DNA of 64,000 bases from Trichodelitschia bisporula (Eukaryota), in assembly GCA_010356995.1 (NCBI GenBank), contig ML996699.1, forward strand, positions 403,697 to 467,696, read 5' to 3'. The translations under genes and the position numbers were made by a program. The stretch's first letter is position 1, and every line of letters begins with the position of its first letter. Under the pieces are notes generated by a model that saw only the letters and a program-made list of their open reading frames with translations, made no database searches and was not told the DNA's origin. Of this stretch, positions 1 through 64,000 are shown one piece after another.

Positions 1-2820
1 GTCAACTGAACTCGAACTCTCCTTCGGGGATGTCCTCTCAACATCACGTTCCCGTATCTTAGCGTCATGGTCCTCGTTCCAATCGTCATCTTCCGGAGAA
101 GTAGGAGAGTCGGGTAGATCAAGGATACTACCGGACGGAGCTGACTTGCGGTAGGCCGTACTAGCTAAGACACGGCTGCGCTTGGGAATCGGAGCCTCGA
201 GCTTGTCTTCGCGTACGGAAATCGGAGTCTCCTCCATGGGTGTCCTTTCAACACCCTGGGCCGGAGGGGCAGGAGGATCAGGTTGATCAAGGACACCACC
301 GGACAGAGCTGACTTGCGGGCAGCCCCCAATCTTTTGAAGTACTCTCTACCTGATATTCCGGGAGGGCGGGTGCGCTTGCTGGGCGGAGCCTCAGATTTA
401 TCCAGGACCTCACCGGGTCGAACCGACTCGTGGTACGCATTCATGGCTTCGTTGTACCTGAAGTCGTGGTTGTGCGTGGAATGCGGAGTCTCCTGCCGGG
501 GTGTCCTCTCATCATCATGACCCGGACACTCATCACCATGTTCTGGACAAGGAGGAGAATCGGGTAGATCAAGGACACCACCGGACGTAGCTGACTTGCG
601 TATAGCCCTCATTTTCAGAGAACAGTCTGGATTTGATGTTGCGGGAAAGCGGATACCCTTGCTGGGCGGAGCCTCTAACCTTTTCCCAGGCCGTCGATGT
701 GATAGCACGTTCTCCTGAGGTTCTCCGGGCTGTTAGCATAAACTGCTTGGCTTCATATAGGCTAGGGGCTTACCTGCTCCCTGCGGCGTACCCGATATTG
801 TCGCATCGTCATCGACGAAACCGTAGCCTTGGGCGGGCCCTAAAATATCGCGCAGGGACGGGATCAGATATCGCGGATGCGGACACCACTCGTCTCCTAG
901 GCTAGCTGCTACCTCCTCCGCATCCGGCGCGGCGCCTTCCCAGCCGGCCTCAAGCCACGTGATTGCCAGGTTAACGTCGCCGACCTGGAATGCCTCAAGG
1001 AGTGGCCGCCCGCGGCCCCCGTCTCGCAACAAGCCGCTCTTCCTCCGGTCTAGAAAGGCGCGCGCAAGGGAGCCAAGGACTTCCGACTCGCTGCGGTGAT
1101 CCAATAGGGAGAGGCGGGCAAGGCGGGCGAGGCGCTTAAGCAATGTGCTCGACGGTTTCCCCTCCGGCCGCTGAACTAGGGCGGTTGGGTCGAGGAGGAG
1201 GCTGCTAAGTCTCTTGTAGCCGGTGTCGCGTATCGTCTTCATGTCTCGCCTCCACCGGGCGTCTGTGATGCGCTCGTCACTGCGGTGATTCTTTAGTTCC
1301 CCCACGGTCGCGTCCTCCAGGTGTGTTCTCTCAACATCCGGGATCGGAGGCGTAGGAGGAGCAGGATGCTCAGGAATACTATAGGACGGAGCATCATGAT
1401 TGAAGATACCGCCGGGCGGGGCAGGATGATCTAGGACACCACTGGACGGAGCAGGGTAATTATGAACACCACCAGACGGAACAGGATAATTAAAGACCCC
1501 ACCGGACGGGGCAGGATAGTCAGGAACACCACCGGCCGGAACAGGATGATCACGAACACCACCGGACGGAGCTGACTCGCGGTGGGCCTTACTGGCTAGG
1601 AGACGGTAGCGCTCTGGGACTGGAGCTTCGAGCACGTCTTCGTGTACGGAAATCGGTGTCTCCTCCGGGTGTCTCCTATCAACATCCTGGGCCGGGGGAG
1701 TAGGAGAAGCAGGTTGATCAAGGATACTACTGGACGGAGCAGACTTGCGGGCAGCCTTTGAGGCAAAGCCAATCCTTGGTTTGCTGATACGGGCGCGTTT
1801 GGGGTTCGGAGCCTCGAGCTCGCCTTCGTATCCGGAAACCGCCTCTGGGGCTGTCGACTCAACATGTTGGGCCGAAGAGGTGGTAGAATCAGGTTGATCG
1901 AGGCCTTGGACACCACAGAACAGAGCTGACTGGCGGGCTGACTTATTGGCCACAAACTTCGATGCTGAGCCTGGAACACTGGGGCGCTTGCCGTTCGAAG
2001 CGTCGAGCTCGTCTCCGTTTATGGAAGCTGGCTGATTGTTCCGCACAACTCTGGCCCACTCTTCCCATGTCTTCGGAGTAATCTCGTCCATAGCAGGCGG
2101 TGAGAAAACGGATCCTTCGACAGCTCGCTCGGCGTTGTTGCGGGCGGCGGCGCGGAAATTCTTCAACATCCGGTGCAGTTTGTTCCGGATGGTACCCGTA
2201 CTGCGGGACGGGAGCTGCTTCGCTATTTCCGGGAACGTCATACCCTTGGCACGACTATTGATGATGATGGCACATTCCTCATCAGTGAAGAGGGGCATTT
2301 TTTCAGGGCTGAGGGGGGTTTGGTCCTCAATGCCAGTATTGTCGCTGTTGTCTCCGGCGAAAGGAGCACTAGTAGGAGCACGGGATGGCGATTCAGTGTG
2401 ATTCCCGTCCAGCCTCGATGAAAATGGGGGGTTCCCGTTGCTATCCGAAGGTGAATTCAACTCATACAGATCGCGGCGGCGCTTGTTTGACGGTCGTGCC
2501 GGTGATACGTCGGGATCGGCAAGGTCCTCGACGCTTGGCCGGAGCAGCATACTCGGCCGTATAAGCTTGCCCGTTGATACCCGCGATCCGGAGATTTCGC
2601 CCGCATTGGACCGCGCTGACAACTTGTTCGATGGCGTATGCTGAGTACGAGAGGACTTGAGTAACATTGCGGATTCGGCGGCAGAGGGTAGTTTAGGAGT
2701 GACAGCTTCGCTAGTCGTGCCTCCCACAACTTCAGCACCGGGCAGCCACCCCTGAGCTCGCTTGCCAGGTGTACTGCCCAGGGAGCCGAAGCTGTTGCGT
2801 CCGTGATGCTCACGTGCCAT
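1..2820 (-). CDS. Myb/SANT-like domain protein with repeated histone H3 K27-tail-like modules (3' end lies beyond the window edge)
   Basis: ORF 2820..733. After the single TAA (735-733) the same frame is open from 732 to base 1 and encodes more copies of the same module. The TAA lies in a CTAAC branch site downstream of a GTAAGC donor at 773, so it is probably intronic. Myb-like segment LFTDEECAIIINSRAKGMTFPEIAKQLPSRSTGTIRNKLHRMLK at 2161-2292. Confidence 0.8.
1363..1572 (-). repeat. Coding tandem repeat, 30 nt / 10 aa x7 (APSGGVRDHP-like)
   Basis: Translation: APSGGVRDHP VPAGGVPDYP APSGGVFNYP VPSGGVHNYP APSSGVLDHP APPGGIFNHD APSYSIPEHP. Confidence 0.9.
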
Positions 2821-3265
2821 GGAAGGAACGGAGCAGACGACGTTGTACGCGGTCCAGGGTTAGGGTTAATCGGGTGGTTGGGAAGACGAAAAGATAATGA
2901 AGCTCGTAGTCGAAGAAAGATGTTGTGAAATTGTGGGCGTTAGAGGTTCGGCAAATAGCGTAGATGGCAACAGTGATCAGTTCGACAGGATGATATTGCT
3001 GGTCGGGCGGAGGGGGGGATGGTTTGCACAAAAGAGAGACAACGTTGGTGGACGCGTAGACGGAACGAGAGCTTTGGCCAGTCCGGCGGGTAAGGCGTTT
3101 GGAATCGCGCTAACAGGGGTAGTTGCGCACGGTTCCCGTGACTGCGGGGCTAGGATTTGGGGAGTGGCGGGGTGAAAGCAGCTACGAGGTACTCCACCAA
3201 AAAGTCCAACATCACCATATCTTGGCCTATAAACTTCTTTAACGTTGGATTCTGGTGTTTTCATC

Positions 3266-4736
3266 ATGCCCGACACTCCTTCTTCTCGGGGTCTACAAGT
3301 CCTCGACCCCGCATCCTTAACATTTACTACTCCTGCGAAAAAGATCCACAATGAAGCCGACGTCGACGTCTGGAAGACCACCGCCGCCTACGCTGACATC
3401 CTCACCTTCCTGCACCTCCTCAATGCCGCCATGTTTCCGCATATAGAGCCTGGAGCGTCCGCAAATGTCCAATACTGGGAGCTCGACAGTCCCGCGGTGC
3501 CTCTCTCCTCGCCCGTCCTGCAGCTCCAAGCCCTCCTTGCCGCCCTCGATGAGCTTATCGCTTCTGCTCCACCCGCCACTGGCCCGCGCCGCTTTGGCAA
3601 CGTCGCCTTCCGCGTGTGGTATAAGCTTGCGGAGGATAAGCTTGATGAGCTGCTGGATACACACGTGCCGAAGCCGGCTCTGGCAGCACGCGTCGAGCTG
3701 CGCTCATATCTGCTAGGGAGTTTCGGGAGCGCACAGCGGCTGGACTACGGGACGGGCCACGAGTTGAGCTTCTTGGCTTTTCTCGGGGGTCTATGGAAGA
3801 TGGGCGTGTTTGAGACGGGGACAAACGGGATAGAGGAGCGGGGAATCGTGCTGGGGGTTATCGAGCCGTGAGTCGTACCACTTCATGTTCGCCCTGTCTA
3901 ATCCCCGTCACAGCTACCTCCGCCTCATCCGCCGCCTCATCCTAACCTACAATCTCGAGCCTGCAGGCTCCCACGGCGTCTGGGGTCTAGACGACCACTC
4001 CTTCCTCCCCTACATCTTCGGCTCCGCCCAGCTCAGCCCCCCCGTAAGCGACCTGTTCCACCTCCCAACCGAAGGCTCCGCGTCCAACGCCCCCGATCCC
4101 CCCGATGTCACAAAGAAACCCGTCGTCGAGCGTGAGCGCACCCGCAACATGTACTTCAGCGCCATCGGCTTCATCAACGACGTCAAGCGCGGGCCCTTCT
4201 GGGAACACAGCCCGATCCTGTTCGATATCTCGGGCGTCAAGGCGGGGTGGGCGAAGATTAATATCGGAATGATGAAGATGTATGCTGCGGAGGTTCTTGC
4301 TAAGTTTCCGGTTATCCAACACTTTCCTTTCGGAGCCTTGTTTTCTTGGGAGCGTGCACCGGGTCTGCCTCCTGCACCGGAGTATTCGAACCCGGCGCCG
4401 ATGGCGAGGCCGACTGCGACGCAAGCTGGTGCTGGGACTGCTGCACCGTGGACCGCTGCTGGATCTCAGGGAGCCTCGGCGCGCATGCCGCCTCCCCCTC
4501 AGGCTGGAACGGGAACAGCTGCGCCATGGGCTGCAGCTGGATCACAGGCTGCCTCGGCGCGCATGCCTCCTCCCCAGGCTGGTAGAGGAACAGCTGCTCC
4601 ATGGGCTTCGACGGGCTCACAGGGCGCGTCGGCGCGTATGCCGCCTCCGACCGGGACACGGGCACCGTTCACATCAACAACGCGGGCTCCCATGGGACCG
4701 CCTGATTTTGGAGGAGAGCATGGGACTGGACCTTGA
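3266..4736 (+). CDS. RRD1: Serine/threonine-protein phosphatase 2A activator (PTPA family, Rrd1-like)
   Basis: PTPA motifs [74 protein letters not shown]. Intron 3868-3913 (GTGAGT..CAG) joins the two ORFs in frame. Confidence 0.93.
4425..4649 (+). repeat. Coding tandem repeat, ~75-78 nt x3 ([24 protein letters not shown])
   Basis: Three similar units in the C-terminal tail of the PTPA protein. Confidence 0.85.
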
Positions 4737-5176
4737 ATTGACGATTGTTTTACGATACAAAAGCTGGGATAGAGCGGGTTCATAAGAAAGGCGTCGGGAT
4801 ATCCGCTGTACGTATGACCACGGGCATTAAGGTTAGATGGACTGGAGTTCAAGGCGTCGTAGCCTTACATACGTGTAGGGGCTAATCAAGTGAATAGAAA
4901 AGGACCGTGGTGCTCTGCGGCTCAAGTTTTCCTGCTCCTTCTCGTCCTCAACCCTAACCCTGACAGGCCTGTCCAGCCAAACCTCCACCCGGCATCAAAA
5001 CCAAGTATGCATCTATTACGAACCAAAATGACCACCCAATCTCGTACACAAAGACATCAAGAAAAGAAGGAAAAAGCGGACGTCGACCAGGTCCAGTCCA
5101 ATCCCAACGCCCATACAAGTCCATCGCGCACGCAAAGCAGCAGTCCGTCCACCCATTTTCACCCCATATGCTCCCT

Positions 5177-6834
5177 CTAATCCACATCCGTAACCGCAAC
5201 CACAGGAATTGGCATCGCATACACCCCACCCCCCTTAGCCCCAAAGACCGTAACATCCCCAAACTCGACCTTCTTCGGCGACTCAGGCTTGTGCCCGCCG
5301 GTCCCGTTGCCGTTGATTAGGATCCCGTTCCCGTTCTCGGCCGGCGGGGTGGGATGTCCATTCGCATGGCCATTCGCCCCGTCTGCGTCCTTCTCGATGT
5401 GGCCGTTCGTCATCGTCCCTCCATCTTCGATACTGGGGCTTGGCATCGGGACTGCGATTTCCGGAGGCTCGATCTCAGGCATTTTTCCTTGTTCTGGTCC
5501 CGTTTCGGCTTTACCTCTACTGACGCCGACCCGGGGCAGGATATCCCACCCCCGCATCTCCCCCAGCATACCTACTCCCACCGCCACACAAACCAACCAA
5601 CCCGCCCACCCCGCAGTCGCCAAATGCGGGAAAAGCGCCACGAACGCAAGCACAGCGACCTGCCCCACCATTAGCCTCCAATCATCAATCCCCATCACCC
5701 TACTCACCAACGCCATAACCCTCCCCTCTTCCCTCCCCCCAACCACCCTAACCTTCCCTGCCATCTCCCCTCCCCGCCCAACAGCAAGCACCTTAACACA
5801 CTTCCCCACCGCGCCCACTCTTGCCGCGAGATACTCCCCCTCCACCCTCGCGCCCCCGGCCACGCATTGCAGCTCCTGTGCCTTCGCCGCGAGGTCGGCG
5901 GGGAGGGGGGGCGTGGATAGGGTGCTGAGTTGGGATTCGTGTGTCCTCGCCGCGTAGATGGCGAAGGCGAGGTCGCTGGAGAGGCGGGCGGCGTCGCGGG
6001 CTGTGGCTTCGACGTCTACATTTTGTCCCGGGGGAGTCTGTGAGATTGGGCCGGCGGGACTGGGGTCCGTGAGATCGGTTGGCACGGCGGGCGTACAGGC
6101 CCGGACCTGGCCTTCTAGGTTCTGAACGCGGGTCCGGCTTGCGTCGAGTAGGAAGCGCAGGCGGTCGGTGCGCAGATCGAGCAGCAGAAGGGGCAGGAAC
6201 GCGGTATGCCTTGTCGTCTCGACCGGGGCGTGGATAGCAGCGCGAAGTGTGGAGAGCAACTGCGCCGTTTCCGGCCTGCGCAGACCGTGGAGCAGGGCCG
6301 TTGTTGTACGGTTCGCAGTATGGAGGGTCTGGGCGAGGGAGAAGTGGTAGTTTGTTGTTTGGTAGGTTTGGAGCGTAGTAGAAGTGGGGGTGGCGAGGAG
6401 GTGCGCGTCGTTCCGGCTAAGCGTTTTGAGGTGTGAGGTGGGGAGGGAGAAGGTCGATGCGAGATGGGGGTAGAGGGTGATGGGGAGGGGGAGAGGGAGG
6501 AGCGTGTATGTTCCTTCTGGGATGGTGGGGGAGCGGGGGGTTATTCTGGTTTGTTAGTTGGGTCGTTGAATGAGGGGGGACGCGTACAGGAGCCGGATCC
6601 GCCAACCCTTTGAGCGTGGTGCTGTGTCGGCTAGCCAGGCAGGGATGTCGGCTTGGGAGAGGTCTTTGCGGTCGAGGGTTGCGTGGGCGGGGTTCTGGAT
6701 GGTTAGATGGGGTGAAGAGGGGACGAGAGCTCGTAACCTACGTCTGGAAGCCAAATCTCAACGCCGACGACGACAGGCTCCGGCGCGAAGGTCTTGGGGT
6801 GCCGGCGGAGGCGGGCGGCGTGGTAGTCGTCCAT
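5177..6834 (-). CDS. Multi-exon membrane protein with a helical region followed by two hydrophobic helices (possibly a divergent CorA-like protein)
   Basis: ATG at 6834 (MDDYHAARLRRHPKTF...), short introns with CTAAC branch sites near 6700-6740 and 6545-6585, long ORF 6259-5177 with hydrophobic VAVLAFVALFP / WLVCVAVGVGML. Exact exon boundaries are uncertain. Confidence 0.55.
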
Positions 6835-6847
6835 ATCCGCTGCGTGA

Positions 6848-6914
6848 GTATCAAGGCTCGTCTCTGTGGTGGGTGTATCAAGGCTCGTCTCTGTGGTGGG
6901 TGTATCAAGGCTCG
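6848..6914. repeat. 27-bp tandem repeat, ~2.5 copies (GTATCAAGGCTCGTCTCTGTGGTGGGT)
   Basis: Directly visible, immediately upstream of the minus-strand ATG at 6834. Confidence 0.9.
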
Positions 6915-8185
6915 AAGCGCTCGAAGCAGGTGAAGTTCAAACTCAAATTCTCAAGATCTCAACGTCGTCTATCCAAACTCAGGAGATTGAAGCTGACAAC
7001 CCAGACGATCAGCGGCACCCGGGCCTAATATCTCCCCCCATTCCCCGCCGCCACGCCCACACTGACACCGTGCAAAGCGAAAATGTCTCGAGGCTACCCC
7101 CCGCCCGTACTCCGGGCGTTGGAGTGACCGGCGGCGATTCGCGCGCGACGTTCCGCGGCGGGGCCGTAGGCCCGGGCGCGGCTTACCACTTGCTTCACTT
7201 GTCGTTCTCGTCAGGACGGGATTGATGTCAATGGGTGGGTTTCGCTGCCCGGCGGCGCGGGTCAGGTTTGCTGGCTACTTGCTTGCCAGCTGCGGCGTCG
7301 ATGCGGACTGAAATGGGGATGGCTATGCAAGGCGTAACGTTTCTCTCGACGAAGCTGGATATGAGGCATGCTGGCCTCGGGAGAAAATGTGCTGGCCGTG
7401 TGTACCGTAGCGGCAGCGGGTGGACGCCACAAGGCGTACCTGTCCCGCTGGGCTGAAACATGCACAAAAGGTCGTGAACGTCGACACACGTCTTCAGGCA
7501 CAACCAACAGACAACGCAGCTGGTCCCCGCAACGGGGCTCTGGGGAACCGAAGATAGATATATGTCGCCTGTTGGCTGCCACCTGGCAAGCACCCGCTGT
7601 GTCGGGGCGGGGACATGTCCGGCGGACTTTGCGGCTGTGCTAATACAGCGGAATGCAATGGGTAGCCGTTGGATGGGCGTGTTTGGCGTTGGCTGCGCGG
7701 GTGAAACACGGCGTCGGAAGGGGGGGGGGGTGATCGCGAGCGGTGATATTCGCTGGATGTGATGGAATGGGACAGGTACGGATGTACTCTGTATGCGTGG
7801 TTACCAGAGCCGCTAAAAAGGTAGTTAAAGAAGCAGCTACTGTAGTAAATAGCAACGACATAACACTCGTCTGCACAGCCCCAGTATCAAACGCTCAACC
7901 AAACAACCATCCCTCATCAATTTCGCCCACATGTCGAATCACCAATTACCCCCGCCCCAGCCTCACCCCAAATACCCGCGCGCCCTATTCGCGCGCCCAG
8001 CCCCAGCCCCCCGCCGCTAGCCGCGCTGTCACACAGGCCACACCCAGCCAGGCCACCACCACGGGACCTCGAGCAGAGCTTCACCACCTTCCACTCACCC
8101 ACCGTCATCCGACAAACCCCATCACCACGTCCCCTCACAACCCAATTATCACCATCACCACCGCCTCGTGCGAAGATCCGGAATC

Positions 8186-8813
8186 ATGCCCGGCGTCCGT
8201 ACGTCACCCACCTCAATCCCCACATGCTCCACAAATTCGCGCACCCCTACCTAACCCACGCTAACCCCTCCGCACAGCCCCTGACGCGATCAACATCGTG
8301 AAGAAGTCCTTCCGCAGCCTCTTCAAGCGCAAGAAGAAGCCCGCGGCCACAGAGGAGCAAACTGCTGAATCCTCTACTGCACCCACGGCTACCACGACCA
8401 CCGCCCCGACCGCGACCGAGTCCGCTCCCGCCGCGGCCCCCGCTACTGCCCCCGCCGCCGAAGCCGCGAAGACAACCGAAGCGCCGAAGGACACACCCGC
8501 TGCGCCCGCGCCTGCCGCCGCCCCGACCACGGCGCAGCCCGACGCGCCCAAGGACGCAGCTGCGACGGAGGCGCCCAAGGCTGCGGAGAAAGAGGACCCG
8601 GCTGCACCGGCTCCTACCGCCGCTCCCGCTGCGGCGCCACCTGTGTCTCCCGCTACTATCCCAGCTACGGTGACGCTGGAAGCGCCTGTGGCGGAAGCGA
8701 AGCAGTCGACGGCGACGCAGGCGCCTGTGCCGGCGGCTGCGGCTGCTGAACCACCGATGGTGGCGACGAGTGGGCCGTTGGATGATAATCCTGTGCTTGG
8801 GAAGGCGACTTAG
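8186..8813 (+). CDS. Small Ala/Pro/Thr-rich hypothetical protein with a basic N-terminal patch (SFRSLFKRKKK)
   Basis: ATG 8186; intron 8199-8277 (GTACGT..CTAAC..CAG) splices in frame to ORF 8298-8813. Confidence 0.75.
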
Positions 8814-9938
8814 GGGATTGGGAGGAGTGGGATGGGATGGCGGTGCTTTTACTTCTGTCTGGTGGGGCGCGTGTTAGGACCTATACCCGAGCTGGTTTGT
8901 TTGTGATTTGTTCCAGGTGGGGGTTAGGTAATTGATGTCTTTGACGTCTTTGAAGAGTTGAGTGTGTGAGGGTGTGTGCCCGTAAGATTACATGTTGCCT
9001 CATTTAGGTCTTCACACTCGTGACTGCTTTCAAGTCGGCACTGTCTGCCAAATCAAAGGGCCGCCCGTGAAAATCATGACAGCCCTGCGTGGTTCTCTTT
9101 GCGGACAGGGACGGTCCCAACCCTTTGGTGGCCCAAGGACCCTGCCTCTATTCAAGTTTGTCCGTGTGCTGCCCTCGATGCAGACCCAGACGCCCATCCA
9201 GATGTAGACATAAGGCAGCATGGTTATACGTAGTATCAGTGGGGAGCATACGGGTGTACTTCTCTGATGGAAAGACATGACGTAATGTGCTCATGGCCGA
9301 AGAAAGGAACAACGGAAGATATCTGATATTCGTTCCAGAGAGCCTCTTGATTCTCTGCATCACCGACAACATCGACTGGCTGAGCAGAGTCGGCCAGCAG
9401 CACCAATCAGCCCGACAGCAAGCAGAAGCTAGGCCGGCTGCATGCATAAGCTCTGCTGGTCTGGGCAAACAAAACACCAAAGACGCCTATCCAAGTGTCG
9501 AATTGGCGGGATTTGTTCATTGGGATTGATATAAAGTGTGTACAAAGAAGGTGCTGCAACTGCAAACTGCACGTGCGAGTCCGAGTAAGAAGGCGCCACA
9601 TCACGGGCGGCGGCGGCACGGCAGTGTGATGATGATCCGCCGCTTGCTGGGGAGAGGGGAGATGAGCAGCGCGGGGAATACTGGTTTACTTCTGCACCTC
9701 TACATTCTGATGCCATTTTGAATCTCCCTTGCTTTACTCCTCGACTTGCTGCTCTATCTACTGGTCCCTAGCAAATTGAGACACAACCTTACCCTTCACC
9801 TCGATTCACTCACCCTTTTAACGTCACATCACCATGATCTTGCGGAGCTGAGCTGCGCTTCCTCTTCTCCAGCACCCATCGTTTCACCGCTCTCCAGCAC
9901 TCCCTTACGTAGACCCATTTCGCACAAGTAACCTCACG

Positions 9939-12013
9939 ATGGACGACGACGGTGGCGGCGAGCCCATCCAGCGCACATTGTCGCTTGTGCCATACGTTCC
10001 CGACCAGTCGCGCGAGATCGTGCTGTGAGCTCCTTCCATCCGTTTGACCATCCGGACGCTCCTAACTTATCCACCAGTCGTCATAATTCCACCGTTGTGG
10101 TCTACGACGAAGATAGTAAACAGCTCTCCCTGCGCGATGCCTCACGCTCCTCCGTCGAACTCACCCGCTGCCCAACTTGCAACCGACCCTACCACAACGC
10201 TCCTCCGCCCGCTTCACGCCGCGACCCCAGCCCTCCATCGCCAGATGAAGAATCCCCGCATGGACACGCACATTATATGGATCCCTCGTATTTTCGCCTT
10301 CTGAGTCAAGCGACCGCTGAGGATCGCGCAGCATCACCGAGGCGCAGACTGGGAGAGACAGAACGCACGGCCACTCCAGTAGAGAACAACCACAGACAAC
10401 CCCAGGCGCATGGGATATCGGCGACGGCATTCAGCCAGGGCTATTTCAACCGGTTTTTTGTTGAAGAAAAAGAGCTGGGAAAGGGAGGCAAAGGTGTGGT
10501 GTTACTCGTGAAGCACGTCCTCGATGGAGTCTCGCTGGGCCATTTCGCCTGCAAGAGGGTGACGGTTGGAGATAATCACGAATGGTTGGAGAAGGTGCTG
10601 CAAGAGGTGCAGTTGCTGCAGACACTTGCACACCAGAATCTCGTCTCGTATCGGCACGTCTGGCTGGAGAATTACCAGGCCAACAGCTTCGTGCCCAGCG
10701 TGCCCTGCGCTTTCATTCTGCAGCAGTTCTGTAATGCCGGCGACCTCGCTCAATACGTTTTAGAGCCGGCCAAAATGACCGTTACAACCGAGGAGCTGAA
10801 AGAGCGTATACGACGCCGGTCCAAAAACCAGCCAGAGCCGCCAGTCGATCTGCATGCGCCGCGTCGTATGCAGTTCGAAGAAGTGTTCTCCTTCTTCAAG
10901 GACATTACATCCGGGCTGCACCACTTGCACGCCCATGGGTACATCCACCGAGACTTGAAACCCAGCAATTGTCTCCTGCATGCCGAGAACCACAAAATCC
11001 GCGTGTTGGTCAGTGACTTTGGCGAAGTGCAACTCGCGGGCAACGCACGGCGCTCTACAGGCGCAACAGGCACGATCTCGTACTGTGCACCAGAAGTCCT
11101 CCGCCGCGAGACGCCCTCAGGTTCCTACGGCAACTTCACCACCAAGTCCGACGTCTTCTCCCTCGGCATGATTGTCTACTTCATGTGCTTCGCCAAGCTC
11201 CCCTACTCTAATGCCGACGCCATCAACGAAGAACGGGAAGACATCGACACATTGCGCACCGAAATCGCCGCATGGGCGGGTTTTGACGACGGCCGGCATG
11301 CACGCGAGGACCTCCCCGACCGGCTATACAAGTTCCTGAAGCGGCTCCTCGCCATCGACCCGGCCGCGCGACCCAGCACCGAAGATATCCTGAACGGCAT
11401 CCGCGCGGGCTCAGCCCTCGAAGATCTCGACGACGAAGTGCCCCACCCTAACATCCTCGACTCCCTCCGCTCGCGCATTCAGTCTGTCGACTCGTCACCT
11501 CGCTCACCCTCGCCGGCGGTGGCCCGCAAGCGCCCCGCTCGTGCACGCCAGAACTTTTATCCTACCACGTCGCGCTCGCCCGATGCTGAGCGCCACAGCT
11601 CCCCGTTGTCTAGCTCACCGCCCAAGGCGACCCCCGCGCCCGTCGCGGCCGTGGTGCCCGTGCGGAAGCGTACCGACAGCGGTGCGCGTAGCCCGCGGAG
11701 TATACCCGCGCCGCTCGCACTGCCGCCGCCCGAGGGCGTGCTGCAGCTTTACCAGATAGTGCGGAACCCGATGTTTGCCGCTATGCTGCGGATTTCCTTC
11801 CTTCTGATCAAGTACGTGACACTCACGGGTCCCTGCCACCCGTTTGGTACGCGGGGCGTGGCGGCGTATCCATTGCTTGTGCTGGCCGGGTTGGATTTTG
11901 TAGGCCGTTGGGAGGCGGGGAGGAGTCTTGGGCTGTTGGCAATTCATTTGATTCTTGTGGGTTTAATTGGACGGGGAGGGTGGCTTTGTGAGGGGGGTGG
12001 GCCGGCATGGTGA
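9939..12013 (+). CDS. IKS1: Ser/Thr protein kinase, IKS1 family, with C-terminal hydrophobic segments
   Basis: Kinase motifs LGKGGKGVV, FACKRV, HRDLKPSNCLL, VSDFGE, GTISYCAPE. N-terminal SLVPY..REIVLRHN is formed across intron 10025-10077. The stop overlaps a possible GTGAGT donor, so the 3' end is slightly uncertain. Confidence 0.85.
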
Positions 12014-12716
12014 GTGGTTTGGGAGAGAAAAAGATGGGAGATGTCGAAAGCATATTGGGGAGCTTAGTGGGACATGTTAGCGTTTGGCGAGGCGTAGATT
12101 GTGATAAAATGGTCATTTGTAACGGTTAGCATGTACATGATGGTATGATCTGGATGCATAGACCTGGGCCGAGGTCATATTTTCCGGCTAAACCTCTCAA
12201 AAGCTCAGCAGGCGTGTAGCAGGTGGAGTTAGCCACCCGCAGATGGAGTTCTCGATATTCTACCCTCATACGTACTCTACTGTGATACTGTCGACTTGAA
12301 TTCCAGCCTCACCTCACTGCACCGCCACTGAACTATTCTTTTCTTCGTTCCAACCGTGGCGCAGCTCCTACCGTAGTTCTAACGGTCGATCCAGCATCAA
12401 GTGGGTCAGCCGAAGCGTCCTCAGCGGGGCCGTTCGCGACATCAACCGGCAAACTTTAACCCCACCTCCTCTCTTCGCCCATCAGGCCCATCACCTCGCC
12501 TAACCCGCATATCGCGACGTACGCCCAGCCCAAGTACAAATGAAACTCATCACCGGGGCTATGCTCCGTCCCCGCACTTCCAGATAAGCACATCAACCCA
12601 AACGATGCCCTCCCCCGCTCCCATCTCCGAAGTTGGCATATCCTCACGTTAATTGGCCAGCCCCGCACGGCCACACAGTGGCGCAAGCGTGGCTGGGCAC
12701 CCCTCATGCTGCGCGA

Positions 12717-13055
12717 TGACGTCACCACATGACCTCATTGCACCAATCTTCCCCAGAGCGGAGCCCTGAGCGGAGGATTACCTTCCAAAGTGGGAAAGCG
12801 GTTCTCGCTAGCACTTGATACGCTGTGGGCACGCGCGCAAGCCACCGACACCCACGTTGCGGACGCATATGGGTTGATTTCGTCAAGGGACTAAGGGTGG
12901 GCTGGACCCTGCGTCATCGGGCGTGGCTGGTGCGCTGTGCCCCTCGGGACAAAGTGACGTAGTGGCGCGCCTCGCTCGCACCTGCTCGAGGGGCGGCTAT
13001 CAACGACCTTGTTTCTGCAGTGCTTCAGATGGGACGCGGACGAGATGTATAAATA
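12717..13055 (+). promoter_or_regulatory. Putative promoter of the 13215 gene: palindromic CRE (TGACGTCA 12717-12724), CCAAT (~12742), TGACGTA (~12955), TATAAATA (13048)
   Basis: Motif matches upstream of a C/A-rich leader and the ATG at 13215. Confidence 0.45.
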
Positions 13056-13214
13056 CACCCTTCCCCTCCACCCATATTTCCTACTCATCACACACAAGCT
13101 CAAGTCTGCAAATCTCTTCCAAACTCCAAAGCCTCAAGCCTCAAGCCTCTAGCCTCAAGCTCGACTACCAAACCACTTCAAACCCTCAAACCAACCCTCC
13201 AAACCTCAATCATC

Positions 13215-13604
13215 ATGGTTCGCCGCGCCACCCGCACCACCACCCGCCGCCCCGGCCTCTTCACCCGCCTCCGCGCCCGCAACCACCCCGTCAGCAACAC
13301 CACCTACACCACGACGACCACAACCACGCAGCGCACGAAGCGCAACCGCAACCCGTTCGCCGCGCGCCGCCGCGCCCCGATGGCCACGACGGGCACGCAC
13401 CACAACCACGGCACCACCGCCGGGTACGGCACCACGACGGGCGCGCCCGTGCACCACCACCGCCGGCGCCCGAGCATCGGTGACAAGATCTCGGGTGCGA
13501 TGATGAAGCTGCGTGGCAGCTTGACGCGTCGCCCTGGGCTGAAGGCGGCGGGGACGAGGCGCATGCATGGGACTGATGGGCGGGGTTCGCATAGGGTTTA
13601 CTAG
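13215..13604 (+). CDS. Small basic Arg/Thr/His-rich fungal protein (129 aa)
   Basis: Intronless ORF with ATCATG context and strong GC3 bias. C-terminus RRPSIGDKISGAMMKLRGSLTRRPGLKAAGTRRMHGTDGRGS resembles a small ascomycete family (from memory). Confidence 0.8.
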   Translation: MVRRATRTTTRRPGLFTRLRARNHPVSNTTYTTTTTTTQRTKRNRNPFAARRRAPMATTGTHHNHGTTAGYGTTTGAPVHHHRRRPSIGDKISGAMMKLRGSLTRRPGLKAAGTRRMHGTDGRGSHRVY

Positions 13605-13915
13605 AGGGGAGCGACCTGTTATTGGCTCTACTTGTTTGAGTAGGTTGGTGTTTGGGGTTGTGCTTTTGGGACATTAGCGATGACGGCGACGATTACGTTG
13701 TACGATACCCGAGAGAATGAACTCGATTTAGTTTTGATGTGGCTTCGTTACGCGTGATGACATCTGTATGACTGTCATACTGTCCATCGCCACAACTTAT
13801 CCTACATCGCCATGACTATCATACATCCTTGTGACCAGCGTACAGCGCTGCGTATTCAACAAAGAATTGACCATGTAGAGAAGAGTCAAAGCTCGGATCA
13901 CCACCCATATCGCGC

Positions 13916-14691
13916 TTAGTCGAGGTCGAATTCCGTGGCGTCGTACGTCACCCGCGCAGCTCCGTCCGCCGTCGTCTGTCCATTCGCCGTGTCAAGGGTC
14001 TTATGGCCAGACTCGAGTATTTTCTGGACCTGATAACGCTCAGCCGCTAACTGAAGGAGCCCCACTTCATCCGTCAACCCAACAATGCGGTCCAACTCAA
14101 TATTGGTGCCGTAACCCCAGTCATTGTCCAGTTCCTCTTCATAGTCGGACGTGTCATCGACCACAGTCGCACCGTCGTAAGTGTTGGCATCGTCGATGGA
14201 TTGGGCAGGATCATACCCGTATTCAGAGATAGCGTCCCAGATGCTGGCTTCATCGTCATCGGAGACCTCGCCGCCAGTGAGCTCGGCATTAGCAGCAGCA
14301 GGAAGGTCGTGGTGGTCCGGAGGAGGCTCGGTAGCGCTGAGGTCACTGTCGTCGACATTAACAGTAAAAACAGAAACTTCCTCGATGCTCTCACCGGATG
14401 CTCTGCGGCAGCTGCTGGTAGCCGCACAGACGCATCTCCCGCAAGAACCTAGGCGAACCATTTGAAGAGTACCCCTTGCGGAGTGAAGCGGGACGCTCCG
14501 TCTCGTAGCGAGCGCGTTTGCTCTCCGGTTCAGGAGACATCGAGGGAGCACGCGCCCTGTTGGATATTAGCCAAGTACTTAAGTTTTACAGACTTAACGT
14601 ACCGCTTTATACCGCCGGCAACTCCCATTTGATGCTCAGGGATCTCGTAGTCAAGGGGATCCGAGTGGGGGGTGGGCTCGGGGCGGTCCAT
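13916..14691 (-). CDS. Hypothetical acidic protein, three exons
   Basis: ATG 14691; intron 14602-14557 (GTACGT..CTAAT..CAG); second intron GTGAGA..GACAG (~14394-14346) restores the frame into the D/E-rich ORF ending at 13916. Confidence 0.6.
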
Positions 14692-15090
14692 TTCTGCGCA
14701 GAGAAGGGACAAGGAGGCTCTGGCAAAACTTAAGCGTGTTAGAGATTCCCTTGGAAAGCTGAAGGTGTGAGCATACAGTATTTTGGTTATGGTTGGCCTC
14801 GATGTAGTGAGGTGAGTGTTGTCAAGGTAGATGGTGAAAGGTCGTGCAAACAAAGGAAGCAGACTTATATAAAGTGAACAATGGAAGGCTTGGGTGTCAA
14901 GCTCTCGGCGCGCCGAGATACCAGTTCGGGTCCTCATGGCAAACAATCCCATTGTCGATACTCTGTTCGCACGGATCAGCCTTGGCCGGAACTTGTCCCT
15001 TGAAGTCATGTATACTGACATACTGACGAGCCCATGATATTTAGACTCTTCCACGTATACCAATCCCGCTCTTTACTCCTCCACCAGCCC

Positions 15091-15690
15091 CTAAAATGGC
15101 TTCGCAACCTTCCTAGGCTCCTTCTTCCCTGTCTCCCGATCCCGCACCTCACACCAGCTAACTGGCACACACACATTCCCCTCCTCACTCCACGCCATAA
15201 CAACCCCGAACTCATTTCCGGCCGTGCTGAGAAAGTACCCCCCGGTATTGTCCCCAAGCCCCACCACCGTCGCCCGCACAATATCGCCCACCCGGAAACA
15301 CTCCGTGATCTTGACCTTGTCCTTCTCAGTCGCGCGCACATCTTGGGCCCGAAGTACCGCGCGCACCGGCGTGTTGACTTTGTCGTCCGTGACTAGGATC
15401 TCGCATTGCGCCTGGAGACGAGCGAGGCGCGTTACGCGCGCGTAGACGGTTGCGTTTATGCTGGGGAGGGGCGCGGGGGCGTTCGAGGGGCGGGTGATTG
15501 CGAGGGTTGATTGGAGTGAAGCTTTGTTGCTGTTGCCGCTGCTGCCGCGGATGGGTGTGAGGTTGGAGACGGGTCCTAGGAGCGAGGCTACGAGCCGATC
15601 GTTGTAGATGTGCGTTCCTGGGCCTGCTGCGTGGCGCGCTGAGGGGCCGAGGGGTTGCCCTGGGAGGGCGAAGGAGGGTGCCGAGGCCAT
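15091..15690 (-). CDS. CSL4: Exosome complex component Csl4 (S1 domain)
   Basis: ALPGQPLG..GPGTH, RAQDVRATEKDKVKITECFRVGDIVRA, YFLSTAGNEFGVV, C-terminal EPRKVAKPF. Confidence 0.95.
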   Translation of the reverse strand: MASAPSFALPGQPLGPSARHAAGPGTHIYNDRLVASLLGPVSNLTPIRGSSGNSNKASLQSTLAITRPSNAPAPLPSINATVYARVTRLARLQAQCEILVTDDKVNTPVRAVLRAQDVRATEKDKVKITECFRVGDIVRATVVGLGDNTGGYFLSTAGNEFGVVMAWSEEGNVCVPVSWCEVRDRETGKKEPRKVAKPF

Positions 15691-16402
15691 GACTGTGCGT
15701 ATGGTCTGAGGGAGAATGCTGTTGCAAAGAGGCGGAGTGGACAGTGAGGTTCAGGGAAGTTCCTGTAGAAGGAGTCGAAGTGGAAGGGTGAAGTACAGGG
15801 TAAGGTGCAGGGTCGATTATTCACGAGGTATTCGGTCACGTTATCTGGTGGTTGGATATCTGTGCTACAGAATGGATCATGGATTAACGTTAAAGCGGTT
15901 CCAATGGATCGACAGACTGGGGTAGCCTTGAGACAGCTCCCCGACTTGGCACTGGATCTTCGTCCAGCTATCTTGACTTCATCTCTTCACTCTTAGTTCT
16001 TTTCACAATCCGAGTAACTGAAGGCTAGATGCTTAGCGTCGCGATGCAGCCTAGGTACTTGACATTCTAGCCCAGAAGCAAACAAAGCTTCTCTCAACTT
16101 GTGATGCTTTGTCGGCCAGCTCTTTTGCCTCCACTACACTTAGGACACCGGAGCTGTGAAGCACGAAGGTGAGGTGATAAAAAATGATCATGAATGGTAC
16201 AGAGCTTCATGGCGAAGCACGAGGGATATCATATTCTCTATTTGTTAACATGCTGCCTGTAGGAAAACTGAGAAACACAATCCATCCAGCCATCTCAATT
16301 TCCCTGTCGTATATTGCCTTCGGCAAAGTATCGGTCGAGGAAAGCTCAACGCATGGCCGAACTTTCCGTTGTGATTTCCACCCTCTCACGATAAGAAAAT
16401 GC

Positions 16403-17086
16403 TACGGATATACTTTTCAAAAGTATCTAGGTGCCAAGGCATGCCAAGACGCCAGTGCTGCCCAGTTCAAACTTGGAAGGTACAACCCTTTTAACTGCAA
16501 ACCAGTTTTTCTGCAGCAACGCTGTCACTACGAAAGTGGCGCCAAAATACTCACCGCGTTAAGGCGATCAAAATAAACTTAGTTACAATTAGATAGTATT
16601 CTAGGGCGTGAGTGCATCGCGACTTGAAGTTTCACAGCCAGACCGATGAGGTGTGCTGCCAAGTAATGCCAAGTCATGTGCCTTAACTCGTTACTTTTGA
16701 AAAGCGCCTCCGTACATCGCGCATTTCGATGCGCAAGCCTCCGCCATCGGCGACGCTCAGAAATATGTATACGTACGGAGATGCGTAACAAAAGTATCCA
16801 GTCAAGCCGCCAGTCTTGGCATTCTTGGCACAAGGCCTCGTGGGCCTAGCCGTAAAACTTCAAGTCGCGATGCGCTCACGCTTCAGAATATTATAAAGTT
16901 ATAATTAAACTTATCTTGATTGCCTTAACGCGACGAGTACTTTAGCACTACTTTCGTCGCGATCGCGTTGCTGCAAAAAGACTTTTGTGGTATAAAGTTC
17001 TGTGGCTTCCGAATTTGGACAGGGTAGCGTCTTGCCCTATATAAGCCTTGGCGACCGGATACTTTTGTTACGCATATCCGTACGCA
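16403..17086. repeat. Degenerate ~250-bp inverted repeat (16403-16650 vs 16834-17086) with a partial third copy at ~16771-16805
   Basis: GCGTGAGTGCATCGCGACTTGAAGTTTCAC vs GTAAAACTTCAAGTCGCGATGCGCTCACGC; TACGGAGATGCGTAACAAAAGTATCC vs GGATACTTTTGTTACGCATATCCGTA. Confidence 0.85.
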
Positions 17087-18125
17087 GTACGCTTCGTAGG
17101 AAGGATCTTCACCCGACTTCAGTAGCTGTTATGCAACACTTGCCGATGTGCCGCCCTGTCGATCGAGCTTTGCCCCCATTCCCGTACCGTCCAGTACCCT
17201 AGCCATCCCGGAAGCGGCAGGAGGCGAGCTTAACTCCGCACTCCGTCCACGCGATTTTAGCTCGTCTTTAGTGTTGCATCCAGGAAGCCGGGACGAGCAG
17301 GCGGGACGAGTACGAAAACCTGGTTTGTCTCCAACACGAATGACACAAACGACACGAAGCTGATGGCTGATTGTCCAAGGCCATCTCTTGCATAAGTTAG
17401 GAGTTAGATCACTGCAAAAGATCACACCATGTTAAATGCCCAAATACCAAGCGTTGATCAATAGTTTGACTATCAGCCCTGCCACCCATACGCCAGCGAT
17501 ACCAAGACAATTCTTGAGGCTCTCGGTCTGTCTTGGATGATTCTTCTCGTCATGCTAATCGCCCATCCCACGCGACTGCGCGGCCCCCCCCCGGCCATCC
17601 GCGCATACCGTACTGTACGAGGTACACCGTACGCCACAACGAGGCGTTTGCAGCGTTGCGCCAGTACGCGTAAGTAGCGCAATTTCGCTTCCTGGGATAC
17701 GATATGCGTCGTCGTTACGGCGCCATAAACGCCCGCTCAGCCTCCCAATACCACCTTGGAATTGCATGTCGCGTGCATGGGCCCCCCTGTCAGGCACGAA
17801 AACGCGACCAGGTAACAGCGGGTATTTACAACGATAGCCTTTATGGACCAAAGGCTCGTGAGTCCTCAAATGAAGCATCCCAAACTCCCGAAGAAGCAAG
17901 GTGATAGAAGAAAAGTAGCTCGCACACCCAAGTTGCCCAGGCTTGCGGGTTTTATGGATGATCAATTACAATGAAGTGGTATATGCAAAAGGCTTCTTCA
18001 CACGCGCCCAACTCCCAAGGCCATGTTACGTACATCCCAAGCCCGCCGCCATTAGCTTCTTCAGCCCGCCAAATCCCGATTCTAATCCAACCCAACACTC
18101 CCCACAACTGCCTACCAACTCACGT

Positions 18126-19960
18126 TTAGTAGGCCTTGGTAGGCCAGACGGTGACGGTGACGGTCGTGGAGACCGTCTTGCAAGTGCCCTTGGGCTTTGC
18201 GCTCACCACCGCGTTCGAGCCCGAGCCGGAGGAGCCTGAGCCGGAGACGCCCGAACCCTTGCCCGAAGTGGACGTGCCCGAGGTGAACGAACCGATGACG
18301 GGGCTGGTAGGCATCGGGTAAACGAGACCCTGGGCTTGCGGCTGGCCGGCCATCTTGTTGGGGTGGCCGAGGGCCTTGTAGCCAGTCGCCGAGGGCGAGG
18401 CAGTGGAGGTAGATGTACACGGCACCTTGCCGACGGGGATGATGTCGACGACATACGAGGTCGCCTTGCTCTTCAAGGTAAAGGTGTACGTCTTGGTGCT
18501 GTATAGGGTGCTGTACGTGGTGTACGCCTTCCCGCTCGCGCTGGACTTCTTGCTGCTGGTCACGGCGTAGCTGGCGGGCACGCTGCTGACGGGGAAGTTG
18601 GTCGGGAAGGTGCCGTTGAAGGAGCCGGACGGCCTGACGCTGAGAGAGGGGAAAACGCTGACCACGGCAGACGCGCTGACGGACGCGCTCGCGCTGACGG
18701 ACCCGCTGGCGCTGGCGAGGGACGCGCTGGCGCTGCCGGAGGGGTTGGCGCAGGCGACCTTGTTCTGGCTGGGAGGAGTGATGACATCGACGTGCGAGGG
18801 CAGGACGTGCGTGCACTCAGTCAGGCTGTTGATCTTGTTCACACCGAGCAGCGACAGGCGGACGTAGGCACGCGAGTAATCGTTGTTCCACGCCAGCTGG
18901 CCGAAGTTGGGGTTCGTGAACAACTGGAAGGCCCCGATCGAGCGGGAGTCCTGGGCCAGGCTCAGGTCCGAGGGGAACTGGAACACGCCGCTAAATGGGG
19001 TTAGTGGGAGCATGGGTAAACGGGACAAAGGAACTTACCCAGGCGCGGCACCGCCCGAGGTGATCTCCTTGTAGAACTCAACGTCCCAAACGCCAACAGT
19101 GCTGTCGAGCGCCTCGCCCGCATTGGCAGGGGAGAAATGCGCCTGGGTGGCGACGGAGTGGGCACCGACGAGCGCCGCAACGTCGATGGGGGTGAAGGAC
19201 TTGTCAGCGAACAGGGCGATGATCTTGTCCGCATCGTCAGCCGCATCGGGCATCAGGCCGGTGGGGGAGGAGGCGCTGTCGTCACGACCAACGAAGGTGC
19301 GGACACGGGGGCCGAGCGGGCAGCTCACAGCCGCGACGTTAGCCGCAAACTGGATGAAGTCGGCGGCGCTGACGCCGAACTGCGTGTATTTGGACAAAAT
19401 CGCGCGGCCCGTCGCCTTGTACCCCTCCAGACCGGCATTCTCAGGCCGGCTGATCTCCTCATCGAGGATGAACAGCGAGCCGTCGGCACCACCGATGCCG
19501 CTGGTCTTGGACCATGGGCCCGCGTCGTGGAAGCCGGCGCGAATGGCCTTGCGCGCCAGGTCGGTGCACTGGCCGTCGGCGGCCACGAACAGGTCGAACA
19601 GCTCATTGGCAATGAAGTCCCACACGCAGCACGTGTCGGCCGCGCACTCCTTGCTGCCCAGAGGGCCGGGCGGGCAGTAGACCTGGTGGGGTTAGCCAGG
19701 CTGAGAGCACCACGAATCGGCGTCGTTACCTTCTCCGAGTTGTCCTCGCCGGAGAACACGCCGGTAAGGATGTCGGAGACGTCCTGGCCGGTGGACGAGG
19801 TGACACCTTGGAGGAGATCACCGATCAGCTCGGTGGAGAGAGCGCCGCCTTGCCTCTTGGCCAGCTGCTTGTGCATATCGGAGTGGGAACCCTTCATGCC
19901 GGGGTAGGCCATGGCGAGGCCAACGCTGGCCGCGCTCACCGCAATCGTGGAGAACTTCAT
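18126..19960 (-). CDS. Secreted class II (AA2-type) heme peroxidase with a long Ser/Thr-rich C-terminal extension
   Basis: Signal peptide MKFSTIAVSAASVGLAMA, distal motif AIRAGFHDAG, GGADGS, DFIQFA..CPLGP, proximal VGAHSVA. Introns 19729-19683 and 19038-18991. Confidence 0.9.
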
Positions 19961-21839
19961 CGTGAAAAAATTAAAAGCAGAATGGTATTATGTTGTAAAG
20001 AGGGACTGGAAAATGGACTGGACGGTAGTAACGCTGCGTGTCAAAGACAGGACGTAGTGAATACACTACAAAAGAGGGACAGTGGGTTGAATGAGGGAAC
20101 AGGAGGAAGAGGCGGCCCACGACAATTATATATTGGTTCTCATGGGGTGGGAGCGCTAAGGGGGGCGTATACGAGCCGCCAGCCACCACTCCGGTACGGA
20201 GGCGGCTGTATCTCCTGCATCCTGCTTTGGGGTCAGCCTACGCGGGGGTAGGTGTTGGCGGCATCTTGATGGCGCTACAGCCTCTTCAGCTGCCACCCGC
20301 GGTGAATCCCCTTTGGACTGGTCTAGCATGAGGCTCGCGCTCACGCCAAAGCCGTTTCGGCCGGAAGAATTTCACGTTGGCGAAGGAAGAAATTGTGCAT
20401 CTGGAGTTGGAAGACTTGAGGTCCGAGTTCCCCACACAGCACGTGAAGATGGACACGGTGGAGTGGAATGGATGACAGCTGTCAGGCGGCCTGCTTACTC
20501 CCCAATGCCTGGGAACGCTTCCTCCAAAGAGATCACGAAGCGGTGTTGCGCGCGCGCTGTGTTGACTTGTGGTTGGTAGTGGTTGGTGAGAGGAACGAGA
20601 AGGGGGTGCTTGCCAAGGCTGGGTATGGGGGGGTGGTTGATAGGGACAGGCGCAGCGCCGAAAGCGAATGCAGGAACCGCAGGCTAGAAGTGGTTACCGT
20701 AGCACGCTCCACACGGCCTCTCCCGCATCCAAGCAGCAGCCTTTACCAGTCTTCGAAGGTCTTCACAGCCCCTCAGCAGAGACGGCAGGACGACACTGTC
20801 GCAATTTCCGACTTCAGCCTTCCCGAGCAACGCAACGACGTGAGAGGACGAAACAGCCGCACGTTGCCATCCAAGCCAAGGCGCTCGCCTCCCCGACCCC
20901 GGGTTGAAGAAGATGCGGTTAGTAGGGGCGCTTGGCTTGCACCACCCCTTCCACGTTGACCCCTGGACAAACCCCCCAAACCACCTCCCCTGTTCGACGC
21001 AGGAACGCCCAGGGGTAAACAGCGCAGAAACAAGCAACACCAGCACATTTTTCACCGGTCACCTCTCCGGCCTTTCTGGACCCCAATAATCACCCACAGT
21101 CGTCGGCAAGCCTTTTGAGCATGCACTGGAACAATCTCGAGGGACTTTGGCCGAATTTGCTTCGTGTTAATCGAGTGATTCGAGTCGAAAATGCTTTTAC
21201 GGTATCAGAATCCATCTTCTCCCATTGGTCTCCATCGAAGCAGTACTTGTCCGTAAATAGCCAGGTTCAACTTGAACGGGCTAAACTGATCGCTATCCCC
21301 TTCTCCTCCACCGCCGCTAAAGCCTTACCCAGCAGACCAACGCGCACCAATCTGCTCGAAGCATCGAACATTCGATCGATGGCCAAGCTTGGGGGAGCTT
21401 ATCTCCCACCCCCCCCCCATCAGTCCACGAATCAACAAACCGCCAAAGTCATCACCCAAGTGCTGACCACGGCGGCTCGTGTCCGTTTGACCCAGCGCCC
21501 TCCCGCGAGGATATATTTTAAGCCCGCCGCTCGTGTGCGCGCTCCCCAAGCGTTAAGACATCGACGACGCCCCGTCCCAATCGTATCCGCCGTTTCCGCT
21601 GCTGACTTTGCACATAAACGGCGTCGTATTCAGCGCCTGCGTTTCCCCGGTTTTCACAAACAACCGGGCGTCTGCAGGAACAGTGTGTTTCGGAATGCGG
21701 TCGCAGCTGCATGGCCGTCGGTGCGGACGGCGACCGCTTTGCTGCCTGCGTCTGCCGTCCAGGGGCCAGAACGCGAGAAACTTTCCCGTGCCGACTGTGT
21801 GATGCTGTTGTGGCTGATCTAGCGGTGGTTCGACCTCTT

Positions 21840-24336
21840 GGTCCTCGGTCTCGACCGCGACTCGCGCACGTACGCGCTGTGTCGCCGTGCCGTGACGGAT
21901 GATGGCGTCGGAATACTCGGTCTGCTTTCTGCTGACCTCGCTGCGGCTCTTTGTGAACTTGGAGATCCCGGAGAAACGTTGCACATTCGCTCAGAGCCTC
22001 AACATGCGTTCCCAGCAGGTCGCATGGTTAGGGTTGCACTGCGGACGGGATCCCAGCATCTTAGCACTGATATGTGCCGTCGGGCTCTCCGCTTAAACAA
22101 TGCGACATCGGTTCCACGACCCCATCTGCAACTGGAACCCTGGCCTGACCTGACATCATTGAAGACGGAAATGAAGCTTCAAAGTACATCCGTACTTGTG
22201 ATTTGCCGTGAAGGATCAAGCAGCATTGCCTTCTTCTCACTAGTCGAACTGGACGTCGAAGGAAATGAGCGGCTGGAATCCTTTATGCGCAGGGTATTTA
22301 GCACAGCCGCATCCCCTTCATTGCAGGAACACTTTGTTTGGGATGTTCGTGTTCAGAGCTCCTTTCACACCGTGGGCCTGACATGTCCATGCCTTGCTCC
22401 AAATCCTGCTCTCAAGCAGCTCGGGCACATCCACGTCGAATTTTAGAGAGTTGCCTTCGTGTGAAGATGTTGGTTGAATTCTTTGATGATGGAGGCCTTG
22501 CAGACCCGAGCTGAAGATCCTTTTAGAGTTAGGCCCAGTTCTTGAGCCCGGATTGGCTGGGCCTGGCGGTTGGTAAGGCTGAAGGATACGGGGCCGAACA
22601 TGCTGGCAAACGGAGATCTTCACATATCCGAATCGCAATTTTCTTGCATTGATCTACATGCCCTGCTGAACAAATGCAAGTAGTCATTTTGGTCCCAATC
22701 CAGACAAGTGGTAGAATAAACTGCGGCTTCATGAAGCCGGAGATGAAGTGTCAGAATTGAATGGAGGTTCTGCATTCATTGTCACCTCCGAAAATCGTAC
22801 CCCCTCTCAATCAACCATCCAGCTTTGGTGACCATAAATCTCAGGACACACACTATTATGAAGACATGACTGATATTCTTAGGCGGTGATGGTGGCTTTT
22901 GATAGCTATTTGTGTCGTTATACGGAGGTAGAAGAACGACTCTAAGGATTCGTGATGTTTTTCCATCCGATTGCCTCTCCTCAAACTGTTAAGCCGATAA
23001 TACCTCGCCGACTTCCATATCCTTGGGTATGCCACGGTACAACCTTCCACAAGCCCAGCCGGTCGGCTCCAAAAGACCGCAAGGTGAAGTTGCCCCTCCT
23101 ACGTTGTACGACCCCGTCTACGTCACATCGAAGTGAGCGATGGAGGCTTATCGATATGTGCCTGGGCCGCGACTTCCTTCATAAAGTCACCAGGGAACGC
23201 ACCTGCCATAGCCATTCGCCACAGTCATGCACGGCACCGCACATGACGACGCTTTCAACCTCAAAAATTTCTGACTCCGCTCTTCCACCACTTCATCCCA
23301 TTAACAACCTACCGTCTCTCAAAAGCCCCTTCGCCATCTGCTTGATATTCTCACCAACATCCTCATCCACTATGAAAGTGACCTCTTGTCGCTCGCCCTC
23401 ATGCTCTACAGCGTGGAATGTACCATCAAGTACCTGACCACCTCGAGGATCTTCATATCATCATTCAATATGCACCGAAACTGACTTCTCTCACGGATAT
23501 ATATGAAGCTCTAAACACCCTGCAGCCGCATCGCTTTCCAATCCCCGCAGCTCGCGAGAACCCGTACTTCAGTCCGGTGGTTGGTCGTTCCATTGCCACC
23601 CCCGGGCGCAGCTGGACGCGATATGGGCAGCTTTGATGCCACTGGTCCTCTCAGCCGATCAGTTCGCTCACTTCGATTTTGAATACGTCAATGGGGCGTG
23701 GATACGCTCTCGGGGGGGAAAGTATGCGTGGAAGAGCACCTGGATACCGGGATCGAGTCTTCGGGTTAATGAGAAGCCTCCTGAGGTCTTCCTCCTCTGC
23801 TTCTTCCCTGCAGTCCCAGCCTTTCCCGAAGATGGAGGTTACGGAAGACGAGCGGCCGGAGCTCACCGGCACGTACAAGTTTTCTCAAGACTGAGGCTCA
23901 AATCTTATATACATCTCCGGCAACTTGTGAGTACCGAAGATATCGCTCCTCACACCATTCTCTGACCTTTAATGTTTAGGCAAAGTTGTCGCAAGAGAAA
24001 GTCTCTTTAAAATCAAGATTCGAGTAGCAAGCGGGACACTACCATCACCGCGGAGATGCTGGGGTGCCAATATAGCCGCCACTCCAGCACGTTCCTCAAC
24101 TGCCGCCTGTGACAGCAAGAGCGGTGGGTACAGCAGCACCACCCACGATGACGACATTCATCCAACGCCCACGGCTCCGGCAACTAGAGCTGCGGGCCGA
24201 CGTCCTCGAGTTTTGCAATCAGGAACAGTTGGAAGGGTTCTGGGGAGTCTTGCGGGGTTTGAACAGAACGGTTGCTGCCGGCATCTTCAGCAGCCTCAAA
24301 CGCGTCGAGTTTCCTGCGGAGCTTCCGGAAATGTAG
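21840..24336 (+). pseudogene. Possible decayed LRR/F-box-like gene fragments
   Basis: Broken plus-strand ORFs with LxxLxL-type segments (WPDLTSLK, FFSLVELDV, ALKQLGHIHV, APKLTSL, PRLRQLELRA, FSSLKRVEF) separated by stops and frame changes. No clean splice model found. Confidence 0.3.
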
Positions 24337-25462
24337 CCGAGGTCTAAATACAGTTCCAAGCCTCAGACTAGCTCGTACGGCAACACTAGTGAGGACGAGG
24401 ACTCGTCCAACCCTACTGCTCCGGCACCGACAGCGGCGGCCACGGGTCCAGCAAGCGTGACGACGACGACGACAACAAGGCCTCGAGCTACGGCAGCGGT
24501 CGCGACACCACGGGCCAAGTTCAAGGCCGGGGAGAAGGGCCTAATGCTATCTCGCCTGCATGATCAGTCGCCCTGACTGGGACGCTTCTTCGAGAGGCCC
24601 CGTGCTTCGGGAGATGGACACAAGCGCCTCCGCCGCTGCCTCCAAGAAGCGGAAGACCTTTGATAGGAGTTACGACTCGCCCGACGTGCCACCTCAGAAG
24701 CGCATAATGATCCAAAGATGGATAACTCTTGTCAAGTCCAAGGAGTGCCTTTGCGGTGCGCGATGTGTCGACCGAAGAATCGAGGCGAAAGCAATCTCCC
24801 ATAGAACGCTCTTTCCGTCATCTTCAACATGCTGAAGAGGAAACGGAAGGGCCGGGTATATAAACTGTAGTGTTAAGTAAAATCAACTGTTCGCCGCTGT
24901 GCCGTTCAATCGTGAAGCTGTGATGTCAACATTAACAATATGCATTGTCCTCGCACTACGATTGGCTTTAATCTAGCCAGAAACTAGAACTAGCCTTCGC
25001 ACCCGATCGATCATAGCGGGCCAAGGCTTCTCTCACGATGCTAGCGGCGGGGGGGACAAGGCTGATAGGGCACGGCCGCAGTTGGCCCTAGCGCGAAGCG
25101 CTCAATCACAGGCAACACTTTGCCATATCTGCTTTATTTCATATCTACACTCAAAGCTAACCTCCCCACGCGTGCAGCCTCCATTAACAGACTTCGAGGA
25201 GGGACACTCAGCATCCGCTAGCCCTGAAGTCCGTTCGCAGACCCATTCCGATTTACCCGTACCGTCTCCGCATAAAAGCTGATGAAAAGGGAACGCCACT
25301 TCAGCCTTGTTATCCCTCCCCACACGCATAGCGTGAGCCCGGAGACTGCAGAAGACAACGAAACAATGCATGCAGCAAAGATGAAAATCCTCTAGGAACC
25401 CCCTAGAAATGCATGACGTCTGTTGATGAATTGACCGACTCTGCTGACGTCTGTGTGCGAGG

Positions 25463-26445
25463 CTACTTCGTCAGGAAGGCAAGGTAGTCTGCGACGATCA
25501 GAGTGACCATGCTGAGTGAATTAGCATCGCACAGTTTACGAGATGGAGAAAGACCTACGCATGCGGCGCAATGCGCACGTAGTACGTTCCGAAGCCGCGA
25601 TAGAACCGCAGCAGGCCCTCCTCACGCGCCACCTTTCCAAAGCAGTCCATCATACCCTTATATGGCAGGGAGCCATCCGGAGCACGAGTCTGCTTCTGCA
25701 AGCGAGTCTTGACGAAATCGAACGGCAAGCTGAAGAAGGAGGCGAAGAAACCGGCGATGGCCGATGCCGTCAGAGTTTGTGCCTGGCCACTCATCCGCGT
25801 GTCCTTGAGCCGAGTCTTCGCCTCCGAGAAGAAAGCGAGCTGGCCGAAGTTGAGCGCCATGGCGCGCACCACCGTCGGGTAGCATCCGGACCACAGCGCT
25901 GTCACACCCTCGGCCCGCGAGATGCGCAGCAGAGCATCGACAACTGATTTGTAATGTGCGCGCTGGGCGACTGGCTTCAGACCGTCGCTCTGCATGCGGA
26001 TCAGCGCCAGGTCCGCCGGGTTGCCGACCATGGCCGCCAGGCCACCCGCAGAAAGACCTGCGGCCGCGCGCTCTGCAAATCCAATCTTCTGACCCTTGGC
26101 CTCCGCACGCACAGTCAAGCTCTTCATAAAGGTATCGAAGATGCCCAGACGTGCCGTCGTGTACACCGCTTGCCGCAGCAGACCCGCCGAGAGCCCGGTG
26201 TAAAGGTCGCCTATTTTGCCTGAGGCGATGATCTCACGCGTCACTGAGATGGGAGTTGGTTTTGGGCCGGTCTTGACGCCCTCACCTGCGAGCTGCAGGC
26301 GCACCTTGATCATGTCGACTGGTTGGATGACAGTCGTGGCGGTCATGCCGGCAAGGCCACCATTGATAAAAGGCAGCGCCGCGCGCATCATCGGCGTATG
26401 CAGGAAAGAAGCAGTTGCCTGCTTCGTAGGCTCCGGAGCTGACAT
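25463..26445 (-). CDS. Mitochondrial carrier, 2-oxoglutarate/malate (di/tricarboxylate) type
   Basis: Three carrier signatures PVDMIKVRLQ, PADLALIRMQ, PFDFVKTRLQ; GLSAGLLRQAVYTTARLG. Intron 25558-25512 adds MVTLIVADYLAFLTK*. Confidence 0.93.
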
Positions 26446-28439
26446 GACGAAAACAGGGTGATACGTAACGACGTCGAAGACGAGGTGAAGGGACCGGGAA
26501 GGCTGACAGCGAGATCAATTGGTGAGAGCTTCGTGTGTTCCTGGACTGGATGGCACCGTCAGAATACGTGCGATTTAACTTCTGGAGAAATCTGGCAAGG
26601 ATGAGGTACAAGCTGAAATCGGGTGATAGGCCTGGCACTCCGGCAATGCGTGCCGCGGCCGCGTCGGTGCTATATAGGTATTCTGAGGCAAATTGGCAGA
26701 GCTGGGATTGCTTCGACCATGGCACCCGAGCCTTTCCGCACCAGCAGACACAATGATTTGAGGGTTGAGGACGATAAAGACAGACGAAGGGGATTCTTCT
26801 TACCGGAGAAGACAGGGTAGTGCGTAGTGAGGTGTGTCGGGCTAGCCAAGCCGCCGTCGGATGCGCCCCGCTTTGAGAACGTTTAAGCAGACGGAAGTGG
26901 CTTCGCGGCTCTGGTTGAGCAATTGATGCAATTAGACGTCCCTGGAGTGTAGAGAATCGAGAACGGAAGCGGGAATATGAGGGGTAGGACAGCAAAGGTC
27001 GAGAGAAGAGGAGGAATGTGGTGAGGAGGAAAGAGGGTAGAGTTGTACGTTTTTTGAGAGAGCAGGTTGTCGAAAAGCGGGGTTGGAAGATGGGGAAGGG
27101 GGGCTCGTGCGAGGTATCACGTAGGTCGACGTGGGTACACAGATGTAAGACCGCGTTGATTGGCGGACCTGGGAACGGGAGTGCAGTTTGCGGTGTCGTG
27201 GTATGTGATAGTGGGATATAACCTTATGTAGCAGGTTGAGATTGACGATGAGAGGGCTTATAAGGAACAAAATCAGTTTGTGTGTGGGATCGCTGCTCTC
27301 TTCTGCCCTGGAGCGAGATGGGTGATCTAAAGAGGGTCGCGATCCAAACTATTCCCTCAGACTTTCCAACTTCCTCGCCCGCTTATTACACAGTACATGG
27401 CATTCAATTCAAACAGCCCGGTCTACTCTCATTCGCATTTGGCTCGGTGTGCCGTAGCTAAAGCCTATCCACTCACACCCTCGACTTGATTAAACATCCT
27501 GACCATGGAGCAGCAACCAACCAACCTTTGATTGCGTGTCCGGCCATGTGCCGGACATCCTACACCGCACCTAGGTTCTTGATCAATGGCTGCGCTGGTC
27601 CGAAGTAAAAGTACCAAGTACCATACTTCGCTTCCTACAACAGCCAAATGCCACGCTACCGTTTGCTACCCAGTGTTCCCATCATTTCACAACCACAAGG
27701 CCATGACGACACACGCGACGTGCTCGTATCGGAATGCGGGGTAAGTAAATTACAAGCGCCTTGGCAATGTCTCGTGCGCCGTTCCCTGCTTGCATTAGTG
27801 GGTCTCTTTTCGTCATAGTGGCACTCGGGCCCGCTTACCTGTTCGCTACCTCGGAGGAAGCCCCGCCAATCTCTGGCGTAGGGATTGCCGGCTCGGGAGA
27901 ATGGCTGCGCTGGCCCGTAGCCGGCGCTGGCCCACAATTAGCCGATGCCGGACCGGCGACTAAGAACCGGCCATCCGATCCGTTGGCCCGTCCTCGCTGG
28001 GGTGGACCGATGATTATAGCATCGTGTCTTCTCACAGCCAAAGATAGACTGGCGAAATGCATGACAAGATACCACACTATAGTTTCGGTCGATAGGACAT
28101 ATTGCAACACTTCAAACGTACGTGACGATGACACCGCTGCGCCAACGTGAAGAGTGACTTTCCGTCCCTCGTCCACACCACGCCTCAAGCCATCTCTCAC
28201 CTCCTGAGAGCGCATTGACACGCCACTTCGCTGCTGCCATCTGTTGGCTTGCCGCATCGAGCTCCCGGGTCATCGCCAGATTGTCCGACCTGCATCACGA
28301 ATCCCGACCAAACTATTAGCGAAGCCCATCATAGGGGTGCCTTATCTTTCATCAGATCATTCCCAGTCACATGAGCTAGCATATCCCTAAACGGAGGTGG
28401 TGGATATTTTTTTTGGATTTCGTATGCATCATTCCAGGT

Positions 28440-29508
28440 CTAGGCTTCACCCTTCTCCTCGTCCTCATCATCTTCATCGTCGTCGAGGATGACGCGGCGG
28501 CCACGGCTGGATTGGTTTTGCGAAAAGCTGACGTCCAAGTCGTCGTCTTCCTCGTTCTTGCGAGACTGTTGAAGACGACGGATCTTGCGGATGGTAATCG
28601 GGTCGGCGCGGAGGGAAGACTTGGTGAGGGTCTACCCATGTCAGAAAGCGTCGAAGCGCAAGAAAACGCCTTACCTGTCTGCAGCCCGCAACAGGACACT
28701 CTACGGCACGCTCCCCCTTCCTAGTACCCACTGTCGAGGTTACGCGACTGCTGGAAATCATTTCGAAGATGGCTGCCTTCTCGAAAGTATGCGGGCACTT
28801 CTCACTCGTGATAGGATCCTTGAACTCGCACAGCGTCAAAGGACACTTTGTGCTAATAGTCTCCTTCTGAATGGCAATATCGTCGTCGGAATCCTCCTCT
28901 TCACCCCCTGCCATACCCGGTAGCGGTTCACCGCTCTCACCGAACCATCGCGAGGGCGGTGGAAGGGGAACCTCATCCGAGTGCTGGGCGTCATGAACCG
29001 TTCGCTTGAACCCCACGTAATGCGGATGCTGGCCGTACCGCCGCATCTGCGAAAGTGCTGTGTAATCGTCCTTTCTCGCCTGGAGTTCCTGCTGGAACAC
29101 GATGCTCGGCGCGTCGCGCGCGAAGTCTCCTTCCCGGATAGTCTGCTGGATGTCCGCAACGTGTTGCTCCGTGTCAATCAGTCGCCGCACTTGCTCATCC
29201 AAGCTCCCTGTCAGCGTGCTAACTTTCTCGCGCAGCTCTTCCAGACCGGCATCTTGTCGCGGATCCGCCGTCTTGCCTGACTGCTGTACGCGCTCGCGGC
29301 GCTCCTCGCGCTCTCGGAGCGTGTCGTTGACTTCGCCGGCGCACTCGGCGAGGATGAGGCTGGCTTCTTTGATATACTTCTCTAGGGCTGCGGTCGGGTG
29401 CGTACGGGGCAGATTGTCAATTTCGTGCAAAGCGGTTGGCGTGAGGGGATGGTTGGGCCGTTGGTAGGCTGGGAGGGAGACGGCGGACTGGCGCGAGCGG
29501 GAGGCCAT
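28440..29508 (-). CDS. NSE2: SUMO E3 ligase Nse2/Mms21 (SP-RING subunit of Smc5/6)
   Basis: SP-RING KCPLTLCEFKDPITSEKCPHTFEKAAI...CPVAGC preceded by an acidic DDDIAI segment. Intron 28674-28632, then an acidic C-terminus. Confidence 0.9.
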
Positions 29509-29850
29509 GGTTGTGGAGGAGGATGATTTCAAGGGATGGGCGTGCTGTTGGTGATGTCTGGAAGAGTGGCGACGTGAGTTGCGTACTTGGAGTGCAGGTC
29601 GCGTTTGCGGTCTCGCGTGGGTAACGCGGTCTCGTGACGGAGGCAGGGGTGTCTGCCCGACGGAGATCGGACACTACGACGATGCGCCACTCTTTACTCA
29701 GCAGCAGAGACGCGATTCACTTCCGAAGTTTGACTCAGCAGTTATCCGAAGGCGCATAAGCAGGGCAACACTTCGGAATATAAGCATGCAGGCCAAGTCC
29801 ACTTGTTCAAAGGGAGGCCATCCTCGGAATCGCCCGATAGCAGCATCGAA

Positions 29851-30882
29851 ATGGTCCATCCGAAAGACTTGGAAGGCACGATGAATCTGCCCCCTATTCA
29901 ACGCTCTCACTCTGCTCCTCATTCCAAGACTCTTAACAGCAACTACTATGCCGGCCGCATAGGAGGAAACCAGCTCTATGCACTCTCACCCTCTGATGCA
30001 AACTTCGGAAAGGTCACGTTGAATACACCCGATGCCACCGTCACCGCCTCATGGCCGGAACTTCTTGACTGTAGGGGGTTCCGCGAGATCGCTGTCTGGA
30101 AAATGGGCGTGCTTGAGGGTGTCGGAACCTGTCTACAAACTTTCATCAGCGGTCTGTTGTGCACCGGGCTGATTCCAACGGTCCCAAAAACCTCAGTAGG
30201 ACCGGTGTTCCCGATATCTTTGGCAGCCATCGCGCAGATTCCACTGATCTCATTGTTCATCTATTCGGCCGGTCCCATCTCTGGAGGCCATTTCAATCCC
30301 TTAATCACGCTGTCGACCTTCATGACAAAACTGACGAGCTTGCCTCGTGCGATCTTGTATGTGTCTTTCCAGTGTATTGGCGCCGTCGTTGGCGGCTTCA
30401 TTCTCCGGGCGGCCCTCGGGGGCCCTAAACCTCTCGCCATCATCCCTGGGTGCTATGTGGATTCGTCTCTTGTGAAGCAGAGCCAGGCTTTTGCCCTCGA
30501 AACAGTCGGGGCCCTCGCTCTCATCTTCCTTGCTTTTGGCCTGGGGCTGGACCCTCGCAACGGCAGCAACCCGACTCTTGCGCCTCTTTTCATTGGCATG
30601 GCCTCTGCTCTCGTTTTGTTCTCCACCGGTATTGGCCTTCCTGGATACACGGGGGCATCGACGAATCCCGCTCGGTGTCTAGGCCTGATGGCTGGGGCCG
30701 GAAGATTCACATATCACTACGTCCACTGGTTCGGTAGTATCACTGCTGCGCTGTATGTTGAACCCTTTGATGAAACAGAGGCTGATTATTGCAGCATCAA
30801 TGCACTCATGTACTTTGCAATCCCGCCATATGTGGATTACAACGCCGCACCGGCGTGGCGGCCAACCGCTAGCAGAGTTTGA
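29851..30882 (+). CDS. Aquaporin (MIP family) with XIP-type signatures
   Basis: Six hydrophobic helices, SGGHFNPLIT and STNPARCLG, loop-C Cys (IIPGC). Probable intron 30753-30794. Start codon uncertain (29851 or 29881). Confidence 0.9.
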   Translation: MVHPKDLEGTMNLPPIQRSHSAPHSKTLNSNYYAGRIGGNQLYALSPSDANFGKVTLNTPDATVTASWPELLDCRGFREIAVWKMGVLEGVGTCLQTFISGLLCTGLIPTVPKTSVGPVFPISLAAIAQIPLISLFIYSAGPISGGHFNPLITLSTFMTKLTSLPRAILYVSFQCIGAVVGGFILRAALGGPKPLAIIPGCYVDSSLVKQSQAFALETVGALALIFLAFGLGLDPRNGSNPTLAPLFIGMASALVLFSTGIGLPGYTGASTNPARCLGLMAGAGRFTYHYVHWFGSITAALYVEPFDETEADYCSINALMYFAIPPYVDYNAAPAWRPTASRV

Positions 30883-31017
30883 CACCATCCGTTGCAAAGG
30901 ATCAAAGACAGTTAAGGTACATGTAGCTCAATGTAGAGTCCCCCGCAGCCATTCAACAATCAAAAGCTTTTCACGAGCGCAGTCTTGCCCCAGTTCGCCC
31001 CATCATGGTTTCTACCT

Positions 31018-31711
31018 CTACCCGTGGTACCCCTTCTTCGAGTCCTTCTCCTTCTTCTGATCGTACTTGTGAACGTCCTCCTTGTGCTGATCCTTCTTAA
31101 CGTCGGCCTTGTGGACGTCCTCCTTGTGCTGCTCCTTCTTCTGATCGTACTTGTGGACATCCTCCTTCTTCTGCTCCTTCTTCTGATCGTACTTGTGGAC
31201 ATCCTCCTTGTGCTGCTCCTGCTTGACGTCGTACTTGTGGACGTCCTCCTTGGCCTGGGTCGCCTTCTGATCGTACTCATGCTTCTCCTTCTTCACATCG
31301 TTGCCGTAGACGTTTACCTGGTGCTGGGCGTCCTTGAGCTTCTTGGCTTCGGCATCGGCCTTCAGCTGCGCATCCTTCTGGCGCTGGCGCTCGATCTCTA
31401 CCTGGTGCTGGGCCTCCTTCTGGCGCTGCTTCTCGACCTCTGCCTGGCGCTGCGCTTCCTTCTCCTTCGTCGTCGCCACGGTGACGTCATGGTACTCCTT
31501 GTTCAGCTGCTGGCGTTCGCTGTTCCATTGGGACCCCGTGGGAAGCGAAAGAGGCGCATTTTCGGCCGGGGTAGCTACTTCAGCACTGGCGACGGGCAGA
31601 GCCAGGACAGTGGCACTGAGTGTGTTAGTGCTGGACTAGTACGGCAGAGCCAGAGTCACAAGCATACCTAAGGCCGACGGCCGCGATGAGGAGCGACCTG
31701 GTGAAGAGCAT
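31018..31711 (-). CDS. Secreted, highly charged protein with 13-aa tandem repeats (KEDVHKYDQKKEQ-like)
   Basis: Signal peptide MLFTRSLLIAAVGLSATVLA across intron 31667-31616. TATAAA upstream (~31827-31832 on minus). 39-nt repeats at ~31050-31250. Confidence 0.85.
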
Positions 31712-33373
31712 GATTTCTTGAGGACGAGGTGAGCTGAAGCTGGATGCAGAGGCTTGCGATGAAGGAGTGGTCTGTCGATTGAAGGAGTGCTGATCGATGA
31801 CCACCAACTCCACGGCTACCCCGCGTTTTATACCAGCGCTCCGTCGTCAAAATCTGCTCTCACGGCAATACTCCGCACAAACTCCCTCACCACCGGGCCC
31901 GCCATCGTTCTTCCGTCCACAAGCGATCGTCAATCCACTCGTTCCACACCTCGAGATGAATTCCGACCTCCAAGTAAATTATCCCCCCTCGCCAGCACGC
32001 TGCAGCAGCAGGGTTCGCCAAGTATCACGACTTCAATATGGCGCATATCACCATCCATATGGCACCTCGCGACACGCAGCACGAACCCCTAATATATATC
32101 TTCCCACCCCAAACTCTCCCCTCTCCAACCCTGTCGCCACGCCGGCACCGCTGATCTTTTCTTAGCATCCGCCGCACGCACCTCTTCCTCGTGACGGCGT
32201 AAACATGTTTATCCAGCGAGCCGTGGTCAGGGGTCCTTGGCGAGTCTTAAGCGGTGGATGGAAACGCACTTTGCGCGGAGGAATCTGGGCGATGCCGTGG
32301 CGCCGTCTAGGCGATTGCGGGAGGAATCGACAATGTGGAGAAGCGGGGGATAAGCACGCCGGCGCAAAGGCTTGGGGTGCTTGTTGAAGGGTTGGGGGCT
32401 ATTTTCGGGCCAATATACAACGGTGTGTCGGTTGCGATAAGGATGATAACGAGCCATGGAAAACAAGTACGGCCGAGAGAAGCTTGACTTGATGTCGTTT
32501 CCGGCTTTTCGTGAGATCGGATCTGTTCCCCAGATCTTGGCTTCCCCATTGAAGATCGTGAACCGTTGGCAATGGACTACATCTCCCCATTTGCACACTC
32601 TCACGAAGTTCCCCAACACACTATCTCGTGAGCTAAAATTACCCATTTCTCGCCCTACGATCAGCCTGCACAGACCCGTTTCGCGCGAATTGCCCCGCGG
32701 TCCAGACCCTCGCCGTCCGTGCACGGAGCGAGTCTCGCCCGTGCATATTATTCCGACGGCGGACGTGACTTTGCGAGCCATGGGAGATCGAGAGCCCGAC
32801 ACGGGAAACGAGACAATTGGAGCTCCGCGTTAACGAAAGGTAGGGTTGAATCTTCGAGTTTGACTTTTACCGACGTCAATCAAGGTTCTCGCCGGTTAGA
32901 GGGCACATATTTTTCCCGAAAGGAAGTGGTTGCGGCGCTTGAGAGGAAGCTTCCGTTGTGCTTGAACAACGGCTCTACTGATACCTCTACTATCGCGCGC
33001 TACGCAGGCCGAAAGAAGCTTAATGCCAAAAGCTCAACCTACCCCGCCCGGTACCTGTCCTCAACCAGCAGTTCCGACTCCGCTCTTCCCAAAGGTAACC
33101 CCCAATACCCAACTAAGACCACAAAAAAGACGCGAAGAAAGCTCAACCCCGCCATGCAATACACTCGCTGCACTAGCCCGTGAATAACCCACTCCGTGTA
33201 CTTTCACATGCTTACATCATGACCGCGCTCGGCTAAGGCATGCAACGCGCAAATCAACAACGCAAATGACATCAGTCCCTCGTAGCCATCGTTTGAGGGG
33301 AAATCAGGTTTTCGGTACCCCTCATGCAATCCCGAGCATGAAGGGCAATCACTCCCCAAGCCCTTGTTTTCAA

Positions 33374-35409
33374 CTACGCTTCTTCCCCTTCAAGCACCCC
33401 ATCCACCCTTCTCCGCACATCTCTCCCCGCCCCTCCATCGAGCACAAACGGCCCAATATCGTTCCTTGGTGTCATAGGTCCCTCCGGTCGACCCTCATAG
33501 CCCTCTACATCATTTCCTTCCGTCTGCCGCACCGCCATCGGAATCTGACGGGGCGCCGACAGGGCGGACCGCGAAGGCCGATCCACGGCGTTACGGACCG
33601 CCAGCAAAACCGGAGTCGCAGGAATATCGGGCAGCGAACTCGCCTCTTCGGGGTCATCGCAGTCTGCACCGACGCCCGTAACGGCAGCGAGGAGCGCGGA
33701 CGACTGTGCGGGCGACTCCGAATCGTAGATGACGACAGCAGGCGAGGAGCTGGCGGCCTCGTTCGAGTCAACGGCACGGACCGCCTGGTTCAGATTCTCG
33801 ATGTTCTCGCCATTCTCGCCGCTCTCGCGGGCCTGAGAAAAGGATGACGGAGACTGGCGTACGCGGGTGTTCTGTGCGATTGCAGCGTCGATGCGTGCGG
33901 CAACGGCCTCGGCGGGACCTTCAAGCGGGAGTTCAAGCTCGTCTTTTTCGGCGCCATCATCGTCCCACTCTCCGGATTGATCGTCAAGGTCGGCTTCGAG
34001 GTCAGCTACGGCGCGGCAATTCGGGCATAGGAAGTGCGGGTAGGTCGAGCCGTTGAGGATTGGCCGGATGCACTTATAGTGCCAGACGTGCGAGCAGGGG
34101 GCCACAAAGAGGGACTGGCAGGGCTGGAGAGGGTCAGTTTGGCATGATGGGTGAGTTATGGACATACCGCTATCGACATGAGACAGATTGAACACTCTGA
34201 GGTGTGCACCGAAGCCGAGTCAGAATCTTTCTTCGTCCTCGTAAGGTTCTGTAGCCGCTTATGGGTGGTTTTGCTGGAGGAATTAACGGGGTCATCGGGC
34301 ATGTCAAACCGAACTTACTTGAAGGTATTGAGCCCCTTTTGCCAACCACGATTACACTCCACGCGCATCTTGACACATCGGAAGATCATCTCCTCGCCAC
34401 CGCGGAAGTCAATGCCTAGCTGAACGACATCGCCATCATTGACAGGCCATGGTTTGCTCTCGGCACCCGGAGGACTCAGACGGAGGTGATTCAGGAAAGT
34501 GCCGGAAGATGACTTTACATCGCGAACGAACCATTGGCCGCCAGAACACCAGAACTCGCAGTGCCTACGAGAAACAACTTTCGACTTGAAACCGACGGGC
34601 GCCGCTGAGGGAACATTAGCTGCGGCCTCCGGCAGCGTCTCGCGCTCAGAGTAGCGCCCAACACGGATCACACTGGTCTGCGTGGGAAGGGTCCTGCTGA
34701 TCACGGGAAAGGACAGCGACGGTCGCGTGCTCCGCGGGTCGTGGTGAGGGACGAAGCGGATTGTAGGCAGCATGGATTTCGACATATTGGCTTCGGTTGT
34801 GATGTCTGACAGAGAAGGATTATTGACATTGGTAGTACCAGAGTGCGCAGGTGACTGAACGACAGTCGGTGATGTGGTGGGTCGTGAAAGCACAGGCCCC
34901 ACGGTCTCTGCTCTTGTCCGCGTCATTGTGTTGGGTGTCGTATCGCTTCTTGGCGTAGTGTTTGCTTGAGGTTCCTGTCTACCACCTGGCAGCCAGCCAG
35001 TTGCTGTCGCAACTGTTGAAGGGTTACTCGGTGTGGCTTGAAGGGCCTGAGACTGCGGCGGTGCTATCGAACATGAACCGACGATGCACGGTGCGCGCGC
35101 TTCGGTCCCAGATGCTGCAGGCCTACTGCTATTCTCGCCGCGCAGAACCTGACTGCGAGCGCGAGATAGTTGTGCCGTGTCAGTGCCCGCCACAGCGCTT
35201 GAGAGCGCGCCGGTTTCGCTCTCGGACCTCGAATGGCCCTGTCGACCGCCGCTCCCGGAGCCGTGTAGATGGTTGTGCGTGTAGTTGCGGAGGATGGACA
35301 GGCCGCGGAGACGAGAGCGAGTAGGCGAAGCGACAGAGGCAGATAAAGTCGTACCGGTGATGGAGAGGGTCGGAGCTGATGGGGTGGGTGGTGCAGGCGA
35401 GGTAAACAT
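33374..35409 (-). CDS. DMA1: FHA and RING-H2 domain E3 ubiquitin ligase (Dma1/Dma2 family)
   Basis: FHA motifs IRVGRYSE, FKSKVVSRRHCEF, DVKSSSGTFLN, GDVVQLGIDFRGG. RING ECSICL..PCQSLFVAPCSHVWHYKCIRP..FLCPNCRA. Introns 34318-34274 and 34167-34124. Confidence 0.93.
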
Positions 35410-36884
35410 TTATCTTGCGCTGTTCACTGATCCACGACGAGCCGAGTACAAGCCGTTCCACGAGGCTGAAGGCCTCGCTTAGCAACGACGGTAGGGTAAG
35501 AGGGAAATTGGCAGCGTTATATGAGCACGGTTGACACTAGAGTTGATGTTGTTTGCAGGTGTGGGATGGCTGCGGGTACTGTCCCAGGGCGAGGAGGGGA
35601 TGCGCGGCGGATTGTGGGGAACGCGGGTAGGGAGAACCCGCTTGTCTGCACCGCCCTCCGTTCCAGCAGTGGAGCAGTACAGATGGGTATACGATAGGCA
35701 GAAGCTTATCGAAAAGAGGACACTGTTGCTGAAGGGAGAGAGAGTGTAAGCAGCGGGGAAGAGAGGGGAAGAAAGCCGGAGGATGAACGAGATGGAAAGG
35801 GAGGAGGGGGGGGGGGCAAAATACAGGAGACCAGACCACTGGTTCAGGCAGAATTCAGGCAGAAATAGTGGGCTTGTGCATGCAACATCACATTCGACCA
35901 TTCGACCATTCGACAACCTTTGGTTCTTTGGGAGACTGAGAGATTCATCAAGACCCACTGATGCTGTAAAGTCTGTAGCTGCACTTGCTGCAAGGCGTCG
36001 GTACGAGGCACAATGACGTGCCTAGCTCATGTTGATAGGTATTTGTACGGAGTTACACTGCACTTCTAGAACTAGACTTGCGGACATCTCATCTTCTCGT
36101 AAAGCCTATGCCGACACTTGAGTTGAGGGAAAGCTGTTGAGCTTGCAGCCCTTTTGACAGAGTACGGTGAATCCATCCGCCCTTCCCTCGCTCCCTTCCG
36201 TGATCTGCGCACCGCTGTCACTCGTCACCTCCTTCGCGCCCTCACCTGCTTAACCCGGTTGTTTGCCCATGTCACGGGCAGAGGCTCACTCGGTCTCCTG
36301 CCCTTACGGGTAGCAGCTGGTGTGCAGCGATGCAGCCACCAGCCAAAGACAGCTGTTCACGCGCTTCGTGTACGCCGCAAAGTCTTGCCTGCTCTGATGA
36401 GAGAGAACTGTGATGTTTGGCAGCTTAGCGTGCACGGCGTGCTTATTAGGGCTATGGGCATGCGAAAAAGCCGTGGCCGCCATGCCTCAGCGTTTTTGCA
36501 AACGTGGACTGCCACCACATTGTCAGATGGCTCTTGGGCCAAAGGGTGCTTCCTCCGCGCCGCGTGACTCCCGACCTCCCCTCACGAGATGGGCACGATG
36601 GGCTACTCGTACCTTTTGCTAAATATTATGCCGTTTCTGATGCGAGTTCCACAACTTAGAAGGGGCAATGACTTTTCTCCAACGTCCTGCGGGGTTCCTC
36701 CACACGTCATAGCCTCCACGCAGCCCAATCCCTGCCTCATAGCCCAAAAATGGCGCGCCAAGAGCGGCCCATGATGGCAGAAAAATATCCACCAGGCACT
36801 TTGACGACGTGCCCGTTGACAGCAACGATCTCATCCCCCACCACTCCCGTATCTATCCACCCCCCTCCTCGATTTGCGTTCACG

Positions 36885-38682
36885 ATGCTGCGTTTTCCCC
36901 GCAGCTTCCGCGCCGCCGGCCGTCTCACACAACATGTCTCTGGCCCCTCAGTATCGCGCCGGCTCGCTTCCATTGTCGCTGAAGAGAAGGTCCGGCTTCC
37001 GTCCAACCTCCGCATCAGCTAACAGTCCAGGATCCCGTCGAGCTTGATAGCATAACGACACTGCCCAATGGCATCCGCGTTGCCACCGAAGCTTTACCAG
37101 GCCACTTCTCCGCCATTGGAGTCTATCTCGATGCCGGTTCCCGCTACGAGACCCCCGCATTAAGCGGCGTGAGCCACATCATCGACCGCCTTGCCTTCAA
37201 GTCAACAGCCGCACGCTCCAGCGATGACATGCTCGAGGCCATTGAGTCTTTGGGGGGAAACATACACTGTGCCTCTTCTCGCGAATCCCTGATGTACCAA
37301 TGTGCCACATTCAATGCATCCGTTCCCGCCGCTGTCGAGCTGCTCGCCGAAACCATCCGGATGCCAAACATCACGGATGAAGAGGTGGAGCAGCAGCTTG
37401 CGACTGCGGAGTATGAAATTGGCGAAATATGGTCGAAGCCAGATTTGATTCTGCCCGAAATAGTGCATATGGCGGCATACCGCGAAAATACCCTTGGCAA
37501 CCCCCTGCTCTGCCCGCAAGAGCGATTAGAGCACATCAACCGCGAAGTTGTTGATGTGTACCGGAAGACATTCTTCAGACCGGAGCGCATGGTTGTTGCC
37601 TTTGCCGGCGTGGAGCACAATGAAGCTGTGCGGTTGACAAATATGTTTTTTGGGGATATGCGGCGAGGAGAAGGACCGGCCATCACGGGCCAAGATATCC
37701 CCGCGGACGCGACGGAGTCGTCTACCAGCACAAGGCGTATGTTGGCTCCCTCATCACCCGTGTCAATCACATCGCGTCCTCCTGTCCTGCTGACCAAGTC
37801 ACAGTGCACCCCAGCACAGCACCCCAACAGTCCAGCCGTCTCCTCGATAAGATCCCCTTCATCAAGAATATCTCCACTTCCGCACCCCACTCCGCATCCC
37901 TCCAGACATCCCCCTTCCCCAGCTTGGAGGAACTTACCCAACCGTCACGTTACACCGGCGGCTTCCTCTCCTTGCCGTCTATCCCACCTCCTCTAAATCC
38001 CACTCTCCCTCGCCTTTCCCACATCCAGCTCGCCTTCGAAGCCCCTCCCATCTCCTCAGAAGACATCTACGCCGTAGCAACACTCCAGACCCTCCTCGGT
38101 GGCGGCGGATCTTTCTCCGCAGGTGGCCCAGGCAAGGGCATGTACTCGCGGCTCTACACCAATGTGCTGAACCAGCACATCTGGGTGGAGAATTGCCAGG
38201 CTTTCAATCACGCCTACTCGGACTCCGGCCTCTTCGGCATCTCCGCCGCCTGTGCGCCGGAGTACCTGCGTGACATGTTGGACGTGCTGTGCCGCGAGTT
38301 CACCTCGCTGACGAGCGCCTCAGGGTTTGGCCGCCTGAAGGAGGTCGAGGTCCGCCGCGCGAAGAACCAGCTCAAGTCGAACCTGCTTATGAATCTCGAG
38401 AGCCGAGTTGTGGAGCTCGAGGATTTGGGCCGGCAGGTGCAGGTGCATGGACGCAAGGTGGGCGTGCGTGAGATGTGCGCCGCTATCGATGGGTTGACGA
38501 TTGGAGATCTGCGCAGAGTAGCGGAGACGGTGTTGCAGGGCGGAGTGCGGAATCCTGGCGGTGGGAGCGGGGCGCCGACGGTGGTGATGCAGGAGGGTGA
38601 GGTAGAGGGGCTGAAGAGGAGAGAGTTGGGGTGGGAGGAGATACAGGAGAGGATTGCACGGTGGGGTTTGGGGCGGCGGTAG
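36885..38682 (+). CDS. MAS2: Mitochondrial processing peptidase alpha subunit
   Basis: Arg-rich presequence, [26 protein letters not shown], glycine-rich loop [20 protein letters not shown]. Introns 36990-37030 and 37737-37804. Confidence 0.95.
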
Positions 38683-39141
38683 ATCTGGGAGGCGGGTTGA
38701 GGCATGTATTCTACGGATGCGGGTGGCATGAACGGCGTTTGTTATTTTCATTTGGGTCTCATATGTCATGTGCATAGGATGGAGCGGTTAGGTTCACTGA
38801 GTGTATATATGACCTGGAAAGGCTATCTGGCTGGTTCCTGCAATTTATGTTGGATGGACGGTTGCTTATTTGGGCGATGTGGAGAATTGGTAGACGTGAA
38901 GCCAACCGCAAACAGAGTTTAGCTTCGAACCCCCTTCCTTCACACTTTGCATTCATGACTTCTACACCTCCATCAGAATAAAGCTTACGCTGCAGCAAGG
39001 TTGTAGGGTGGATATGGCTTCCATGGCGGACGTCCAGGAGCCATTAAGCTCATAGGGGAGGCGAAATTAGAAGACGTTGCTCACAGTAAAAAAGGCTGTA
39101 CCAGCGCGTGCAATCGCAAGTGTGGAGCCCTAAACACAATA

Positions 39142-39359
39142 GTGGACGTTGCTTCACGTGTGCTTGAGGATGTCGATGTCTGCAAAGAGGTCCTAGATGA
39201 GCAAGTTGAGGCTGTGTGCCTCACATCCGAGGATGAAGACGCCAGAAACGTATTTCGATGTCTTCATGCCCGGATGTGAGGCGCACAGCCTCAACTTGCC
39301 CCCCCAGGGCTCTCTTTGCGAACATCGAAACTCTCAAGCTCACGGGAAGAAACGTCCAC
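39142..39359. repeat. Long imperfect inverted repeat (hairpin), ~100-bp arms, 19-nt loop
   Basis: Inner arms 39201-39240 and 39260-39299 are reverse complements at 37/40 positions (hand count). Pairing continues outward to GTGGACGTT / AACGTCCAC. Confidence 0.9.
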
Positions 39360-42129
39360 CCTATCGTATACTGACCCGGAATGGCCTCCGTGCAGCAGCC
39401 ATTGCCTATGCATTATCCGTGACAACTGCGGCGCGCCTTACGCTCCGAATGTTCTTTGTAGGCCTTGCATTGTTGAAGTGTGCTTCCATCTTTTCGACTT
39501 TTTTATCTGACGATAGCGCACAAGAAGTAATGATACCGCTTGTGGGCCAAGGTCGGAACCAAAAGCCGGAAAGATGGAAACCTACCTCTAAAGTGCCCAG
39601 CCTACAAAGAGCATTTGGAGCGTGACGAGTGCCGCAAAACCTCCACTGGGAATGGAAGCGTTGTCGTCGACACAGGTTAAATGCCTCGTGTCCACGCACA
39701 GTACCTAAACTAGATACGGGAAGGTAGCTCCAGCCAGGGTACACGGCAGATTGTTATGCATGATGTGCAGCAGTGGATGGTAGGACAGTTTGGCCCTCGT
39801 TTGAAGAAACACGTGACCAGGCGCCTGGCGCTAGGGTGTCGTCGAATGAGCGTGCAGAACGGGCTTCCGCCATCATGACCAGGGGGGACGTGAAGTCGCA
39901 GGTCGGTATCGCGGGGCCTCGTGGTTGGAGGTTCGGGTCCAAGCCGGGTTCGACGATGGGGCGACGGATAGCGCGTAGGGAACAGGCGGTGGGGGTATTG
40001 AGTGGTTGGGAGAGCTGGTGGATACGTTCGTGTTGTGGCCCAGGCGGTTGTGGGAGGGGACGACCGGCGACGATGGCACAAGTGGGAGGGACGAACATGG
40101 AAGACGCCGGTACTCAGATGTGCTGGGCGGTCGTTGTTGTTGTTGCTGCTGCCGGACAGGCGGGTCTGGATTGCTGCATATAGCTCCTGGTGCCCGCTAC
40201 CTCCGTGCTTTGGCACCCTTTTGCAAGATCATCAGTTCTTCGCCATGGTCAAGCTGACGGGAATCGTCGAAACAGAGTTTGGTCGGTGGCTCGATGCATG
40301 ACCATGATGCATGCCACTCATCTCCTCGGGTTCTGCTTCGATTGAACCGCTCCTCACTTTCTTCGTCCACAAACGCGTCCGATCGATCAAAGTCGTCGAG
40401 TTCTCTGGAGCGGTGGGCCACTGTCCTGCCGAACAGAAGGCCTCTCTCGCAATCTAGACTTCGGACGTCGGATTCCCGACCTTTCCCGGAAGATGCATCC
40501 TTGGCGATGAGCAGAGTGGGCCAGCGACGGCCGACCATGGCGGTCTCGGTGGCGAACATCCAGAGCGCACAGGGGCGGAACAATCATACAGGTCGGAATG
40601 AAAAGTCTTCAGCCATGTCTCGACGATTCATTTGTTCTGCGTAGGGTCAGGGACGACCAACGGCCCGGGCAGGCCACTCAGAGGCCGCCACGTCTGACTC
40701 TGGACGGCGGCGACTTGACGAGAGGTACTTGGAAAAGTGCGGACAGAAAACCACAACAAGTCGGAGGGAGTTCAAAATCAAAATGCAGACATTTGGCCGG
40801 GTGGGTAGACGTGAGGGGAGGGGCGTTGAGGAGCTTCCAAGGTGCGTTTGTCAGAAGAAAACCATGCGCGAAGCTTCAGAGACCAAAAGCTGACAGACGG
40901 CTTTTGCAGACAACAGAAAGCTCAACAGAAAAAAAAAGACCTTGCCGGTGTAGGGATGTTCATGCCCCTTGACGTTAGCGATCCACGGATACGGTTCGAA
41001 CACCATGGTCTGGAAGATATGCTGGGTTGGAGAGGTGCGTGATGTTGTGATGTTGAGGTGATTCCTGGTGCAGTTGTTGGGTCCGGATGACGTTAGATTG
41101 CAGCCATGCCTGGGAGCGACAGGACATATATACTGGTGAGCGCCATCATCGGAGATGAAGTCTGACATGAAGGGGAAGAGGAGGTGATGATGGAGGTCGA
41201 CATTTTCATCGGCCATTTTCACTGATTCAGCCTATCTCGGCCCTCGGCATCCCGGTCTTGTCGACCGGACGGACTGCTTTTCCCAAACGAGACGACGAAC
41301 GCCGGCATCCTCCGAACTTTGGGCCGATCGTATGTAGGTCATGTGACCTACTGCTCCCAGGCGACTGTCATGTGACTATTGTGTGTTAGTCAGCAAAATC
41401 ACGGTACCAACGGCTGCCCCTCACTTCACAATCCGGACACCACAGCAACTTCACTCTTGTCAGTTCATCATCCATCGTTCCACCAAGGCAATGCAGTCAT
41501 CAACTTCCTTTGTATCTAGCGTCATCTCTTCATTCGGCGGCTAATTCACACGGTATATTGGTGCTTTTTCGCAACCGCCCCGGGCTTTCCTCTCTCTCGG
41601 CCGCTGTCTTGCCTCTGCTGCCGCCGGGTTGCGGTCGATCTACCGGCGGGCGCTTCTCTTTTGGTTCAGGCGGCCCCATTACGGATTGGACGGCTCAGCC
41701 TCCCCACCATCACCCCCTCGCCAACATGCTCCCTCCAATCCAAGCGCCTGCGGCTATTGCTCCAATTTTCATGCACTCGGAAATTGAACTTGAAGAAAAG
41801 GGACTCATTTCATTCGTTAACCCAGAAGCGTTGGAATCCCTTTGATACAAGAATTGAAGCATCCCTCACCCCATCAACCAGCAGCCTAGATCAACAATTT
41901 GTTCTCTCTGACCCCAAGTCCGGCCCGAAACGAGCGGAAACGAGCGTTACCCAGCACTACAAAAAGAGGGAGAGCGAACAAGCGAATCAAATGGGAACCG
42001 AAAACAAAATCCCGAACAAGCGCCGAAGTCCCTGATGCCGTTTTGTCCATCCACACCACACCCCCTGCGAACCGACCTACCGCAAGGCTTGTTCGCCCCC
42101 GAGACGTCATGTCCTCCCATCCAACATCA

Positions 42130-42492
42130 TCAAGCATAGGAGCGCGAGCTCCCATTCTGGTTGCCAATAGCCTGCCGCCGGTGGGCAATCTCGGCGTACA
42201 GGCTCCGGATCTCATTCTCTAAAATCTTGATGCTCTCCTGAGACTTCTCAACGGAGGCCGGGTACCTGCCCTCCTGCTGCCAGCGGTTGATCCTGGCCAA
42301 CTCAACCTCGCGTTTCCGGAGCTTGGTGTCGACCTTGTCGCAGAGTTTGCATTTGTTGCGGACTTCGGCAGTCGTGTATACCAGTTTCATGCCACAGGTT
42401 TCACCAATGCGGTACTCCCGGTTGCAGTGCTCCCGGAAATTGCCCCACTTCCAATCACCGCAGGTGAAACGGAGATGCTCGTAAAAGCACAT
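42130..42492 (-). CDS. Small Cys-containing fungal protein of unknown function (120 aa)
   Basis: MCFYEHLRFTCGDWKWGNFREHCNREYRIGETCGMKLV..CKLC followed by a coiled coil; good ACAATG start context. Confidence 0.85.
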   Translation of the reverse strand: MCFYEHLRFTCGDWKWGNFREHCNREYRIGETCGMKLVYTTAEVRNKCKLCDKVDTKLRKREVELARINRWQQEGRYPASVEKSQESIKILENEIRSLYAEIAHRRQAIGNQNGSSRSYA

Positions 42493-45467
42493 TGTGTTTA
42501 CGTGTGGCTGGGGACTGCCAGTACCTGCGTCAGCCTATCGGTTCTCGGATACCCGCCACGCTGGGACAACTCACTGTTGAACGCCTTGTATGGTTCTTGG
42601 CTTGTGATTGGTTCCCTTACTTGATGGGACCTGACAACGTTCAGCCTTCTGTGCTGTCAACACCCAAGGCTGGACCTTACCCTTGCCAATGGCTTGAGAG
42701 AGCAATGGACTTGAGTGGTGATGGTCTTCGGGGACTGGTGCGAGGGAACCACTTGATGGCCGAAGAGAGAGGGAACTCGAAGCAACAATCTTCTGGGATG
42801 ATGGTCTGATGGTCAAGAAGAGAAAAGTGCGGTGGATGCTGTGATGGAGAAGTGGGAGAAGACACGCCGTCGAGGGCCGTATTTATGTCCCATCCTGGAA
42901 GGCCCAAGCCGGAGTTGCGTTGTCATTGTCATTGCTGGTCATCGCTGTCCAGCCCACCCCGGCGACCAAACACCGGCTCCTCCATCCCACCATCAAACCA
43001 TGGCTTATCGTACCCCGCTTCCTCCGGTCCAACGAGAGCGCCACGATCGTTCGGACCGCTTCGCCTTTGACCGCCTGAACGCCCGGGTCTGGTAGTGATA
43101 CTACCCTAGGCCTTGTCTGGCGGGAGGAGCTGCAGTCGGATATCACATATGCTAGGGATCACCAGCTTCCGTGGCCTTTCCGCAACGCGTAATTTCGCCT
43201 CTTGAGCGAAAATGCCTCATGGCCCTTGCCCTGAAGCTGCGTCGACAGCCTCTAGAATCATGTCCGGACGTTTGCTGATGGCTTTTCCGGACACTAGATC
43301 CTGGAGGATGGGTGAAAAAGCGAGTTCCATATCGGTCACGTGTTTTTCCGCGCTCCCGCGCTGGGTTGGGAACCTTCCCCAGAAACAAACGTCCGTTGGT
43401 AATATCTTGATTGGACAATGGGTGTCGACAAGTGTTTGGATTCGTTTTCCAGGCACATCTACTCCAGAGTAGTTTCGCAAGCCCCCCTCCCTCTTTTTCC
43501 GCATCCCAGTCCCCCGGCGTTTCAGCATGTGGGCAAGACGTGAGGAGGCTCTTGCCTCTTGGCTAGGCTTGTCTGGCTCTCACGTCTCTCTCTTACGGCT
43601 GCTTCGTTTCCTTTGTTTACATCTGTCCCTCGCCCTCTCGCTCTCCCTGTTTCCACCCTGTAACTCGCAATGCGTCTGTCCGCCGATGGCTTGCTTGCCA
43701 AGCCCAAGGCCTCGGCTTCATGAGATATTAGGGTTCGAGTAAACAACGGCTAACCATCCATGCCTTTAGGATCTCCCGTTTGAAGGGAAGGTTGAACCAG
43801 ACCAGCTTTACCAACTCCAGTTTCATTCGTCGCCTTGCCCCCCATGTGCATGCGGAATGGGTGGTTACGTTTGTTCTGCACCGGCTCCACCGTCCGTCCA
43901 GTCTCGTTATCTCGCGCACATGCGAGAGAGACCAGTCTCTTCCAGTCCGCCGCTGTGGGGTACTCTGCCGTCTGATGCACGAGTGCTCTATTACGTAGAG
44001 CTAATGCAGCATGCGGCCGGCCCTATGATTCAGCTTCAATGCTCGTCGTCCGATGATGGCTTCCCGACTCTTCCGAGTCGTCCTACCCGCATCGCATGCT
44101 CCACGCAGCCTGTCTTCCACCACCATTCTAGCCCCATGCAATCTGACAGTCTTCTAGTGGTCGATAACGAACCGTTCTGGGTCCATGCAGCGACCAGCCG
44201 TCCTCGCATGGGCGTGCAATCATTTGAATTTGCTGACGCTAGACTCCGCCGGCACACACCCCAATCGAAGATCGACTACGTGGCGAGCGCGGTTTGGTTG
44301 AACGGGGAACTAGCAGCCAGTCTTCCAGACTGTCGTCGGCCTGGGCTGTAATATCACTCCTGCAAGATCGGTTCCTCATTAGCTTCCCTCCCGGCTTGCA
44401 TGCGGCACTGGGCTTGGAAACCACTATTCTCGATGGCTGACAACTTGCCAGCCCCCGCCCCATCCGCCCACACCCCGCCCCCTCTCTTTCCCCGAGGTGA
44501 TCATGGGGAAGATCAGACGCTCTTTCGACCGGTGTCTCTGCCATCGTTCTGTTGCCTCAGTGGGTGGAAATCTCATCACCGTGGCATGAACGGTGGCGAA
44601 GCACATGCAAACACCGTTCCCATTATCGTCACAGACTTCATTGCCTTTCTACTGGCTTGAACTTTCGCCTTCCGGGGTAGTTTCGCTTGGGGAATCGATT
44701 GCTCGATTACTTTCGGTTACACTCGTCGCTGCTGAATGCACCACGGGGCTACTCCCCGAGGCTTCCTGTGGCAGTTTTGGGCGGGAGCATTTGCTCTCGC
44801 GAGAAAGCGCACGAGGCTGGTGCTTGTACCATGGTTGACCATGAGCTGAACCAGGTGCACCTACTCGGGCTCCCCCAGCTTTGCACTGCTTAGCCTTCTC
44901 GCTTCTCGCATAACTTGAGCGTCCCAAGAAGGATTAGAGGTAGTAACCGCACAAGCAAAAAAAACACAAGCATAGAAATAGCCAATTATGATGATCATTG
45001 CACATGCATCTCTCAAGAAATTGTTGTCTTTTGACATTGACGTGCCCCGGGCGCACTTTGCACTCTTGCCTGCAAAAAAATCGGCTGACACTGTGATTTC
45101 AGTCGGCCGTTGGCCGTTGTTTTGTGTTGTGCGAGGTGTAGAGCGGACGTTGAAATTTGCTTCTGCAGGTGCGTTGAGCGGTCCGTAGTCTGTCAATCAT
45201 GTGAAGTGAAGTCGCTGTGGAAAGGCAGTGGGAGCGCAGCAGAGGACGGTAACGTGTGTAAGTAGCTGTGGAACGGGCGTGGACCGCCAGTTGCGGAGGG
45301 CGCGAGGCAAGCTACGATCGATGTGGGCTGGCCGGTTCTCGGAGCGGGGGGGCGGCCGGCAAATGAGGTCACAGCGTGGGCCGCCGCTTGGGTTAGGTGC
45401 GAAGGTAGGTTGCTTGGGTGAGATTGGGGTACGGTGGGGAGAGTAGTGATGTGTGTGTGGGGGGGGG

Positions 45468-45871
45468 NNNNNNNNNNNNNNNNNNNNNNNNNNNNNNNNN
45501 NNNNNNNNNNNNNNNNNNNNNNNNNNNNNNNNNNNNNNNNNNNNNNNNNNNNNNNNNNNNNNNNNNNNNNNNNNNNNNNNNNNNNNNNNNNNNNNNNNNN
45601 NNNNNNNNNNNNNNNNNNNNNNNNNNNNNNNNNNNNNNNNNNNNNNNNNNNNNNNNNNNNNNNNNNNNNNNNNNNNNNNNNNNNNNNNNNNNNNNNNNNN
45701 NNNNNNNNNNNNNNNNNNNNNNNNNNNNNNNNNNNNNNNNNNNNNNNNNNNNNNNNNNNNNNNNNNNNNNNNNNNNNNNNNNNNNNNNNNNNNNNNNNNN
45801 NNNNNNNNNNNNNNNNNNNNNNNNNNNNNNNNNNNNNNNNNNNNNNNNNNNNNNNNNNNNNNNNNNNNNNN
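45468..45871. other. Assembly gap (404 N), flanked by G-runs
   Basis: Run of N. Confidence 1.
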
Positions 45872-48800
45872 GGGGCCTTGGAGGGGAGGGGAGCGGGTAA
45901 CGGGGGGCGGGGGGTGGAGTCTGGAGCGAGGGGGTAGGAGACACGCCGATGGCGAACGAGGGGGATAGAGACACGACGATGACGAACAGGGCCGTTCACG
46001 AGACTAGCGAGCAACGCAATGGGAGCGGGTAGTTCGCACGCCAGTGGGCCTCGCTGGGTGGTGGGAAGGTGAGTGTTGGCGTTGGGAACAACGGGCGGGT
46101 CTTGCGCTGGCGTTGGCGTCGACCTTCGTGTCTTTTGAGTTTTTATTTTTCGCCCTCGCCCTCGCCTGCCCGCGACCGCTTGCCTTGCCTTGTCTGTTGG
46201 CCTTACCTTATGCCGCGGGCGGGCACTGAATGCTAGCCCTGAGCATGGAGGCGCCGTGTCCCGGCTGGCATGGACATGCCTGGCCATTTTGGCCTTCGCA
46301 GCGGCGCGGCGTGGGGATGACGGAGGGCGAGCCCGGGGATGTGCGTTGTCGTACTTCGTATGCGGCGACACGGGGGGCTACGAGCCGGACCGCAGGTTGC
46401 GAAGTACCCAGGCGGATATCGGGGGCAGGCGATGACGAGGTACCTGGGGCTTTGCTTTGGGGGGACGGGGGAGGGGAATGGGGGGAGAAGGGCAAAGCAG
46501 GAAGGGCAAGGCATGAAGCGGACGGGGATGGGTTACCGGAGACTCAATGCCTTGCTACGTGCCCCTGGCGGAGAGAGCTTCGGCGTGAGTGACGGGTGGA
46601 GGGGGACGGAATGCTGAGGAAGACGAGTACCAGGTACTATTGATGTACGGTGCTGGAGGCATGGCCTTCTGTTTCCGGAGCGGAAGCTGCCAGCGAGCCT
46701 TACTGCAGCTTGGCCAACACCTCATGGAGGGGAGGGGGAGGGGGGCGGGGAGCAGGGGGATATGGTGGGGGAGGTATGTAGTCGGACCTGGGGAGGAGTG
46801 GGGAGTGAGGGGAAACGGACGCACTAGCTATGAGAGGAGACGTAAAAGATAGAGAAATGAAGGATTCGCGGCTGAGGAGTGATGTGGAGTTTCCAATTGC
46901 CGCGTGAGTAGCAACATATCAGCCGAAGACATGCAAGGAAAAAGCAATTGGTCTTCGTCCTCAACGACAGCTGGTGGGGGAGGTGGTTAGCTCGTTCCTC
47001 GTTGTCTCTGGGGGCAAAGACGATTGAACCCCGCTTCGATGCGTGTCATGACGATAGGGTAGGCCTATGGGAGGACCGGAAGCGGAGAGGAAGAGGATCG
47101 CGCGGCGGAGGGAGGCTAGTGGCTAAGTGGCCTTTGATCCTGCTGAAAGAGTACCTTGACCTCTTGACATTCGCATTTTGTGCGGGAAAAGAAAAGAAAA
47201 AGCCCTCGGAGATGGCAGATACTACCCTCCCTCTCGTCCTCTTTCGCTGACTGCCTTAGGAGGCACGCATCGTTCCCTCCTGACCTTTGGGTTTTTCGCA
47301 GTGAGAGCGCCGTTTCGGCTGTAATACGTTGACGATGACTCTAGTTTTTGCCTCGGACATCAGCGAGGCAGAAATGGCCGGATTCGCTGGCTAGCTTGCT
47401 TTCCCACACGGGGTCTTGGCTGGGGTTGAAGACATCGAGCTACATCTTCCAGTCGGATACCGAAGCTCCACTAGTCAGTTCAGGCGTGCAGCAAACAAGC
47501 AGCCGGGACGGCCGACAGTAGTGCTGCAGCTACAATTTGGGAATTTGGGAGCGAGCAGAGGTGAAGAGTGGATGCGGAGGGGGAGGGGGGGAGGGTACGG
47601 CATCGGGATGGAGTGCTTGACTCGCTTCGTACATACATCCATTCCTGCGGGGTGGGGAGAAACGGCGCAGAGGGAATGAGGGAACAAGGTACGTACATAC
47701 ATATACATTCACCTGGGCACTTCTGCTTTGTTGCTTTTGTACGGAACGATCCCTCGATCCATCTGCCTTTTTTACTGGTCAACACAGGGCTGCTTTGGTC
47801 TATTCCGCGCTAAAATATCCCGACGCCGAGCCCGAAAGTACCGCGCGTGCGCCGTGCAGCATGCCTGATAGTCGGTCACCGCCCATAGGCCTGGTCGTAA
47901 CCGAAGCGACGGCACTTTGTGGCTCTGATTAATTTTTTTCCGGCCCACAGTGCAGGCCCGACCAGCCAGCCAGCCTTGTTGACGAGCCTTGCGGGGTCTA
48001 CACAAAACAGTGCGATGAGCGCAACCGTCCACGCGGGTCGCAGCCCCGGAGCAATATTTCGTAGGTCCCTTGCGTTGCCGACGACATATCCTCGGCAGAG
48101 GATTATCAGTGTTTCGCCCTTTATTTTTGCCACTCCCACTGTGGAGTTGGAGGGAGAGTCCAGAAACAGTGCGGCTTGTTGCGGTGACGAAAATGGGAGT
48201 ATTAGGACGGATGAGCCATGCTCTGTCAGCTCCTTCGTGAGGGGGCCTCCGATCAGCAGACCTAAGTTGATGCCATCCACTCCGACAAAAGCGAGACGAC
48301 GATTATTGGACACAATGGTCGCCTAGCAGGATCGTCTGGTCACCAGAGTACGGGTGAATACATCCCTGGACAGTTGAGAGACAGCCGACCCAACACCCCC
48401 GTCTAGAGCAGCTTTTGGCGCGATGAAAACAAAAAGGACTGGTAATCGGCCGTCGACAATCGACAATCGACAAGGCTGGGGATGAAGGCGGTAAGCCTAA
48501 TCAAGAAAACGGAAGCAACAGCGGCGTAAACAACACGCATCTTGGCGGGAAATGCGCTCCTTGCTTTCTTCGGAGTCCGGCTGCGAACCCATCGAGGCGT
48601 CATGCTCGCCTTTCTACGCCTTCTCCGCCACGAAGCATGGACAGCTCCATCATCGGCCAGCTGGGAGCAAATCTGAGCGAAATAACAGCTCTTCAGAGGC
48701 CCCACGATCGAGAGCAAGAGAAGACGGGCCACAGAGGCCAGTCGTGGATAATCAGGAGCGGGTGGCGCGAAACGAGGGTCAGAGAACCATACAGCCCGCA

Positions 48801-51800
48801 ATGGATGGGATCTCCAACAGACAGGCGTTTCCGTGCGAGAGGGTTGCACACTGCGGACCAGGCCAGCGGGCCAGGGGAGGAGGCGCCTCGGACTCGACCC
48901 CAGGCAAATGGCAGACGCTAGTACAACAGAAGTCGTCCTGATATCATGGTTCATGCAGGCTCAACTAGGCTAGCGGCTTTCCCGTCCAGGGCTGTGGTGA
49001 TCCCGCGTTCCTGACTCCAGCCTGCAGGGCGCGCGAACAGCAAAAGCTGCAGCCTCGCAGGCAACATGCCGTTCTGGTGATGGCATGGCCCAGTGAAGAG
49101 CTCAAACGTGGTTTCGAAGAGGCGTCTGGAGGGATCCATGGGAACCGGGACCTGAAAGTAATCGGCTGGCGGGTTTTCGCGGTGCATGACGGCGACGGCC
49201 CCTTCTCGGTTCTGATGCACATGCTATTCCTTTCTTTGGCGACAGGCCTGGGTCTCTCGAGCCACGGATTGATTGACTTTTTGGAAGGGGGGCTGGTAAA
49301 CAAAGAAGAGTTCGCGCTGAGCTGCACGAGATGCGCCCCGCTTGCCTCGCAGCCTTACAAGGAGCGCCAAACGAGGCCCGTCCCGCGCGATTCTCTTCGG
49401 CTTCGGGGAGACCCGAGACACGGGAAGCCACCTGGGAAGGTAGATGACGCTAGGGGTAGAGTGGCGAAACTGGGGGGAATTGCAGGTTGTCCGGATTCAA
49501 AGGCGGTTGTAGTAGTTGAGATGAGGTGGAAGTGTTTGAGCTTCATCGACGTCCGGGTTGCTAAGCGCCGGGAGCTCCTGGCAAAAGCGCCCCCCTTTTA
49601 CGAACCACCCGGAAGAGCACGGGCCAACGGAGACGCAATCACGATGATCCGCCCAGGGCGCTTCGACGACTTCGCGGCATCTTTGCTGTCTTTCTCTTTG
49701 TGTCTCTGTCTCTCTCTTGACCTGTGTCTTTACCTCGGCCTTCTGTTGTCTTGAAACAATGGAATTGGGGGGGTCTCGTCTGCTTCCCGAGCGCGTAATT
49801 TTTTTGAGACCCCGCAGTTTCGGACGAGACGGAGCATTTGGAACGAGGTGCCAAAAAAAACCGTTGGCTATCACGCGCCGTCGAGGTAAACAGCCACTCT
49901 CTGCTCGTCTGGATTGACATCAGGGATTCCTCATCAGCCCTGGTCACGTGTTGGGCACCAAAAGTCGAGTACCGTAAGAATCTCGGCGCCACTCGGATCA
50001 CTACAGCCAACTCTCCGCTTCAGAGACGTATCTCCTCACCTGGAACCCATTCCTAGGAGATTGATACCAGCAGTAAACGTTGAGATGTCATTGTCATGCG
50101 GCTCTTCTGGGTTAAAGTTCCCAAGGTCGTCTGTTGACATGCAGTATCAAAACCGTCTCAGCCAATCACCTTGGGCGATCTTGCAGCACTAACGCACTTG
50201 ATTGGTCTGCTTCGTCAGCCTGAAGGCGGCACGGTCGAATCCGTATGCTGTTTCATCAGAATGAAGCTGTTTACCATTCCTGGTGCTATCGCCTTTGCTT
50301 ACCTGGTGACAGGCCAAGGTGTTGGGACGGCCCACAGCGTCCTGCTGTCGCCCGACATGCCACCGTTCGAGCAGCCACAGAACTGGCAATGCATACCAAC
50401 AATGTCGTTCCAGTCTCCATCGAGTAATCACTGACACAACGTTCTGTTGAGTGCCGACAAGTCGATGTGCGGCGGGCGTCATTCCGCTTCCGTCTGCAGA
50501 CGGTTGATACCTGAAGGCTCACGCCAGTCCGGGATCCCGGTTACAACTAACGGTTTCAGAACACAGCAGTCTGCTTCCCGAGAACGAAGCATAAAACACC
50601 ACGAGTGGGGATATTAATGCGCGGTGATTGACAGCTGCCTCGCATCCCGCACAGCAGGCCGTGCTCTTGTCTGCGGTACGACGCGCATACGACTTCTTGA
50701 CCAACGCAGGGCGTAACCATTCTCCATGCCTACCGCAAAACGCGGAATCCCGTGTGCAGTTTCTCTGCTACAGGCCACGTCAAGCGCGCATCGTCAACGC
50801 ACAGGAAGTATGTCGCAGCAGCACGTAGTCTCTCTCACCCGTCCAGCCCCGGTTCCACGGCATCTGCAGCACGATATCGTCCTGGTGACACGACGCCCGC
50901 GGCCCCAAACTGACCCAACAGTTCCCCACCGCGCCACCAGGCCTTGCATATGTGCTCGCATGGTGCGCCCGCATAGCCAGTCACCAACACATCTCAACTT
51001 AACCAGTCAATTTCTCGCTTTTCCCGCTCGTCCAATCCCCTCCCGCAGCTATCCGCCTTTTCGCCCAAAATTCAACTGCATGCTCACCGCGCATATCAGC
51101 TCGCGGCCGTAGGGTTCGCAGCGGGCCGACGCCGTGGTGATCCCTCGGGGGTCCGGCGGGTGGTGGCGGGGATTGGCTTGCAAGGGAGTGCGTGTCATTG
51201 TGGACTGATGGCTTTGCTGACTGCGGGTTTTAGCCCACTGCGTAGCTTAGTGACGCGGGTCGAGGGAAGCTGAGGCCGGCCCAGTGCCGTTGAAGGGCGA
51301 ACCGGGGTGCCGGCTGCACACGGTGTGTTGGTTCTTTTTTTTTCGTTTCATGCAGGCGCTCACGCTCAACGTGGCATGGGCTTTTGCGCTTTGTGGGGTG
51401 ATGGGTATCCGCGCATCGGCGGCGGGGGTGGGGGCTGGGATGGCCGAGGGGGAGCTTGATGTGTGCCGTGTTTCCGTCGGTGGGTTTGTAGATTGTGGTG
51501 GAGGAGCAGCCTGACGTGCTGTGTTTACCTAGGTGAGTTTTGTAGGTCAGAGTGGAGGGACGGTGATCTTGAGTAGGAGGGTAGCTTTCTATGCGCTACC
51601 GTAGTAGTCATGTTCCTTTGTAGCGTCTTTGGCAGTCTGAGCCTTTGTCCTAACCTCACCATGGTTCTGCCTGCCATTTCGATGGCGACTGATGTGAACT
51701 GAGGAAGGAGCATTGGTATTCCTGAAAGGAACATTCTTACCTGAGGAAGTGGCATAACCTTATGGCAAGATCAGAAGGAACCCCGGGTGAGCTCGGAAGG

Positions 51801-52376
51801 AGGATATGTGGCCTGGCCTCTCATCTTTCCTGTTCTTTGATCTTTCGTCTTACTCTCAATCATGCGCTCGTCTTTGGCATACGTGCTGTGATGATGCTCC
51901 TATTAGCAACGAAGCCGCATACTCACCTCTGATTCAACCTGCATTTGTGCGAGCTACGAGTCGCCCCTTTCACCTTCTACTGAGCATTGTCTGGCCCCCA
52001 TGGCTCTCCTTGTGTCGTGAGAGGACGACGTTTATCTTTGTCGTTGAGAGCCTTTACTGTGGACGATGACAGAGGCTCCGGCGCCTTTCTCGAGGGCTTA
52101 CCACGTTAGCAACACTGCCAAATTGTACGAAGTCAACCCGTCATCTGAGGCCGCCATTCCCACCGTATCACCGCGTAGTTCACGATACACAATGAGCGCA
52201 AGAAGATGAGCAAAAGTGGTAAGACCTTCTATGCTATTCATGTCTATCGCGAACTACCTATGCGCAGTCCGCCCAAAAAGAGCAACCCAAACTCCAAATC
52301 AAAGTCAATCCTAAAAATGCCGTTACCTCATCCCCATTGGCTCAATACCATTTTTGCTCTCTCCCTTCAGCCACCC

Positions 52377-55300
52377 TCAAATCACACTCTCAATCGTCCC
52401 ATCATCAAAATCCAGCGTCATCTCACCATCCGCCCCGGGTACACCCTCACACCTCACCCGCACCTCAAGCATCACATTGGGATCCGTCGCCGTATAGTCC
52501 ACACGATCGGCCATCGCATCTGTCCACCCCACCGTGGGGACCACACCCCCCACCTCCGTACCGCCAATCATGAAAACTGCCCTACACCCCGCCAGTATCC
52601 TCGTCTGCCTCGTCCCGCACCCACCCTATACTGCGCCCCAGAACATAGCGTCAGGGCCTGCAAAACACTCCACTCAGCCCCGACATCACTCGAAGCGACC
52701 CGTGTCAGACGCGAACCGCCGGGCGTGTGCTGGCCTGCATCCTCGGGGGCAGAGAATGTGATGGTGGGAGACGCAGTCGCAAAACCCCACCCCAGCGGCT
52801 CGCTGTTGGCATCACTCAACTCAAACTCGCCATTGACAATGAGGTTGCCGATGTTGGCGCATGAGGCGGCAACTTGGGCTTCCGTCGCGGACTTGTTCGC
52901 CGGGCGGAGGCTGGTCAGGGCGGCGATGGCGGCAGTGTTGTTGACCGGAGCGGAGGGTGGTGAGGGTGAAGGTGAGGCTGAGGGAGTGGGAAGTGTAAGG
53001 AGGCTGAGGGGGGAGGTTGAAGTGCACATACAATCCGGCGACCCGCTCGTGTACGCAATCTGCGTTACTACGGACACGGATGTCACGGTTACGCACATGG
53101 ACTCGCTGGGCGCGAAGGGCGGGGACCCGGATGGGAGCCCGGAGGCCGGGCACGGGACCGTGCCAGTCGGGAACATCGGGACGGGGGCTGTTACGGGCGC
53201 AGTTCCGGTACCGAGTGGCGCTGTGTTGTTAATCCCCGGGAATGAAGGAGGAGAGGCAGTCCCGCTCCTGTTGCCGCTTTCGGCCGAGACGGTACCGGTG
53301 GGCCGGGGCGTGCTGGCGTTGAATGGCGGGTACGGCGCGGTGCCCGTGCCGAGAGGTGTGCTGATATTGAAGCCCAGGGCCGACGGTGGGGATGCAGTCC
53401 GGCTCCTGTTGCCGGTCTCGGTGCTTGGGGCCGTGCTATTCGCCGGCGTCAGGGCGGTGCCCGTCGGCCCGGGTGTGCTGGCGTTTAATGGTGGGGAGGG
53501 GAAGCCGGACGGCGCGGGGGCAGTGCCCGTTCCAAATGGGCTAATGAAGTTCATTGACGGTACCGGCAGACCGGACGAGGGGGCGCTAGGCGGTGCGGTC
53601 CCGGTGCCAGCCGGAAGCGTGCTGTTGGCGCTCGGGTACGGCGCAGTTCCCGTCCCCAGCGGAACAGTCCCGTTGATCCCGGGTGACGAGGACGGGCCCT
53701 CGGGCGGACTCCCGTGCCGCTCCGATTCCCGCTCATGGAGCTGGGCACCGCGTTATTCGCTGGCGTTGAGCCATTCGTCAGCGTGGGGAGGAAGCCCGAG
53801 CTTGGGCCTGTGCCGGTGGGGGCGGGGAAGGTGACGTTCGTCCCTGGCGGGGTTTCAACCGGCGGACTGGCTGTCCCGGAGCGGTTTTCCCCGGTTGAGC
53901 TTGGTGAGGTGCCATTTAATGGGGCGGGGAGGCTGGCGCTTGGTCCAGGGGCTGTGCCGGACGGGAAGGTGATGTTGTACTCTTGGGTGTAGGTGTCGGC
54001 TGGCGGACTGGCTGTCCCGGAGCGGTTCTCGCCTGTTGAGCTCGGTGTGGTGGTGCCGTTGGTGAGAGTGGACGGACCGGTGCCTGTAGGGCCGGTGCTG
54101 GTGCCGTTGAGTGGAGATGGTGGAGAGCCGATCCCGCTGGGAGCCGGGCTGGTGCTGTTGAGTGAGGGGACTTCGGACGAGCCAGTTTCAACGGGTAAGC
54201 TGGTGGTGTTCAGGGGCGGGAGAGATGTCGCAGCCGTAGCGTTTAGGCTAGGGGTACTCGTGCTGTTACCTGTAGGCAGAACGCCTCCCATCCCCGTAGC
54301 TCCGTTCGTAGCACCGGAAATAACTGACGTCATCGTTGTGACGCTGATGCTGTTGATAGCCGTGACATTGCCCGTGGGCAGCACGCTGCCCGTGCCCGTG
54401 GCTTCGCTAGCCGATCCGCTCGTCGCCGGCGACAAGCTGAACGTAACTTCGGAAACGTTGAACGAGACGCTGAACGGTGGGAACACGCCGCCGGTCCCGG
54501 TGTTCCCGCTCGTTACTCCGCTTGTGACGCTGGTGACGATGATGGTTTCTGTGGTCACGTTGATCGAGGCCACGGTGGTGTTCGGGGATGGCAAGATCAC
54601 GCCGGATGGGGCGCTCGAGAGCGTGGCTTCGATGGCGGAGGTGTTGAGGAAGTAAGTCGTCGATGAAGGGATTCCGGATTGCGGGAGCACGCCGCCTGTG
54701 CCTGTCGCGCCGCCGGTGGGCCCGCTTGATAGTGCGGTGCCGATGGACACAGAGGTCGAGTTGAAAACGAGCGTGCTAACGGTAGGGAATACGCCGCCCG
54801 TCCCCGTCCCGCCGCCTGTCTCGCCGCTCGACTCTGCCGTCCCAACCGACACAGAGGCTGAATTGAAAACGAGCACGCTGACAGTAGGAGATGCCCCGCG
54901 GGTCCCGAGGTCGGGGGTGCTCGCGCTCGTGGCGCTGGATTCGATGACGGTCACGTTGCTCGTGGGGAACACGCCGCCGGTGCCGGTCGCCCCGCTTGTT
55001 TCGCCGCTGGTGATGGATGTAGTCGCGTTGATGGACGTGCTGTTTAGGACGAGGGTGCTCTCGCTGGGCGAAGGAGGGAGTACACCGCCGGTGCCGGTTG
55101 CCCCGCTTGTTGGGCCGCTGGTGATGGATGTGGTCTCGATGACGGACGTGCTGTTGAGGACTAGGGTGCTTTCGCTGGGCGAAGGAGGAAGTACGCCCCC
55201 GGTGCCGGTTTGCCCGCTTGTGGCGCCTGAGAACACGGTACAGACGGCCGTGAAGAGAACCCCACTCACAGTCGTAGACGCCGGCACGGCCGGGCCGACG

Positions 55301-56715
55301 CCGTCACCGGCATCATTCGAGCCATTACCGGAGCCACCGATCTCGAGCGTGGTCTGCCAAATAATCGTCGCAGACGTGATGTACTCGATCGCCTAGGTTG
55401 AATACCAGGAGCAGGTCAAAGTCCAGCTCCGCTGGCCGTCCGACGCGGCGGGGTACGTCGACGTGATGCAGCTGCTGTAGCCCGACATATTACCGACGAC
55501 CAAGGGCGGCGGTGTGATGAGCGTTATGCCGCTCGTAACGCTCGCCACCGCACTCGAACTCTCGGCGGGACTCCCGGTGCGGTTCTGGAAGGTCGAGTTA
55601 CTGTTGCCCTGCACGTCATGCAGGATGGCGCTGTCGATGCCGGGTGCCTGGATGAGATGCGCCTGCAGCGCCTGGCTGTAGAGCGTGCAGGTTGTCAGGT
55701 CGAAGGAGTACCCCTTGCACAGCGGGCCCATGAATTGGTTGCCGGCGGCGGAACAGGCGGCCATGCAGTCGCCTAGTGTGGAGGCGGAGAGGGTGGACCG
55801 CGAGGTTTCGCTGACGAACTGCGTGTCGCAGTAGATGGCGTAGTTGAAAATTTAGGCGCCCACGATGACGGTTTGCGTGGGTTGATCTGCGTCCGGGCAT
55901 GTGTAGTTGAAGCCTAGGGGTGTGATGTTGGTGGGTGAGCCCGGGAAGGAGGACGGGACGGGAGCCATGCTGGACATGGTTGAGCTTTGGTTGACTACTG
56001 AGACCTCTCGGACGAAACCGGCCCTGGTTATGGTCTACAACATAATAAGAACTGGACAGCATGATGCATGCGTAACTTACAAAAGGAACGTCCGTAACAG
56101 TGCTTGTAGTGGTGTAGGACGGTCCCAGGTCAAGGCACTCGCAGGCACTTGATACAAAGGCGACGATGGACGGAGGGATGTCAGCAGTGGACTGCTCGAG
56201 TACTGCTTCGTCAAGGATCTTGACGGAGTCGACAATGTTGGCTGCACGTCGGAGTAACGGTGGAGAGGTAGGCTCAGGTGCTCTCTTGACGAGTAGATTC
56301 GGGACGGAAACAGTTGACGTGACGGTGGCAGTGATTCGAGACACAAATTGAATGACTGTGGTGGTGGTGGTGGCAGTGATGTCGGTAATTATTCTGCTAT
56401 TATTAGAACCACATCGGCACAATAACGGAGGGTTTACATGGTGGGAGTGGTGTAAGTCGTGATCGTTGCGTTAGGGGTCTGGTTTACTTCTGCGCACAAT
56501 TGCACGTTGCTAGGCTCCTGCTGGACTGCGTTATACCAGCCGTCATCAACACAGACGAGCTGCCTCTTCAGCAAGCCATAGTCCTCAAGGCGTCGGCGAA
56601 GGTTAAATCCTCTCTTTTGATTGGAGTCGACCCCTTGGTATGCTACTCGGGCATCGGCCACCGGTAACGACAGTAGAGAGAGGGAAACCCAAAGCGAGGA
56701 ACGAACGAGATGCAT
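52377..56715 (-). pseudogene. Disrupted gene for a large secreted protein: Cys-rich/PAN-apple-like region, Ser/Thr/Pro/Gly mucin-like repeats, C-terminal CBM-like domain
   Basis: Signal peptide from ATG 56715; introns 56437-56394 and 56080-56035; in-frame TAA 55854-55852 and TAG 55395-55393; 1-nt frameshifts near 53712 and 52615; C-terminal GNLIVNGEFE...LDFDD. Confidence 0.8.
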
Positions 56716-57658
56716 GACTCCAGAGCTCAACGATTGGAAGCTCTGTCAAGACCAAAAAACGACGGACGAGTGCTTGCTGAAAAGGAGCCATCTCAGCGAG
56801 GAGACTGGTTATATGTGTCTCCATCTCCATCGGGAAGTCGGGAGAAGCGCGGAGTGACCAGCCATCACCATGCCTTGCAGCACCACGGCTGGAGTTTCGG
56901 TTCTCATTTCCCTTCGTTCGTCACCCAATTCGACATCTACGCGGTCGACCGGAAAACCTTGCGTGGTCAACCTCCATGATTTCTTTGGAGGGCATCTTTT
57001 TCTCAGTGGGGGTGAATGTGTTCAGGCTGGAGAGGGAGGCGGGTGCCCAATCAGGAGGCCCTTGCATGTTCAGCCTTGCGGGGGTTGCGGGCTGTACATT
57101 CCTGACGACCCCTCCCAAGGGACTGAACAGGAAAGATAATGGACATTCATGTTAGACGCGTCTTTTCGCGTCGCGCGTCGAAGGTCGTCGTACACAAGGG
57201 CAGGCAGTCTTGGAAAGGGGGACTGTGGAGCTAGGGGCTAGACGACGAAGTCGGAGACGAACGGGGTGTTGTAGTTTTGAAGGACGCGGTCATTGATGAA
57301 AACTCGGATGCATCGTATCACAATTTATTTTCAATGAGATAGTCTCTGGACAGCTTTCAGCTTGTATCAATATCACGCAGATAAGAGGTGTAGGGGAGAT
57401 GTATTGGACTGGTCATTGACTCTCCTGCGACCTGGTTGCTGGAATTCATCGGCAGGCAAGTCGGCACGAGGAATGCTGCAAGTAAGCGCATTGCATCTGC
57501 GCGGGGAGAATGCCGTTGTGGGCGCGAAGTTGGAAATTCTAGCCAGAAGGGTTGGGTTTTAGAGAAGCAGGAGAGCGAGAGATGAGTGCTGAGGAATGGG
57601 AGGTGAGTTCAAAGAGTGACAAAGACGTCAAAAGGTTCGGAAGTGAGGGGTTGAAGAT

Positions 57659-57778
57659 GGGCGGAGTTGGGTGGAGCTGGGCGGAATTGGGTGGAGCTGG
57701 GCGGAGTTGGGTGGAGCTGGGCGGAGTTGGGTGGAGCTGGGCGGAGTTGGGTGGAGCTTGGCGGAACCGGGTGGAGCT
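57659..57778. repeat. 20-bp minisatellite x6 (GGGCGGAGTTGGGTGGAGCT)
   Basis: Directly visible; 10-bp sub-periodicity with GGG every 10 nt. Confidence 0.95.
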
Positions 57779-58145
57779 CTGGGGAGATGGGCTTGGAACT
57801 TTCCTTGCCAAGACCCTGATTTCCTGCACGGCAACGGAAAGCGACGCACCTCAACCCTTAGTCACCTCCTTCCCGCATTCCATCTCATCAGCGTTTGCGC
57901 GCATGATAAAGCTTCATCTCGATATCTTTCTGCCTTGGAAGGCGTGAAGCTTCCGCTGCTTCTGTGCCAGTCCATTCCCTCAGGAGCTATCCTCTCTACC
58001 AGATGCACACTGTCGACAAACTTCCACACCCAGCTCCTAGCTGACATTCCTCCCTTTCACATTCCACCACCCATATTGCTCTTTGGAATTGCCAGCCAAC
58101 TACCAACTCTCCTCTCCTTTACTACTCGCATTCCACACTAACACC

Positions 58146-58739
58146 ATGGGGGCTTGCGCATCGTGCCTGGGGTACCCCCGGTTCTCGACATCATCCGTTC
58201 GTGATCTCTAACTGTGCAACAGAGTCGAAGCTGACCCCTTCGCTCAGGCCGAGACATCTCCTTTGATCACCGACCTCGCCCAGCAGTACGGCACCGTCGA
58301 AGGAGGCCAGCACAACGCGCCAGACGTCGACCCTGCGGAGATCCGCCGCCAGCGCGATCTTCTGGAACGCTTGTGCGCCGAGACTCAAGAGTGCGTGCTG
58401 TCTTTGCTTCCTTGCAGCTTGTGTGCGCGATGTGGAAACTGATTGACACTCTGTAGCAACCTGATCGATGCCGCACAGGTGTCTAACCCCGGCTCCGGCC
58501 TCGGTATGTCGGAGCTCGAGCGTTTGTTCCGGAAGCACTTTGGCGGTCGGCCCGACACTACCGCGGATATTGCACCGGAAGAAGATGCGCCCCCGCCTCC
58601 GAGCCCCCAGGCCTGGCTCCAAGACGTCAAGGCCACTTTGAAGGATGACCTAGTCACATGGGGCAATGAGGGCGTCGGGCCTTTAGTCATGACTTTCGAC
58701 AACGTTTTCAACCAGAGTGGCAAGTCCCGAGAGGTTTGA
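58146..58739 (+). CDS. Ego1/Meh1/LAMTOR1-like vacuolar membrane anchor (may extend to 59013 via a further exon)
   Basis: N-terminal MGACASCLG (myristoylation Gly plus palmitoylatable Cys), dileucine-like ETSPLI, helix EIRRQRDLLERLCAETQDNLID. Introns 58172-58222 and 58391-58456. Confidence 0.8.
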
Positions 58740-58839
58740 GCATCTATGATGTCCTTGCTCACTCTCTATTTGGTGATCAGTGGACGAGGATACGGGACTG
58801 GACGGAACAACGACGACACTACACTCACTCAACGTTCCG

Positions 58840-58960
58840 CAAGGGCCGGTCGGAGACGAAAACACCAAAAGATCGGAAGGGCCAGCCGGAGATGAAAGCA
58901 CCGAAAGATCGGAAAGGCCGGTCGCCGATGAAAGCATCAACATCTCGGAAGGACCGGCCA
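58840..58960 (+). repeat. 36-bp tandem repeat, ~3.3 copies (GAAGGGCCAGCCGGAGATGAAAGCACCGAAAGATCG-like)
   Basis: Visible; translates as QGPVGDENTKRS EGPAGDESTERS ERPVADESINIS EGPA. Confidence 0.85.
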
Positions 58961-59540
58961 GAGTCCCAAGCATGTCAAGCATCAGAAGAGGGAAACAACC
59001 GGTCAGAGATTGAAGCACCAAATGGTGCCCGATGCAGTACTTGCCGAAGTACCGGCAAGAATTACTAATATTTTCATATTCTCTGTGTTTTTACATCCTT
59101 TTACCCCGATACCCCGTCGTCCGCTGGACGCATTGTCCGAATAAAGCATTCAATATTGTCAACGTTGCATGTCACGGTCTGCTGCTGTTGAAGACCCGTG
59201 CATGCCGTCCAGATATTTTGATTTTAGGATCAAAATTTTGTCAACTTTTGGGGTTTCTACGGACTTTGGACAGTCGCCACGGAAAGCCGAGGTTGGACTG
59301 GCATCTGTCGTACCTTCCCCCACATGCAAGTTTCCTTGTCGTTCAAGTTAGTGCCTGGGCTAGCGGAGCATCCCGACGATCTGAGGCCCGAGTCCAACCC
59401 CGCAACTGAACGCGGGATAAAGCCGGGCACCCATCCGGCCGCGAATACGTGCTCGACTTCCTCACAGGTTTTCAATCGTTAAAGTGTGGCCCGGATACTT
59501 CCCCCCTACCTTGCTCCCAGCTCGAAAGACTACACCTTCG

Positions 59541-60440
59541 ACGCTCGTCGAGCTACGGTATCGAACGAGCTTTGCGATCAGCAACACGGGATGCTTGAGA
59601 GTCATTTGAACGGGGAAAGACTTCCTTCTTCCTGTGGATGCGCCGTTCCACATGCGAATGGTAGCAGTAGACACGCTCGTTAAAGCCTGGCGTGCCCGCT
59701 GCTGCGATTTTTATGTGAAAGGCTGCCTCTACTGGATGAAGGAAGTCTTTCCTGGAAAATGGCTCGACAGCACTCGAGGCGCTGGACGTGGCTTGCTTGG
59801 GACATGCTGTGAGAGCCTTGGATGTTGTCCTGACAGTTCCGCGTTGAGGGATGGAACCTTGGGTGTTTATCCGGCTTGTGCTGGACATCGGGATCGAAGC
59901 AGCCGCCATGTCCCGGGTTTACACCACCGACGAACTACCATCAACGCTCGTCAAGTCACGGTGTCAGACGAGCTTCACGATCAGCACGCGGGATGCCGGA
60001 GAGCCATTTTAACGGGGAAAGACTTCCTTCTTCCTGTGGAAGCGCCGTTTCACATGCAGATGGCGGCACCGGGCATGCTCCTTCGGATGTGACCTGTAGG
60101 GTGGCCAAGGCGCCGAGATCCATCGCAGTAGGTGTGATGGGCTCCCTCCACCGCCGCACTCGAGTGGAGAACAACGCGTGCTCGCTGCTGCCGTTTGGAT
60201 GTGAAAGGGGGCTTCCTGGGGATAAAGGAAGTCTTTCCTGGGAAGTGGCTTGATGGCACTCGAGGCGCTTGACGTGGCGCGGATTGGGACATGTTGTGAG
60301 GAGTTTTTGAATGCTGTCCCGACGGTTCTGCGCTGAGGATGGGACCTTGGGGTGTTCATCCGGCTTGGGGCTGGGCAGAGAGGGATCGAGGCAGTCGCTG
60401 GTTCCCGGGATTGCACCGCCGACGAGCGCTGTCCATCAAC
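59541..60440. repeat. Diverged tandem duplication (~59541-59945 and ~59944-60440), each unit containing an internal inverted repeat
   Basis: Shared blocks AACGGGGAAAGACTTCCTTCTTCCTGTGGA, AAGGAAGTCTTTCCTGG and GCACTCGAGGCGCT occur in both units in the same order. Confidence 0.85.
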
Positions 60441-61405
60441 AAAAACCGCGACTATCCTCGTTGCCGATAAAGATGAAGCGCACACCCGACCTCCAACAGC
60501 CTTTCCTTTCAATCCGCGTGGTTTGCAGATTTTGGGAAGGGACAAGCCGTTGTGCTAATGTAGTCATTCCCTTGGACGGCGAGATGTCAATGATTTGTTG
60601 CCACTTAGTCGTCTCATGGGGATGAACTTCATTCACAACGGCTCGTCCCTTCTCAAACGTCCAATCCATCAACCCATGTCCCTCAAGTCAAACAGCAATG
60701 AACGCAAATCCGCCCAAGTGCCTCCAACCCCGCCGCCGCCGGCTTGCCCTCACCGCCATCCACCAAAAGCCCCCTCCCCCCCACCCGTCTCCGTCTCCGT
60801 CTCCTAGAGGAACGACACGAGGGTTCGCGAACGCACGGAGCGCTGCGGTGGTGGGCATGCCGCCGGGCATGGAGCGGCGGGGGCTAAGGTTCTTCACTGC
60901 CGGGGCGGGGGGACGACATTTTCCCGCGTCCGTTACGGATTCGGGCCGGGCGCGGCGGTGTGGGACGGAATGGGGTTTCTCGGGGAGGAGAGGGAGGAGG
61001 ATGTGGGCATGGTATCGGCTGACGAAGTTGGCGTTGTACTGGCTTTCGGGTGTCGATACTCCGCCCACCTTCCCTTGTAGAACTAGATGGTTCATAGTTA
61101 GGCACTCTTCATTCCCAATCGTACCGAACTTTCGTTTCCAACCCCAGCCCCCCCCGTCTGCCCCTTATGGGACCGAACCAGCATCGCCATGACCACATCC
61201 GCGTCTCCAGGTCTCTGGGCTGTAATATTAGGACCGAAATGGCGTTTTTGTTCGTTGACGACGGAGCTGGGTTACACGTCGTTCAAGTCCGTTACCCGTT
61301 ACTCGTTACCCGCTCACGATGGACGTAGAAACAAAGAAGAGCCGGACGCCGTAACACCACGCACCACACTCGGACCGAAATGTCATACCAAATAACCATA
61401 AATGC

Positions 61406-61406
<1 letters not shown>

Positions 61407-61438
<32 letters not shown>
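61407..61438. repeat. Poly-C tract (32 nt)
   Basis: Homopolymer run. Confidence 0.95.
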
Positions 61439-61439
<1 letters not shown>

Positions 61440-61600
61440 CCTCTCCGTGGAGAGAGTCCTACATTCTACCTAACCCCCCAAAAAGCCCTCAACGTCAGTC
61501 GCTAAGCACGCATGCAACGCATCAACGCAACATCAAAAACCCACACATGCCCCATGCCATCCACCCAGCGTATGCAATCTAGCCATCACCACCCCCCCTC

Positions 61601-64000
61601 CTACCCCACCATCTCCTCCCCAACCACCCCCTCCCCCTCCGCCACACCCCCCTCCTCCCCCTCATCAACATCCTCCCACTCCGCCTCCTCAGTGGCATCC
61701 TCAGCCGCTTCCTCCGCCGCAATCACAGCCGACACCATCCCCGCCGCACCCCACACCGCCCCCTCAAAAAACTCCTGCACACTCAGAGCAACCTCGTCCG
61801 CCACGACCCGGGCATCAGCCTCCTTCTTCCGCGCAAACTTCTCCCCTTCCCTCTTCGCCTCCTGCATGCGCAGATCCTCCTCCCGGACACAACGGGCGCG
61901 TATTTCAGGTTTCTTCGCGCAGGCAGGACAGTGAAAACTCCCGACGCATACCTGGCACGGGCAGCTTGGGTTCAACTTAACGCACCCCTAGTCGCCACAC
62001 ATTAGCCCCATCCCTAACCCACACCAATGCACAAGTAAACTCACCTCACAAACCAGCACCCTACATCCCCCACACTCCCTCATCTCCGCCGCACACCTGG
62101 CCCTCACATCCCCCACAGGGCGTGTCGCCTGACAAAAATAGCTCCCACACCCCACCCACTGCACCGGATGCGCGCCATACCCAGGCAGCAACATCTTCCT
62201 CCTCTGCTCCTCCAGAAACCCGCCCGCCCGCGCCGCCTCATCCCTCTTCAACCCCGAGCAACTCAAACTCCGCGCCCTCGCCCCCGTCCCCGCCACCAAC
62301 CCCCTCCTCGGCAACTCAGGGATAGAGAAAGAAGGCGGCGCCGGAGCGGCACGGGGCAGCGCCAGCGACGTAGCGAGCAAGGGCGCGGAATCAGAAAGAC
62401 TAGCCGTAGACGCCGAGTCGTCCTCATCGCCCGGCGCCGCAGACGGCGGTCTGAAATCGGGAATCTGCAGATTCGCCAGCTCCAGCGCTCGGGGATGCAC
62501 GCTCGCCGCCGCCGCCAACCGTGCAGGCGCAGACCTTACATACTCCCTCTCCGTAAACAGCTCCCGAAACCCACAGCGCCTCAACTTCAACGCTCGAAAA
62601 TCATGTTCCTTACACAGCGGCTTCTTGCACTTCCTGCAATTAACCTTCCAGCGAAAAGAGCGGTAACAATCCTGACACAGACTCCGGGGACACGTCTGCG
62701 CCTGCAGATCCAAACTATCCTGCTGCAAATACGGCAGGATATCAATATTCCCCCCAATAATCTCCTCATACAGCATCGTATTCTTCATATTCGGCGCCAA
62801 GAGCAAGTTCATAAAGTCCGCATCCTCGTACTGTCTCTGCCGCGGCAGCGGCACCGCGCGGATCCGATCCGAGCCCTCGCCGCTGATGTTAGGCCCCAGG
62901 AAAGCCACGCCGCCTCCGCCCGAGAAAATGGGTTCCAGGCAGCACCAGTGCATGTTGAGCTTCGGCGGGGGCGGCGGCTGCGCGGACTGCGCCGCCTCGC
63001 CGCCCTCCTCCGAGTCATCCGTGTCCTCACCCGGCTGTGGCTCGCTCATCAGATTCGGCGAGCGGGTCGCGCCGGCCGCCCACCAGAACTTGCCGGCGCG
63101 GTCGCCCTGGCGGTGGGCATACCCGTGCGCGCCGCCAGAAGAATGTCGTGTCTTGGCGCGCTTGCTAGGAATGGGCCGGTTGAAGGCGCACGAGGCGCAC
63201 AGCGTCTTGCGGCAGCCCATGCAGTGCATCTTGATAGAGCAGGTCTCGCAGCGCTCGAGGATAGTCTCGTTGCACCCGTCGCAGCGCACATCCTCGACAA
63301 ACGTGCGGTGACTCTTGCGCAGGTGCGCCGGGACGTACTTCCCCTCGCCCACGGGCCCGTCCTCGGCGCCCAGCGGCTCGCCCTCGTGTCCGACATCGGC
63401 GTCCTCCCACAGACGCCCGCTCGGTCGTGTGCTGCTGCTGCCGCTGCTGCCGTTCTCGCTATTCGGCCCGCCGATGCGGTTCCCCGAGCGCCACAACCGG
63501 TCGAACGGCACCCAAACCTCGGTCGTGCCGGCGGCGGCGCGGTTGGAGTGGTAATCCTTGCGGCGGAAGCAGCGGGCGCCGGGGGTCGGACACCAGGCCG
63601 TGTCGGTCCAGATGCCGAGCTGGTGGCAGATCTCGATGAGTTCGTGCGTGGGCTCGGAGTCGGAGTCGCGGCGCACGAGCGACGAGGGGAGATACGGTCG
63701 TCGGCGGTGGTGTCGGCATCGGTACGTATACAGGCTCTTGAGCGCGAGGTCCGACTTGCCAAGCCAATGGGCGTTGGCGGGGTTTTGCAGCTGCAGGAAG
63801 GGAACAATGTGGTACTTAATCGAGACGTTTTTGCACCCGCGCACCGACAAATGTTCCAACGTGCTGACCCGCGGCTGAAGCACGCGCGACACCAGCGCTA
63901 CGCCCGACACCGCAGTATTGCACAAGTCCAAGCTCTTGAGGCGCGAGGCCATGGGCATGACGACGCGGATGAGCAGCGCATCGAGGGCGTACTGCTTGGA
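61601..64000 (-). CDS. LRR-like and Cys-rich protein, probably F-box family (5' end lies outside the window)
   Basis: Frame open to the window edge; LRR-like RLKSLDLCNTAV and TLEHLSVRGCKNVS; many CxxC pairs. Intron 62044-61988 joins the last exon (CPCQVC..HCPAC, acidic tail). The F-box itself is not visible. Confidence 0.8.

What the first reader, a model, noticed from the sequence alone, without database searches (positions are those of the whole stretch)
124..2292. Myb/SANT-like protein with a multivalent array of histone H3 K27-tail mimics
Seen: six related motifs in one reading frame: ANKSARQSALFCGV (1909-1950), [11 protein letters not shown] (1732-1764), LASKAHRESAPSGGV (1555-1599), RAIRKSATSGGV (574-609), GAARKSALSGGV (292-327) and LASTAYRKSAPSGSI (124-168). 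Most sit in a larger ~45-90 aa module (LEAPxPKRxR...[13 protein letters not shown]...ERT.EETPISV) that includes an NLS-like basic patch. Established: fungal H3 residues 20-35 are [16 protein letters not shown], so copy 2 is an 11/11 match to H3 21-31 and the consensus equals H3 20-35 minus T32. No histone fold follows. Single histone-mimic motifs are known (EZHIP, JARID2, G9a, influenza NS1), but I do not know of a fungal Myb protein with an amplified K27 array. Inference: a captured and amplified H3 fragment that could act as a decoy, substrate or recruiter for PRC2, K27 readers/acetylases or S28 kinases, tethered to chromatin by the Myb/SANT domain. The three downstream copies are missed by the ORF track because that frame runs off the window.
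Basis: partly seen in the sequence, partly recalled or inferred. Interest (0 to 1): 0.92.

Follow-up and report, generated by a model that had tools for sequence, protein, structure and literature searches.

The report
Repeated histone-H3-tail copies in fungal protein
An expressed gene of a little-studied ascomycete fungus encodes a long, mostly unstructured protein with a DNA-binding-type domain and at least six diverging copies of the histone H3 stretch around lysine 27; these copies might imitate the histone tail, but that function is untested.

Summary
All six motifs lie in one minus-strand frame at the stated coordinates. The gene starts at ATG 2820. A 51-nt intron (723-773) is removed in frame in RNA-like contigs, and the transcript runs off the window. 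At least three more module-like stretches follow beyond it.

A profile built from the six modules alone finds histone H3 tails as all 60 listed PDB hits (best E 0.002). Three copies score above all 20,000 shuffles. The other three are H3-like only in R-K-S-A...G-G-V.

The N-terminal domain is a three-helix HTH. Its sequence relatives are Myb proteins, but Pfam's Myb threshold is not met.

Origin from an H3-like founder unit is well supported. Function as a K27 decoy is not shown. Modules diverge with pN/pS near 1, the K27-equivalent residue is lost in 2 of 6 copies, and the conserved sub-core is conserved at synonymous sites too. Yet the 437-codon array stays open, which argues for selection on the reading frame.

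No ortholog was found. The species (best match Trichodelitschia bisporula) has no close relative in the databases, and the gene seems absent from the deposited proteins.

Verdict: a real, unusual, new variant of histone-tail mimicry with unproven function.

The parts
2821..3047 (-). 5' untranslated part of the transcript. The RNA-like contigs end at 3008 (X3) and 3047 (X4). The gene is divergent from the PTPA gene that starts at 3266 (+).
   Evidence: table 8; in-frame stop upstream of ATG 2820
774..2820 (-). Coding exon 1 (682 codons plus 1 base), ATG at 2820-2818
   Evidence: covered without interruption by contigs of X3 and X4
723..773 (-). 51-nt intron (GT..AG on the minus strand, holds an in-frame TAA). 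Its removal keeps the frame.
   Evidence: table 5: joint 722->774 in X3 and X4 and not in DNA runs X1 and X2
1..722 (-). Coding exon 2 (first 240 codons seen). It has no stop and runs off the window. Transcript contigs continue 2,764 nt (X3) and 4,062 nt (X4) further.
2473..2484 (-). KRRR basic patch (aa 113-116), read as a nuclear localisation signal by inference only
   Evidence: sequence reading
2149..2292 (-). Myb/SANT-like three-helix HTH (aa 177-224)
   Evidence: 14 of 36 hits fall here; 11 of the 11 scanned carry Pfam Myb_DNA-binding. Pfam hits on the domain itself are sub-threshold. AF2 model pLDDT 79, three helices, best Foldseek rows are HTH, GcrA and c-Myb.
1822..2010 (-). Module 1 (degenerate core ANKSARQSALFCGV, K27-equivalent is Q)
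1633..1821 (-). Module 2 (core [15 protein letters not shown], an 11 of 11 match to H3 21-31)
1534..1632 (-). Module 3 (core LASKAHRESAPSGGV, K27-equivalent is E)
1358..1572 (-). 30-nt tandem repeat, about 7 copies, encoding P-S-G-G-V-x-x-x-P-A units. It is an expansion of the 3' half of the module core.
   Evidence: TRF period 30, 7.2 copies, 69% matches
775..1383 (-). Non-repeat central region (aa 480-682). No family could be assigned.
   Evidence: no Pfam hit; AF2 pLDDT 44.6
859..1074 (-). Stretch (aa 583-654) resembling the N-terminal part of a DDE_Tnp_4 (PIF/Harbinger) transposase domain. This is a weak lead.
   Evidence: P0024, E 3.2e-5; 32% identity over 72 aa; not supported
463..681 (-). 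Module 4 (core MRAIRKSATSGGV)
202..399 (-). Module 5 (core LGAARKSALSGGV)
1..201 (-). Module 6 (core LASTAYRKSAPSGSI). Further module-like stretches follow beyond the window.
   Evidence: table 8

Best explanation
This is an expressed, lineage-restricted gene of Trichodelitschia bisporula or a very close relative. It is apparently absent from the deposited protein set. It encodes a protein of at least 923 aa that is largely unstructured. The protein has one Myb/SANT-like HTH near the N-terminus, basic K-R-x-R patches, and an array of 33-73-aa modules. There are six modules in the window, and at least three more module-like stretches lie just beyond it. The founder unit of the array was copied from, or shaped to match, histone H3 residues 20-35. 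The array then grew and keeps turning over by duplication, slippage and gene conversion. The most likely mechanism (inferred, not shown) runs as follows. The HTH and the basic patches bring the protein to the nucleus and to DNA. The best-preserved cores ([10 protein letters not shown]) then act as many short linear motifs that compete with, or stand in for, the real H3 K27-S28 segment. The partners would be whichever factor recognises that segment: the PRC2 active site, a K27 acetylase or deacetylase, an Aurora-type S28 kinase, or a phospho-serine reader. The invariant residues are R, S and A rather than K, so the S28-like R-x-S site is the better candidate for the working residue than K27.
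For: Shown: one open frame with six modules. Shown: contigs of X3 and X4 skip the 51-nt GT..AG intron here and the 46-nt intron of the neighbouring PTPA gene, while DNA runs X1 and X2 do not, and X3 has no cover in the intergenic bin 3133-3306. This is read as transcription and in-frame splicing. Shown: more copies lie beyond the window. One is a 128-nt stretch with 5 differences from 1623-1750, one is 25 nt like 560-584, and one is 97 nt with 23 differences from 1654-1750 (table 8). Shown: H3 tails are all 60 listed PDB hits of the module profile and 18 of 22 hits of modules 2-3 as a single sequence. Shown: three cores exceed all 20,000 shuffles, and the composition-based expectation of an exact 11-mer in the protein is 1.6e-9. 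Shown: the consensus of the six copies reproduces H3 20-35 minus one residue. Shown: the frame is kept open over 437 array codons although modules differ by about 36%. In neutral simulations at 20% change per site, 0 of 2,000 stayed stop-free, and the other five frames hold 20-59 stops. Shown: the Myb-type HTH. By established knowledge, PRC2 and H3K27me3 exist in the Dothideomycetes Zymoseptoria tritici and Dothistroma septosporum (passages of PMC7348808; their class is recalled).
Against: Nothing here shows binding or modification. Between modules pN/pS is 0.94 overall and 1.08 in the core. The H3 20-25-like half is unconserved (pS 0.555, pN 0.551). The conserved R-K-S-A-x-S sub-core is even more conserved at synonymous sites (pS 0.062, against 0.44 elsewhere) than at replacement sites (pN 0.142). 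That pattern points to DNA-level homogenisation rather than protein-level selection. The K27-equivalent is Q or E in 2 of 6 copies, and P30 is L or T in 3 of 6. The equally invariant 'LDxP' is not H3-like. Three copies are H3-like only at chance level when taken alone. No ortholog exists in 1.84 billion representative proteins, so conservation between species is untested. GC3 (0.57) is lower than in five neighbouring genes (0.595-0.723), as in a weakly expressed or young gene. It is unknown whether this species has PRC2, because no genome is held. X3 and X4 are one sample and one study, and their RNA label is a guess.
Confidence: 0.42

Rival explanations
1. Evolutionary fossil. This would be a young chimeric gene that picked up an H3 N-tail coding fragment, possibly together with transposon debris. 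Unequal recombination then multiplied the fragment. The H3-likeness is a relic that is decaying, and the protein's role, if it has one, does not depend on imitating H3.
For: pN/pS is about 1 between modules. Three of six cores are already degenerate, and K27 is lost in two. Synonymous-site conservation of the sub-core fits gene conversion rather than selection on the peptide. A slippage-type 30-nt tandem array and a near-identical copy just beyond the window show ongoing mechanical turnover. There is no ortholog and no self-hit in the protein collections. GC3 is low.
Against: The frame is kept open through 437 diverged array codons (0 of 2,000 neutral simulations at 20% change). All length differences between modules are in frame. 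The gene is transcribed and correctly spliced. R, S, A, D and P are invariant in all six copies.
Confidence: 0.35
2. Phospho-regulated linear-motif array. The working unit is [13 protein letters not shown], a basophilic-kinase site or phospho-serine docking site, with its own partners. Its resemblance to H3 is convergent or irrelevant to function.
For: The invariant residues are R, S and A plus D and P of the non-H3 'LDxP', and not the lysine. The motif is multiplied further as P-S-G-G-V units without the ARKS part. From recalled knowledge (not looked up here), R-x-S is the preference of Aurora/PKA-type kinases, and phosphorylated H3 S28 with P at +2 is a 14-3-3 site.
Against: Convergence would not be expected to reproduce 15 of 16 H3 residues in the consensus, or 11 of 11 in copy 2. 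P at +2 is present in only 3 of 6 copies.
Confidence: 0.13
3. Transposon-derived chromatin protein. The gene descends from a PIF/Harbinger element, which encodes a Myb-like DNA-binding protein plus a DDE_Tnp_4 nuclease. It has lost catalysis and uses the H3-like array to interfere with silencing, either for the host or for the element.
For: aa 583-654 align to a DDE_Tnp_4 fragment (P0024; library-wide E 3.2e-5, BLASTP 32% identity over 72 aa, including the shared motif AGWEGxAxD). A Myb-type HTH sits in the same protein. Harbinger pairs have repeatedly been recruited to chromatin complexes. Examples are ALP1/ALP2 with PRC2 (abstract of PMC7282668), and HDP1/HDP2, insect and vertebrate cases (listing only).
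Against: The link rests on a single hit, whose score is helped by two tandem copies of the fragment in P0024. Pfam finds no DDE_Tnp_4 in the protein at E<=10. The atlas searches gave nothing related, and the AF2 model is unusable (pLDDT 44.6). The Myb-like domain resembles canonical Myb repeats and generic HTH domains, and no Harbinger-type Myb family was hit. The position of the first catalytic Asp holds Leu, and the domain is truncated. The locus was assembled in one piece with unique neighbours.
Confidence: 0.07
4. Chance resemblance in a low-complexity A/S/K/R/P-rich protein.
For: The protein is compositionally biased. 21 of 36 library hits are spurious repeat matches. Three cores are within the shuffle range.
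Against: Scores of 50, 40 and 38 compare with a maximum of 36 in 20,000 shuffles. The expectation of an exact 11-mer is 1.6e-9. The unbiased profile search returns H3 as all 60 listed hits.
Confidence: 0.03

Closest known systems
EZHIP (mammalian PRC2 inhibitor, 'oncohistone mimic')
   Same: It is a lineage-restricted, fast-evolving protein whose activity resides in a short H3K27-region-like motif. It also carries a putative NLS, a serine-rich region and tandem repeats (abstract of bioRxiv 10.64898/2025.12.12.693809).
   Different: EZHIP has one mimic motif of the K27M type, highly conserved among orthologs. Here there are six to nine or more copies of a wild-type-like K27/S28 segment up to 16 residues long, no orthologs are known, and the lysine is not conserved between copies. 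There is no sequence relationship.
Automethylated or substrate-type histone mimics in chromatin enzymes and cofactors (G9a/GLP and JARID2 recalled; SETDB1 H3K9-like motifs in the listing)
   Same: They are endogenous nuclear proteins that carry ARK(S/T)-type H3-like motifs, which are modified and then read by histone readers.
   Different: Those carry one or two motifs of 4-6 residues, mostly of the K9 type, inside enzymes or cofactors. Here there is a long array of K27-type copies in a protein with no catalytic domain detected.
Viral histone mimics (influenza NS1 recalled; SARS-CoV-2 ORF8 ARKS, disputed; hepatitis delta antigen: listings)
   Same: They are short H3-tail-like motifs in disordered regions, used to engage host chromatin factors.
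   Different: Those are single, very short motifs in pathogen proteins aimed at another organism's chromatin. This is a cellular gene of the fungus itself.
Domesticated Harbinger pairs ALP1/ALP2 (plant PRC2 accessory proteins)
   Same: A possible combination of a Myb-type DNA-binding module and a dead DDE_Tnp_4 remnant in a chromatin-related setting (abstract of PMC7282668).
   Different: ALP1 and ALP2 are two proteins, they bind PRC2 through MSI1, and they have no histone-like array. Here the transposase link rests on one weak hit.
Histone H3 itself
   Same: Residues 20-35.
   Different: There is no histone fold and no residues 1-19 or 36 onward in recognisable form. The motif is repeated and embedded in LEAP..PKRxR and LDxP..EETPISV flanks.

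Membership tests
Histone H3 (Pfam Histone, histone fold) | Histone-fold domain after the tail | tested here: not met
   There is no Histone family hit at E<=1 or E<=10. The PDB alignments cover only H3 residues about 8-46.
Histone H3 (Pfam Histone, histone fold) | N-terminal tail sequence around K27/S28 | tested here: met
   Copy 2 matches 11 of 11. The consensus equals H3 20-35 minus one residue. The profile finds H3 tails as all 60 listed PDB rows.
Histone mimics (functional class) | Short linear motif copying a histone tail segment in a non-histone protein | tested here: met
Histone mimics (functional class) | Motif is bound or modified by histone writers, readers or erasers, with an effect on chromatin | not testable with these tools
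   This needs biochemistry and genetics. No partner sequence of this species was available, because no genome is held.
Myb/SANT (PF00249, PF13921) | Score above Pfam's gathering threshold | tested here: not met
   Myb_DNA-binding scored 13.3 bits (cut-off 24.4) and Myb_DNA-bind_6 scored 13.4 (cut-off 22.9), each covering nearly the whole model. Sigma70_r4_2 scored higher at 20.0 bits.
Myb/SANT (PF00249, PF13921) | Three-helix HTH fold and sequence relatives that are Myb proteins | tested here: inconclusive
   14 of 36 library hits align to aa 129-268. All 11 of these that were scanned are Pfam Myb proteins. The AF2 model has pLDDT 79 and three helices. The Foldseek best rows are GcrA, LuxR-type HTH, c-Myb and B-Myb, all at E>=0.09. 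The first aromatic position holds F rather than W.
PIF/Harbinger transposase (DDE_Tnp_4, PF13359) | Pfam domain match | tested here: not met
   There is no hit at E<=10 on the 203-aa region. The only link is the pairwise match to P0024.
PIF/Harbinger transposase (DDE_Tnp_4, PF13359) | Catalytic D-D-E triad | tested here: not met
   In the alignment to P0024, the first Asp position (the D before G-T-L in P0024) is Leu and the second Asp is kept. The region that would hold the third acidic residue is missing before the next module. The assignment of catalytic positions is recalled, not computed.
Multi-copy transposable element | Dispersed copies in the genome | tested here: inconclusive
   The module profile hits no other place in the 64-kb window (2 of 1,558 six-frame segments, both belonging to this gene). 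A DNA contig spans the gene and its unique neighbours in one piece. The whole genome could not be searched.

The most novel reading that the evidence does not exclude
A fungal counterpart of EZHIP and ALP1/ALP2 in one protein. It would be a transposon-derived protein, combining a Myb-type HTH with a dead Harbinger nuclease remnant, that captured the H3 K27-S28 tail segment and amplified it into an array of nine or more copies. Tethered to chromatin, the array would act as a high-valency pseudosubstrate or sink for PRC2 or for the S28 kinase and 14-3-3 axis. It would thereby locally oppose facultative heterochromatin, and copy number would evolve rapidly as a tuning knob.
Probability: 0.1. Interest if true: 0.9.

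Novelty: new variant of a known kind. Interest (0 to 1): 0.62.

Why it matters
Known histone mimics carry one or two very short motifs. An endogenous protein with many long, near-exact copies of the H3 K27/S28 segment would be a natural multivalent bait for the enzymes and readers of facultative heterochromatin. That makes a directly testable case in a fungal class where PRC2 is active in studied members. It would show how a cell, or a selfish element, can regulate histone-modifying machinery by copying the substrate itself. Even if the copies are functionless relics, the locus shows a histone tail fragment incorporated into a new expressed gene and multiplied there. The gene also seems to have escaped annotation.

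Tried and rejected
- Whole-genome look-up: no genome is held for this window. The species' own H3 gene, PRC2 genes and paralogs could therefore not be examined.
- Protein word-index searches with the 682-aa exon-1 product, at lengths 'near' and 'longer': no hit at E<=1e-3, and not even the protein itself.
- Exhaustive phmmer against 1.84 billion representatives gave 36 hits and no ortholog. 21 hits matched the P-rich tandem region. 17 of these 21 were read by eye and none holds the module; P0011, P0019, P0031 and P0036 were not read. 14 hits matched the Myb-like region, and 1 was the DDE_Tnp_4 fragment.
- Exact look-up of ten ORF products of the window: none is in the collection. Most are probably unspliced ORFs, so this says little.
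- Metagenome scans: the protein-based scan matched 396 pattern stretches but none was a relative. The DNA pattern of the conserved sub-core gave 0 matches.
- ESM Atlas on the central region: only unrelated phage and primase clusters, and nothing above 0.75 among named clusters.
- AlphaFold2 of the central 203 aa: pLDDT 44.6, unusable, so no fold search was run on it.
- PDB sequence search of the central region: only MALT1 death-domain rows at E 0.26-0.37, treated as chance.
- Sequencing-run search: no RNA holder is listed. X3 and X4 are labelled RNA only as a guess. Their spliced contigs were used as described in the report.
- Earlier findings of this scan by place, by sequence and by words: nothing.
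- No complex prediction was run. No candidate partner (PRC2 subunit, kinase or 14-3-3 of this species) was available.
- Literature searches (listings and abstract starts only) showed no fungal or multi-copy H3K27-type mimic. The 10 papers naming the species (listing only) concern taxonomy and comparative genomics.
Full report
**Observation.**
Translating the minus strand of 1-2900 shows one frame that is open from ATG 2820 to base 1, except for a single TAA at about 733. They belong to six modules of 33-73 residues that align with one another. The majority consensus is xLEAPxPKRxR..[22 protein letters not shown]..AQDVERTxPEETPxSV. The invariant residues are the A of LEAP, the R, S and A of the core, and the D and P of 'LDxP'.

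**Gene model and expression.**
The stop at 733 lies in a 51-nt intron (773-723 on the minus strand, GT..AG, with a CTAAC branch-like site). Contigs of two runs labelled 'RNA?' (X3 and X4, which are one sample and one study) join 722 directly to 774. They also join 3867 to 3914 in the neighbouring PTPA gene. The two DNA runs (X1, X2) show neither joint, and X3 has no cover in the intergenic bin 3133-3306. I read this as transcription with in-frame splicing. The caveats are that the RNA label is a guess and that the evidence comes from one source.

The contigs start at 3008 and 3047, so the 5' UTR is about 190-230 nt. They continue 2,764 nt (X3) and 4,062 nt (X4) beyond window base 1, so the protein is longer than the 923 residues seen.

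Table 8 shows three stretches in the first 450 nt or so beyond the window:
- 128 nt with 5 differences from 1623-1750, the part of module 2 that encodes (A)[13 protein letters not shown]...LEAP;
- 25 nt like 560-584;
- 97 nt with 23 differences from 1654-1750.

At least three further module-like stretches therefore follow, one of them a recent duplicate.

**Is the likeness to H3 more than chance?**
- Modules 2-3 as a single query against all PDB sequences gave 22 hits at E<=10. Of these, 17 are histone H3 and one is a chain named Cse4 that carries the H3 tail. The remaining four are PbtD (3) and SufE (1). E-values were 0.09-0.8.
- A profile built from the six modules alone gave 105 hits. All 60 rows shown are H3 chains or peptides, or that Cse4 chain. 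The best E was 0.0019 and yeast-type H3 scored 0.012, aligned to H3 residues about 9-34.
- Against the 11-mer [11 protein letters not shown], the six cores score 50, 40, 38, 24, 24 and 22. In 20,000 shuffles of the protein the best site averaged 20 and never exceeded 36. The composition-based expectation of an exact 11-mer is 1.6e-9.

So copies 2, 3 and 6 are individually significant. Copies 1, 4 and 5 are H3-like only through homology with them. No histone fold follows. Within the 64-kb window the module occurs nowhere else, in 2 of 1,558 six-frame segments, both belonging to this gene, and there is no H3 gene in the window.

**How the array evolves.**
Codon by codon, the sub-core R-K-S-A-x-S uses the same codons in nearly all copies (CGC six of six, GCT six of six, TCA five of six).
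- Summed over the 15 module pairs, pN/pS is 0.94 for the whole module and 1.08 for the 21-column core.
- Split finer, the LASKAA-like half is unconserved (pS 0.555, pN 0.551).
- The R-K-S-A-x-S sub-core has pS 0.062 and pN 0.142, against pS 0.44 and pN 0.40 in the rest.

Conservation that is stronger at silent than at replacement sites is not what selection on a peptide gives. It fits gene conversion or recent homogenisation, or a constraint on the nucleotides.

A 30-nt tandem repeat of about 7 units (1358-1572) multiplies the P-S-G-G-V part of the core. The near-identical copy beyond the window shows recent duplication.

On the other hand, the frame is intact over 437 array codons although modules differ by about 36%. 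When the array was mutated at random by 20% per site, it acquired 7.4 stops on average and 0 of 2,000 trials stayed open. At 10% per site, 44 of 2,000 stayed open. The other five frames hold 20-59 stops. The reading frame is therefore under selection even though most of its sequence is not.

**Other parts of the protein.**
*The HTH domain.* Residues 177-224 give only sub-threshold Pfam hits: Sigma70_r4_2 at 20.0 bits, HTH_38 at 17.1, and Myb_DNA-binding at 13.3 against a cut-off of 24.4. However, 14 of the 36 library-wide phmmer hits align there. All 11 of these that I scanned carry Pfam Myb_DNA-binding well above threshold; three were not scanned. A single-sequence AlphaFold2 model has mean pLDDT 79 with three helices. 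Foldseek against the PDB found nothing at E<=0.001. The best rows are the GcrA DNA-binding domain, LuxR-type HTH domains, c-Myb and B-Myb repeats, Tc3 transposase HTH and SANT domains. 'Myb/SANT-like three-helix HTH' is a fair description, but family membership is not established.

*The central region.* The non-repeat region (aa 480-682) matches no Pfam family. Its AF2 model is unusable (pLDDT 44.6), and the two atlas searches gave nothing related. One library hit, P0024, is a DDE_Tnp_4 (PIF/Harbinger transposase) fragment present twice in tandem. It aligns to aa 583-654 at 32% identity, including the shared motif AGWEGxAxD (E 3.2e-5 library-wide). In that alignment the first catalytic Asp position is Leu and the second is kept. 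This is a lead, not a finding.

*Basic patches.* K-R-x-R patches in the modules and KRRR at aa 113-116 look like nuclear localisation signals. This is inference from sequence only.

**Organism and relatives.**
The neighbouring Nse2-type gene is 98% identical to a protein named from Trichodelitschia bisporula. The next best hits (Glonium, Coniosporium and others) are at or below 42% identity. The window therefore comes from that species or a very close relative, an isolated lineage of Dothideomycetes with no close relative in the collections.

That species' proteins are in the collection, yet the gene studied here has no self-hit in any search. It appears to be absent from the deposited protein set. 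Given the isolation of the lineage and the speed at which this protein changes, the lack of orthologs is weak evidence about its age.

PRC2 and H3K27me3 are documented in Zymoseptoria tritici, and Dothistroma septosporum is named among the models. Aspergillus fumigatus and Candida albicans lack PRC2 (passages of PMC7348808). That the first two are Dothideomycetes is recalled. Whether T. bisporula has PRC2 is unknown.

**What it most likely is and does.**
Origin: a consensus that matches 15 of 16 residues of H3 20-35, and one copy with 11 of 11, is far beyond what functional convergence on an ARKS-type site needs. I put descent from an H3 coding fragment at about 0.75, convergence at about 0.2 and chance below 0.05. 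The nucleotide comparison with the species' own H3 gene, which would decide this, could not be run.

Function, all inferred: the HTH and the basic patches would place the protein on nuclear DNA. The array would present many copies of the K27-S28 segment to whatever recognises it. Because R, S and A are invariant and the lysine is not, the serine (an R-x-S kinase site and possible phospho-reader site) is a better candidate for the working residue than K27. I give this mimic reading 0.42.

The main rival, at 0.35, is that the H3-likeness is a decaying relic in a young chimeric gene kept for some other property. The evidence for it is pN/pS near 1, degenerate copies and DNA-level homogenisation. 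Three further readings are a self-standing phospho-motif array (0.13), a Harbinger-derived chromatin protein (0.07, overlapping with the mimic reading) and chance (0.03).

**Comparison with what is known.**
- The nearest functional analogue is EZHIP. It is lineage-restricted, fast-evolving and repeat-bearing, with a short H3K27-region mimic and a putative NLS (abstract). But EZHIP has one K27M-type motif that is conserved among orthologs.
- Automethylated H3K9-like motifs in methyltransferases (a SETDB1 preprint appears in the listing; G9a and JARID2 are recalled) and viral mimics (listing) are single and very short.
- ALP1/ALP2 show that Harbinger-derived Myb and nuclease proteins can become PRC2 accessory factors (abstract), but they carry no histone-like motif.
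- Five literature searches (listings and abstract starts only) showed no fungal or multi-copy H3K27-type mimic.

I therefore file this as a new variant of a known kind (histone-tail mimicry), with function unproven.

**Verdict.**
The H3-derived array and the Myb-type HTH hold. A K27-specific decoy role is untested, and the pattern of conservation between copies does not favour it. Interest 0.62.

Noticed in passing
window 859-1074 (-), aa 583-654 of the product: This stretch resembles the first third of a DDE_Tnp_4 (PIF/Harbinger) transposase domain through one library hit (P0024). The first catalytic Asp position is replaced by Leu. Together with the Myb-type HTH, this hints at a transposon-derived gene. 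Pfam, atlas and AF2 gave no support.
   Followed up: partly
window 1-2820 (-): The gene has no self-hit in the protein collections, although a neighbouring gene's product from the same species is there at 98% identity. It seems to be missing from the deposited annotation.
   Followed up: partly
window 1732-1749, 1567-1584, 577-594, 295-312, 136-153, 1921-1938 (-): the R-K-S-A-x-S codons of the six modules: Synonymous sites of this sub-core are almost invariant between copies (pS 0.062, against 0.44 in the rest of the modules). This suggests gene conversion or a nucleotide-level constraint. It remains unexplained.
   Followed up: partly
window 3266-4736 (+): This is a PTPA (phosphotyrosyl phosphatase activator) gene, divergent from the H3-like gene. 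Its 46-nt intron (3868-3913) is confirmed by the RNA-like contigs. Its C-terminus carries three tandem copies of about 25 aa of a G/A/P-rich unit (..[17 protein letters not shown]..).
   Followed up: no
window 3050-3260: A short intergenic region (about 200 bp) lies between the 5' ends of the two divergent transcripts. It is probably a shared bidirectional promoter.
   Followed up: no
window 52206-54333 and 61988-64000: Long overlapping ORFs lie on both strands (542, 328 and 260 aa; 656 and 611 aa). The two that were scanned have no Pfam family. It was not worked out which strand is the coding one.
   Followed up: no
window 10277-46287: The surroundings are ordinary housekeeping genes: a protein kinase, a mitochondrial carrier, an Nse2 SUMO ligase, a MIP channel, RING and FHA proteins, and an M16 peptidase. 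RIP indices are unremarkable.
   Followed up: partly
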